From the NCBI GenBank assembly GCA_038496445.1, contig JALMLS010000421.1, positions 124,001-188,000 on the forward strand: a stretch of 64,000 bases of DNA, in the 5' to 3' direction. The notes beneath the pieces were generated by a model, which made no database searches, had not been told where the DNA came from, and saw only the letters and a list, made by a program, of their open reading frames with translations. This DNA is from Trichosphaerium sp. ATCC 40318 (lineage: Eukaryota > Protista > Tubulinea). A program made the position numbers and the translations under genes. The number at the start of each line of letters is the position of its first letter. Position 1 is the stretch's first letter. Positions 1 through 64,000 of the stretch are shown here, piece after piece.

Positions 1-325
1 CCTTCACCATGTTCTACGCTAGCGCGTCAAACTACTCGCGTCATAATATTGGTTTAAGCATTCTTTTAAGTTAAAACTACTACTTGCAAGCCTTCAGAAG
101 ACAAGGGTAACAAATGAATCGCCTGTCATTTTTGTTTGAAAACATCCCGCAATGAATGCTTTAAAACTGTATCGTTATGCGTTTTTTACGCGTAGTAGTA
201 CTAATACTGCGAGTTTAACGATTGTCACAATAATTGCACCTTACTCTACGTTTCACAAAGGTGCAATTTTTTGATATGGGCCAACTTAAACTTTTAAGCT
301 CATTCTCTACCAACTACAACCAAGG

Positions 326-2446
326 ATGCACCTTCACACTGCTTGTGTGTTTTTATTAGTACTATTGGCGGTGCCTCGCTTTTATGCCCAGCAATGTTCA
401 GTCAGCGTAAGCACTCTACACCACAACGATCAGTTTAGTTTAGTCAAAATTCTGATCTAATAAATCGATTTTGACTCGTTTTCTCGTAGAACCCTTGTCC
501 TGGCGAAGTACATCACTGTTGCTCCAGATATGGTTGGTGTGGTAATACTGACGCCCACTGGTACACCAAGAACAGCTTTTACCACGTGAAAATAAACCAC
601 GTGCGTTCCGAAAACTGACTTTTTCTCTTAAAGTGGTGCTGGATGTCAAAGCCGATGTGGTGGTTCAACTCCTCCTCCTGGACAGTGTTCGGCCTCAGTA
701 AGTGATGAACCTGTGAGTAAAGAATACTAACACCTCTTTTAGAACCCTTGTGCTAACAACGAATGCTGTTCACAACACGGCTATTGCGGAACTACTTCAG
801 AATATTGGTATGTTGTTTCCTATAACTATTTTTTTCAGCTTCACTTACATCCTATAGTGGCGCAGGATGTGTAAGCCAATGTTCAGGTAGTGGTACTCCA
901 CCACCACCACCTCCACCACCTCCACCACCACCACCACGTACGACGAGCTTAAGTTTTAGTTCTTTTTTTTTTCTTACTTTTTTTCTTCTAGACGGTGCAG
1001 GTCACGTGGTATCAGCGTTCTTCCCTGCTTGGGATGGAAAAATCAGTGATATTAGGTGGGATAGTATTACACATCTCAACTTGGCTTTTGTACTACCTAC
1101 ACAAGATGGAGGTCTCGCATACCCTGACAATGTGAACAACATTGCAGACACTCTAGTCGCTGCTCGGCCTGCAGGAAGTTGTGTTAAACTCATCATAAGT
1201 ATTGGTGGAGCTTCTGCTGGTGCTTGGGTATGGCAACAGGTAGCAAACAACGCTGCTAGAAGAGCTGCGTTTGTAAACAACGTTGACAATTGGATCACCA
1301 CCCATAACTTTGATGGCGTTGATGTTGATTGGTACACTTTTGATTTTGTTCGCTCTTCGCCCCCACCTATTTGTATCTAGTTTGCTATTGCTTACTTTCA
1401 TTGTTTTAGGGAGTTCCCTGTAGCAAGTGATAAACACGTGGAGTTACACAGAGAGTTGTACGCAAGGCTAGACCCAAAAGGAAAAGAAGTAACAGGTAAG
1501 AAACACTTTCTTTTGCAACATTTAAGCTATCCACGCTGCACGAAACAATACTAAATATGGTACAGGCGATTTGGCTGCTACTGACTGGTTCGGTAGAGGG
1601 TTCAACGTAAATCAACTAGGACAAGGTGCTCACTACTGGAATATTATGGTACGAAACAAAAAACCCAAACGCTTTTTTAATCATAAGCTAACTACTACTT
1701 AGGCTTACGATTACCGCGGTTCTTGGAGTATTCCAAATGACATCGGATCACACAGTAACATGCAAGATACTCAAGGGTCTGTTAACTATTGGAGAGGAAG
1801 AGGATTTCCAGCAAGCAAATGTACCTTTTTTTCCTTCTTTTTTTCGCATTTATTCTCGCTACCTTCCACAACGCTCACTGTTGTTTTAGTGGTTCTCGGA
1901 TTACCATTCTATGGAAGACAATTCACTGGAACTGGTACTACCGACTGGGAATACAAAAGGATTGTTTCTACATATGGCAGTCAAACAAATGATCCAAACA
2001 CTGATCAAATTGGTCAATTATGGTTCAATGGTGTCAACACAATCAAAGCAAAGACTAACTATGCTGTACGTGGTTGACGATATTCTCAATATCAAGAACT
2101 TGCGCTGATAATTATTAGAGACAGGAAGGCCTTGCTGGCGTTATGTACTGGGAAGATAGTCAAGATACAAGAAAAAAACAACCTTACTAAATAGCTGTTT
2201 GTCAACGTTCTTCATTATTCTGACACGTGCTAGACTCTAAATCCTTACTGAAAGCAATAAATGACGCACAACCAGCAAATTGTGTAGCTGTCACTGGAAG
2301 CCGAGGAGCCTCACAAAGTAGTGCTAAAGTAAGGCATTTGTTGTTTGACTATTTTATTATATTTATACTCTCTCTAGTCTACGAAGATGACCCTCATCAG
2401 TGTTGTAACAATATGTAGTTTTCTCTTGCTTTCTATGATGCTTTAG
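326..2446 (+). CDS. Secreted, probably GPI-anchored GH18 chitinase with two hevein-type (CBM18) chitin-binding domains and a poly-Pro linker (multi-exon)
   Basis: Signal peptide MHLHTACVFLLVLLAV. Two Cys motifs (NPCPGEVHHCCSRYGWCG, NPCANNECCSQHGYCG). Catalytic FDGVDVDW|EFP (DxDxE) is joined across an intron, followed by MAYDY, LGLPFYGR and GVMYWE. Hydrophobic C-terminus (TLISVVTICSFLLLSMML*). Confidence 0.92.
898..936 (+). repeat. (CCA/CCT)n coding microsatellite, poly-Pro linker of the chitinase
   Basis: ccaccaccaccacctccaccacctccaccaccaccacca. Confidence 0.85.
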
Positions 2447-3122
2447 ATAGCATTAAAGTTTAATCAGTGTTCATAAACAAATAAATATAGCTTACAATGC
2501 ATAAAAGTGAACTTTTGTGATTGCACAAATATCAATAATTTGTTTTTCGCAACTAACAAGTTCTCTAAGTACAAAAGGCCAGAAAATAATTACACAGCAT
2601 TTCATGAAAAGTACTCAAAGTAAGTCTAAAATCGTTAGTCGCTCTTAGCCCTGACTATTACGTGACAATTCCAGAAAATTGCCTCGAGACATTCAAGAGT
2701 TCATAAAAGTAAAGGCTGAGCTGTGTCGCTAAAAATTTGGACTTACACAATATTAGGCAGTATAAGGTGCTACTTTTAGCAAGTATTTGTTCTTGTTTGT
2801 CATTTGCAGAGTTCTGTGACAGATTGGATTAGGGAAATAACGCTATTTCGACATACGCTTTATAGGGATGGCGAAATGTTCAAAAACTACAAATCGACTT
2901 TGAGAAACAAATATCGACAACAGTTGAAAATTCTATTGTTGATGCTACTCAATATGCTTTCTAGTGCTTTTAAATATTCTCAATAGCCTTGATATTACTT
3001 GTACATCCACACAGAGGTTGAAAGCGATGGTATAAACGGCCCGTTAAGGTCATGTGATCGAGAGTCGCTTTATTTAATGCAATCGAATGGTACATGTACA
3101 AAAACTTTGCGAAAGTACAATT

Positions 3123-5171
3123 TTATTGCTTTGACTTTGGTGATGTTACAACTACTTCTAGTATATTACCGTTATCAGAAGATGATTTTCTATTATCTTT
3201 GCTATCAGTATCTGGATGTCTTATTCTGATTGCAGTTATCTGTACAATGCTTACTGCCAATGCGAAAATGAAATACAATAGGAAAAATACATAAAATGTT
3301 GCAGGCTTTCTAAACACTAATGTTGTTGTGAGGTATATAAATTGAGGTGCTATGATAATGAGTACAGCGCTTGCCATGATTTGTAAGGTTATCTAGAATG
3401 ATAAGTAAGAGATAGATAGTACAGCAACAATATTGGAAAATCAAGAACTAATGACAAAAAAATCTAACCACATCACGTGATTTAACGTCAATTATAAAAT
3501 AATATCGATAAGTGCGCAGTTTGGTACAGAATCCTGCGCTTTTCGAATGAATTAAATGTTCAGGTACAAACGAAAGAAAAATAATAAACAATCAGCCGAC
3601 TTTGTGGGAAAAAAAAGAAAGGAGTTCGTTTCAGCGACTAACGCACTTGTCTAATTATTTTCATTGATTTCGAATCAACCTGCTTGATATTGCTCATTCT
3701 ATATAGAACAAGAGCACCTGTGATCAACAAATAAATCGCTGAAACAAAGTTCCCAAACGCGAAAAAAAAAGACCATATCAATAATAAACCAGCATCGAGA
3801 ATCGCAAATGTAACACCACCTCCAATGTCGATGATAATAAGTATTGATAATGTAATGATAGCCGGTACGAGAAACTTTTCTACACGTTGATGCTTCATCT
3901 CTTTTAATTTTTTCGCTTTGTAGAGTGTCTCTTGCCTAACAAGAAATTAATGAGAATATTTAAACGGGAGATAATCAGTTTGTTGTTTGGACTCACCAGT
4001 AAAATGCAATCAGTACTGTTGTTGTCAGGCTAAGTGATACTAAACCAGTAGCTAAAATATCATGCATGCCTTTAGGGAATACATGGCGAGAGTAAATAGG
4101 ATCAATGACGACATACACGAATCTCACTAAGAAACAGTTAGATTTTAGATATTGTACATTCTTGTGCGTACAAAAATTGGCTACAGTGTGAATTGACAAG
4201 CATATAAGTGATGTAGATGCCTTCCAACCACTGTTTTTGGTAATTTTGTAAATCTTGATAGAAGATAAAATCATTGCAATAATACACAAACCACCAACAA
4301 TCACAGAAAACCATATCTATGTTTCAAAAAAAAAAATGTTAAAAAACAGTTGAAAAACAATTATTGTGTGAAGCGTACAGATCCTATTTCGTTTACTTGT
4401 CGCCAAGGATTAATGTCTAAATAATAAAAATGAGGTTTAATAGCAATGCTTAGTTAGGTTTTCGTACCATCTGAAAATAAGGTGACTCTTATGCTTGGAT
4501 ATGAATTGTTTATTGGTTGAAGAAGCGACATTATCTTCTTCGCTGATGGATAACTCACCTCCACCGCTGGTATATTAGAAGGTACATCTGTAGTGACGCC
4601 GTTCAATTTAAAATAATTGAATATCCCTTCTACAGCTACATGATAGTGTTAGGCCTTCACTACTAAAAAAAAGACTTCAAAAATGGCACGTGCTAAAAAA
4701 TGTATTGAATAACACCAACGCTTTCGCCCCTTTCTCATAAACAACTTGAGCGTTTTTCCAATCTCCTCCTGCCCCTTCTAATAAAACAATTTTGCCTGTA
4801 ACATTAGGATGTTCAAGAGATACCAGATCACCTATTCGCTATGTAAAAGGGCTAAACCAAAGAAAAAAAAAAGGCTCACAATACTTTTGTTACGGAGTTG
4901 TTTTTACTCTTTAGGATTAACTGACACACGACAGCGTAAACACGCCAATGACGGTTCCCCTTTATGTACGCACCTGAAATAGGGTATTGGCCCCATGAGT
5001 CTTTTGACATCCATGAAATATCCGGGGAGTTGTAGGATTCTATTGAAAAAAATGAGTGGAAGAGGTAAATGAATATTTTCGAGCTTTGCGTTTGTGGGTG
5101 GTACCATTTCTTTGGTCCAGTTTTATAGCACCAAGATATTGTGGCAGGACTAACAAAAAGAGTAGATACAT
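3123..5171 (-). CDS. Signal peptide + PA-like ectodomain + 7TM (THH1/TOM1- or GPCR-like) membrane protein, copy A1 (3' end approximate)
   Basis: MYLLFLLVLPQYLGA signal. Ectodomain motifs VTGKIVLL...EKGAKALVLFN...IPAVEV are PA-like. Multiple TM exons (FVYVVIDPIYSRHVF, LIAFYW). Colinear paralog at 8885-10811. Confidence 0.75.
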
Positions 5172-5514
5172 CACGTGTTGATACTTCAAACACATGAACC
5201 TATTTAAGTCGTGATGTGTCCGCGAAAACTCATACGAAAAATTACACTTTTTTATTTCTTATACACACGTGTACAGAGTGAGGTAAGATTGCCTAGTTTA
5301 TAGGAAGATAACTAAAATTATTTAACATTATTAATATGTTACGAGGCATTATGTGGTAGTCGGTACAAACCTAAGTTGAATCCGGGCCGCTACTATTCTC
5401 AATGAAATTAATCAAATCTCTTCTTCCCCGTGCTGGCTTTTCCACAGTAAAAAAAATACATCATTTTGAAAGATCTTGTTGCTTAGCGGTTTTATTGTGA
5501 GTTTGGTTTGTACT

Positions 5515-6119
5515 TTACGCTTTTACATACCAGCGTAGAATAGAAATAATAGCAAATATGAGAGCGCTGTAAACATACAAGCTCTTGCTTTTGCTAAATG
5601 CTCCGCATCTAAATGAAGTGGTACAAGCTGCTCCTGTTGTTACTTTTACTTGGGCACATGTAAAGCCTGCACGTGTTGCACATGCGCATCCTGCTCCACT
5701 ACAGCAATAGTAGCATAGTGGGTTGTTTACGCAGTCATTCTCAGAACTCACTATTAGATGTTTTAGTACGTAGATTTTGAATGTGAGATGAGAAACGAAG
5801 AAAGTGGTAAAAACGAACGTGAAACAACTTCTTTTTTTGGGGTGTTTCTGCCCTAGTTATCAAAACACATAAAAACGTTGAAAAAGAATGCCACAGCAAA
5901 GAAAGATCGCTGCAGCGTAGTTTTCGACCGATTTTTTAAAAACTGCAATAAACTACCAGCGCGCGGGAACTAAGGTAGTACAACGAGTAGTATTGTGCGT
6001 TGGTGTATTGTTTGGGCCTCTGTCAAGCTTAAATAAACTAACGTACAAGGAGTGCACAATTGAGCGTATGTAGTTACTGCACAAGCAATGATAAGGAATA
6101 AAACGAGTTGGGTTGTCAT
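5515..6119 (-). CDS. Small secreted cysteine-rich protein with hydrophobic C-terminal anchor (2 exons)
   Basis: MTTQLVLFLIIACAVTTYAQLCTP, spliced via a GTACGT...TAG intron to LSSENDCVNNPLCYYCCSGAGCAC...; ends YSALIFAIISILRWYVKA*. Confidence 0.7.
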
Positions 6120-7185
6120 GGTTGTGGTAGTTTTTTGCACTTTGCAACTAAAATAAAAGTCAAAGCCCGTACACATTTGGGTTACCCTGTATGTGCCCGA
6201 ACTTGAAAATTTAAGATCGGGTACTATGGCAAGCAGTGAGTTCTTTGTATTTTGGGAGATGTGTTTGTGTCAAGTTCTGGGTTCGCAATAGGCAAGTTTG
6301 GAAAGAAGAAATCTTATTCAATGAAGAAAAACTGTACCGAGTTTTTGCTGTGGTCAAATAACAAAACAAGGAGAATGTGTAGTATTCAAGTGCTGGTTTA
6401 AAACAAAAGCCAAAGCAATTAGAAGCAAAGAATGTCACAAAAAGCAAAGTTGATACTTTATGAGGAAAACAAGAGTTTAAATGCAAGCATGTCTACAAAT
6501 GATACTGTTGAAGTAAAATGACCTACGCTGTTCGGTCTTTTGGTTGTGCTACCTTTCTATGTGAAACTTAGAGACGCGTTGTATTTTGAAATCACGTGTT
6601 TATTGGCTTGTTGTACTCAGCTTATGATTGATTAAAGAATACGTTCTGAAACCAACTTTTCCTTTCCATCATAACCTAACTGTACTGGTTACAAATTGCC
6701 ATAACTGGGTAAGTCGATAACCGGTTTTCTACCAGCTGTAATTTGCCCTGTACTTCCTTTATGCGTTTGTACTAGATGTGCTACTCTACATCAAGGAATG
6801 TAGGTTCAGTCTTCACTAGAAGCACACGTACAACTTGTTGTGAGCGACAATCAAATGTTGAACCTCAGATAGTATAATCAAGATGGTTTGTGAGTTCAGG
6901 CAACTACACTAGAATACACAAACTAGTCTGTTGATGTTTCCTTAAGTACTATGTGATCACTTATATGACTGTTGCTGTTTTGTTCTCAGTTTTTCTCAAG
7001 CTATTCATTTTAGAGGTAGCGGAGAAGTAGATTATGATTGATGTGTTTAATAATGTTTCATACAAACTATTTACACTGCACCTACGCAGTACCACATAGT
7101 ACTTCCAATTTTTTTTGGCATGTCATTAGAATTACCAGCGGCCATTGCAGCCTTCGGCACTGTCATCAGAACCACGATAGTGCTA

Positions 7186-7500
7186 TTATTCAGTGTCATC
7201 CCCAGAACTATTCTCAGAATCAGCGTCAGCTTTATCATCAGATTCTTTTGCATCATCATCAGCATCAGAGTCACCAGCATTGTCATTGTCAGCTTCGTCA
7301 TTTTCAGTTTCACTGCCATCGTCATCGCCAGCTTCATCACCTTCATTGGCATTGTCATCACTAGCCTCTTCCTCATCAGGTTCACTGGCATTGTCGTCAC
7401 CAGTGTTGTCATCATCACCGGCTTCTTCAGCATCAGATTCACTGGCACTATCATCACCAGCCTCTTCCTCATCAGGTTCGCTGGCGTTACCATCATCAGC
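7186..7500 (-). repeat. Imperfect coding repeat building the acidic tail (units like DDNASEPDEEEA)
   Basis: NASEPDEEEAGDD / SASESDAEEAGDD / NASEPDEEEASDD recur in the ORF translation. Confidence 0.7.
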
Positions 7501-8303
7501 AGAATTACCACGCCTTTTATGATTCTCAACAAAGCGTTGATATCCTTCTTGTAATTGTGGATCATCGAATTTTTGAAGAGAGGCTCCAGTGAGGCTTGTT
7601 TTGTTCTTTCCAGCAAGTTTGACAAAGTCTCTTAGCATCTTGCCAAATGTTACAATGTTCTTGCGTCCAACAGAGAAGCACAAGATGACTTTGCTCATTT
7701 TTTTATCAACAGGTACCAATCGAACCTAAAAAATGTGTTAAGAAGATCTGTAGACAAAGGTGTTGTAAGTACGTACCATATCTTTTTGAGTTGGGCCTGC
7801 TGCCTTCTTTTGACCCATAGTGTACTTGTTCTTGCCATTGAGAACGAGGGTGATACAATGAGTTGGATAACCAATTGGTCCTAATCCAAATCAGCAAACT
7901 GTTTTTGTTGCTTGTTGTTGTAGTATGCCAGCGTACCTCTTTTACCACTGTAGACGATCAAAGAGCATGTTTTTGGACTTCCATTCGGTTTGTTCTCAAT
8001 GAGGAGATGCATGTAGCTGACTTTGTAACTGGCTTGAACCATAGACATACCCATTTTGTATTTGAACTCATGGAATGGCCAAAAACCGATAGCTTGGTAC
8101 TCTACTTTTCCTTTCATGGCTTTTGTCAATTTTTCAATTGTTGGTACAACATCACGGATTGTATCTTCATTATAGTATATCTGTTTTCTGCCCTAACAAA
8201 GCGTTTAGTAAAACGAGGCGAGTAGGGTAAAACTATTTTCCCGAATGGATAAACAAAAACACTTAGAAAATAATGATAAAACCAAGGCGTGTACTTTACT
8301 CAT
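7186..8303 (-). CDS. Uncharacterised protein with long Asp/Glu-rich C-terminal tail, copy B1 (4 exons)
   Basis: MSK|GRKQIYYNEDTIRDVVPTIEKL...YSGKRG|PIGYPTHCITLVLNGKNKYTMGQKKAAGPTQKDM|VRLVPVDKK... joins in frame with GTAC...TAG introns. Near-identical copy at 20404-21244. Confidence 0.8.
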
Positions 8304-8884
8304 TATGTCTTGCAGGTAGCTATTTTTTGTTCTGATGATGTGTTTCTAATTGTGCGTATTAAATTATGATTTTTTAGGGTCATAAAAAAATCACGTGAAC
8401 TTCACCGATTAAGGAATACACGTGAACAAAAAAACCGATCAAATTGAGATTTACAACCGGTAAAATAAACTTCCCATGTATTAGAGCAACCTCACGTATA
8501 TTCTCTAGCGTGCTAGCAATTTCAAGCTTAGCCAAGCTTGGGGAAATTAATTTGCCGTAATATTACAGAAATCTGCGTTGATTTCATACTGCATCTTTAT
8601 TTTTGTTGATCACGCTATAATTTATACAATTCAGGCCTATCAAATACCTCGATTGACTATCTCCACTGGAAATGTAAGAAAGTGTCAGTATATGTTATTT
8701 GATGGCTACTAGGAACAATAACAGACGAAGGTAGCAACACGCTGTCACGTGTACACTATCTGATTGGAAAACTATCATTACATATACCATTTTGAAGGCT
8801 TTGGCAGGAGTACACTATTGACTTATATGGTTGCAAATAAATAATAGTCGAAGGTGTTCACAGTAACTACATTTATTGGCTTTT

Positions 8885-10811
8885 TTAATGTGCAATTGAA
8901 CTGACCTTTTTGTGACAAACAACCTCAGTTATATAACCATCAGAATCAGTTGTCGTTCTTTTAGCTGTACTGACACAATCTGGGTGCCGTATTCTGATTG
9001 CAGTTATCTGTACGATACTTACTGTCAATATGAAAATGAAATGAAGCAAGTAAAATCCAAAGAAGCCATTCGGGTTTCTAAATGTTGTTGTTGCTGTGAG
9101 GTATATAAATTGAGGTGCTATGATAATGAGTACAGCACTTGCCATGATTTGTGCTGTTATCTATCATAAAACAAAAATTAGCTCAGTAACAAAGAATGTG
9201 TGTAAATAGGAGAGGAAAAGGAACAGTGCCAGTACGTGCACGTGCTCAGAAAAGACCGTTGTAAAAACTATTGTAAAAAAACTTTGAGGGTTTTTTTTGC
9301 AATCAACGTACACGTTTAATTATAGATGTTGATTTTGAATTAGATTTATCAGCCTTGCGTATTTTATGTAGGACCAAAGATCCTGTGAACAACAAATAAA
9401 TCGCTGCAACCCAGTTCCCAGCAACAACAAAAATAGACCATATCAAGACCAAACGAGCATCAAGAATCGCATAGGCAATACCACCTCCAATGTTGATGAT
9501 AATCAGTAGAGATAATGTAATGATAGCCGGTATGAGAAACTTTTGTACACGTTGATGCTTCATCTCTTTTAATCTTTTCGCATTGTAGAGTATCTCATGC
9601 CTAATAAGAAATTAATAAGAACATGGAGTTAAGAATGAATAATCAGTTTGTTGTTTGGACTCACCAGTAAAATGCAATCAGTACTGTTGTTGTCAGTGTC
9701 AGTGATGGCAGACCCGATGAGCCAACATCATGTACGAACTTAGGGAACACATGGCGAGAGTAAATAGGATCAATGACGACATACACGAATCTCACTAAAG
9801 AAAAAGTTAGATTCGGATAAACATACCGGGTGTCGTACAAAAATTGGCTACAGTGTGAATTGACAGACATATAAGCGATGTAGATGCCTTCCAACCACTG
9901 TTTTCGATAATTTTATAAATCTTGATAGAAGATAAAATCATTGCAATAACACACAAACCACCTACAATCACAGAAAACCATATCTATGTTTCAAAAAAAC
10001 AGTCAAAATAAAATAGGATCATTTGTACTTTGTGAAGCGTACAGATCCTATTTCGTTTACTTGTCGCCAAGGATTAATGTCTAAATAATAAAAATAAGGG
10101 TTAATAGCAATGCCTAGTTAGGTTTTCGTACCATCTGAAAACAAGGTTACTATAATACTTGGATATGAATTGTTTATTGGTTGAAGAAGCGACATTATCT
10201 TCTTCGCTGATGGATAACTTACCTCCACCGCTGGAATATTAGAAGGTATATCTGTGGTAATACCGTTCAGTTGCAAATAATTAAAGAATCCTTCCACAGC
10301 TACAGAGGTGTTATTACAAAAACCTGATAAGTCTGTTTTTCAAAAGTCACGTGCTAAAAAATGTATTAAATAGAACAAGCCCTCTAGCGCCTTTCTTATA
10401 AACAGTTGAAACGGTCTTCCAATCTCCTCCAATAGCGTTCATTATTACTATTTTGTCAGTCACATTATGATGCTCCGGTAATACCAGATCACCTACAAAC
10501 GCTTCAACTACCATAAAGGTACAAACAATTGTAAAGTTGGTTTGAATTCAAGCAATTATCACGTGGGACAAGTTCCCCAAAACGCTTGAGGAGTCAATCG
10601 TTTAACTACGTACCAGTAATAGGGTATTGCCCCCACGAGTCTTTTGACATCCATGAAATATCCGGAGTGTTGTAGGATTCTATTGATATAAGCATAAGCT
10701 ACACAGAAGGAGGTATAAAGTGAAGTGTGCTGTACCATTTCTGTCGTCTAGTCGTAGAGCAAATAAACAGTATGGTAGCAGCAAGCATATTAAATACAGT
10801 AGGTTTATCAT
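8885..10811 (-). CDS. Signal peptide + PA-like ectodomain + 7TM membrane protein, copy A2 (3' end approximate)
   Basis: MINLLYLICLLLPYCLFALRLDDRNG start. Exon-for-exon match to 3123-5171 (MKHQRVQKFLIPAIITLS, MASAVLIIIAPQFIYL). Confidence 0.75.
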
Positions 10812-11092
10812 AGAAACTAAGGAAATACTGCACCTTCAAACCCAAGATAGTTAAATTTAGAAAAACAAAGACAAAATTCATTTAACAAACATCAAAAACA
10901 TATGATGACATTTCTTCGCTGTAAAGAAGCTTGAGCTCTGATGGTAATAAGTCCGGTTAAATGCTGCGATTTTCTGTTATACCAAACTTTGTAGCGACAT
11001 CATAAAAGACTGACACAATGATCACGTGACGAGCGATTTTTTATTTACATAATTTCTTAATTTGTTTTTTCTTGTTTTTTTTGCTTTGGTGT

Positions 11093-12420
11093 TCAACGGC
11101 TTGATGATAAAGCTAAATCTCCTTGAAGGAGAGTACAAAAAGATCTTCGTTTTATGAACAATACCGGAATCTCTGACTTATTATCACCTTCATAAACACA
11201 CTCGCGTATTGTCTCGTGATCAAACAACCTCTTAAGCAAAGCAAGCTTGAATTTTAACTCTGTTTCTTGTAAATCAGGTCTTCTTTTAAAAGCCAAAATA
11301 AGCGTTGTTCCGTTGCCTGATAGTTGCTCAAGTAATGCCAGAATCTTGTCTTGACGTGTTGATAGTGTATCCAAATCCTCTTGTAGAATAATATACGAAT
11401 ACATTGTCTTTAACGAAGAAGGAAACTCTCCTTTTCCCAAGTCAAATTGAGTTATGGTGATGTCATCTGAAAAATTATTTTTCTCAACATTAGACTTGCA
11501 CAGGTCAACCAATTTTGCTGTTGTGGTCATATTAACGCGTTTTGCGCCTACCACACGTAGAACGAGACCTATAAGTCCAGTACCAGCGCCTGAAAAAAAG
11601 TAAGAAACCAACGAACGTCCAAAAGTATTAAAAGAATAAAAAAACACTAGCAAGAGCTTGATTACGCGCAACGTTCCACGGAGTGCGATACTTCATAGCA
11701 CGACAAAGTATAAAGTACTAAAATATCGCTTGTAGGTATCTTACGCCATAGAAACGTCACAGAACCGCGAATCAAGGAGTCTTGAAACATGTTCTTTTTT
11801 TTTTTCGAATTCATTCAAATGTCAAAAGATTTTATCACGTGCCTAGAACGAGTACTTTTTTTCCATTGTAAAGGAGAGGCGATGTTCTCTTATCAATATG
11901 CAAGCATGTACAATATTCCTACAAGAAAAAAAAGTCAGGGGTTTGAGAAAATGAAGGCGGAACGACAATTCTCCGATAACAGCGAACCCAAAACGATTTA
12001 ATGGAGTACTGGTCGCAATTATCGTAAAACGATTTTTAATGCGCTAAAAAACGTACAATATCAGATACGCGTGCTCGTGGAGCTATCTCAGGTTCTTCTC
12101 GTACTGAAAGGGCGTGGCTTTTGAATGTAAAAGTCCGCTATTGAGAATAATTAGTGACATTGCCCGCATAGCGTTAGTGAATGTATATTAACGCGTTTGA
12201 AATGGTTTGCGAGCGTTGACAAATTTTTTTTTACGGTTTTGTTACGAGTAGATTGTACGCACAATGTTGCCTTTAGATCTTTTAGCTCTGTTTCGGTACA
12301 TTTGGCGTAAAAGGCTGTTAATTTGTTGGTAATCATCGCCACCGCCTTTGTTTACGTTATAAGTACTTACATAACCTTTATAATCTACGTACTGCCTGAT
12401 TCTCTCAATTGGGTTGTCAT
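11093..12420 (-). CDS. Seven-beta-strand protein methyltransferase, METTL21/Methyltransf_16 family (start approximate)
   Basis: SAM motif I GKKVLVLG|AGTGLIGL is restored by a GC-AG intron (11590-11842). Also RTFTFKSHALSVRE, LCKSNVEKN and LILAFKRR, typical of the family. Confidence 0.75.
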
Positions 12421-12640
12421 TCTGTGGTAAGTAAGAAAGTTTAATTAAAAAAGAATCATTACGAAGTTTCTCCATTCACTTAACATGTCCTCACTTAAAA
12501 CAAATAAAAAATCAATGTTTAGGCTGTAATATAGTAATAAACTAGTACAAACCATGTTTGACGGCGTCCGAAGAAACAGTGAGTGATAAGGCAGAGTGTT
12601 GAATTTTTTTTTGAAAATTTATTGGTGTTTTTTTTCAACT

Positions 12641-15600
12641 TTAGTTTCGCCCTGATCGCTCACGTCTCCTGTTCCTGCTCTTATTTCTATAGTACAAACC
12701 TATTTCTTTACCAGATAACCCCGCTGTTTCACTATTACTAGCAGCCCTTCTCATTTCGGCTTTTTTTCGTGCTTCTTCAACGATGTACTGCGATTCCTAA
12801 TTTTTTGAACAAAATTAGTTGAAAAGATTTTACCTTGTCTTTGGAACGTACACGTTCGTCATAGTCAAAAAGGAACCCCATTAATACATTAATATCATTT
12901 TCTTCTAGAACGCCTTTGCTACTTTGTACATTACACATTGAATCCACTGCCTTTCGGAGAGTAGAAATAAGTTCGAAGTGTTTTTTTGTCATTTGAAATG
13001 TTTGATTCTCTCCCGTCTGAATTATCAGTTTATCTTCGTTTGTAGATGTTAAAGTAAGTTCTTGGCCAAACAAAAGAAGAAGAGCTGAAGAAACAAGGGA
13101 AGTATCATGCAAAGAAACACCATTTGATCCCTTCAGAAAAACATTAAAAAAAACCAAGAAAAAAAAAGTAAAGAGACTTTACCTCGACCATGCTATGAAA
13201 GATAACCCAATTCTTCGGGAAGTTTCTCATTTTTGAGTTAACAGAAGAACTACTTGGTGATACTTGACTATCAGACTCAACATAACTCAAGTACGATCTC
13301 CCCCTAAATCATTATTATAAGGCTGAAAATTGAAAAAAAAACCAATTAAGGCTTACCTGTGATTCTTTTTAACTTGCGCTAGCTTTGGATATAATCCAGC
13401 GAATAAGGCCGCTTTTATAGCAGCAGTATTACCAGCGTTTCTGTTTTTATCAGGAGACTTGACATCATAGCCAAAATCTTGAAGAATATCTAAAAACTGC
13501 CATTGCATCCTAAAAAGAAAGAATAAATATCAACATTTCCCTTCTCTTTATGTGGATAAACTGCATCCAAAGTAACTAAAATCTTTAAAACAGCAAGTAT
13601 TTCACACTCTAATACGTGGACTTTTCACACAGAAGAGCTGGAATCGGAAAAAACTCGTTCAGAGATTTTACAACCCTTTTTTTTTGGATGCCTAAAACCT
13701 CAACATTACGTACTTTTCTAGCATTCTAAGTGTATTTGATTCCAAGAAACTATTATAACAGAAATCTCTTACTGAATTTGATCTCTTTGAGTCTGAGTAC
13801 ATGTTCATTATAAAAGAGTGCATAAGATGATCACTATTTGTATCCCTCGCCAAATGTTGTCTTGCGCTATCAACTTGTTTTTCCATACCTGCTACAAGCT
13901 GGAAAGGTGACCTGTGACCTAATCTAGCTACAATAGCAGTGATTGGCATAATACAACCAAACTTCATTCCGTAAAGCAACATTTTACCAAGCTGAGGATG
14001 AACTGGTAATGCGTTTAGTTTTTCTCCAAGAGGCGTTAAGTTTTCTTCCTTATCAAGCACACCAATGTTCTAAAAATACTAGATGTCAGAAGACACGTTT
14101 GATATTAAACCAGGTAATGAGTGTGTACCAAAAGTAGTGATACAGCTTTTTCTACAGCTTCCTCTGAAGGAGGCGAAACGGCTTCTGCTATAGTAGGAGC
14201 AATAGCTCCAAGTCCTGGTATACCCTTCACATGTAGACATACTTCTTCAACAGGCATACGTATCTGGAATAGGTTGTAAGGAGGTGTTCAAGTAATATAT
14301 TGCAAGTACCATTTCTGGATCCTTGAACTCAGCCATTTGTTCAAATTGCCATTTTGAAAACAAGTGATAGCACTACAAATCAGGTTAATAAGCTCAGCAC
14401 TTTAAGTGTATTTGAGTATTCTCGTTACCTTTCCTGGTTTAACACGACCTGCTCTACCTCTTCGCTGCTGTGCGTTCGCCTTAGATACAGGGACAGGAAG
14501 CAAAGAAGATATACCAGTCTCAACATCCTAGAATATGCAATTTAGCAAAAAAGGTAAAACCTTGTGTTTGAGAAACATACGTAGCCTGTCTCTTTGATTA
14601 CTCCTGTGTCAATAACATATACAACATCATTAATCGTAATAGAAGTCTCTGCAATATTTGTAGCAAGCACAATCTAAAGACAAGACATTAAGCGCGTATT
14701 AGCCAATACGTATAAGGTACCTTTCGTTTTCCTCTTGGGGGTGGCGAGAATATCATTTTCTGCTTTGACATTGCAACCATAGAATGAACCACATGTATAT
14801 CCCATGATCTAGAGTGTTTATGCTTTTCAAGGCCAACAGCTAAGTCAGAAATATTCTGCCAACCATCCAAAAACACCAACACAGCTCCTGTTCATTAGTT
14901 AGAAACTAAAACCACATGCATACTTGTAAATACCCTCTCCTTCAGTAGAGTGAATATGCTCTATTAAATTTACTATAAGAGGTACAGGGACCTTCGATTC
15001 TGCTCCTATTGACACCATATTCTCCATGACACTATAAGTTATTTTTTTATCGTTTTTGTAAAAACTACTGTATTCTCTTCTATACATGTCCAGTTTTAAC
15101 TTCTGCTCATCTTCATTACGTTCTTTAAAGAGTAGAGATTAGTATAAGATACAAGAAGATTAAAAAGTGAAGATACTTACTCTTTCCACGATATGATCTC
15201 TTTTTTCGTTTCTGTTTATCGTTTTCAGATGGTTCTTCCTTCCATCTTACACCTTTGCTCAGTACGTCCTCCAAGAAAAACTGCTCAACTGGAAATATAC
15301 GACCTTCTATATGTAACACAGATTCTGTATTAAAATAATCTAAACAGTATTGGTCACTTACGTAAAACACAAGTTCTCGGTAAAATCAAAAAAAAACTAG
15401 TATTTTCTTCGAGAAAAACAAGTACCCGCAAACACTTGAGGATTAATTGTAGCGCTCATAAGTACTATCTTCAAATCTGGTCTAGGACCACGAATAAGCT
15501 TTCTTAGCAATAAAAGACAAAAATCTGTCAAACAATCTCGTTCATGAACCTCATCAACAACGACATGTGTCACTCCTTAATAAAAAAAAACAAAATTAAA

Positions 15601-16613
15601 TAAATCTCATAACATTCTCAAAACAATTTTACCTGTAAGAGTGGGATCATTACGCATCCTTTGAATGAGTATACCTTGAGTAACAAATGATAGCCTAGTT
15701 TTAGGACCACCTGGATTGAGTGTAAATTAATAATTCGCCAGTGTCGGAAAAGACTTTCAAAAAGAACAAAAGATGTTGTCGTAAGTACATACCAACGTAA
15801 TCAAAGCGGATCTGGAACCCAGTAGATTCACCAAGCTTTTCACCACGCTCATGAGATACCCTTTCTGCTATCGAAACAGCTGATATACGCCTAGGCTAAA
15901 GAAAAACTCGTTGAGTTCAAAGAAGTAATAAAAAAGCCCTTACTTGTGTACAAATGATGTTACAATCCTCTTCACGCTGTAAACAGTCGTCTAGTACAAA
16001 TTGTGGAACTTGTGTCGTCTTACCACAACCAGTGTGACCTACAATAACGACTGCTGTGTTTTTACGTATTGAGTCAATAATATCATGGCGGTTTTGATAG
16101 GCTGGAAGCTGTTTACGAAATTCAAGAGTGTTTGCAACGCTAAATCGCTTTAGAAACGCTTATAACGATTTCATACGCGTAGAAAAGACGCACGTCCTAT
16201 TAGTTTCTGGATCAGGTATACTTGGAGGTGGCCCTGTTGGTTTATTCCATTTGGCACTGTTGGCTTCTTTTTTGGGCTCTTTAATCTTGTTGTCATGCGT
16301 ATTGAGAAATTTAGACAGATGCGTGGTAGTGTGCGATAGAATAGAGTCCTCAATATACGGACTGACATCTTCAATGCTGAATATAGTGTTAAACGCTCGT
16401 TAATGTAACATTGAACTCATACATTTCTTCTTCTCCATCAACATTTTTAATGCTCGGATAATCGTTTTCTCGCTTTCTGCGTACATTTCGACGCCATTGT
16501 GGTCTGAAACTGGTGCGGTACGAGCGTTTTGACCTCGCTACATATTAACGAGCGTAATAATACTCTGTGTACCCACAATTAGTTCTCCTAGGCCCTCTCA
16601 CGGCCTTGTACAT
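12641..16613 (-). CDS. DHX36: DEAH-box RNA/DNA helicase, DHX36 (RHAU/G4R1)-like (start approximate)
   Basis: [82 protein letters not shown]2 ([21 protein letters not shown]) and OB region. Last exon encodes [13 protein letters not shown], matching the DHX36-specific motif. Confidence 0.88.
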
Positions 16614-16706
16614 TTTTTGCAAAACTTGACTTAAATCTAACAAAAACACCCAACTTGATCCGATAGCTTCATAAACCTTGTCTGATACTACTTCTTGTTA
16701 GCACAA

Positions 16707-19700
16707 ATGGCACAAGAAGAAGGGTACACGCTTAGTTGACACGCGCACAAAGCTTACTTGTAGATTGAAGGGAAACTTTGCTACTAGATGATGATGGAGG
16801 TAATGACAGCGTTGAAGCACTTAATATAGAAATACCCGAGAAACAGAGCAAAAAAAATAAGTGCAAAAAGTGCGGGAGAACTCAAATAATAACGCCGGGG
16901 ACGCACTCTAACACGTTTAAAATAGCTGTTTAATATACTCATGGGAGTATTGTGCATTTTTCGGCTTGTTTCTTCATTTCTACTTTTGCATGATAGCTGT
17001 TGTGCTCTATATTATGATCGCAATTAGTTGGTACGTTTTTACCGCGTTTTTGATCCTTGTTAAATCGAGGTTACGAGCAAAACTTGTTATTTAACCTAAA
17101 GTCAAGGGTTCTCGACATCTACTACAGTCTCGTCGCCGAACAAGCAAATCAGACTGAAGTTTATGGGTTTTTCTTGATTGTAGCTATTGTTGGTGCTATT
17201 TACTTTGTAGTAGATATGCTGAAGGTACAAAGATAGATAGATATACCTAGAGAGAAAATCACGTGAACAAAAAGATCTTGTTTGATCCTTTTTTGATCAT
17301 CAACATGAATCACATCACTTGTTTTTGGACTGATTTCGTTTTGTTTATTTTTACTGAAACACTTACTAGGTTATGGTTATAAATGCTGGCCTTATTATGC
17401 TATCATTATGGAGACAGAGGAGCCATGTGTTTTACGAAAGCGCACCAAGTATGTTTGTTTTGTTGAACTATTTCCTCTAATAACGTCTAAGGAATGGTTC
17501 ACATGCTTGGATCATATTTTGTTGGATTCATTGTACTCCTCATATGCCTAGCTTTTGCAGGTCCGTCTCACGTCCATTACTACCTATTAGTTTGGTGTAA
17601 GGAGGCTGTTTTTTAAACTTTTTATTTTATAGGTTTTGCAACAAGATCAAGCCTTGCAGGATGGGTTATTATTGTTTGTACAGGCGTAGCTGAGATTCAT
17701 ATCTTCTTTGGAACCCTCTATCAAATATTCCATAATGTTAGACATAAGATAATGTTATTCAAAGACTACTACGATAATCACACTGGCTTGAGTGATGAAC
17801 AACGTGAAAAAGTCCACGTGCGTTTTTTTTTTTACTTGCACAAAATTTTAAGTTTTTTACTAGGCTGAACTAGCAAACAACTGTGGGTTTACACATACGA
17901 ATTTTACAAGTAAAGCAGTTTTGGCATCAATTATAACTATCGTTTGTGGTATTCTTGTATTTTCAGACATCGGAGAGAACTATGCAATGAGTACGTTTCT
18001 TGTTGTTTGATTTTTGTTATTTGGGTTTTTTTTTCAACGTTTAACTTTGTTCAAAGGAATATTTGGTTATATTGTCATGGTTACCTTAGTTTTAACATAT
18101 CTTGTAATGAGATATGTTGCTCTACATAAACTACAAGTCCGATACTTTATTATTGCATGGGCACTTTGGTGGGCAGTGTTCCTTATCATTACGATTGCTG
18201 CTTTTGTATTTATTGGTGCGTTTTCTTTTCTTATGTTTTTGAGTCTTTTAACAAGACACAACTAAATGAAAATGTACAATATAGGTCCTGGAGGAGCTAC
18301 AGCAGTCTGTCTCTCGTATTTTATTCTATCTGAAGCTGGCTTAAAGGTACATCTTTTAAGTCCTAAATTGTTTTTTGGAGATGTTTCCAAACGTGCCTCA
18401 TTAACAGTTTGTTTAAGCCGATAATATCTGCTCATGAAGACGAAGGTATCAGCGGTATATTCTACTGGTGCACTAAACCACCTACCTTTACACCACAAGG
18501 TACTTCATAGAGATAAAGAAACAGCACCTACTAACATTAGTAAAAGGTCCTAGGACGCCAAGAACAAAACTTCATCGTTCAAGAGTGTCTCAAGCGATTG
18601 CAGGAATTTGCTCTTGCTCTGCTATACTTCTTTTTGTAATTCTATTACTACTATTCCTCACATTCTTGGCCCCAGAGACAAGCGCTTGGGAGCCAGAAGT
18701 CTGCAAAGGTACAATTTAAAACAACTTATCTGTCACTTCCTTTACCTTCTGTGACGATTTCTTTTACCTTCTATGACGATTGTGGTAATCTGGAACTTAC
18801 TCGTTTAAGTGCATGAACCTATAGTACCAGCAACACAAGGAGACTATGCTCTGTGTGAATCAACATGGCATAACTTGACTCTTCTTGATTATGCTTGGCT
18901 GAGCGCTATTTCTTACTTGGATGGTGATGCAATACAGAACGCAACAGACTTGGTATTAGATGAAGGATGGAACCATACACATACTTATAGTCAACCTTAC
19001 TCTGTTACTTTCCATGAGATTGTTTGGGAGAATGCACATGGAGTACGCCAAGTTTACATGATTTTTTAATTGCGTCCATTTTCCTCTTTTTGAACCAAAA
19101 AAGTCTGAAGTCTTATCAAGTTTTGACGAGTTTGTTTCTTTCTAGGAAGCTCCTCTAGCTATTTATTTGGTAAGAGGAACATACGATCTACATGATTGGG
19201 CACAGAACGCCGATATTTGGTCACAGATTACTATGTTCCAAGCGTTTTCATACTTTGGCTTATTCACATCGTACCTTAACCTCAAAATATCTTTGTGTTG
19301 TTTGTAATACTCTTTTAAGGTTTTGGCCTGATTATTCAGTGAGCGCGTATATTAAGGTTGCTTCTTCTTTTGAAGCGTTATCTCCAAGAGGGTAAAGTTT
19401 ACAGTTAAAGAACAAAGGATTCTTGGTTTTCTTTTTTTTTCTTTCTTTTTTTTTGTTTTTGTTGCTCTTTTACTCATTGATGCCTTTTAGCTACGGTTAT
19501 TATTATACACCACTGGTAGAACGTATTGAAGAGTATCAAAAGAATCATCCAAATGCAACGATAGTTGTCACTGGGCATTCATTAGGCGGTGGTTTGGCTA
19601 AAATAGCTGCCGCTGCTTTAAAAATCCAATCCATCTCATTTTCTTCACCTGGTATTTATCATACACGTGCCAAATTGGCGTATGATATAAGTGTAGAAGA

Positions 19701-20123
19701 TATTACTACACATACAACTACAGTTATGGCTCGACATGATATAGTACCTTTGGTATGAATCAACGACTTCAAAGTGGTTTTTTTTTACGCTGTAAATTGT
19801 TTCACTAGAACAAATCATTTTCGTCTGTTTCTTTGCTTCCTTCAATTCTTGTGACATTAACCTTCTTGTATTATAGATTGATAAACAGATGGGAGCTATT
19901 CAATGGCTTACTTGTACTCGAGGAAGTGATTGTCACGGTATTACAAACACTGCCTGTACGTCATATCTTTTATGGTTGTGTTTGGATTTGCCCTAAGATG
20001 TTTGATCTAGGTAATTTGTTGTATGTTTGTGGAGACGAAAAAGGGCGTTACATACATGATATTGGTGACTGTGAAAAGGTTCTTAAAGGTAGAAGCTACA
20101 ATGGTACATGTGTAAAGCTGTGA
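16707..20123 (+). CDS. Multi-pass membrane protein with C-terminal class-3 lipase (alpha/beta hydrolase) domain
   Basis: Hydrophobic N-terminal exons; LLDYAWLSAISY; VRGT; nucleophile elbow VTGHSLGGGLA; SFSSPG; HDIVP. Confidence 0.85.
18741..18781. repeat. Short ~22-bp tandem duplication inside a lipase intron
   Basis: tttaccttctgtgacgattt followed by tttaccttctatgacgatt. Confidence 0.6.
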
Positions 20124-20403
20124 TATAACAAATGAAAAAAAATTTCGAAACAAACAAAAGAGTTGACAAATTGCGTTGATCAAGTAGGCCCATGTTACCT
20201 ATATTTTTTAGTATCAAAATAGATAGATTTTTTGTGACACTGGGTGTAACTACTAGTAGTCATATGTATTACTTATGCACCACTTGAGGAAAGCGTTACT
20301 CTTAGAATAGAATTCACTAGCCTTTTTTTATGATATTCGAATGGAAGATTCTAACATAAGGTTTATTTATTGTCTTCTAACAAACTGTACGATGATGACT
20401 ACT

Positions 20404-21244
20404 TCATTCATCTGATTCATCAGAGATACCATCGTCAGAGTCATCATCTCCACTATTATGAGTGTCAACAACACGTTGATATCCTTCTTGTAATTGTGGA
20501 TCATCGAATTTTTGAAGAGAGGCTCCAGTGAGACTTGTTTTGTTCTTTCCAGCAAGTTTGACAAAGTCTCTTAGCATCTTACCAAATGTTACAATGTTCT
20601 TGCGTCCAACAGAGAAGCACAAGATGACTTTGCTCATTTTTTTATCAACAGGTACCAATCGAACCTAAAAAAGTGTCAACAAGATCTGTGTACAAAGGGA
20701 AACGTGTTTAGCAAGTGTTGTAAGTAGGTACCATATCTTTTTGAGTTGGACCTGCTGCCTTCTTTTGACCCATAGTGTATTGGTTCTTGCCATTGAGAAT
20801 GAGGGTGATACAATGAGTTGGATAACCAATTGGTCCTAATCCAAATCAGCAAACTGTTTTTGTTGCTTGTTTTTGTAGTATGCCAGCGTACCTCTTTTAC
20901 CACTGTAGACGATCAAATAGCATGTTTTTGGACTTCCATTTGGTTTGTTTTCAATAAGGAGATGCATGTAGCTGACTTTGTAACTGGCTTGAACCATGGA
21001 CATACCCATTTTGTATTTGAACTCATGGAATGGCCAAAAACCGATGGCTTGGTACTCTACTTTTCCTTTCATGGCTTTTGTCAATTTTTCAATTGTTGGT
21101 ACAACATCACGGATTGTATCTTCATTATAATATAACTGTTGGCTTGTCTACTAGGACATTTAATAAACGAGTTATATGAGATGAAGCTGGCAAAACTATT
21201 TTCCCGAATGGAACTAAATTAAATAAACCACGTACTTTACTCAT
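20404..21244 (-). CDS. Uncharacterised protein with short acidic tail, copy B2
   Basis: Near-identical exons and the same intron positions as 7186-8303; tail reduced to THNSGDDDSDDGISDESDE*. Confidence 0.8.
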
Positions 21245-22740
21245 TGTTTGCTATCTTTTGTTGTTGAGATACGTTAAATAGGTTTTCTGTGGATGGGTTC
21301 TTGATTGTGTGTATCAGATTATGGTTTTTTAAGGTCATAAAAATAATCACGTGATGTTCACCAGAATAAAGAATAAATCACAATGTTTTCATGAACGAAA
21401 ACTACAGCACGTTATGAGTATTGCCGGGGTGGTAAATTATAATCCCCTTATACTAGTACAAGATAAATTACTATTACATTATATTGTACCATATCAAGCT
21501 CACTATTCCTCTCAAGCAAGGGAAAACTAATTTGCCGCTAGTTTTTCCCTTTGAAAATAGTTTTACCAGCGCCTTATCCACTTTTGTACGTCGAACTGGT
21601 TTGTTACCATGTGCAGAAGTATTTTTAAGTTGTGTGCATACCAATGACCCTTTGAGTGAGGGATGATACGAGATGTTTTGATGAAAACGAATCGAACGTT
21701 GCTACCTATATGCTGACAGCATTCATACCGTGTTTGCCGGTAATGCGATTATCAGGTACGCACTATGCAATATCCTTGGCTACTATAAGCTTGTCTCGGT
21801 TCATGACATGGCTGACGCACTAACCATCGGTTGTGAGCGAGAGGCAAAAAAGCGGAAAACGGCGGATTTTACCTTAAATAACGCTGTTTTGTGGTAGCGC
21901 TAAGCCAGATTTTTCGAGACGGTTTGTGAACATAGGTAGCCTTTTGCAACTCTGCAAGCTATACTATTAGTTTATCCTTATGGAGTACTTTACGTGAGCA
22001 TAAGTGCAGAAAGTCACGTGTGCTACAAATCGGGAGTGGCCTTTTAAGAAGTAGGCTTAGCGATAAAACAAAATAGCGCTATTTCAGGTCAAATCCGGCG
22101 CGAGTTTCTTTGTGAAAGCGCTCTTAATGACAGCAAAGTCGTAAAATATTTGGCCGCAAAGCGGAAACGTTTAAGTGGAAGTCGACATCTCGAAATAATT
22201 TTGTCAGAAGCAAGTTTATTTCTGTTATTTTTATTGGTATTAACACCATCACGTGACTAGCTTGTTTACATCTGTAGTAGTCTGAAATGTAAACGAATAG
22301 TTGATGTATACATTTCAACAGTTGCCATATTGTAAAGACGTAGCTACAAAGTTGAAACCAATTGTTAACTTTTTTTCTATTTTCTATCAAATACTGCAAT
22401 TTTTTGCGACGTGTAAGATTTTTTAAAGGTTACTTCAACGATTAACACGACGCTTACAACATAGTCAGTACCTTTGAAGACACCGTGTTGGCATAATACT
22501 ACCACATCAGGGATTAAAAATGAAGAAAATGTGTTTTTTCTGAAAGCCACAAACTTGTAGTGAACAAGTATTTGTGCTACACAAAAAAACGCCACAATGG
22601 AGAATAGCGTAACAGGCTTTATCAAAGCAGCAAGCCTTTATTGTGCACCTGTAAATTATTGGCGTTGATCTTGTATATTTAGGAAAGAAACTGTGTAGGT
22701 GACTTTTCGTCATAAATTTTGTCACTTTTTCTTACCCATA

Positions 22741-23547
22741 ATGAGAATACAACTCCTCTTCGTCCTCATTGCTTGTGTGACGTTTACCGCATGTTCAGCG
22801 CTACCACCTCTTAGAGTACCAACTAAACATACTTTCGAAAGTCCTTATGGCTGTGGCGGAGCCTCTTATGACAAATCTGGCCTGTATATTGATCCAACGT
22901 TTTATCAGGTATGTTTGGGGCTGACGCTTACTTTTACTTCCATTTACATCTTCGAAGCCGTCCATGCTCTTTTACAACGCATGTGGTGATAAATCTGCTG
23001 GAGTTACGTTTAACTTATCTGGCGATGATATGTCTCGTTTCTGGTACGTTTTCCGACTGAGAAAAACGACAAGTTTTAATTATCACGTGATACCAACAGT
23101 TTTTTTTTTTTACACGTTTTTTCTAGTGACATGGGAAAAGTATCTTTGTTTGAAGTGTCTGCGCAAAACACAACTGACCCTCGATTGGCTAACTGTAATA
23201 CATGGTTTGATTTAACTGTAGGCCATACATACACTGTACTTTTGAGTAGACATAATTTGAGGTAAAACACAGCTAAAACGCATTCTATCACTAACTATGT
23301 TAGAACACTTTTTGCTTTCACTGTTGATGCTGCCGGACCATTACCTATCACACAAACATCTACACTTGACATCACTTATGGTAAACAAGCAATAAATATG
23401 GCGTACACGCAGAAAACCTAACATTTCTTTTCTATTGTAGGCGTACTCATGAACCAAAACATAGCTATTGAAGGTGAATCACCAAATTTCAATTGGCAAA
23501 AGCCAATTGGTGAATTAGACAACACTGTTGTTATAACGCCTAAATAA
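22741..23547 (+). CDS. Secreted hypothetical protein (multi-exon)
   Basis: Signal peptide MRIQLLFVLIACVTFTACSA; exons join via GT-AG introns and end IGELDNTVVITPK*. No family recognised. Confidence 0.65.
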
Positions 23548-24192
23548 ACAAACACATGTTCAGTGCATAGCCATTAATCTTCTGTTACCTCTATGCTATT
23601 GACAAGGTCACCTTGTTTGCTTACAGCATTGGTTTTATTTTATGTCAGCCTTGTAGTTTGCACGTGATATTCGAGTCCTGCAAGAGTTCTTTTATAGTAA
23701 AAACCAAGAAGCTCAGGATACCTTTACCTAACTAGGTTTCACCCTTGTCCTCTAAAGCACCAGTGGCCATGGAAGTTTACAGTCGACAATCTTAGCAAAG
23801 CGTTCCTTATTGATTGGAGTTCAAATAAAAAACCAACCTGCCATATAAATGTTACAACTGTTTTATACTTTGCAAACAAGAAAATCTGTTGATTGATAGT
23901 TATGTTAATGTAAATCTCTTGTGGTTAGCATTTGTTAAACCAACATCCAACAATGCAAGCCCGGTAGATTAAGATGATGAATGTTCGCTATGCTTTACTA
24001 ATGTGTAACTGAAATGTAAGGCCTCTGAGTAATGCTACCCAGGCTATTACAGACAAAGGGTATCTGGTGTTCGTACAATTTAGGTTTCTTATTTTTTCCT
24101 GTGACATCAATTACAAGAAGAATTCATTCAAGATTCTTACTTTATTATTATAATAAGATAGAGTTAGGTCATTTCAAATATTCAGATACTTA

Positions 24193-27100
24193 TTAGACAC
24201 ATGATCCTGGGTTTAATCCACACCATTCTGGTTGTACGGGTGTTGCTTTAATACCTACAAAATGTGAGGATTAACACTTTGAAGAAAAAAAAAATCAGAT
24301 TCTTGTACCTCTTCTTACGAGGAGTTCACGATGTTGTATTATTCTTGGTAATGCTTCTGATTCGTTCAAAACACTTAAAGGACTCCACAGTCTTTCACCC
24401 AAGGCACTAGCACGTGGCCAAAGCTATATTAAAATAAGCAAATGAATCAAAAAAAACCAAGTACTTTTTGGTCAATATTGGAGTCGTCAGTGATTTCTGA
24501 CCATACACAAGCTTCAGCACCTATAACAAGCGAAGCTTCATCTGGAGCTATTTAAAAGAGTAAATATGGAACATTTCTGGTATAGTTTGTGCACGTGGAA
24601 CTCAACAAAAGAAGTCATAAAAAAAAACCTGAACGTACTTAGACCTGCTGTTGGTTCGTGGTTGTAGATAAGGTTCCAAGTTTTGTAAGGATCACACCAA
24701 CTCTACAATATAACAAATTAAAAATAATCACGTGATATACTTTAGTTCAAAATCTCTTAAAGAAGTACCTTTCCACCATTTAACCAATTGCCAGTTCCAC
24801 AATCCAAGTACCTTTTTTGTAATGAGTTAAAGGAACTTATCAAACAATGTTAAGTTACTTACAATGAAGTATAATCGCTATCTATTACTCTAAACCCTTT
24901 ATTCACAATTGTTTTGATTTCTTCTTCGCTTAACCAAACCTAAAAACAAGACGTCAACTTAAGACGTTTTGTATTTTTTCTTCAAAAAAAGATACAACAA
25001 CTACTAAGCAAGCGTACTTGAATTATTGCGTCTGAAGGCATCTTCAAATCCCATTGTGTTATAACTTCTTGCCAGTGAAGTATAGTCTTGCCAGCAGTTT
25101 TTAGAGGTACATGTGCTTTATCTTCAAACATCTAACATAAAAGAGTTACTAACTAGCAGACGAAAACAGTTCTGTTTGCGTTACTTGCAACGGTAAACTA
25201 CAGATTATGTTTTTGCTGGTCACGTGGACGTACTTGTAACATTGGGTTTACTGTTGTTAGATCATGCGCCTTCATGTAGGCTGCAACACTTGCATCTGAA
25301 GTCCAGCATTCTGCATTAATCTCGTCACTTCCCAAATGGAAAAACGAGTCGTTAAACCTGGAGTTAGATTAGGTTTTCTTTTTGTTGGTTTTAGTGGTGC
25401 CTTGATGTCATCTCTGTGAGCACTTTCGAAACAATTTCATATGTTTGATTCTTAACCGGATTGAGCTGACCGCAAGGTGGCTATTCAAAGAACAAGTAAA
25501 TAAACTAAGAAACAAGCAGGACTTCAAAAATAAAGCAAAAGTTGTACCTCATTGCAATATTTTGACCATGGCGTCTTATACGCACATGTACCAATATCCG
25601 GATAAGCTTTAAATAACATGTTACAATAGCGTCTATAATTAGGTTATCTTAAGAAATACGTACCTACAGTCCAACTAGTAGTGTGACCTTGTAAAAAATG
25701 AGAAAAAATTGCAAAACCAAGCTTGCAATAACACGTGTTTGTGGACAGAGATTTCGAATCATGTTAAAATAATAAATATATAAAGTGGTTACGTACCAGG
25801 CATATCAAATTCTGGGATAACCCTTATACCTCTATCATCAGCGTATGCTAGAATGTCTTCGACATCTTGAGGTGTATATACTTTTCCTGGGTATGCTCCC
25901 TTTAAAACGCCTTTAAGTGCTGGTAATAGTAGAACGCAATACCTTTGCTGATAGTTCTGGAAGTACAGTACTAATGATAGGAAAACTCTAAATACAACAC
26001 TGAGAAACAAGAGGAGAACGTTGCTGAGGCCAAATCACAACTTTTTTTTGTTTTTCTCACCTGAGAATCAACCACGTGCCAATGAAAGGCGTTTAGTTTA
26101 CTAGCAGTCATAGCATCAAATGTTCTGAATAAAGTTTCTTTTGGCATGTAATGTCTTGATGTATCAACAAGAATACCACGATGATCAAAACGAGGTTTAT
26201 CCTAAACCCAAAACACATTAGAAAACGCTACCACAAAAAATCTGAAAAAAAAGAAAAAAGTTGCACCATGCAATCTTTGTGACTTTATTTTTCACATTTC
26301 TTGCGAAAATAAAAGACGTTCACGTTGTAAAACCTCAACCCTTTGTAATTTTGTCACGTGTTGTTACAAAGTTATCAGATCAGAATGTTCTGAGTTCAAA
26401 AAACCGAAAAAACCGCTTTGGATCCTCGTTTTAAGCTAAAACTTACCTCAATAACAATTGGCACATTATCTATCTGACAGCTATTCTTCGTTACTGAGTT
26501 TTCTACAAGCTGTGTAAAAGAATCTAATCCATGAAGAGCGCTATGTAAACAAAGTAAATGAATGTTACGTCACGTGATTTTTGCAAACTAAGACTTTGTA
26601 CCCAAAATCAGTAGTCGCTACTATTTTAGCTCCTGTAGCAGATACAGAGAGCTCATAAGACTCGTCAACACCATAGTCAAGTTTAACGTCCTGTTTCACT
26701 TGAACTTCTAATGTTGCTATACACGCTGAAGATGGTCTTTTCGCGCTTGCTGTAGAAGCATAAGAACAAGAAGAATACTCTCAACTGTAATTTGGAAACA
26801 AAAAAACTTTTCGTTAATCGCACTTTGACGGTTGTCACAGCGGTCGAGAAAGAAGTATATGTCATGAGGCAAAAAAAAAACTTTCAAACCGCTTTACGCA
26901 CCACAAGCATTTTCAATTAACTTTTCGTATCTCGTTTGCGCTCTTCCTAGTCTAGCAGAACGTAATCCAGATGCCTTCAATTAGTTTTAGCGTTATTTTT
27001 ATTCAATTCAGTCGTACAGTGATTTTAAACCCTGAGCATAGCGTTGTGACACTTTTTCCCTACATTGGGCGTTATTAAACGGCAAAAACCAAACTGATTT

Positions 27101-27204
27101 ACAAATTGGTAAGCTGAGGGGACAGGCCATATCCCTTGTGGTTGTTCAGCGTAACTGAGGAAAATAAACGCCAAAAACAGTAACAGCAATGAAACGGTGG
27201 CCAT
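24193..27204 (-). CDS. GH20 beta-N-acetylhexosaminidase (fungal/plant/insect-type)
   Basis: Signal [61 protein letters not shown], catalytic FHLGSDE, YLDCG...[28 protein letters not shown]. Confidence 0.93.
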
Positions 27205-28286
27205 GTTTCTGTGTCAGCACGATTTAACTTAACGTTAGTCTGCCTTAACCTAACTTTACGATATGCTTAGAGCAGACAGTCACGTGCTTGCTACAAAAGA
27301 AGGGGCATTTAAAAAGAGCTTTGAAATTAACATAACGTTATTTCAACTCAATGACATTGGCACATGTAAGATATATAAAGGAAACATGGTTGCAATTTTC
27401 AAAAAAAGACGAGTTTCGAATTGAAGTGCCCACTACCTCCGAGATGCCCGGCAGTCGTTGCTGGGCGAGGAGACAGACAGTAGAATTACGTTTCGTCAGG
27501 AAATCTAAGATGACTGCACCTTGTGGCTCATCGACATAATGACCTCAACTTAGCTTTTTGTAAACCAAAAAAAATCTATTGCGGGCTAAATGTAATCAAA
27601 TTTCCCCGCTGTAGAAATGAAACGTGTACAGTAAGGCAACACGTAAATACTGATGTGCAAAACAAGTGGCAAATGAATGCCTGTAAACCTGTTTTATTTT
27701 TAAACTCAGAGATCTGTTGCGTGATACGTTGTTTCCTACGCGGTGCGATAGGTGTTACTGTATTTTGAAGCAGTTTTGTGGAATGGCCTGTGGGTTTTGC
27801 TGAAACGACTTCAAAAACACCTTAAAGCTTTAGCTTGCGCTTTTAGAACCTGTTGGAATAAAATAAAGCACATACTTCAGGTTATTAATTGCTACAATTG
27901 GGTAAAACAGAAAAAATTGAAAGTTGATGCGAAAATTGTCGTTTTAATTGCTCTAGTACAAAAAAAATCGGTAACATACCACAAAGTCAATTACCGACGG
28001 TACAAGGAACAAGAAAAGAAGATTACTAGGCTAGTTTGCCTGCTTGTCCTCCAAAAAAAAGCAAAGAAGAAAAAAGACAGCCGTGAAGGCGTTAGTATCT
28101 ATTGGAGTGACGTTTGGCATAAAACTCCGCTATTTCTACGTTAGGATTAGGTATGACGCTATATAGTGTTACCGCGTTATTATCCTGTACTCGTAATACT
28201 TGTGATTTGTACCACTTTGCTGTACTTTGATAAAAGTTAAGTCGTTTAACGACAGATTCGGTCTGGCGTATACCAAAACAGACGCT

Positions 28287-30793
28287 ATGGCAAGGATTGT
28301 ATTAGTTTGTATGAAGAATGCGACGTTTATTGTTTTAACCTTGTTTTTATTAGGTTTTGCTTTTGTTTGTCTCTGCACCGCCACACTTACGGTATTGACG
28401 CCCAGCAGTGCAAGTAATACAACCATACGCATATGGCCACAAAAATACAAAGGGAACACTGTCAATTTTGCTCCATTTATTGGCGAAGTAGTTTACTCAA
28501 CATATAGCAACAAAACAGGCGCGTTTACAAAAACCAATCAAAATAGCTTTAATTAGTTTTTTTGCGCTGGCCAATGTTTCTCTACGCACTGCGAACTAGT
28601 GTATTTAATATAACCGCTTTTCGGCCGGAAACGTCAATCTTGTAGCTGAAAAAAAACTAAAGAGTTTTCTAACTGTACATATTGTTTAGGTAAAATCGTG
28701 GTAATACGTGACTGTGCGCCTCCTGTAGAAGATATATATCGTGCCCTACAATCAGAAGGTGCAATTTCTATACTGTGCGCTTTGAAAGGGTACCCGGGGT
28801 CTGTTCCGGGCCATGTACGTTGCACTTGTTTTTTTTTATTGAAACTAACTGTTCAACTTGTTTCAGCAAATGTATGCTGTTGATGGCTCTGATACTTCCG
28901 ATATTATAGTACCTATTGCTTCTATACATATAGGAGATATAGAGGAGTTTATGGACGCTAATGAGGCATTTTTAGTGCTTGTTAGTACAGGTAACTTTAG
29001 ATTTTTCTTTCGAATTTTGTGATTTCAAGGCGAGCTCTGTTTCTACGATTACTGAACTCCGCTTAGAGTCAAATGAGTTTATGGTAGCGTATGAGAGTTA
29101 TTGGATATATATATGGCAAGCTACTATAGCATTATGTGTACTAGCAAATATGTGTCTGATTTGCATGAGGTACACGTTATGATCCAAGAAAAAATTAGTC
29201 CTAACTTTAAGGTGAAGAAGACAAGCATCTTACAAATTTATTTAGGCTGTATCAACTCTTTGTATACTACAAAGGATTTTCACCGAGTGTTGCATTCTTT
29301 TGCATACTACTACTGCTCATTGCAACTCTTGGTAAGCTAGCAATCAATCTACAACAAAATAGCAGTTTATTTTTCTAAATAATTTATAGCTATGGCGGTT
29401 GGTGTTTGTGTTGACCCTCTTGGTACTTATAACATATACAATTACTGGCTTTTTGAGATATTATTCACCTTATCACTACCTTTTGTATTGGCACCATTAA
29501 TGTTAATGGCGTTATGGTGGTAAGAAGCCAGAGTGGATTTAGTCAAATTAAATTCTCATTTTTTTCGTTCTTTAGGCAAAATATTTTAGGTTCGTTGAGA
29601 ACTCAAATAAGTCCAGGTCTCTCGAAATATAGCTGGGTATTCTATTTATGGATCTCGTTTGTTATTATACAAGAATTAATAAGCTCTATAATACGTTCTA
29701 TCTTCCAGGATGTAAGTCTTACTTATAGAGTAATTTCGTCGTTGATATGTTTTTTTTTAGACGATAACGTTGATGGCGTATATATCTGCCACGTGCTACA
29801 TTATAAGTTCAATTGGCGTATTAATATATTGCTCAGTTACTTTATACAGACTACGTAAAAGAGTTGATAATATGGCTTTAAGAAGTGCAAGAACAAAGAA
29901 CGAATTAGAAAAGGTAAGCCAAACTTTTTATTATTTTATTTTTCAAAGGTTGACTAAAAACACAGATCAAATACCGTATGATTGCTGTTGTTACGCTTAT
30001 TGTTATTCTATTTATATCATATGTTGTGTTTGTGTACGTTTTATAGATATTCGTAACGCCTTTTGTTTGTACTAACTGTGTTGTGTTAAGAACGAGAATA
30101 ACAGAGTTCCCAGTTACGAGAATGATTTTCTGGTGGGTTTTCTGGGTATTCCAATCGTTGTTGATAGCAACTCAAGCACTTACTGTTGGACCACCAAAGA
30201 GGAGTCACCATGCTACAACTGCTGAAAGTAATGTACCAAGAGAACGGGGAAAAATCCGAAGAGACGGCGAATCCATTATCTCTCGACTGTACTAATTTTT
30301 TTTTTCTTCAAGTCGTTTTTCTGATGCTTGTTTAACCTTAGGGATAACTCTTCTATGATGGATGGTGCATCTATTATGGAGGATGGAGGTATCTCACCTG
30401 CGAAAAAGCCTTATCCAATAGAAGAGTCATCTTCTTCCGGTGTAGACGAGGAGTATAGTGATGAACCAGATAAAGTGCCTTTAAGCCCTGAATCAAAAAG
30501 AAGAGCTGCTGGTCAGTTGAAAGGATGGCGTAGTGCTTTTGGCGCTTTTAAGAAGAATGTATGGAGTAGTTCTTCTATATCACAGAAGAGTAAAAGCATG
30601 CAAGTTATAAGACGTCCAACATTTAAGAAAAAAGGTACACTTCTTTTTGAAAAAAACGTGATTTTTTTTTAATGCATTCGCCTAATGTTTATTAGACTTT
30701 GGAAATAGTTCTTCTGATTCTAGTGAAGGAAATGTAATGGAAGCCATTGAAGAAGATGGCGATCAAGAAGTCTTGGGTGATGAAAAAGTGTAA
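28287..30793 (+). CDS. Signal peptide + PA-like ectodomain + 7TM protein with long Ser-rich cytoplasmic tail (diverged relative of A1/A2)
   Basis: GKIVVIRDC...EGAISIL ectodomain; CVDPLGTYNIY and LMALWW equivalent to IDPIYSRHVF and LIAFYW of A1/A2; several TM exons. Confidence 0.7.
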
Positions 30794-31016
30794 ATTAAAA
30801 AAAAAAGGTACAACCCAAATTTACAATTGTTCATTGCTTCTTCACCTGACTATTTTGTTTATTGCATAGTGTCTCAACAGAAAAAAGTAGAAAATATATT
30901 CATCCTATACACATAAGTGTTGTAATTTAACTCAAAAAACACGTGTGGATTGAACGTACTATGTAATTTAATAATCTCTAAATAAAACAAAATAGAATAA
31001 GTGTTTTGAATAGGTT

Positions 31017-31991
31017 CTATTCAAAAGTGCCCTGTATCAATTGATGACCTTTGTAATCCCATTTCATGCACTCTCCGTCAACGTTTCCATTGACATAGTT
31101 ACACTGTTTCCACAACTGGCCATTTTCATGCCAATGCTTTGCCTCTCCTTCAAGTTTTCCATTTACATAGTTACACTTTTTCCATAGCTGGCCATTTTCG
31201 TGCCAATGCTTTGATTCTCCCTCAAATTTACCATTTACATAGCTGCAGTGATGTTTGAGTTGGCCATTGTAATGATACTCCTTGTACTCTCCTTCGTATT
31301 TACCATTGATATAGTTGCATTGTGTGTTCAAAATACCGTTAAAATCCCATGACTTGTACTCTCCATGTTTTATACCATTCAAGTAATTAGCTTGAATCAT
31401 AAATTGCCCATTATCATACCAATACTTTTGCTCCCCGGCTTGCGAACCATTCACATAATAGATCTGACGCATCAATTGATCATTGTCATACCAATACTTG
31501 CTTTCTCCTTCTTGTATACCATTTACATAGTAGCTCTTCTCTTTCAATTGTCCACATTCATACCAACGCGTGATTTCTTCTTGTTTATCTTTACCATTGA
31601 TGTAATTCGATAACTGCTTTAATTGGCCATGGATATACCAAGTCTTATACTCTCCATCACGTTCACCATTGATGTAGGTACCTTGTGATTCTACCTGACC
31701 AAAAGTACTATACCTAAACCAAGATTTGAACTCTCCATGACGCTCACCATGGCTCCAACACTCCTGACAAAAAACTTTGGTGATACCTCTTTGTTGCCAT
31801 TTTCCATGCTTTTTCATATCACCATCAAACCTTGTCATTGTCGCTGTGGTTTTAGACAGAAGCGGCCATATTAAATAGGTTGATGCGTCCAAATCAATAA
31901 TATCAAGCTGAATCTCAACTGGAAGCTGTAATAGACGACACTCGTCTAATTCTATTGCTAATATCTCTTCATTACTTGATACAATGCTCAT
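31017..31991 (-). CDS. Intronless F-box-like + MORN-variant (MORN_2/YwqK-type) repeat protein
   Basis: LLQLPVEIQLDII F-box start, then about 9 repeats of 24 aa (GEYKxWYxNGQLxxxxxYVNG). Confidence 0.85.
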   Translation of the reverse strand: MSIVSSNEEILAIELDECRLLQLPVEIQLDIIDLDASTYLIWPLLSKTTATMTRFDGDMKKHGKWQQRGITKVFCQECWSHGERHGEFKSWFRYSTFGQVESQGTYINGERDGEYKTWYIHGQLKQLSNYINGKDKQEEITRWYECGQLKEKSYYVNGIQEGESKYWYDNDQLMRQIYYVNGSQAGEQKYWYDNGQFMIQANYLNGIKHGEYKSWDFNGILNTQCNYINGKYEGEYKEYHYNGQLKHHCSYVNGKFEGESKHWHENGQLWKKCNYVNGKLEGEAKHWHENGQLWKQCNYVNGNVDGECMKWDYKGHQLIQGTFE

Positions 31992-33603
31992 TATGAGATT
32001 GAAAGGTATAGATTGCTTATGAATACCCTGCAGCGTTCAGTTGTGACATTTAGACTTGATGAGCTCTCATGAAATCTGGTTGTACTTTTTCCTCTCGGAA
32101 CGTGACGTAATTTTTACGCGTTGTCAAGTCAATTAAGATAGGTTTAAGCACATTTATGGCACTGAAGTCACGTGATGATGCCAAGTAAAGAATACGTTTA
32201 TAAAATCATTTGCACTCTGTATTATCGGTAAGAATAGTAACGAAACTGCCATTTTGTTGGTCATTACTCATAACCCAGACCCTCTCCATACCTCACATTA
32301 TTTGAAGCTTTTGCTTGAAGATGTACAATATTTCGTGATTTTAAAACGAAGTACATGCTCGTACTGATGACTAATGACATCATGGTTAATCATTTAATTT
32401 AATCGATAAACTGCGTCAACTCCTCAACCTGGTAACGTGGATAAAACTTCAAATGGTTCAACTTTTTACAAAAAAAACTTGCAGTATCTTATGAGGACTA
32501 GCAGGTCTTGCAAACTAAACCAGAACGCTGTGACATAGTTTATTTAATAAGAAACCAAATAGTACAACCTCTTGACATTCAAATCTTTTTATCTCCGTAG
32601 TGTTTGATTATGCACCTGTTGCGTGGTGGAAAAGCGAAGTTGTATCCTTTTTTGGAAAGAGTCTAGCTTTCTAGCGGAGACGGGCAAGGATTGACGCTTC
32701 CTTTCAGACTAACGTATCAATCTCGTTAATAACAATGGGATAAAATCCTCCCTCATATCAAAGTGTACGCTAGACGGAAAACCCAAATATGTAGTAACCT
32801 ATTGTCAAAAAGTCAAAAATTCAGGCACCTCCTCAAGATTTACTTCTACAAAATTCTACCAGACTTCCCCTGTGGCATCCTTCCTGGGCATGAAGAAGCT
32901 CAACAAAATAAACTAGCATGACGAAAGTATTTTGCTGCGCAGTATTGTTCTTCATTAATTCGTACTCTTAAGAACGCGAAAACAACTGCTTGTGGTGTCG
33001 AAAATACGGTTTTGTGTACAGATTAAGAACTCATACAATCAGATTTACATTTTTCTCTACGTCTTGTTACCGAACGTTAGGTTTTTGGTTTGATGCCGAC
33101 AGTGTTGGTACAAGTTGCGTTTTCGGCACTTCCAATACCCAACAAGTAGTCCTCAACTTGCAACAAGTTTTGTACAGCCGTTGTATAACTTAGTTACCTT
33201 CTATGAACCTTTACACGAACTACTGAGCCCGGGAAGCGGAAACAGCTGTATTTCAAGTCAGTAGCGCAAACTGTCTACAAAAAGGCGTTAGAATACACAT
33301 ACCGCGTCAGAGAGTTCATATATACAATTCATACAAGAGAACTACCACAAACAAGCTAAGGACGGTACTTCTTAAACGGAATTGCAGTTCCGTTTTATTG
33401 ATAGAGTCTGATATCTTAGCGTCTAGTGTTACACGTCATGAAGTTTTAAAGCTATTTTGTACCAATTTCACCATTTTTAGTTTATATCCTTTTCCGGAAT
33501 ATCCGCGACCTAATCGGAGTCTAGCGTACTTCAAAATAACACAAACACATACACAACACAACCACAACAAACAAACTACACAATAACATACCCGTTAATC
33601 ACT

Positions 33604-34434
33604 ATGTCAGCACAGCAAGTTCTATGCTTACTCGTAGTTCTATTCTGCGTTCACAACGCAATTGCGCATTCGTATCTATTCGACGACCCAATGCCTTTCA
33701 GTAAGGGCAGTAAAGGACGCGGAGGATGCCGTGTTGATAATATTAAAGGCACAGGAAGGACTTGTAGAGGTCCTTGTGAGGATTACGACGACGTAACCTT
33801 TGAGGTCACCAAAACTTACAAACGTGGCCAAAAATACAAGTACAACTGGGCTAGAAACAACCACAAACACGGTTACGTAAGAGTAGCTATCGTACCTTGG
33901 GAGTACAAGAACAAAGCATCTGAGTACCATCAGTACGCTATCGCCTACGATTGCTTCGCGGGATCGACTATCACATCAAAGAAGTGTCCAGGTCATAAAC
34001 ATTTCCTTCGATGTAAGCAAGACAAGCAAGGAAAAGGTGTTTACTACGAGTCAGAGTTTACTTTCCCAACTTCTATCCCTGATGGTGAATATATCTTCCA
34101 ATGGACTTGGTTCGGTGGTTCTGATAAAGGAGACTACTACAGTTGTGCTAGTATTCGCGTTCAAGGAGGTGCTCAACTCACTTCGTCTTTCCCTGTTATG
34201 AAAAAGACATGTGATACAAGATCAACAAGAGTTGGACAATGTAAGTATGCTCGTCCTTGCGCAAACGAAAAAGGAGTAGAACAAAAGCACCAAGTTGTTC
34301 AAAAGCTTGATTCCAAAGAATACAATGAAAAGAACAAGCCTCTCGTTCTTGCAAGCAGATATGGCGCAAACCCAATGAACAACGGTGGAAACAATAACAA
34401 CAATCCACCACCTCCACCTCCACCTCCACCAATG

Positions 34435-34475
<41 letters not shown>

Positions 34476-35414
34476 CGGAAATTTCGACCATGAAGCTCCT
34501 GGAACAATTCAAGCTCAGGATTTCTCAGATTTCAGCGACAAAACAGCCGGAAACAGCGGTACAGTTTCTTTTTTTATTCTTCGTTTTTGTTGATACAAGT
34601 TGTATTCTGACAGTGTGTAGGCGGTGACTCTTGTGCAGCTAACAACCATGGTTCCTCTCGCCTTGTAGATTTACAAGAAACCAGTGATATCGGTGGTGAT
34701 TGCAACATCGGTTGGGTTAAGTCTGGTGAATGGGTTGAATACGAAGTTGACTTTACAGAAGAGGCTGAATATGAAATTGATTTCCGTGTCTCTGCAAAAG
34801 GTTCAGCCACAAAACGTATCACAGTCGAAATAGATGGAGATTCCAGAAACTTAGAGCTAAAAGCTACAGATGGATGGGGTAAATGGGAGACACAAACCGT
34901 TGTCTTTGGTAAGGTAGACGAAGGAGATCACGCTGTTAAAATTACCTTCAAAACCGACGAGATCAACGTCAACTACATGACATTCAAAGTCAAAGGAGAC
35001 AACAACAACAACAATAACTGCCCCGGAAAACGTTCTCTCTCTTCGTACGTGTTTTATTTTTCGGGTTTTTTCTACTTTTTTTTGACTTGCTTTCTTGTCG
35101 TATTAACTTGACCCTGTACTCACTTTTGTTCTTTTAGTGATGCTGTGATTGTACAAGAATCCGCTAAATTGACAAGAGGCGCTTCAAACGATGTAATGAT
35201 CAAGTACTTCGCCGAGGAAGACAGTGTTCTACAAGTAACTTTGTGGAATGACTGGACACGTGTTGTTTCTGGTGAAACTCGTGTTGCTGCTGGTAGCGCT
35301 GCTGCTAATGTAACTCTTGCTGTACCTGAGTTTAAACAAACTGAGAATGTATTTATGACCACACAAATGTACCCTTTGAGCCGCTCTGAGGAGACTAAAG
35401 TCATATTAAACTAA
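33604..35414 (+). CDS. Secreted LPMO-like (His-brace) copper protein + Pro/Asn linker + CBM6 + C-terminal beta-domain
   Basis: Predicted signal cleavage after HNAIA leaves His at mature position 1. Second His in WARNNH; YIFQWTWFGG...DYYSC. CBM6-like APGTIQAQDF...NIGWVKSGEWVEYEVDF...FRVSA...NVNYMTF. Confidence 0.75.
34385..34476 (+). repeat. (AAC)n and (CCA/CCT)n coding microsatellites (poly-Asn/poly-Pro linker)
   Basis: aacaacaac... run of about 14 codons and a ccacctccacct run. Confidence 0.9.
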
Positions 35415-35804
35415 ATAAATTCCATCTACTTACTAGTTAGCCTTTGATTTGCCATTGCTTTCTCCTGTCGTAACCACTGATTTTAACTGTATGTATATCT
35501 TGTGTGAACTATGCGATCATTCGTCGTAAAATGCACCTGGATCTACAGACTACATAGCAGAGAACGATGACAAACAAAACGGTTTTTTTTACAACATCGT
35601 ATGTGAGTTTTTTTTTGCTCAGATTTTTCTCGGCTGCAGACCATTACTGACTTCTGAGTATTTTTATTGTATCGCGTACCACGTATTTGGTTTTTCTTGA
35701 GAATAGAGATACATTTTATCCGGATTTTGAAGGTCAAATACTTGACAAGTCAAGGCCAAACAAAAACTGCGAGAAAAAATATTGTACTACAGTGTGCACA
35801 ACGA

Positions 35805-38800
35805 ATGTTTCGGCAATTCGCTATTGGCTTGTTAGTTACTACTCTATTGTGCTTATGCCAATGCCAAACGCCAGCAGAGGAAGTAATCTTGAGTCAAATA
35901 GCAGAAGCATTTAATTACAACGAAACAATAACTTGTGAGTAGAAAGCGAAAACGCTACATCGAAGGTACTGTACACGCGCTCTTTTCTTCCTGCGAATTC
36001 TTTGAAAATACGAGGATAAAAAACAAAATAAATTAATCACGTGATGAGTAGTCACCTTTGTTGTAGGCTGAGTGTAATAGCGAAAATAAGGTGACTTCAT
36101 TGTACGTCAGTGCTAATTTTTTTTTTACGTCACGTGTTTTTTCTCTTCTTTTGCTTATAATCCCCTTAAGAACGCTTACACTGTTCGCGACTACTACAAG
36201 TAGGCCTATATTCGTAATCCCTATCGCCATTGAAGGATTAGTCTATTTATCGCAGCTGTACGCTACATGATGATGTTTACGCCCGAATAGGCAAACAACT
36301 ACGATACAAAAAAGGCGGCCTTGTTTTTTTTTTTTTTTCAAACCTTCCCATAATTGCGGGATAGCGAAATCGCCTCCTCGTATCTAGATGGCACAAGCAT
36401 AAAGGTATTATCAAAGCTACCTTCTCTTCGTAAATTGTACGTAATGGTGTCAAACGACAACAGTTTTGCACTGACATTTCCATGAGAAATCTCAACAACC
36501 CCATCAATTTTTCTAACCATTCCCTAGGTCTTTTTCACATGTTACATTCTTTGGTCCTACAATCATAGACCTAAGCGACCTGCCCGACATTGGTTCACCA
36601 CCAACTTCTCAACCAACTTCAAACCTACAAGTCCTCCTGTGGCTCCAACTAACGCGTCAGGACTGGCGTGCGTCAAAAAAAAAACCAGAAGCTGACTTCT
36701 GACCTCACCAAAAACTAGTTCCGAAAAAACAAAACGAGGTGTCGGTGTTGGGATACGCGAGCTGTACGCACGAGTTTGTTTTTTCTCATTAATCATTCTC
36801 TAATTATGCACAGAACTTTTTTTGACTGCGGTTTAACAACCTTACCTCTTACCTCGTCGTCACCTTTCCTTGAAGTACTGTTCGTAATAATTATTTATGA
36901 AGAAAAAAATTATGCTAACTTTTCTTCACAGGGATATTACCGCTAATCATATTAATGCATTGCCTTCTACCATTGATTTTCCGTCATTAAGGGTAAGAAG
37001 GTTTTTATTAACCATAGTTCGTTATTGTATAACACGTGTTAGGCGTTGTACATGGAAGAAAATACTTTTGAAGCGTTTCCAAACCAAGTTTTGGCTTTAA
37101 CTTCTTTGGAGATACTGTACGTCAAATAATCACGTTTCAAATCACGTGATTTGATTCGACTCACCTTTAAATAAGAGATATACAAAGAAATGCGATGACG
37201 GGTAGCTTACCTTCAATGGGTAGTCTAACAGCGTTAAAAAGCTTGTATCCAGTATTTTTTTTAATGCATCATGCATTTCTAAGATCTTTTTTAACTCTCA
37301 AGGAACCTACAATTTAATAGCCTCACATCGTCAATACCTTCTTCATTCTCGCTGATGACGTCTCTAGAGCGCGTGTAAGTGACCTTTATAACATACAATG
37401 AGCGTAACATACTGTAGTGTTCTTAACGACAACCAATTAACCGGAACAATTGATATGTTTTCTGATCTTCCGAACTTGGTAGAATTATCTCTTGTTAATA
37501 ATCAGCTTGATGGACCAATACCACGCTTTGAGTCAACACAATTAGAGATATTGTACGTTAATTTATAAATGTACGGTCATCCATTGCAGAAATATTTACA
37601 AATACAAGGCGTCTAACAAGGAACAACTTCGATAGTATTATGGATGGCTTTGATAGGATGGACAATCTACTCATCATGTACGTGGATCCTCCTTTGTTAA
37701 TACTTAAAGCAGCCATTCTTAGAACCTTTTGCAGCCGTAGGTTTTGCAATACAAGTTGTTTTGTCTTCGTGTCATTAGTTTGTTTGTAACTTTTCTTTAG
37801 TGATTTAGAAGGTAACAAAATAAAATCTCCGTTTCCAATCTCAGTAACAACACATGTAAACCTAACCTATGTGTACGATGCCATTGTTATTTAATCTATT
37901 TATTAAACGCTTATAGAAACCTTCGCAACAATTCTATTTACGGGGAGTTACCTCAAAACTTTGCTTCAAATCTTGGACAAAGCAATAAACTGGTTTATTT
38001 GTACGTACACAGAATATCACGTGTGTTTTTTGACTCACGTGATTTATTCATAGCGATATTGGTCGTAACAACATGACTGGTAACTTGACGTTGCAGTCAT
38101 GGGAGATGATTAATATGACTTCTGGGAGCCTTGTACTGGATTTTAACAAGTTCAGTGGAGAAGTACCGCTTGGTATTTTAAAGACTGGAGCAAAACTTGT
38201 TTATTTGAACAATAACTTACTTGATGATATATTATTACCTCCCTTTGATGAATTAGCAGCAAACATGGCAGTAATAGACTTGAGTGGTAATGATGTTGGT
38301 GGAAGTTTGAGTATGTTTAACTTTTTTTTTGTTCAGTATCAGCCTTGAACGTTAACTGTTTTACAGCTTTCTTGAAAAATATTTCAAGAAGAGATCTACA
38401 ATTGTACGATACTTGCTTAGAAAATTACATTAATGAAAATGTCATTTTTTTTCTAAAATCACGTGATAGCTAGCTAGGTGTACTTTAGTTGTTTTTTTTG
38501 TTTTCACTTTTTTCTTACATTTTTTTAAGGCGACTTGTGGAAACACCAATATGTTGTCCGTTCAACTTTTCAGATGGCGATATACCGTACATATCAATGC
38601 CACAACAATGTTCAGGTATTATACATACATTAAATTAAAAGCATTTGCATAGAAGTACGGTGTTTGACTTCCTGGGTTTTTTTAGGTTGTTTTGAAATAG
38701 AAGGGCGCTTTGGACATAACTGCAAGTGTGAAAGACCTCTGCCTCCTTTCGAGGTATGTGAACTCTAAGTTGAGCGTGTATTTAAAGTATTCTGTAGGGT

Positions 38801-39431
38801 GTTCTATGCACTGAGGAAGGTGAATTCAAAGTAGACTGTAAATTTGTTGGTCAACTTGAAGCATCAGCAGACACGTTTCCTCTTGATGTCCCGATCACTA
38901 TCATTGGCGATGTTCTTATTGGTAATACCATTAACGTCACTAACCCTAATGCGGGAATCACCATATCTGGTACTCCTCAAAAAACATTCTTAAACAAGAG
39001 ACTTACAACCGAAACTTAAAGGTTCTTTTTGTTTGGAGAATACAACATTTACAGTGAACTTCAACGATTTATTCAATGAAAATGAAAACGGACGTATTGA
39101 TCTCTTAAAGTATTCTGAGCTAAATGACAGCTGTAATGGTATAGCTACAGTAGATGCAGAACTACCTGAATGTGCAGAATTCCAGATAGAGAAAACAGAG
39201 AACAGTTTTAGTGGTACCTCTTGATGCTCTAAACGAAAAACTTATTGTTTCCTAGTTTTGTATATTGGAGATGGTTGTAGTAGTGGTAATGTAGGTATTG
39301 TTGTAGGCTCTGTTTTGTCTATATTATTCGTTGTTATAATTGCTGTGGTTATAACAGTTGTACTGCTTACAGTAAAGCCAATACGAAGATGGGTGGTGCC
39401 ATATAGAGACAGAAAAAGTACGCAAAACTAA
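35805..39431 (+). CDS. Type-I membrane leucine-rich-repeat receptor-like protein (many small exons)
   Basis: Signal MFRQFAIGLLVTTLLCLCQC; plant-type LRRs (LxxNQLTGTI, LVNNQLDGPIP, LDFNKFSGEVP); Cys-rich juxtamembrane region; TM VGIVVGSVLSILFVVIIAVVITVVLL; short tail ending DRKSTQN*. Confidence 0.8.
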
Positions 39432-39958
39432 ATACTTCTGGACACATTTTGGTTCCTCTAGAAGTACCTGTGTTTTTAAACACTGGTTGTTTTTATTCTA
39501 ACGTATTTTAACCTTATGTAGAAAAAGAAAAATCAGCGAGAGATATGTCGCCAAGGCCTTCAATGGAGGAGAATATTTAAACCAACGATTGTACAAAAAA
39601 AAAAATAGAAAAAAGCTTGAGCAACTCTCCTCGCTGTTTTGCCTCTAAATATTAGACGCCTGATAAACCCTAATATCACAGAAGTTTTACAGTAATAAGG
39701 CTTTCAAAGCCAATTATCATATAAAGCAGAAAAGCTGAGGGTTGAAAACTACTTCAAAAAATTTTGACTTCACATCTTTTTTCACCTTGTTCTAGTACGA
39801 GTTTCACTAGGATCAGAAGTTGTTTAATTTCCTCTACTGATAGAAAATGTACTTGTAAGTCATATCCATGTTTACAAGCATTGCTATTTATCACGACTGG
39901 CTTTGACCTATTTTTTTTTTTATGGCACGTGTTTAGTAATCGAAAGCCAACATCAAAA

Positions 39959-40240
39959 ATGGACAACTGCACAACTCTCCGATTTTTAAATGAAGCACCT
40001 ACAGAGATATTAGTACTAATACTACAATTCGTTCCTAACGAATTCATGCCTTACGTTATCAACGTCAGAAATCACAGGCAAAGGCAGTAAGTCTCTATGA
40101 AAATTATACGAAAATAAATGAAGTTGGGCTATTGCACCTCAAATAAAAACCGTTAATTTTGCTCCACAACGCATCTGGTTCGCTAGTCAAACCTCAACTG
40201 ACATTACAGAACGTCAAAATGCAAAGTCACTTATCAAAAT
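39959..40240 (+). pseudogene. Truncated F-box remnant of the intronless F-box/LRR family
   Basis: LNEAPTEILVLILQFVPNEFMPY resembles IDQIPREIWVLILSFMPRACIPY of 54464-55315, but the ORF stops after 43 codons (stop at 40090). Confidence 0.55.
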
Positions 40241-40493
40241 ACTGTATTCAATTGGCTCAAATTAACACAATAATACACAGCTATTAAAAACATGTGCCAT
40301 GATGTGTCATGCAATGATAAGAATTTCCTGTTTTTACCTTTGGTAAATCACGTGATTTCTGGCAGTTGTACTCTGAAATCAAGACAACCTCCATCATTAA
40401 TTTAGATCAGTGAAAATTCTCTTACTTAAGCCCACGTGTTTAGTCCAACACTTCAGTGAGCTTAAATACAATCAAACACGTACACCTTCTTTG

Positions 40494-41408
40494 ATGTCGT
40501 CAAAGTCACACCGCTTCCCCACGCACAAGATTGAAACTCCACAGCTACCGCCAGAGACATTGACGCATATTCTACGTTGTTTAGACAAAAATGATCGTAT
40601 TGCTGCTTCTACAGTCTCTCACATCTTCAACGATATCATTCGTCATAATATAGGATTTGATAATATCAAAATAACAGCTGTACAAGACTGCAACGTTCTT
40701 AAAGGCAGTCCATTGCTTAAAAACACAACAATCAAATGCCGAGCAAAGATTTTCTATCCAGCTGACTCTTTGGCTTGTCTTTCTGGTGTTCATACAATAG
40801 ACCTTCAACATACCTCGATAGACGATGAAGGTATCCTCGCATTAACAAAGGATGCGGATCACAACATTCATAGCATTAACTTGTCCTTTACTGGTGTAAC
40901 AGACGTGTCTTTAAAGGCACTGAGTGGTGTACACACGATCAACATACAGAGCTGTCAGTATATCACAGTTGAAGGCATAAAGGCATTAAAAGAAGTACAT
41001 ACAATACATCTAAAGAACCCTCCAGATTCTTGGTTGAAACATCTTAGCAATGTACATTCAGTTCATATTTCATTCCGTAAAATGTCAGATGAAGGTCTCA
41101 AGTCATTGATAAATGTAAAACACCTTTCATTATACTATTGTGATAATGTCAGAGACTCTGGTCTAAAACACTTGGTCAATCTTGAGTATCTTGGTGCTTT
41201 TGACTGTAACTCTAAATTTGGTGATTGTCTCAAATTTACATTCGACTGTTTAAAGCACATGAAGTCGCTCAAACACACTGACATTCACAGCAGTGGTTTT
41301 TTTACAATACAAGACCTTCAAAAATTGGATATAACTTGGGTACTAGTGAACTCCAATGGTAAGATATATCGATCCTCTAAATTCAAGAAAAGTCAGCACT
41401 GTAAATAA
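40494..41408 (+). CDS. Intronless F-box/LRR (FBXL-like) protein
   Basis: LPPETLTHILRCLDKNDRIAASTVSHIF F-box; LRRs such as LSGVHTIDLQHTSIDDEGI and VTDVSLKALSGVHTINI. Confidence 0.85.
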   Translation: MSSKSHRFPTHKIETPQLPPETLTHILRCLDKNDRIAASTVSHIFNDIIRHNIGFDNIKITAVQDCNVLKGSPLLKNTTIKCRAKIFYPADSLACLSGVHTIDLQHTSIDDEGILALTKDADHNIHSINLSFTGVTDVSLKALSGVHTINIQSCQYITVEGIKALKEVHTIHLKNPPDSWLKHLSNVHSVHISFRKMSDEGLKSLINVKHLSLYYCDNVRDSGLKHLVNLEYLGAFDCNSKFGDCLKFTFDCLKHMKSLKHTDIHSSGFFTIQDLQKLDITWVLVNSNGKIYRSSKFKKSQHCK

Positions 41409-42139
41409 ACAAACAGTTTTCCTTACAAGCTTTTTTCTTAATAGCCTATGGACATGAGTTCTCAAATAAATTCTCTCTTGTTTCTGTTCATCTAATCTTT
41501 ACAATGACAAGTTTTAATAAGTGGCATACTATTTGTAGTACCTCAGAAATTAAGCAAACTGTATGGTATTGACAAAAATGGAAAAAAGGGCGAATCTGCA
41601 TTACAAAATGTGTTTGATATACTTTACTTTTATTTGTCTGCATTACTTGGAGCGGATCGTTCTAAGGCAGACATACAATGCCCATCAAGGGCTTACATTG
41701 GAGTTGCACCAACGCTCCCAATACAAAGAAATACTTTCAGGACACCTATGTGTTTGTTATCCATTCTATGTAAGCCAATAGCAGCCATGTAATGTTTCTA
41801 GCAGTTTTAAAAATGTTGGAATTTGATTTTGCCATAAATGCATAACATTGCTCTTACCACAGAATTCTGTTGCTTCATTCGCTTCAAGTTTGAAGTAAAA
41901 AAGTAAGCTACAAATGCATTTATTTAATGCTGTTGAAAGAGCCTTAAAACAATACGTAAGATTGACTCCGCAACAAATTAGAAGCTCATCGGTTTATAAC
42001 AGTGTAGCAAGCTGCTAGTATTTTTGTGTTGTGTTATGGCATACGATAATTGGGGATGATACGAAGCATGAGATTTGGGAAAAGCATACATAATTCGTGT
42101 TTTATTTTTTCACGTATTACAAAGTAATGCACTGAGCCA

Positions 42140-43206
42140 CTATGGAAACCACTTATGTGCCGAAATAAATCCGCCTATTAGCGTTGGGGATATTTTACCT
42201 ACCATAAAAACTGGTGACGGGGCACATAGTTCTCCTCCAATATGAAAACCAATCAAGTCGTTTCCTGTTTCTTTCTTAAAATTATCACATATTGTTTGAG
42301 CCATTCTTTTCCTCTCATGGAACGCTGCAATCATCCCTGGATCACAATCATGATTCTCATCATCATGTACGAGAACGTGATTGAATATTGCCTATTCATT
42401 ATAAGTTAATAAAATTACAAATGAAGTAAACAGTAAGCACTTTGAAACATCGCAGAAAAAAAAATAGGTTTCGAAAAAAGTATGTCTCGCCGTTTCTCGT
42501 ACTTTTTTAATCTTCTCATTAACCTTAATAGCTTTAATAAACTCTTTTTTAGTATTACCAACAGATGCATCACAGCTTAATACAATAGGATAATACTTAT
42601 ACTCATTTCTTGAGACACATTTAATTTTATACTCCCTCATTGTAGCACACCACTTCTTTATCAAGTGCATCATCTTGTACCCTTCTCTTGATGTTTTAAA
42701 ATGACCCTTTACACCATCAAAATCTTGTTGTATTAAGAAATTACTAGACGAGACAATCAAAGGAGGTGTCCATAGATCAAATACCTCAGTATCTCTAAAA
42801 CCAAAATTAATACAATATCGACAAACTTGACGTCAAGTTTTCATTGAATATAGGACAATTGTGTTTTAAACAAAGGCGGGAAATATGAATTTGTAATTAT
42901 GTACGTTGTTGGAGGTGGATTAAAAGAGAAACCGAAATCCTCAGTGAAGTCTATAATGCAATACTTCCAAATCAACGGTAAACGCATTCTGTCATCGGTG
43001 TGTATCATTTTAGGTGCTTTTTGATACTCTGGAAGCACTGAGAAGTCAAAATCAGCTTTTAGGCGTTTATAGAATACAAACTCTACTCCTTCGCTAAACG
43101 CTCTACTAACAGCGGATACGCTAGCAGTCCCACACAATGGCAAATAGGAGCATATAAGCGTTAAAAGCTCTGGAGTGTCTAAAACGCGTATAACTGACGA
43201 ATCCAT
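42140..43206 (-). CDS. F-box protein with C-terminal domain resembling nuclease A inhibitor (NuiA) (spliced)
   Basis: VLDTPELLTLICSYLPLCGTASVSAVSRAF F-box; three ORF pieces joined by GT-AG introns; C-terminus GFHIGGE...PVFMVGKISPTLIGGFISA. Confidence 0.7.
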
Positions 43207-43377
43207 TGTATTTTTGGTTTGTTTTGGCGATTCCACTGTTTAGGGCGATTGAAGAAAACAAGTTTTTGGAAGGCAAAACGCTTTCTGGCCAAATACTTCT
43301 TCATTAGATTATTCACGTACTCATTTCTGCAGATTTTCTTTACGTACACACACGCGCAAATGCCATTCTAGAAAAAA

Positions 43378-45555
43378 ATGAGTGTAAACGGTCATACAAC
43401 GGTAAGAAAGTCGATCGTCTTGCAAACTAGTCTATAACAATATATAAGGCATCAGATCCGCAATTTGGCACCTTTCCAGAAGAATACTGGCAGAATTTCA
43501 AACCAAGCATTGAAATTCCTTTAAAATGTTTTTATTGGTATAATGATACGTTTTAAGCAAAACTGACGCCATCTATAAGCGTACAAATAGAAAATATATC
43601 CAAACCTGCCAAAACTGCGCCAATTGATCCTCAGCAGGCAATAAAAGATGCGAAGCTTCTTAAGAAGAACATAGCAGGGCTAGGTACACGGACTTCGTTC
43701 GTAACGCACCTACTAACCCTATTATATAGCCAAGCTATTTAAACTATGTCCGCCAGCATCAAGCACGACACCCAAATTAATTACACCGAAAGGTAAGTCT
43801 TAAAAAAGAGCTTTCGCCAAAACATAATCAAAACCGCTTTCAGCGCATTGAAATGAATTATTTATTCCAAAACTAGGTCTGCAAAATCCAAAAAATAAAT
43901 GCTACATAAATGCTGTCCTACAAGCGCTTGTTTGGACTCCTCAATTATGTTTATGGCTTGACCATGTTCTAAAGTTTGTCAATAGAACTAAAACACACAG
44001 TCATGTGCCACCATGCACGAAGAAATTGTACGTTTCTATTTCTAAGATTTATATGACTTTGGTTTTCAAATCAATATGTCACTGGTAGTTCACTCTAAAC
44101 CTAAAGCATTACTATGTGCTTAAGATATTCGCCGTGGAAAATGTTTTCAACGTTATAATGTATCGTTTGCTGACCGATACATGAACTAGAAGTGTTTTTT
44201 TTCTTCAATGATTTTACTTGATTTTTTTTTTTACATCTCGTGACTTACGTTATTTTTTACAGGTTACAGCTTTTTGGGGATCTTAAAAATACTGTAAACA
44301 GGCGTCCAGTTGTACCTAGTTACTTTTACGACTTGTTAGATAAATTTCGTATGCAACAAACAGCACAACAAGACGCTCAAGAATTTTTAACTTTCTTGCT
44401 TGATTCAACTCATGATGAAGCGATAACAGCATTTAAAGACAAATCATCTTCTCTTTTACAAGATAAAGAGCCTGAACAACAAGGCTGGCAAACAGTTACA
44501 GGAAAGAAAACAGCAACAGAAGAAATGACAGTAAGCCCTAAAGATTTTTTTGTGTTGGTCATTTTTTTTCAACATTATGCAACTACAATGTCGTAGAAAA
44601 CGAAATGATTATTGCCATTTTTCGGTTACATTCTATCCTTAAATTGCTTAACTCGCTTTTACTGGTTACCAGCTATTATTGTGGAACTATTATTCTTTGA
44701 AACCTGAGAAAAAAACGTTTTGTTTTTTTTTGTTTTTGTAACTTTCTTCTAGAGCATTGACCAATGGCCAAAATCATATATTTCTAAGATATACCGCACA
44801 TATGTACGTTCACAAATCCAAGAACGTGGCAAGAGTACAAGTAGATCGAATATTGAACCTCATTATACAATACCAATTCAGATACACAACACAGCCGTTA
44901 CATCCGTATGTTTGAAAAAAGCACTGATTTTTTTTCTCAAAACATTCTTCTTTTAGGTTTCTACTGGCCTAACACAGTTTCTTTCTCGTCAAAAACTTCA
45001 AGATTATAAGAATGGTGCTACTATAGTAACTCATATACACGGTCTTCCGCCTGTATTGATCCTTCACTTGCAACGTTTCGAGTTTGGTGGCAGTGTTTCA
45101 AAAGTTAAGAAAGAAATCGATTATCCTCTCTCTTTGGTAATGCAAAAAGAATGGTTATCTAAAGAAATACAATCTAGTAAGCCTATTCAATATAAGCTAC
45201 ATGCAGGTACGCTTTATGTTTGACAAAAGGTCCCCACATCAAAACAAGTGACATGAATTTCTTTTTCTTCTTTTTTTCTGAATGTTATCTTAGTTATCAG
45301 TCATGTTGGCCATACAGCAAGTAGTGGACACTATATTGCACAGGTATTGTATTTTGAATTCATTCTTTATTTACGTTGTATTTATAGGTTCACTGTGGCA
45401 AAGGTGGTTGGATTACATTCAATGACACAAGGTACTTTTTTTTTTTTTTAGTCCATTATCTAAGCGGTTTTTCCAGCGTATTTGGTCCTGTTCCTGATCA
45501 TCGACGTGACCCTGAAGATGCTTATTTATTATTTTACAAGCGTGTAAAGTGTTAG
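43378..45555 (+). CDS. USP10: Ubiquitin carboxyl-terminal hydrolase, USP10/Ubp3 family
   Basis: N-terminal QFGTF (FGxF); Cys box GLQNPKNKCYINAVLQAL; QQDAQEFLTFLLD; LPPVLILHLQRF; His box VISHVGHTASSGHY; WITFND. Confidence 0.85.
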
Positions 45556-46096
45556 AGATCCAAAAAAAATGACGACCACAGCGTTGTGGTTATGTGTATT
45601 ATGTACAGTATTTAGTGATTTAAAAAAAAACATTATTTGATGTTTCCTCGTGTTATGTAAAACTAATATGATCCTTTTACCTTCGATATCAGTTTTCTGT
45701 TTCAGTGAATAGCAGAAGCGTATATCTTTAGATTTAAACGATCTCTAGGCACAACATGCACAACATTTTGATCAACTTGTTTTTTTGTTAAATTTCCATT
45801 TGTATCCTCGAATGTCATGTTTTTTCATCTGTACTAATCCACGTACTACTTTCATTTTTTGATTCATAATATTGTGCAATGTATAAATAAAAGGTTTTGT
45901 TGCAGTTTCATAGCTTCGAGCTTGAAGTTCAATGAATGCAGCGCTCAAAATAGTGCAAAGTGTGGTACACAACCGATTGAAACTCAAAAATAGTCAAAGC
46001 TACCCAAACAACAAACTAGTAACACCATAGCAGTCTCAGACCTGGTGACATTTCCAAACTAGCGAGATATAATAACAATAAGTTCTAAACCCTAAG

Positions 46097-46867
46097 ATGA
46101 GCACCACAAAACAAACTACCTCGCGTGGTAAGAGTAAAAGGAACAGCGAAAAGACAAAACAAGCAAATAGACTAAAACTACTGACGTTACCGCCAGAAAT
46201 CATCGTCTACATCGTTAGAAAGCTTAAAAAAGATCGATTCGCCATGGCTCAGAGTTGTCGTAGTCTAGCAGACATTATACACGAGTATGTAGGCTATCAT
46301 ACAGTCGTAGCTTCAAATGATAACGATTTATGGCGTATAGCAGGTCATAAAGGGCTATTGAAGCATTCTATAATAAAGTGCTGTAAAGACGTTACAGATA
46401 TCGGTTTATACTATATATCGGGAGCACAGGATGTAGATCTATCGCGTACATCCGATAAAGTAACGGAAAACGGTATTGCAAAGCTTGCAGGCGTACATAG
46501 AATCAATCTTACCAGAAAAGAATCAGCAACTGATAAAGCACTTAAAGCTCTCGCAGGTGTTCATACCATTAACCTAACACGTTGCAATTCCTTCACTGAT
46601 GTAGGTATGGAAGCAATAGCAGGTGTACATACAATATACTTAAGCTGTTCACGTGCTATTTCCGATGTCGGGCTAAGAGCTCTCGCTGGTGTACACACGA
46701 TTAGCTTGTATTATTGTCCTAAGGTATCTGATTTTGGTGTTAAAGCTTTGGTTGGCGTACACACTATAAACCTTGCATATTGTAAAAGAGTTACTGATGA
46801 GGGTGTTAATGCTCTTAAAGGTGTTCATAGAATTAAACTTAATGGTTCTGGTGCAACATGTCAATAA
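46097..46867 (+). CDS. Intronless F-box/LRR (FBXL-like) protein
   Basis: LLTLPPEIIVYIVRKL F-box; 25-aa repeats TDxGxKALAGVHTINLxxC. Confidence 0.88.
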   Translation: MSTTKQTTSRGKSKRNSEKTKQANRLKLLTLPPEIIVYIVRKLKKDRFAMAQSCRSLADIIHEYVGYHTVVASNDNDLWRIAGHKGLLKHSIIKCCKDVTDIGLYYISGAQDVDLSRTSDKVTENGIAKLAGVHRINLTRKESATDKALKALAGVHTINLTRCNSFTDVGMEAIAGVHTIYLSCSRAISDVGLRALAGVHTISLYYCPKVSDFGVKALVGVHTINLAYCKRVTDEGVNALKGVHRIKLNGSGATCQ

Positions 46868-47199
46868 ATTAAATACATATAATAAAACTGAGATTGAATG
46901 AGTTTTGCTATCGCTACCTTTTTTGCTACCCTAAGACATGAAGTATATACAGCTTGTCGTTACAGAATATAACTAATGTAGTTTTGAACTAAAACACTAA
47001 CACTGTTAGCGAGCACTGAGTGTAGTATCATTGTTGCAAACAGCGGTAATAAAAAGCAGTTGTTGGACATAAACATAATATATTTTATTTATTTATTACA
47101 CCTTTTGTGCCACTTGTACACTTTACTTATTAGGAAAAATCGGTTCATAACACGTGTTGGAACCTGGAGGTAAAATGGATAATCTCTCAACACGACGTA

Positions 47200-48045
47200 C
47201 TATAGTTGTTGTTTGTGTTGTTTTTGACTTTGATTATGTGAAAGAAAAGCATTCCACATAACACAAACAGAGTTCACAACAAGTGGTTGATATATAGTAG
47301 GTACTAATGTAAAGTTTATAGCTTGTATTGGCATCCATAGCATACAATCAAATGTGAATACATCAATGTAATCTGTATGTAACTTCTCACCAAGTTGTTT
47401 TATATTTTTTCCTTCAAGGAAATTATGAACTGTGTAGAATAGAAGCAATGAAGGAGGCTCAAAAACGAATTGATCCATAGCCACTTTTGTAGCTATTAAC
47501 ATTGCTATGTTTTTAATCGCTATAGGTGGAAGTTAGTCGAGTAAACGCTAAAATGTTAGTTTTGGAAAGAAAAGCCAGCAATATTTTTCAAGTCGAACAG
47601 TAAGTAGCTGGTTACCATTTTAAAATACTCGCGCATGTTTTAGCGATAACAGCGACGAGTTACTAATTAAGTAAACGAGAATTCGCCGGAAAACTGTTTT
47701 GAGAAATTGGTATAAATGGTACTTTAGGTATTACCAGACGCGATTTTTACGCTTGTTGGTTATCAACGAATGGCTATAAAACGTACCGAATTTTTGAGTG
47801 AGTTTATGTAGGAACGGATACCACCATGTACAAATAGGTCCAGCGATAAGTGCACCATACAAAGTAAACCTCGCAGTACGTTTCCAGCAAAACTCTCGTT
47901 TGTTTTCCAATTTTTGTGCTAACGCATCCCCAAACAACCACAAGCACCCATTAGTAGCGCAATTAGTAAGATAAGGTCGTTTGGTTAACATCCACGTATA
48001 AGAGCGTAAACCATTACCAGCAAATCGCAAAGCTATAGCGGCCAT
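47200..48045 (-). CDS. Mpv17/PMP22 family membrane protein
   Basis: RPYLTNCATNG...GDALAQ, RTARFTLYG...GP...WY, KVAMDQFVFEP, WMPIQAINFTLVP...VVNSVCVMWNAFLS. Confidence 0.9.
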
Positions 48046-48645
48046 CGCGTCACGAACTGTTTTTATGTACTATCACAACTTTTCTCACTTGAGCAGTCGC
48101 AGGTTTTCCTCAAAATCGCTTAAACGAGTTCGTTCACATGTAAGACAGTACTTTTTATACACTAGTTGCCTGTTACACTAGTATACATCTGTTACTTTGA
48201 ATAACAGACAAAAATGGAAGGCAAGCAAAGATTCGAAGTTCCTAACCGAAATTGCTTTCAATTTGAGGAAAACGTATTGTTTGTAACCAAATGGCATTGC
48301 TATGAACTGCACTTTCATTGCAAATGTGGTAAAATACAAACTCCGATTTCTGAAATCGTGCCAAAGTCCGAAATTACTTGTTTTAACACTAATCTTGTTT
48401 CTGCTAAAAAGTGGCAGATTACTTTCCTCTCGCTACTCCATAGAACTTATAAGTGATGCTGTCTTTTTTGGTTTTTTTTTCAAATTGGAATGCTTTGTCT
48501 TTTACCTGTAGCAATGAGTATTTATAGCGTGGCGGAGGTGTTTCCGAGTAGTTTTAATCAAATTGTTAATTGCACTTAACTGCACTTCATCGTATTTTCT
48601 GTAAAACGCGCCTACGAAGTTGATGCTTTCACGGCGTTTAGTAGA

Positions 48646-51600
48646 ATGATAATGAAATACAACGTTACAACGTGGTTTTGCCCTTGCTTGCTCTTGTTGG
48701 TATTTTCTTTACCAAACAATTGTTTCTCTCAACAATACACGTCAGACAACCTCATCACGAATGGAGTGGGTTGTGGGTCGTTTACACTTAAATTAGAGAA
48801 ATACCCCACTGGTGTACGGGCTTTGTTGGAAGGCCCACAGAAGCGTCCTTTTGGTATTATAGCGTATGATAACGTACGAAATAGATAGAATAGTGGTTAA
48901 TACGATACAAACTGGTATTTTAGGGTGTAGGGGAGCTTTTCATTGTATGGAACGCTACGGTACGTTGCTTTGGCTCGGGAAATCTGTTTTACCGCCGTAT
49001 TTCATTTGTTGTGTAAACTCATCGGATATTCAGTGCTCACGCGAATACACACTTGACGAGAGCTCAAATGCTTATATTAAAGCGAAAAATAGCTACACTA
49101 CCATTCTGGGAATTCATCGACACCGCAAACGCAATACACGCGTTGCTGCATTAACATGGGACAATGTATGTAGTTTTTTTTTTTTGATTTTCTCAGCGCG
49201 TTTTTTTCCAAACTTCCTTATCCTGGTTTCTAGAGTGACATCACGTCAGTACAATACGTCTCATTGAAATCATCATATATTATTGATATCAATAATGATA
49301 ATACAGTACCAGCAAACGCAATAGACGTTTGTAATTTCGAAAATCTTGAAGAAAAAAATCAAGAAAAAATGACAAAGAGAAAACTTCCATCGACTACGAC
49401 CCCACGTTTTAATGTAAATCCGACGCCATCGATGGTACTGGATGCTTACGTTCCAGCAACGAAGTTTTATCTGTACCCGGATGTGACTGTAGTCACACAA
49501 TACATTGTACCAGTCAATACTGGATATTTGGCTAGCATACAAATCAGAGTAAATGAAGGTAGCAACCCTGATCTTGAGCTTTACCTACACCCGTACGTAT
49601 TTTTTTTTCTTGAGGGCTAGTAATCTATCGAGACATTTCTTCGGAGAAGAGTACCGCAGGACGGATTCTTCTTCTTCTTCGAGAAATTCTCTAGATCATT
49701 TGTTTTACCAAACATGGAAATTTTTCCGCTTTTCTCCTTTTTTGAATGAAACTCCTTTGGAGTTTCTATTGCCCGTATTTTCTCACTACAGTCTTACTCA
49801 TACCTTCATAGAGGTGAGTCTACCATTGGTACTTCACTAGGACCATTTTCTGCTACAGGATTCCCGGATAAAATGCGTACATTCACTTTTGATGATCCAA
49901 TGTTTGTTTACAGTGATTTAATGTATTCTTTCACTGTAAATGGCTTTGGTTTTGCACTTGGTGATGAATCCGACTATCCTCTTGGTATTACCAAAGTAGA
50001 AGATAGTAATGGTCGTTTATATGTGCTTTACGATCGTGATCTACCTTTCCGAACTTTTGTCCAACCAGCTGGAGGTATTATACACAGAAGTGACCCGCCA
50101 ACAACCTTTTCGCCCTCTACAAGTGCCCCAACCTTGAAACCTACAACAGCGCCAAGCACAGAAGCTCCTACTATTAGGTTCAGTCCAGGTGATGGTAGTT
50201 TTAACAATCCACCGCCTCCTTTTGCTTTGAGGAGCCCTGTAACAGAACCTCCTGTGACAGAACCTCCTGTGACAGAACTTCCTGTGACAAAACCTCCTGT
50301 GACAGAACCTCCTGTGACAGAACCTCCTATTGCAGACTATCCTCCTTACTCTAAGGTGAATCAACCTGTTGTACGTCGTTAGCTTCCCAGTCCCTTGTTT
50401 TTTTTTGCTAATGTGTGCAGGTGACTCCTTTTTTGAGTTGTGTTGAACGTCAAGGAGAAGAATATATAGCTCACTTGGGTTGGAGAATTGAGGAAGGACA
50501 ACATGTAAGTGGGGTATTTTGGTTTTTTTTTTTTTCGGGAAACACCGTTTTAATGTTATTACGGAATCCGCCGTTAATCGTTGTTTAGTATTGTGCAACA
50601 CTTGATGCTGGTACTGTAGATAATAAGTTCTCGCCTGGACCTAGTGTAAGTAATGAAGAATCTTTTGTTGAGTGTTATTTTTGGTTTCTTTTGCTCGTAA
50701 CTCCTTTTTTTTTTTTGTTTTGCATACTTATCGGTTTTATTAGGATAGAGGACAACCTTCAGATTTTTGTTTACCTACAAAGTTCTTTCCATCACTGGAA
50801 GGAATAACTCTCACTTTTTCTGGAGAGATAACACAATGGACTCTTGGCGATATAGACCTCACTTTCAGCGCTAATAGTCCTCAGTGCGAGAGTACGTTCA
50901 ACTTTTTAAAGAGGTGAAGCTCATTGTTTTCTACTTTAGATAATGTTACTATTATTATTGAAACAGTACAAACGCTTACTCCTATGCAACTTACATCTTT
51001 TCGTGATGCAATATCAACACTTACAGGTAAGCTACGACCACCAATCAATCAACAAAAAAAACTTCATAATATTGTGTACTAACCCTTGTTCTAGCTATTG
51101 CTGCTGATGGTTTAAGAGTATGGCAAACAGATTTAGACAATGACGAAACAATGTATAAACGAGGTGTAGAAGGGTCACATGTCGTTATGGTGTCTTCTTC
51201 AGAGCCAGGTACATACCATCTTTAATACTGTTTAAAGTTATTAAGTATATTAGGTGCTGTAATGCAGTTTGGCGAGTTCGTCGATAGCAGCTCCAGCGCT
51301 AGTTCTTTGGTTGAAGAAGCAAGGAGTTTCAATATTACCGTAGTTGGTGATCCTTTTACGCCTGTCCCTACGTCTGCTGTTTTTGGTATGAAGCGTGACG
51401 CAGGAGATCCGAAACAGTTTGTTATTTCCAATAAGATTTTCCTTTTTGGTGGTATTGCCGTTGGTACGTACATAACTTTTTTTTTTAATTTCTTATCACT
51501 GTATATTCACAAAGAGTATATATTTTATATTCGGTGACGTGTTTTAACAAAAAATACTGAAACCCACGTGCCAAAAGAAGTGAAACTTTTTTTTTTCTTT

Positions 51601-52271
51601 TTTTTTCACTTTTTATTAATTGTTTATGTTAGGCGTTGTTATACTCACTGGTATTATTGTAACTGCTATAGTATGTACTATAAGGCATACTAAGAAGGAA
51701 ATACCAGAAAGACGTATTAAGACGCTAAGTGATAGCGGACAGGGTGGTAACACAACATCGCGATCTAATAAATCTCAACTATCTCAGCAAGTGAGGGCTC
51801 GAAAGCTTTCTGCTCGGAAGCTCTCTATGAGATCAATTGCAAAATCTGTTGGTCTATCAAAAACACCTCGGTCTAAGAAACATACACCTAGATCAGTGCC
51901 AAAAGAGTGGGACACCACATCAGATACTAGATCTAACAGTTTGAGGTACTTATTTTTTTTCTTTGGAACTTTTTCTAAAACTTCTTCTGTAGTGAAGGCA
52001 TGCCAGAAGAGGATCATGAATGTATTATACAAACGCCCTTCCGACCACCAAGTACTCAGCCTGGAAGTCATGACATGTAAGTGACGAAGTATTCCCTAAA
52101 AACGTTTAACTAACTTTTCTGCAAAATAGCTACTCTGAAAAGCAACTTGTAGATTCTCAAGACTTGTCTTCTTGTTCTTCTTCGACTTCTGGTAGTTCTT
52201 TTTCTGACACATCTGGAGACTATGTAGTAGCTGCTGATGCTAAAGGTTTGCAGACACCGAGCTTTTTGTAA
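48646..52271 (+). CDS. Large type-I membrane/surface protein with Pro/Thr-rich mucin-like stalk (multi-exon, family unknown)
   Basis: Signal peptide (CLLLLVFSLPNNCFSQ), PVTEP repeats, TM LFGGIAVG|VVILTGIIVTAIVCTI, Ser/Arg-rich cytoplasmic tail. Confidence 0.65.
50236..50328 (+). repeat. 15-bp tandem repeat x6 encoding PVTEP
   Basis: cctgtgacagaacct units. Confidence 0.9.
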
Positions 52272-52372
52272 CATATATTGGACATAACATGAAGGCTAAA
52301 AAACCCTTCAAAAAAAAAAACCCACAAAGAGTTTTTTAAACCCCTCTTTATGGTCATGTACATAAAACAATT

Positions 52373-53938
52373 TTAACCATCCTACAAATAAACAAAGGGT
52401 TTATGTTTCTTACACTTTCTTTAATTGTATTGTCAACATTATTCCACAACAGTTTTGTTTCTGTCAGAAAACACTTGATAGAAAAATCAAAAAAGAAAAT
52501 CAACTCAGACTTTCTTTCAAACGTACTCCACAAGAAAACTGACTATACTTATACTCAATTAATTTCTTGTTAAAAGGAAAAGATATGAAGCTCTTAAAGG
52601 CGTTCATGACAAACTGTTGCGTATCCATAATCGCATTTTTTTTGAAACAGCATTTTCGAATAATTGGTTTTGCTTGGCCAAGTTATTTATTGTTTAACAT
52701 AAGACTCACATATAGACCAAAGGGCTTCATTTTGTTGTTTGTTTGTAAAGGCCCGCTTACCTTGTTTGCCTACACCAAGCCAAAATTTACCTAAAAGTGC
52801 TCTTATTAGTAAAACCATGACTCATCTTCAGGACATTGAAGCATACCTGTAACTCCTTCAACATCTTTATGTGATGCTAAGTAAATCGCAATAGCTGCTC
52901 CATCTGCTGGAGTTCCACCTCCACCAAATCCGAGATCAGAAAGAAGCTACAAAAGAAATCAGGCATGAAACGACAATGAGCTTCATGTACCTTTGTATTA
53001 CAAACTCCAGGTGACATTGCATTTACAATTACGTTTGAATTAGCTTTTCTTAGTCTGTCATTAAGAACCCAGCTTAGCATTCGATTGGCTTGTTTACTCT
53101 GTTGATAAGCACCAACAGCAGTGTACTTAGTCTTTTCATAGTTAAGATCATCAATATTGAATTCACCAGTGAAGTCTACAGATTACATTATTACGACCGT
53201 ACACAATTATATTCGTGTGAGCTACGACACGCACGTGAAGATACATTAACAATACGTCCATTTTCACTCTTGTTTAAGTGTGGGAGAAGCATGTTTGTCA
53301 ATACGAAATAGCCCATAACATTCGTTCCAAAAACCTTCTCTAATCCATCAGCACTACATCGGAGTGAGCTTTAAAGGTCTCAAAAGTATAGCTCACGTTG
53401 TCTCTCTAGTACTAGAGCCACTTATACCAGCGTTATTTACCAAGACATCCAAGCGATCGTATGTTGAAGTAAATTGTTTTACAAATGTACGGATAGAAGA
53501 CTGAGATGATGTATCAATCGCCATAAGTTTCACGTTCTCAGCTGGTGCTTTTGTGGTGCGTACTTAAAACAAAAAGTAAGCCTCAGAAGATAAGAAATAT
53601 GCCATGCAAATCGTAGAGGCATGACAGTGAAAAGAATCTTCGAATCAAAAAAAAAAGTAGCGCTATCGCAAAAGGCTCAATCTCGCAGGGTTAGTTTAGA
53701 CGCTGTTACACAGCTGAATAGCATAGAAACTTACTTATGTCTTTGACAGCTGCTTTGCCGCGATTCATGTTTCTACATCCTAATACTACAGTACCTCCTT
53801 TTGAAGCAAGGCCTGAACGCGTTAGGAGGAACTTAACCCAATATTAACATTTTGACTATTTTTGTTACCTCTAGCTGTTTCTAAGCCAATGCCTTGGTTT
53901 GCTCCGGTTACAACACATACACGTCCTGCTATGCTCAT
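52373..53938 (-). CDS. Short-chain dehydrogenase/reductase, retinol dehydrogenase/WWOX-like
   Basis: VCVVTGANQGIGLETA (TGxxxGIG), RLDVLVNNAG, FGTNVMGYFVLT, RIVNVSS, VIVNAMSPG. Confidence 0.9.
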
Positions 53939-53973
53939 TACGTTTTACTAAAAATGATGATTGTACTACCTTA

Positions 53974-54073
53974 TGACGTCACATGGTTAAGTTTAGGTGT
54001 ATTTAAGTGAATTCAAGGTTTGTTCCGTGGAACAGATGTTGTTCCGTGAATCCGGAATAGCATTCCAAGGAAC
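53974..54073. promoter_or_regulatory. Putative SDR promoter: CRE palindrome TGACGTCA plus three TTC(N3-4)GAA palindromes
   Basis: TGACGTCA at 53974; TTCCGTGGAA at 54023, TTCCGTGAA at 54042, TTCCAAGGAA at 54063; all within 140 bp upstream of the SDR ATG. Confidence 0.35.
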
Positions 54074-54463
54074 ATCTAGATTAAGACCAACAGGCGTCGC
54101 CATTACTAAACACTACCAAAATTGTATTGGTACGTACATAGGCGTATACAACCGTTAAAAGCGTTGTGAAAAATTATCGTTTCGGCCTCAATCAGTTATT
54201 TTTCGGTATTCAATATTGACCAATAGCATACAATACGATCACAAGAAACACAAAGGATGCACTACAATCGACTCCTCGTGTCAAAGAAGGACTACAAAAA
54301 GTTGGCAATCTGTGTTTTGCAATAGTACAAAGCATACTCCTTGCATGCTATGTAGTTTCAGTCACAATACTAGAGGATATTTACTTGGAGGATGTAGCAA
54401 GACAAGTATTTATAAAGCTGGTGAACTGATTTATGTAATACCAACTAGTATTTCTGTCTAGAT

Positions 54464-55315
54464 TTAGCACAGGCATGTTACTCCCAGCCTAAGATCAATT
54501 AAAAGAACTCCAGCAAGTGCTTTTACACCTTCATCTGTCACTTGAGTACCACGAAGATCAATAGTATGAACTCCAGCCAATGCCTTTATGCCCTCATCAG
54601 TAACTTCACAGCAACCATAAAGATTAATTGTATGAACTCCAGCTAATGCTTTGATACCTTCATCTGTCACGCTAGTATAGCTAAGGTCAATAGAATACAC
54701 TCCGGCTAATGCTTTGATGCCTTTGTCTGTCACTTGAGTATCACGAAGATCAATTGTATGAACTCCAGCCAATGCCTTTATGCCCTCATCGGTAACTTTA
54801 CAACAACCATAAAGAGTAATAGTATGAACTCCAGCTAATGCTTTGATACCTTTATCTGTCACTAGAGTTGACCTAAGATCAATGGTATGAACTCCAGCTA
54901 ATGCTTTAATACCTTTATCTGTCACTCGAGTTGATCTAAGATCAATAGTATGAACGCCTGCCAACGCCTTGAAAAAGCTAGTACTCATATTGTCACAATA
55001 AATCTGAATAGAAAAAGCCCCGTGAAGATATTTTTTAAACTCCTTTCCTGTCATCTTGTAAAAAATATCAACTTTGCACGTTTTTAAATGAAAAGGACAC
55101 TTTCGTTTATGATACTCAATGAGTTGCTTCTTGTTGCTTATTGAAATGACGAATTTTCTGGGTGTATAACCCAAACAATCGGTAATGATACACGAAAATA
55201 CAGAACATACTGCCCTCTTGTAGGGTATGCACGCTCGAGGCATAAAACTAAGGATCAAAACCCATATTTCTCGCGGTATTTGATCAATTATCCCAGCAGT
55301 ACCGTGTGTTTCCAT
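54464..55315 (-). CDS. Intronless F-box/LRR protein with highly homogeneous repeats
   Basis: IDQIPREIWVLILSFM F-box; about 7 repeats of VTDxGIKALAGVHTIDLR. Confidence 0.88.
   Translation of the reverse strand: METHGTAGIIDQIPREIWVLILSFMPRACIPYKRAVCSVFSCIITDCLGYTPRKFVISISNKKQLIEYHKRKCPFHLKTCKVDIFYKMTGKEFKKYLHGAFSIQIYCDNMSTSFFKALAGVHTIDLRSTRVTDKGIKALAGVHTIDLRSTLVTDKGIKALAGVHTITLYGCCKVTDEGIKALAGVHTIDLRDTQVTDKGIKALAGVYSIDLSYTSVTDEGIKALAGVHTINLYGCCEVTDEGIKALAGVHTIDLRGTQVTDEGVKALAGVLLIDLRLGVTCLC
54485..54970 (-). repeat. 72/75-bp tandem coding repeat array (LRR units)
   Basis: Near-identical DNA units, e.g. atgaactccagc(t/c)aatgc(t/c)tt...cc(t/c)t...tc(t/a/g)gt recurring every 72-75 bp. Confidence 0.85.
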
Positions 55316-55635
55316 TAGCTGTTCTATGAGTTAGCAGTAACAACAGTATAGGGCTAAATAAGTTCGCAGTTTAACATGGTCTTCATCAGTACACAGCGAT
55401 AGTTAAAATAGCACGTGATTAAATATAGGCAGTTTACTACCATCACTACTCACAGAGGCATCATTTGAACAGCAGCAAAACTTCTTGCCTAAAAGCTGTA
55501 TTAACACTGGCTTCTTCGTATCTGTAAGTCAAATTACATTTTTTGCAAGTTGGAGTGTTTAGGAAAGTATATCCAATCGTTCAAGCACGAAATTGTTTGA
55601 CCATCCTATCCGTTTTTTGTTCTTTGCCAGTAGCT

Positions 55636-58600
55636 ATGGACGTTACAAAAGATAATTTTAAGGAAGTCTTACCTAAAATAATACAAGCGATAGATGAATG
55701 CGATTTCGTTGCTATTGACTTGGAGTTTACTGGTCTTACTTGTAATCCTACAGATCGCCCTAATCCCTTTGAATCAATACAAAGCATACTAAGACGTCTC
55801 AGAGAAGCAGTTTCAGCATTTGTACTAGGGTATAAACCTCAAAACGTCTTATTCAGTGCCTAGTTCCCTACACAGCTTGGTTTATGTACTTTTAAATGGA
55901 ACGACGCGACAGAGAGGTTCGTAACAGCAAACTATGAAAAATCCGTTATAAAATGCTTGTGTAGCTACACAGCGCGTCCTTTCAACATATACGTGTTTCC
56001 AAGGCAATATAAGAAAGAAGGCGACAGATTTATGTCATGCACCTCCAGCACAGTTGAATTCCTCTCTAGGCATAAATTTGACTTCAACAAGTGCTTTGCC
56101 GAAGGTACGGTACAAGAATACGCTCGTTTCTTGGATATTTTCTGTATTATCGCATGATTCGTCAATAACACATTCATATAGGTGTATCCTACATGAACGA
56201 GACTCAAGCAAAAGATTTACGTCGTATAATGGCTGACAAGTTGAAAAAATCGCATAGAAATCAAAAACCGGCTACTTTCGGTGGTAGCGATGCAGAGTTT
56301 ATAAACGACGCTATGTACGTTATAATTAACCCCTATGCTTGTCACAACATGTCAAACAGTTGATTTTTGAACCACGTGTACTAACTGTGAGATAAAAGAG
56401 AAAAAGTCCAAAAATGGATGGAAACAAGTGATGAAAAAACGTTAGTTCTTGACCCTTGTAATGGATTCAGACGATTGTTACTTCACCAAGAGCTTAAATT
56501 ACAGTAAGCTTATTATATACACTCATTTTTATATACTTTACTGATGTTGTTTGCTCGTAGGTTCAAAGATATTGATACATCTTCACAAAATACAGGAAGA
56601 ATAAGTTCAGTTGTTGTTACAAAGGTTACTGAGGAAGACAGGAAAGCTATAGCAATCAAAAAGGAGGAAGATCGTAGACAAAAATATAATGACCATCTAG
56701 GCGTTTCTTCTGTACGTTTGATAGACACCCTTTAGGTCTTACAAAAAGAGGTTCGGGGTGAAGTTTGTTTATTGGTTTTTTAGGTCATAAACCACTTGAG
56801 ACAAACTAAAAAGCCTGTTATCGGACATAATATGTTATTCGATATGTGTTACATTTACCATCACTTTTGTAATTATATGCCTCGTGATGAAGAACAATTT
56901 CGATCTACTCTTCACACGATGTTTCCTACGTGCGTTTTAAGATTTAGTCTTTTTTTTTTTATGCTATCATTTCTCTTGGTTTTTTTTGTGATTAGTATGA
57001 TGACTACCATAGATTTTTCACTTTTTATAGACGCGCTTATACCCTGTTAATATTTGTATTAGGTTATTTGATACGAAGTATCTAGCTGAGAACAAGTTTA
57101 AGGTTTGTTTAAGCTTTTGCTTTTTTTTTCTCTGAATTGCAAATATATCTGTTTTCTACATACTTACGCATGCCTTAGGATTTGACACTCAGTAGTACAG
57201 TTCTTGAAGAACTCTACAAAGATGTACAAAATAGTCCTTTTAAACAGGAGAGTATTGGTACGTTGTTTGCTCATTTTTCATTTCAAAAAAAAAAGCCAAC
57301 TCAACAATTCACATACCTTGTTGCTTATTGTACTATTAAAAGTGCTTGATCCTGAGTTTAAGAAATACTCTTTGACTGAAGATACTGGAGTATATCATGA
57401 AGCTGGATATGACGCGTTAGTAACTGGATTTGTATTCAGCAGATTTTTTCGCCATTTAAATGGTACTCTACTTTTGGAAAAAACCAAACTCTACATTGTG
57501 ATGCTCCCTTGCTTTTTTAACCTTGATTATAGGTGACCTTAACAACTTACCAAAATCTTCTGATGTTAATACCATAAATCTGATGAATTATGATGTACCT
57601 TTTGTACTTGGTAGGAAGCAACGTACGTCAAGGTTTGACCTTAAAAAGGTTTTTTTAAAAAAACCATTTTTACATGGGTGATTTAATTCTTATTTCACTA
57701 TGATCCCATGAGCGCAACACCCTAAATAATTACTTCACATTTGGTTGTTTTGTAGGATTTTCAAATGTCGTGCAAGCCGTTTTTCTGGCTTAACCAAAAA
57801 AAAAAAGGCTTTTGTTAAGTTGGTTTTTTTATCTAGCTACTGTTGATAGATTCCGGTATTTCTTCCTACCTGATTTGCCCTCTAATACTAAAGCAACAAA
57901 AATACGTACTTTGTTCAAAGGTTATGGTACACGGATACAAATAAGATGGATTAATAAGACGTCTTGTTTCGTTAAAATATCAGAGTACGTTAACAAAATT
58001 CCTCAAAAAAACCTCGCCACACAGTGCATGAATACTTTATTGAAATATTTTATTATTTATTTCTGTTTGTAACTACAAGGAATACTTGTACGAGAATTTT
58101 AAGCAGTTTGCATAAACTAGAATAGTAGAACAACGCAAAGCAAGAAAAAATTACGAAAACACTAATCCAACAATGTAGTTATGAGTTTAAAAGAGAACAT
58201 CGTGATAAAATTTTAACTATGCCTTCTCGTTTCACTATATTACCATTCAGCGATGGTCCAACAGATTTTGGTGAAGATAAGACAAGCAAAAGTATGTTAC
58301 CTTGCACCTCAAAACATTTCTCATTTTTTTCCTCTTTATTTTTTATTCGCCTAGTTTTCGGTTGAAAATTTGTGCTTTTGCCATAACATACCATGCTATG
58401 AAACATTTAATGCCTTCATTAATACTTACTTATTTTTCATATTCGAACGGTAAAATTCAGCACATTTTTCACTGTAACTGCGTGAGCGGCAAATGAAGCA
58501 ACTTTTCTTAACTTTATTTTCATTGTAATCTGAGTGTTTATTGTAGATGACGACAATTTGACGACCCCTCTTGTTATAGTTACAGGCATTAGTATGTTTA

Positions 58601-58695
58601 TACTTGGTGGTATTACATTCTACATTGCAGCAATATTAACTGGATCTCAAAAACCACCCAAAATGCCGTCAATGAACAGTTTTAGAGCGGTGTAA
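55636..58695 (+). CDS. PARN: Poly(A)-specific ribonuclease (CAF1/DEDD family) with R3H, RRM and a C-terminal transmembrane segment
   Basis: MDVTKDNF...FVAIDLEFTGL, RPFNIYVFP, FDFNKCFAEGV, R3H-like CNGFRRLLLHQ, KPVIGHNMLFD, FDTKYLA, YHEAGYDALVTG, RRM IQIRWINKTSCFV; last exon has a hydrophobic helix. Confidence 0.88.
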
Positions 58696-58740
58696 AAAAC
58701 AATGATTTAGTTTGTTTACAGTTGGTGTTTCTCATGTTTC

Positions 58741-61700
58741 TTAGAACCTTTTCGTGAAAATGTCTACATTATCACTCCTTTCTGTAGTTACCTTTGAATG
58801 TGAAATACGTGATCTTGAAAGAGCACGTTTAATCTTTGTTCTTGTGCTTGTTCTTAGGATTTGTGCAGTTTGATTTGAGATTTTCTTTGCTTGGTTTATG
58901 TACATTTCAATGTTTATGACAAACAAACCAGAAGAAATTGTAGTATTCATATTCTTCTTTGATTGTTCAGGTACATGCAAGAGTATAAAAGCGTTTGTTT
59001 TGCTCACTTGCAATGATACTGGTATACCGTTAAGGTTTACATACTTTAAAGGAGAAGAAGGATTGTCAAGTGACCAAATACAAGCAACTCTGTTCTTGTA
59101 CGTCCTATGTTTAGTGAGATACAAAACATAACATGAGTAAACGTACGATATGATGATAGAATCTGCAATGAACTTAATGCTGTTTACCTTAAACTCGAAC
59201 GTACCGAATAGGAGTGCTATGGCTATTGGGGAATGAGTTTCTAAAGTAAGAAATACAATGTACCGGTTGCTTTTGGACTGGGAGGTGTTGTTGAAGTGGT
59301 CGAGTGTTTCTTTGGATCTGGTTGGGTTAAAGTAGTTATCTCAGATCCTGTGTTTGCATCTAAGATAAGAACTACTCCATGTTGCGTGCCTAAAGACAAT
59401 AAGTGTACAAACTTCAAAAAAAAAAAGCTTTACCAATAGCTACATATTCATTTGTCAAACAAAGTGCTGTAAGTGTATCATCTCCAGTTGTTTTCTTATA
59501 TCTCATTGTCCCGTCTATATTATATAATATCAAGCTACTTTGTTGTGTGATAGCAATAGAAGATGATGACATTGCAGTAAATGTGATTGCCTGCATTTGC
59601 TTAACATATTTCTAATAAAAAATAAGAAACAGAAACAACTAAATATAAACCCTCTACCGAAAGTATGAGTCTTCCAGTGTTCAAATCGAATAGCCTATAC
59701 ATTAAAGCATTACAAAGAAACACGTGGGTATCATTTATAAGTGATAATGATGATGAAGGATTATAACTAGACACTAAGGAAAAAAGGTAAGATTTCGTTT
59801 GGTTGTTTTGTAGCGTACATGAATCTTTGAGTAAGTGTTGAGTTCCTACTGTCCTACAGCAGATGTACAAATCACCTTTAACAACAAGAGCAATTTTAGA
59901 TGATCCTATGAGTACTTGAGATAGCATATCTTTATCATCAAGATGAGTGGTGATCACGTTATTGTTCAAGATTGAATACAGTTTGAAACTTGTTTGTGAT
60001 TTGAATATGACATAAGGAAAGGAAAATGATGGTATTCGAAATCAGAAGGAAAGTCTACTTTAAACGTCTTGCATGTTACAACATCATAATGATAGAATGA
60101 ACCTATATTATAGTAAGAGCACAAATAATACGAGCAACGCGATCAGCAAATACAGAAGGGATGAGACTTTTTTAGGATACATGAAAGATATGCATACCAG
60201 TGTTACTATACGTTACAATGATGTTACCAACATCAACTAGAATAGTTCTCTTGTAGGAATAAAACCTTTGACCAAGAATAGAAGGCAAGTTAAACTTGTG
60301 GTACGTATAATCTCGTGTTCTACCAAAAAACATAAGCAAACGTTTGGTGCACAAACAAACCAACATACTCAAGAATCTTGCTCCATTCTTTGCACTCAGA
60401 CTGAGGTTTCTCTAGTGGAAGGTGTGGAAGAATAGGTGAATTAATAAGTTGACTTTTAAGCTTTTTATTTGGAGCTAGTTCCCTACAACAACTCATTAAT
60501 GGAAAACAAAGGTATTAGGTGAATTGTAACGCACAGAGGTAGGAAGTATATGAATCGGTAGTAAAGATAGCTATCTTCAAATCTTTTACCGTTGTATGTC
60601 ACGTGATCTATGATACCCATTTCTTGAATTTCACGTGCCCATGCAATAGCCTAATCATAAAAGTTTCAGAATATTTAAAACTGAAGTACTGCTCGTCTCA
60701 CAAATGATTCAGCTATATGATCAAGTCTGTACGGTATTCATACGTACTTCTACACGTGTTTGAAGTCTCAGATTATTAACAAGCCAAGTAATTAATTCAC
60801 TTGCTACAAAGCAATCCTTGTACTTTTTAAGCCTCCATGTACGATCTTTCACCGTAATTCCTTTTATTCAAATAAGCATATAAATATCTCTTATTCGAAA
60901 CATACCATGATCTACTGTTTGAAGCAGAGTAACTGCATCTTTTAGTTCTTTAATTTTATCTCTTTCCTTCTCTGGCATTGACTTTCCACGAAGTGCTTTT
61001 TGAGATTCTTTAGATATGAATGTATAAAACAACTCCCTTTGTTGATGTTAATAGTTGTAACAAGGATCAAAATAACTAACCTATTTTGAAACAGTTGAGT
61101 ACCAGCGAGATGTACAATGTAGCCCTTGTGCATAAGCACATGGCCGAAATACGTTGCTGTTTCCTCATCCCATCCTATTTTATTTTAATTTGTAATTCTC
61201 AACGACAGTCAACAGTATCTCTTGCGAAATGAAACATTGCATAGTCGTTGTTATTCTTTTGTACCTTTATATTGTTTTAACCAATTGACAAACTCTGTAC
61301 CAAGCCAGCAGTTTTCATAAGTACGGAAACCGTATGTCCTTGTTAAAAACAAGTAAGGTTGTTTTCGTATCAACAATTTAACGCAGCTTCTATACTTACC
61401 TTGTCATGATGGTCAAAGGATTTTTTCCTTTTTGACATGCTTTGATTATTGATTCGAAGTTCCAAGATTGGTACTCATCAAAATTCTCTCTTATATTCGC
61501 AGTGACTTTATTAAATCTGTAGAAAAGAAGAGCATCTAAAAAAACAAAATTAAAAAGGCTAATAGTCACTATCTCAACGATGTCACAGATTTGTGTTATT
61601 TCCTGAATTCCTGCTGTCGGTTTAAACAATTTCCAGAGTGGCGGATAGAGCAGAGGTACCATATGGTGGATAGCGATAGGGAGGAGCGTGAATAAAAAAA

Positions 61701-62265
61701 CTATACCTTTAAATGAATGCGCATTAAGCACGTGATCAAAATGTCCATGTTCCATCATGTAGTTCCCAATTAACTCTGCTTGCTCTCTAGAACATGATGG
61801 CAAGTTTTTAGTTATCCACGTTACCTAGAAATCAATTTAGATATTGTTAAGCACAAGGTAAGAAAAAGAAAAACTGAATAATTCCGCAATACAGCGAACC
61901 GTTTTTTTTTGCCGAAACGGCACAAAAAATCTGATTAAAAATTGGTTCTAAAGATAGATATTTGCGTTTAAAGCAGCGCGTACTGCTTCATTGCCAATAA
62001 AACAGTCTTTGAATTTTTTAAGGTGGTATTTCCTGTCTAGATTCGATTTTTAGGGTCTATACGCGTTTAAACGTTGATGAATTATGTTTAGGACCTTTAA
62101 CAATGACGCCATGTTCTTTAGAAACCATTTTATCTCCTAATGCTCCTACATCAATACCGAGGAACTGACCGCGTATAGAAGCGCTTTAAAAGCCCGATAA
62201 CAAGTTAATAACCATCACCCAAAGAGTAAATCGTACAAATTAGGCTTTCCTCGTAGTTCACACAT
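58741..62265 (-). CDS. Protein with three tandem DEP domains and a C-terminal beta-propeller-like region
   Basis: DRKYHLKKFKDCFIGNEA...SREQAELIGNYMMEHGHFDHV...FYRF; TRTYGFRTYENCWLGTEFVNWL...FGHVLMHKGYIVHL; DRTWRLKKYKDCFVASELITWL...IIDHV...YYRF; then beta-rich blades (AITFTAM, LTALCLTNEYVAIG). Confidence 0.75.
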
Positions 62266-63000
62266 TTTCTTGATATTGTGATGCTTCCCAATCGATAATG
62301 TACACCAAAACGTATGTCAAGGTTTCTCAGTGATTGTTTTAATAAGCTGCTTGTGCTTGATCGGCTAAATTCTATAATAAGACTACAATTCTTGATTAGG
62401 CAGTTCAATACAAGTCAAGGTTATTTTGGTTACCCTTTCTAGTGAATTGTGAACTGTATGCTACCAACAGCAGTTTGTAGAAAATACAAGTTATATAACG
62501 TGGAGTTTGCATAAAGCGCAAAATTGCGAATGTGCTAAAGATACACTACTAAAAATAGAACAGCAAGACTGATTTGTTTTTGAAATGTTCTAAAAAGAAA
62601 ATGCTTTCAACTATACAGGATATCTAAAACCACGAAAACCAAAAGGATATGACCCTTCTGTATATTGGGATAGTGCTAGAGCTATATTCAGTCTGGTTGA
62701 GTATAAGTACCCTGGAGTATGCAAGCTATCTTGTGTGACCACTTTGTGATTTTTTCAATCAAAAAAGTCACGTGTGGGAAAGAATCGAAGGTATGTTAGA
62801 CGTGTGATAAGCATTATCTCGTTTATAAACTTGTGACCCAGCCATTAATCCTGACTGGTTTATTATTGAGGAGTATTGGCTGTGTACGTTCTATTAACAT
62901 GATTTATTTACATTGTATATTTACATTATACAGGGTAGAAACGTTTCATCAAAACATCTCTATTGGCTATGCTTACATGCAAAGCTACTTCTTTGAACTT

Positions 63001-64000
63001 TCAAAGTTGGGATATTGTGGCACGTAGAACAGCATTGCTCTCTTGTAGTCTGGTCACAGTTTTTGATTTTCTGATGATATCTTGCTTTAGAGTATTGATA
63101 CCATGTGATAACCTGGCGTTTGCCTGTTTTTGGCGATTGATATTTCTTTGTAGGATGAGTTTTAAGTGGGCAATATCTCGTTTATGGTTTGCATTGGCTC
63201 GCTGTAAACTCTCACACAGATTCTTCATTGTCGCATTGCTCTTCTTTAGTTTGGCTAATTCATTTTTAGCTTCTTGTAACTCTAGTTCAAGGTTGACATA
63301 ATAGGTACTTGATCGTTCATCACATGCAGCCCACAATTTTCTACACAAAAATTAACTCGTTTCTCTGAAGGTTCAAAGAAAGAAGTCTTACCGGTTACTT
63401 ATTAAATTGTATTCATCATCAGTAAGATCATCATCAGCGAGTTCTGAAGCTTTCTCTTTTGTAGTGGTTTCATTGTCACCTTTCTTTTTGTTGCCTTTCT
63501 TGACCTTTTTTTTTTTGTGTTTTTTTTTGCTAAGCTCCTTTGGAGCAACTTTCAGAATATAGCGAGCAACAGCTTGATTATCTGATAATATTTAGCTATC
63601 ACCTTTTTACGTGTTTGGAGTTGTACCTTGTCCAACAACAAGTTCATCGTACACTGCATTGGCTACTTTATCTTCCGTGACAGGTCTACCTTTGCGATCA
63701 ACCAATGTGTAATGACTTTGGTAACCTGGCTTTATTGGTTGTCCTCTTAACTTGTCGGTTGGTTTTACCTTTTTGTAAATCTTCAATTAGTACACATAGT
63801 GATAAAGCGTTGTTTGCGTACAGGGTATACATTGCCAGGTGTGACAAGACTTAAAATAATTGTTTTTTCTTCAGTTCCTTCAGTATCATATGAACACGCA
63901 TACTTTATACTCCGCTACAGTGAAAAAAAAACAAAGTGAATAAATAGCACGTGACGCTCTTTTTTTTCCGTACTGTGAAGTAGATGCCTTGACCATAGTA
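63001..64000 (-). CDS. Partial gene (5' part outside window): PARP-type ADP-ribosyltransferase catalytic domain + Lys-rich linker + coiled coil
   Basis: Spliced translation YYGQGIYFT|RSIKYACSY...LSLVTPGNVYP...GYQSHY...YDELVVGQDNQAVARYILKV, followed by ORF 63001-63348 with coiled-coil character. Confidence 0.72.

Follow-up and report, generated by a model that had tools for sequence, protein, structure and literature searches.

A DHX36-like helicase gene whose last exon encodes a candidate G-quadruplex-binding motif at the C-terminus

In structural and mechanistic work on the helicase DHX36, its specific motif is, to our knowledge, always taken to form an N-terminal extension, which passes over the G-quadruplex from RecA1. 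Peptides comprising the motif also bind G-quadruplexes in isolation. The locus described here raises the question of whether a helicase of this kind can carry the motif at its other end. In a 64,000-nucleotide stretch of DNA (the window), an earlier note had read a helicase gene on the minus strand, proposed that it belongs to the DHX36 type, and placed the DHX36-specific motif in its last exon, downstream of a very short intron. We examined the gene model, the family assignment, the last exon and its motif, the conservation of that exon and the evidence for its splicing.

The gene is a DEAH/RHA helicase gene modelled as 16 exons on the minus strand, running from about 16.6 kb to 12.64 kb. Over 16139-12641 the modelled exons give an unbroken protein of 837 residues up to the stop codon, and the 15 introns of the model, all GT-AG, range from 37 to 204 nt with a median of about 53 nt. 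Fourteen exons (13183-16139) are modelled to encode the helicase core, from RecA1 and RecA2 through the winged helix and ratchet to the greater part of the OB subdomain; the remainder of that subdomain and the C-terminal extension are encoded by the penultimate exon (12834-13130). The last exon (12641-12796), whose sequence and frame were read directly, consists of 51 codons and a TAA stop, and an AATAAA at 12618-12623, 18 nt past the stop, is a likely poly(A) signal. At the 5′ end, the N-terminal exon ending ...PDPETNRT (16194-16376, with predicted boundaries) has neither the motif nor a Met of its own. Upstream of it, one or more candidate first exons at 16410-16613 contain no motif in any frame and permit two start models, one with an ATG at 16613 and introns of 39 and 46 nt and the other with an ATG at 16486 and a single 33-nt intron; codon-usage scores favour neither. 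A multi-pass membrane-protein gene lies on the plus strand at 16780-18300, and since it and the helicase diverge from about 16.6-16.8 kb, there is scant space for further 5′ exons. We also observed that a minus-strand frame at 16430-16537, in the 5′ region of the helicase, aligns weakly (E = 0.6-2.5) from residue 2 with ribosomal protein eL29 (segment AKSKNH...RKWHRNGIKKP..RY.SLKGVD). It has no Pfam match; the likeness may be accidental, or the frame may be what is left of an eL29 copy or belong to the helicase N-terminus.

The gene model contains the expected helicase motifs, QRRGRAGR among them, and matches the Pfam families HA2_N and HA2_C. Among solved structures, the set on which family closeness was judged and in which DHX57 has no entry, the helicase exons are by sequence nearest to DHX36. 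The ratchet exon scores 94.6 bits with fly DHX36 and about 90 bits with the mouse, bovine and human proteins, as against 55.9 bits with DHX29 and at most 43 bits with Prp16, DHX8, HrpA, MLE, DHX15 and DHX9. Fly DHX36 is likewise the best PDB match of the Walker-A exon, and for the two C-terminal exons DHX36 is the only helicase in the PDB to be matched, the penultimate exon matching DHX36 chains only. DHX36 is thus the best PDB match for each helicase exon tested, which bears out the family proposed in the earlier note. The N-terminus is short, with about 105-130 residues ahead of motif I, and gives no UBA, RWD or dsRBD-like match, an arrangement consistent with DHX36 architecture. Two elements specific to DHX36 have been described, the RecA2-G4 loop (residues 412-430 of the bovine protein) and the OI hairpin (844-863, with a KKRK tip) (Banco et al. 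2025, PMC12621225). At the place of the former the window protein has a 20-residue basic insertion, for which no alignment with the DHX36 loop was obtained. The exon ahead of the OI hairpin aligns to DHX36 in its flank only, and KKNHRGR then stands at the hairpin position.

The frame of the penultimate exon runs ...ERVRSKDK to 12834 and then meets the intron GTAAAATC...AAAATTAG (12833-12797, also written GTAAAATC...CAACTAATTTTGTTCAAAAAATTAG), after which the tail exon starts at 12796. Both the last exon sequence and this 37-nt phase-0 intron at 12797-12833, as they had been reported in the earlier note, match the minus strand and its frames letter for letter. No other of the 15 modelled introns is as short. 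It begins with GT and ends with AG, and has a branch-like ACTAAT box that is also present in another intron of the gene. The predicted spliced junction 12834/12796 would read ...AAAGACAAG joined to GAATCGCAG. The tail reading frame opens precisely at the acceptor, the TAG of which is its upstream stop, and the first in-frame ATG of the tail is at codon 15. Were the intron kept, the protein would end ...GIAVHR. Downstream of the helicase, the neighbouring gene on this strand encodes a Methyltransf_16 lysine methyltransferase (11096-11671 and 12245-12475, E = 1.8e-10), with an ATG at 12475, only about 165 nt past the helicase stop; this identity rules out a neighbouring helicase duplicate to which the tail might have belonged as first exon.

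When the 51-residue tail was compared by phmmer with 177,635 distinct PDB sequences, the best match was fly DHX36 (CG9323, PDB ID: 5n8r; E = 0.032). The alignment falls on the N-terminal motif of the fly protein, chain residues 12-42, with the aligned segment GLRGKDIGLYYRN (in longer form, PGLRGKDIGLYYRNLARQQKKDR). The consensus of this motif (RSM or DSM) over 40 orthologues is P-small-x-L-hydrophilic-G-basic-hydrophilic-I-G-aliphatic-aromatic-aromatic, in which P54, L57, G59, I62 and G63 are invariant, and mutagenesis has shown P54 and the polar residues to be dispensable (Lattmann et al. 2010, PMC2952847). The tail matches 12 of the 13 consensus positions, at 12689-12727, and a 15-residue basic stretch follows. 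It retains the invariant L57, G59, I62 and G63, and the sole miss is a Thr in place of P54. Scoring of all 13-mers over the six reading frames, about 128,000 positions in the window, placed this site alone at 12; the next best were seven sites at 9, with no score of 10 or 11 in between. A regular expression of ten consensus positions matched once, as compared with 8e-5 matches expected from composition. These results substantiate two statements of the earlier note, that the tail holds the DHX36-specific motif and that the motif is positioned past the OB/C-terminal region, the last exon following the penultimate exon with the OB end. An AlphaFold2 model of the tail, built from a two-sequence alignment, predicts a helix over residues 2-23, a loop over 24-28 and a second helix over 29-49 that begins at the GKE of the motif. 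Its mean pLDDT is 85, with the peak over residues 31-40 and confidence highest on the motif, and the prediction agrees with the published description of the motif as a loop plus a helix.

No second copy of the motif was found at the other end of the protein. In all frames of the N-terminal region (16800-16100), 13-mers unsplit by introns reach at most 6 of 13 consensus positions, and relaxed regular expressions run over the 5′ exons and the whole window returned no second motif, as the earlier note had asserted for every frame of the 5′ exons. Canonical quadruplex motifs of the form (G3+N1-7)x4 are absent from both strands of the window, the G+C content of which is 36.7%. This absence carries little weight, and it lends no support to a G-quadruplex function. 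Two-tetrad quadruplex motifs number 31 in the window, against 22 +/- 5 in shuffled sequences.

With the penultimate exon as query, HMMER was run exhaustively against 1.84 billion protein representatives and gave one true relative, an 86-residue metagenomic ORF (P0001) on a contig of 1,242 bp (L001); the other three matches were to repeat proteins. The order of elements on this contig is ...NWVMYHKMVE, an intron, a homologous exon ending ...GFLMCYEEK, an intron of 43 nt and a tail frame, EMSVIEQSAQEAREKAAEERRQNRLAGNAKTGKEWGDYWRSKSRGRRQGGRR...HEY*. The 43-nt intron is a phase-0 GT..AG intron with an ACTAAC box at the place that matches the 37-nt intron of the window. In addition, at L001:200-420 the intron ahead of the penultimate exon, after ...KMVE, apparently starts GCAAGT and would be of the GC-AG type. 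The tails of the window and L001 are 39% identical and the exons that precede them 36% identical. The local alignment score of the two tails is 74, as compared with 31 +/- 5.5 in 5000 shuffles, none of which reach 74, and the remaining frames of the tail DNA are full of stops. Similarity has thus been kept at a divergence where a 3′ UTR would retain nothing, which points to protein-level constraint on the tail. On this comparison, the tail exon codes for protein, is conserved and occupies an equivalent position in an independent relative. Searches for further relatives were less productive. Protein searches by indexed words, whether from the tail alignment, the ratchet exon or the alignment of the C-terminal exon, gave nothing new in a set from which a length filter excluded full-length proteins. 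A degenerate DNA pattern of the core common to the two tails, G-K-E-x-G-x-Y-x-R-x-K-S-R, matched 39 loci in a metagenome collection that did not include L001; all of these were chance matches, many of them in one repeated non-coding sequence.

What has been conserved in the tail bears on the reading that best survives besides our own, namely that the tail is spliced on but is a generic basic helix, a non-specific RNA-binding arm or a nuclear or nucleolar localisation signal, whose likeness to DHX36 arose by convergence or chance over a conserved core. The motif of L001 (GKEWGDYW) matches 9 of 13 consensus positions and is weaker than that of the window. It retains G59, the basic and acidic residues, G63 and both aromatics, but L57 is replaced by Lys and I62 by Trp, both residues being invariant in animals, and an Asp stands at the aliphatic position. 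The residues that the two tails share are mostly Gly and basic, and in our own reading the basic 15-residue end resembles a nuclear localisation signal. Moreover, the L001 tail alone gives no DHX36 match in the PDB, and when the two tails are combined in a profile the fly DHX36 motif is the sole PDB match, at E = 0.27, weaker than for the window tail by itself. A generic tail would nevertheless have to reach by accident a match of 12 of 13 positions, with four of the five invariant residues, inside a protein with a DHX36-like core, when no other position among the roughly 128,000 exceeds 9. Even the 9 of 13 in L001, found at the homologous place, is rare against a background of 7 in about 128,000. 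We regard a generic basic tail as unlikely, though it deserves to be kept in mind, and prefer the reading in which the last exon supplies a DHX36-type motif.

That reading depends on removal of the 37-nt intron, and here one public run (X1) is informative. The run holds part of the window, with 6% of sampled words, at 95-99% identity, and therefore comes from a near relative. That it is RNA is our guess, its nature not being recorded; its contigs contain a spliced joint, 17029/17106, in a neighbouring plus-strand gene, from which a 76-nt GT..AG intron (17030-17105) has been removed, and this joint indicates that RNA is present in the run. At the last helicase junction, 12834/12796, no spliced joint was found among its contigs, at a depth of about 2.4 and with the middle 20 nt of the intron uncovered. 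One contig (12821-13008) extends 13 nt into the donor side of the intron and another (12629-12800) extends 4 nt into the acceptor side, and these are unspliced molecules, whether of pre-mRNA, of a retained-intron transcript or of DNA. Of the five differences listed between the window and X1, four are synonymous changes at third codon positions; the change in the tail exon, GCG to GCA, is one of them. The sequence bears out the length and phase that the earlier note gave for the last intron, to which L001 adds a counterpart.

These contigs favour a second alternative, in which the 37 nt are retained or seldom removed and the motif frame lies in a 3′ UTR, either untranslated or translated in a minor, possibly regulated, isoform. 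Both contigs contain an edge of the intron and neither contains the joint, and the intron is shorter than any other of the gene. The run is RNA only by our guess, however, and with coverage so shallow and interrupted, pre-mRNA or DNA could account for its molecules. In L001, where coding exons are only 36% identical to those of the window, the tail is 39% identical as protein, its frame is open and its GT..AG intron is compatible in frame, none of which would be expected of a 3′ UTR; the sole listed difference from X1 in the tail is synonymous. We take the X1 contigs as mild evidence against splicing that is outweighed by the comparative evidence, and consider intron retention rather improbable. 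A separate small protein or free G-quadruplex-binding peptide is the least credible of the alternatives and most improbable: each tail has an in-frame ATG (at codon 15 here, giving 37 residues, and at codon 2 in L001) and the intron edges in X1 are unspliced, but the two ATG positions are not homologous, no ATG precedes codon 15 whereas the similarity of the tails starts at residue 6, upstream of the window ATG (EEARKKAE vs QEAREKAA), no promoter or transcript of its own is evident, and the phase-compatible intron is kept in both species.

In the reading that we prefer, the 51-residue last exon would be joined to the helicase by removal of the 37-nt phase-0 intron and would add to it a helix and, after a short loop, an α-helix with the near-consensus motif and an Arg/Lys-rich end. 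The motif helix would be amphipathic, with a face of I, G, L, Y and Y that could cap the exposed G-tetrad of a parallel G-quadruplex while the flanking basic residues touch phosphates. By the predicted geometry it would be anchored through about 28 residues to the C-terminal extension beside the OB subdomain, not to RecA1. The C-terminal motif is real and probably functional, with G-quadruplex binding as its predicted activity. On balance we lean, by a modest preference, towards the full proposal of a DEAH/RHA helicase like DHX36, some 950 residues long, that offers a G-quadruplex-capping helix from its C-terminus.

The likeness to DHX36 (also RHAU or G4R1; PDB IDs: 5n8r, fly CG9323; 5vhe, bovine; 8vv2, human) extends to the DEAH/RHA core, winged helix, ratchet, OB subdomain and C-terminal extension, and to the motif itself, which is identical to that of fly DHX36 at 11 of 13 positions and has the same predicted loop-plus-helix form and a trailing basic stretch. 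The placement differs. In DHX36 the motif is held by its C-terminal side, about 130 residues ahead of motif I, whereas in the window protein it lies at the extreme C-terminus, past the OB subdomain and C-terminal extension, and it is the N-terminal side that provides the tether. The window protein also lacks the Gly-rich N-terminus of DHX36. C-terminal nucleic-acid-binding tails occur in other DExH helicases, for example the RGG box of DHX9/RHA, and these resemble the window tail in being short basic extensions past the OB fold that add substrate affinity, but are made of Gly/Arg repeats and have no helix of the I-G-aliphatic-aromatic-aromatic type that stacks on a G-tetrad. A parallel to the placement may be G4P, which is reportedly constructed from two copies of the DHX36 motif and reportedly binds G-quadruplexes with the motif outside its native N-terminal context, which would make a C-terminal placement plausible; unlike the window protein it is engineered, with tandem copies and no helicase. 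G4P has been described as a small artificial G-quadruplex-binding probe (PMC7672459).

Orthologues bearing the motif are known from choanoflagellates to humans (Lattmann et al., PMC2952847), and the literature that we found places the motif N-terminally only. Among the matches listed, none of the titles and abstracts that name the motif concerns a C-terminal or a protist version, and a search that combined DHX36 with amoebae found no paper on both. The C-terminal placement accordingly appears new, a judgement that derives from this literature search. The earlier description of the enzyme as naturally permuted is overstated: the sequence has a short motif moved to the opposite end of a protein, without any rearrangement of the fold being seen.

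Taken together, the findings suggest that the DHX36 motif may behave as a movable module. As a tentative account of its history, which we hold possible and less firmly than the placement itself, the motif may be older than Holozoa and mobile, with an amoebozoan-like lineage carrying it in a dedicated 3′ exon and having lost the N-terminal copy; that exon could have started as the first exon of a tandem copy, since lost, and been captured. Were this history true, it would amount to a natural experiment in which the substrate-selecting peptide of a helicase works from either end. A natural enzyme whose motif is tethered at the opposite terminus, and by the opposite end of the helix, would probe how strongly the capture of a quadruplex, and the pulling mechanism that has been proposed, depend on the geometry of the tether. 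Such an enzyme would place the origin of the motif earlier than animals and their unicellular relatives, or else the convergence would be a striking one, and C-terminal tags for targeting quadruplexes could take the arrangement as a compact natural model.

Follow-up and report, generated by a model that had tools for sequence, protein, structure and literature searches.

To our knowledge, each new LPMO family (AA11 and AA13 to AA17) has broadened both the known substrates and the range of polysaccharide-oxidising organisms, and we know of little work on the carbohydrate biology of amoeboid predators, early-diverging fungi and giant viruses. Most AA10 members carry Phe at the axial position, and AA9 and AA11 have a Glu or Gln two residues ahead of the axial Tyr that tunes the reactivity of their copper. 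AA16 is a proposed H2O2-producing oxidase that supports other enzymes, and AA18 is a bacterial copper enzyme without the LPMO fold. For AA11, a structural paper from 2025 identified the copper ligands of AfAA11B, with His61 as the second brace histidine and Tyr141 as the axial tyrosine (PMC12186267). According to the same paper, AA11 is defined by a Tyr-Glu second sphere (Glu139-x-Tyr141 in AfAA11B), which is unique to this family (PMC12186267). AA15 is a eukaryotic non-fungal family, reports of which span several clades of life (PMC5823890). Histidine-brace LPMO-like proteins without polysaccharide activity, such as X325/Bim1, have also been documented (PMC7924993; PMC12186267), and an AA18 family is mentioned in PMC13431639, which cites Santos 2025.

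In this study, we analyzed a gene of Trichosphaerium sp. ATCC 40318 within a DNA stretch of 64,000 nt (the window, to which all positions refer), where an initial annotation had noted an LPMO-like domain at 33604-34200. The encoded protein is probably a secreted copper LPMO that belongs to an unclassified family and is targeted by a CBM6 module.

Gene structure and transcript evidence

The gene consists of three exons on the forward strand (33604-34558, 34621-35044 and 35138-35414), which sum to 1656 nt and encode a product of 551 aa (551 codons, no internal stops). The uninterrupted ORF from the ATG at 33604 is 329 aa long and represents only the first exon; the gene ends at 35414, two introns beyond the extent first annotated. 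Pfam, PDB and fold searches were made exon by exon, and the joined exons were used for checking the frame, length and stops.

The order of domains is signal peptide, LPMO-like domain, poly-Asn/Pro linker, CBM6 and Ig-like tail. The signal peptide (21 aa; 33604-33666, +) begins at the first ATG after a stop, with predicted cleavage between AIA and HSY. The LPMO-like catalytic-type domain (33667-34260, +) is defined by 372 relatives, invariant residues and an AF2 model, and the low-complexity linker that follows it (34261-34482, +) shows poly-Pro and poly-Asn runs in the translation. A putative first strand of the CBM6 (..GTIQAQDF..) was read from the sequence at the end of exon 1 (34483-34558, +), while exon 2 (34621-35044, +) holds the CBM6 body, identified as Pfam CBM_6 (PF03422), together with a short Asn-rich linker. 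Exon 3 (35138-35414, +) encodes the 91-aa C-terminal module, an Ig-like beta-sandwich in its AF2 model, and ends with a TAA stop at 35412-35414.

Both introns are of the GT..AG type. Intron 1 (34559-34620, +; 62 nt, phase 1) has its GT at 34559 and its AG at 34619-34620 and restores the frame into the CBM6; it is predicted from the frame, the splice consensus and the continuity of the CBM6. A protein made without splicing of this intron would stop at 34593 and lose the CBM6. Intron 1 adjoins the poly-Asn repeat, and contig coverage from the two public runs, X1 and X2, is absent over 34214-34584. Of the two splices, that of intron 2 (35045-35137, +; 93 nt, phase 2) is confirmed, because contigs of both runs carry the exact joint 35044->35138, in which the 93 nt with GT..AG ends are skipped. 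One X2 contig joins 34832-35044 to 35138-35385. The gene is therefore transcribed and processed. X1 and X2 are two small runs of one sample, whose contigs are 95-100% identical to the locus.

Some further observations were made on these runs and on the linker. Within 33856-35165, 17 listed positions distinguish the run contigs from the window (95-99% identity), and intron 2 occurs in the runs in both spliced and unspliced form. The data suggest that the contigs come from a related strain or allele and that the library mixes RNA with pre-mRNA or DNA. The linker-coding region at 34380-34480 contains a proline run of (CCA/CCT) codons and a long asparagine run, the latter encoded by an (AAC)n repeat at ~34437-34477; 34400-34484 was masked as a repeat in read mapping.

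As for the surroundings, a MORN-repeat ORF (31017-31991, -; Pfam E 3e-32) and an ORF with F-box and leucine-rich repeats (40410-41408, +) were observed. No carbohydrate-enzyme cluster was found around the gene, the neighbouring long ORFs being unrelated to carbohydrate metabolism, and tblastn detected no paralogue within the window. A short exon (35805-35940) begins with an ATG ~390 nt past the stop, encodes a signal-peptide-like start, MFRQFAIGLLVTTLLCLCQCQ, and ends at a GTGAGT donor-like site; another secreted protein probably starts with this exon.

Signal peptide and N-terminal histidine

The ORF from ATG 33604 encodes MSAQQVLCLLVVLFCVHNAIA, followed by HSYLFDDP, and the codon of His22 (CAT, 33667-33669) stands directly behind the signal segment. 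The best 8-residue Kyte-Doolittle mean of this segment is 3.8, and Ala occupies both -3 and -1. The context AIA/H, located after the hydrophobic core, obeys the -3/-1 rule, and His22 is predicted to become residue 1 of the mature protein. A signal peptide followed by His is the signature requirement of the histidine brace. The initial annotation had placed a His directly behind the predicted signal peptide and made its reading depend on cleavage exposing that His; the codon position, the hydrophobic core and the predicted site between AIA and HSY bear out both points.

The same His forms domain position 1 in all 90 full-length relatives. It is found at residue 15-45 of a Met-started protein in 71 relatives, and in every one of these 71 a hydrophobic core is present, position -1 is A/G/S/C/T and position -3 is small or aliphatic. 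This recurrence of a signal peptide and then His in the relatives indicates that the arrangement has been kept by evolution throughout the family.

Of the relatives whose invariant His lies deeper, 11 were read (P0047, P0011, P0113, P0035, P0013, P0072, P0083, P0028, P0081, P0054 and P0059); their His is 57-190 residues into the predicted protein, and each of them has an internal Met and a signal-like stretch just upstream of the His. The idea of an extra upstream domain in these proteins was rejected in view of the internal Met and signal peptide and of the Pfam result, which was blank for the five upstream parts scanned. These relatives may represent over-extended gene calls.

Conserved motifs of the LPMO-like domain

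An exhaustive HMMER search against 1.84 billion representatives identified 372 relatives at E<=0.001, including 144 at E<=1e-10; the best relative had an E value of 1.3e-28 and 38% identity. It was through this exhaustive search of representatives that the family came to light, and not through a word-indexed protein search, which returned one match from the single protein and 15 from a 56-sequence alignment. Conservation was then read from a 91-sequence alignment composed of the window protein and the 90 relatives covering the whole domain.

The three motifs reported initially (CxGPC, WARNNH and DYYSC) were all found at the positions first noted. CRGPC corresponds to mature residues 33-37, WARNNH contains His66 (codon 33862-33864), and DYYSC extends from D156 to C160 and contains Tyr157 (codon 34135-34137). 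In the 91-sequence alignment, H1, C37, R53, H66, G69, P134, G140 and G150 are invariant. N64, D156, C21, C33, C96, C107 and C160 are each kept in at least 87 of the 91 sequences (Asp156 in 87), and N65 is Asn in 80. Position 157 is occupied by Tyr in 79 sequences and by Phe in eight, that is, by one of the two in 87/91. At position 155, where the window protein has Gly, the alignment shows G in 53, A in 16, P in 12 and S in 6 of the 91 sequences. The family consensus reads HS(F/Y)L..P ... CR.G ... C.GPC ... RG ... W.RNNH.GGFVR..LVP in the N-terminal part, and PDG.YVL.W.W(Y/F)GG ... FGDY.SC ... I.GG in the later part. Judged from the sequences, this motif set is far beyond chance and highly non-random: the domain has 372 relatives, and His1 and His66 are invariant in the 91-sequence alignment.

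The LPMO-like domain has ten Cys in all, including those of a conserved Cys-rich C-terminal extension. Because this extension (P.F..G ... C ... G.C...PC) follows the core, we place the domain end at ~34260; the earlier boundary at 34200 had cut the conserved region short by three further conserved Cys.

CBM6 and C-terminal module

Exon 2 matches Pfam CBM_6 (PF03422) with an E value of 4.9e-19 and a score of 69.3 bits, compared with a cut-off of 28.9, over profile positions 5-124 of 125. CBM_35_2 is also matched in Pfam (E 1.9e-14), and CBM6 modules of the PDB match exon 2 with E values from 2.8e-16 to 1.6e-7. The Pfam CBM_6 match itself starts in exon 2, and by analogy with the usual N-terminal strand of CBM6 modules, the end of exon 1 (34483-34558) may provide the first strand. 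The presence of a fused CBM6 above the Pfam cut-off points to an action on polysaccharide. Extra modules are rare: of the 151 relatives scanned, three carry CBM18, one carries CBM19 and two carry ricin-type lectins; a CBM6 was found in none of the 151.

No Pfam, NCBIfam or PDB sequence match was found for the tail module (35138-35411). A single-sequence AF2 model of its 91 aa (pLDDT 78) gives a beta-sandwich with five strands, for which the fold search revealed a weak resemblance to the porphyran-binding CBM 8wae (TM 0.72, E 9e-3) and the Atlas a lead to a macroglobulin-type domain (0.86). Based on the model, the tail appears to be an Ig-like module. The C-terminus of the protein is polar (..EETKVILN), and a hydrophobic GPI-type tail is absent.

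Predicted structure

The AlphaFold2 model obtained with the 91-sequence alignment is a confident beta-sandwich (mean pLDDT 84.5, pTM 0.85). In a Foldseek search of the PDB, the leading matches were LPMOs (AA11, AA9, AA16 and AA10), with TM <=0.54. When the model was compared with 48,161 representative chains by VIA-align, the top 23 rows were all LPMOs or LPMO-like proteins (Z 8.4-13.1); unrelated sandwiches start at Z 7.3, and CBMs and Ig-like domains are found at Z 6-7. Realignment over the Foldseek top 1000 agrees with this result, as the top 50 were again LPMOs or LPMO-like proteins. The assignment of the modelled domain to the LPMO fold is firm and unambiguous.

The first rank in VIA-align is held by AA11 7p3u (Z 13.1, 144 residues aligned, rmsd 3.0), with AA11 4mai at Z 11.5, and AA15 5msz reaches Z 12.5 (rmsd 2.6 over 138 aligned residues); differences of less than one Z unit were treated as ties. 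These are followed by AA10 4oy7 at Z 11.2 (AA10 range 9-11), AA13 4opb at 11.1, the X325 protein LaX325 (6ibh) at 10.1, AA9 at 8.4-10.1, AA16 7ze9 at 9.5 and AA14 5no7 at 8.6. Since the top rows are ties, no described family clearly claims the domain. All LPMO alignments begin at model residue 1 and at the N-terminus of the mature enzyme, and the AA11 matches are the only ones aligned out to model residue 183. The structural identity is 19-24% for AA11, 14% for AA15 and 8-15% for AA10/AA13. In the ESM Atlas, the nearest shape belongs to a cluster of 64 mainly zoopagomycotan proteins with no Pfam match (TM 0.75), followed by ascomycete clusters that are named 'Chitin-binding type-4' and also lack Pfam (0.66).

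Sequence relation to described LPMO families

Pfam and NCBIfam gave no usable match for the LPMO-like domain, the best being DUF7136 at E 0.031. All significant PDB sequence matches of the protein by phmmer are AA11 chains (9exj, E 2.4e-5; 4mah, 2e-4; 7p3u, 9.6e-4), and the best of these matches spans the C-terminal third. The family profile also matches AA11 in the PDB, with E values of 9.7e-6, 4.8e-5 and 5.9e-5 and a score of ~29 bits, the best match spanning positions 32-179; AA9 chains appear from E 4.5e-4 and match by the C-terminal motif only. The profile alignment places His66 on His61 of AfAA11B (His60 of AoAA11) and Tyr157 on Tyr141 (Tyr140 of AoAA11). The Glu that defines AA11 is replaced by Gly155, giving Gly-Asp-Tyr, and because of this replacement we have not filed the domain under AA11. 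The initial annotation saw no fit to AA11; even with this Glu absent, that statement was too strong, because the sequence similarity to AA11 is weak and yet significant (E 2.4e-5 with the protein and ~1e-5 with the profile).

With regard to the other families, the window protein has no match to AA9 (Pfam PF03443) at E<=10, and weak AA9 Pfam matches occur in 12 of the 151 relatives scanned (best E 3e-7). Neither the window protein nor any of these 151 relatives matches AA10 (Pfam PF03067, LPMO_10); one distant Catenaria relative is labelled 'Chitin-binding type-4 domain-containing' in UniProt. Chains of AA13, AA14, AA15 and AA16 are absent at E<=10 from both PDB sequence searches, and X325 (BIM1-like, Pfam PF20238) gave no Pfam match. 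The Atlas feature search returned a BIM1-like cluster at 0.87 and prokaryotic clusters of the 'SCE4755 family polysaccharide monooxygenase' at 0.92. A full-text literature search found no paper for the latter name and no published description of the LPMO-like family. The family comparison took in AA9, AA10, AA11, AA13 to AA16 and X325.

The proposal that the domain represents an uncharacterised LPMO-like clade, and not a standard described AA family, agrees well with these data: the domain has an LPMO fold, Pfam and NCBIfam contain no match for it, no single AA family is ahead, and it scores as no standard AA family. By sequence, the relatives would form a large family that is neither described nor classified and is distantly allied to AA11.

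Distribution in protists, fungi and giant viruses

Members of the family annotated as hypothetical proteins are known from Basidiobolus ranarum, Catenaria anguillulae and Paraphysoderma sedebokerense, and most of the remaining ones derive from eukaryote-like assemblies. In addition, a search with an 11-sequence alignment detected clear homologues in three IMG/VR giant-virus loci (L004:2914-3906; L005, with the same match; L006:517-1527). Two of the viral contigs are 472 kb and 412 kb in length, and one is labelled GVMAG. In the homologues of L004 and L006, a signal peptide precedes His1, RNNHIGGF is present, and the D-F-x-S-C motif places Phe in the axial position. The two peptide patterns used matched nothing in 185,579 bacterial and archaeal genomes, a weak negative result that distant prokaryotic relatives, such as the SCE4755 clusters named above, could escape.

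A quick maximum-likelihood tree unites the viral sequences with those of the named fungi in one supported clade (SH-aLRT 95), in which the viral homologues group with the members from Blastocladiomycota and Basidiobolus. The window protein forms a long unplaced branch beside this clade (1.15 vs a median of 0.41) and, because of its branch length, may be functionally diverged. The clade had been assigned to a protist, and it is indeed present in the source protist; the restriction implied by this assignment does not hold, as members also occur in Basidiobolus, Catenaria, Paraphysoderma and giant-virus contigs.

Discussion

The product of this gene is very likely a histidine-brace copper protein with an LPMO fold, and on balance we expect it to be a true polysaccharide-cleaving LPMO. 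Its copper binding, redox catalysis and substrate are what we infer from the features described above. Signal peptidase would cut behind Ala21, making His22 residue 1. One copper ion would then be bound in a histidine brace formed by His66 and by the imidazole and amino group of His1, with Tyr157 at the axial position. Upon reduction, the copper would react with H2O2 or O2, leading to oxidation of the polysaccharide glycosidic bond at C1 or C4. The CBM6 would keep the enzyme on its polysaccharide, most likely a beta-glucan, a xylan-type or another non-crystalline glycan, and the Ig-like tail could serve either for spacing or for additional binding. Asn64, Asn65 and Asp156, all nearly invariant, would contribute to a second coordination sphere distinct from the ones in AA9, AA10 and AA11.

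The domain might instead be a very divergent member of AA11. The mechanism would then be the same, the substrate would likely be chitin or chito-oligomers, and the difference would be one of classification only. In favour of this, no PDB sequences other than AA11 chains reach E<1e-4, they have top Z scores of 13.1, 12.3 and 11.7, their alignments alone extend to model residue 183, both copper-site residues align, and a few relatives carry the chitin-binding modules CBM18 or CBM19. However, the identity is just 19-24% and the profile score ~29 bits, AA15 is tied at Z 12.5, and AA9 is close behind in the profile search (E 4.5e-4 onwards). The CRxGG...CxGPC and RNNHxGGFVR segments have no AA11 counterpart in the alignment, and the Glu139-x-Tyr141 of AA11 (PMC12186267) is met here by Gly-Asp-Tyr, with G/A/P/S instead of Glu in 87/91 sequences. 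Membership of AA11 is, in our view, quite unlikely.

Two further readings concern the activity rather than the family. In the main alternative, an LPMO-like copper protein that does not cleave polysaccharide could serve in copper acquisition, as in X325/Bim1, or as an H2O2-producing oxidase of the AA16 type. The polysaccharide target indicated by the fused CBM6 and by chitin-binding modules in 4 of the 151 relatives argues against such a role, as do the lack of a Pfam BIM1-like match and of a GPI-type tail and the X325 score, which is below those of AA11, AA15, AA10 and AA13; yet LaX325 (Z 10.1) and an AA16 LPMO-like protein (Z 9.5) are among the structural matches, the canonical second-sphere Glu/Gln position is Gly, and the nearly invariant Asp156 beside the Tyr could be an extra copper ligand. 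We regard this role as unlikely. A role without metal, in carbohydrate binding or as a structural wall protein that has retained an LPMO-like beta-sandwich, is highly improbable. While the beta-sandwich is common to many binding modules, and CBMs and Ig-like domains do appear at Z 6-7, one would hardly expect His1 and His66 to be conserved in 91/91 sequences, along with Tyr/Phe157, if there were no metal site, and the top structural matches are all copper proteins.

We therefore return to the secreted, CBM6-targeted copper LPMO as the preferred reading. The combination of the LPMO-like domain and CBM6 makes this protein a credible candidate for a new LPMO family. It is conceivable, though we put it forward only tentatively, that this is a new AA family common to amoeboid protists, Zoopagomycota, Blastocladiomycota and giant viruses, with an Asn-Asn-His/Gly-Asp-Tyr second sphere unlike that of AA9, AA10 and AA11, and that the present member with its CBM6 acts on a substrate other than crystalline chitin or cellulose, e.g. 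a beta-glucan, xylan or an algal or bacterial glycan met in predation.

The family comprises hundreds of sequence clusters and has neither a Pfam model nor a solved structure. If active, its members would offer a new copper-site variant with which the second-sphere tuning of LPMO chemistry can be probed, as well as a possible enzyme for prey-wall digestion or cyst-wall remodelling in protists. They would also be the second case, after the entomopoxvirus fusolins, of LPMO-type proteins in large DNA viruses. The CBM6 fusion provides a direct experimental handle on the substrate.

Comparison with known systems

The protein shares with X325/Bim1 the LPMO-like fold (Z 10.1) and an N-terminal His brace, which is putative here. 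It differs in the presence of a CBM6, a larger core and a different disulfide pattern, and it has no GPI-type C-terminus. The fold is also that of AA10 and AA13, including the entomopoxvirus fusolins (Z ~10-11). Phe157, found in 8/91 sequences and in both giant-virus homologues read, is a further likeness to AA10, and the encoding of members by large DNA viruses is one to the fusolins. In contrast to AA10/AA13, an LPMO_10 match is absent, and the identity is 8-15%.

AA15, represented by TdAA15A of Thermobia domestica (5msz), resembles the present domain in its structural score, which is tied with that of AA11, and in having His1 and an axial Tyr. Unlike in the case of AA11, sequence similarity to AA15 is not detectable, the identity is 14%, and the alignment ends at model residue 168.

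The AA11 structures compared (AoAA11, 4mah/4mai; AfAA11A, 7p3u; AfAA11B, 9exj/9hdg) are those of fungal, chitin-active enzymes. The present domain has in common with them the beta-sandwich (Z 11.5-13.1), a His1 after the signal peptide, and an aligned second His and axial Tyr; moreover, W-T-W-F occurs in both, Y-x-x-C-A follows from the Tyr, and the C-terminal extension aligns. On the other hand, the second-sphere Glu of AA11 is replaced in the present family by Gly, followed by a conserved Asp, and the second His is preceded by Asn-Asn here (Asn-Asn-His) whereas the aligned AA11 chains have Ala-x-His. The present family also possesses an extra N-terminal CRxGG...CxGPC disulfide region, and its hosts are protists, early-diverging fungi and giant-virus contigs, the member in the window being one with a CBM6.
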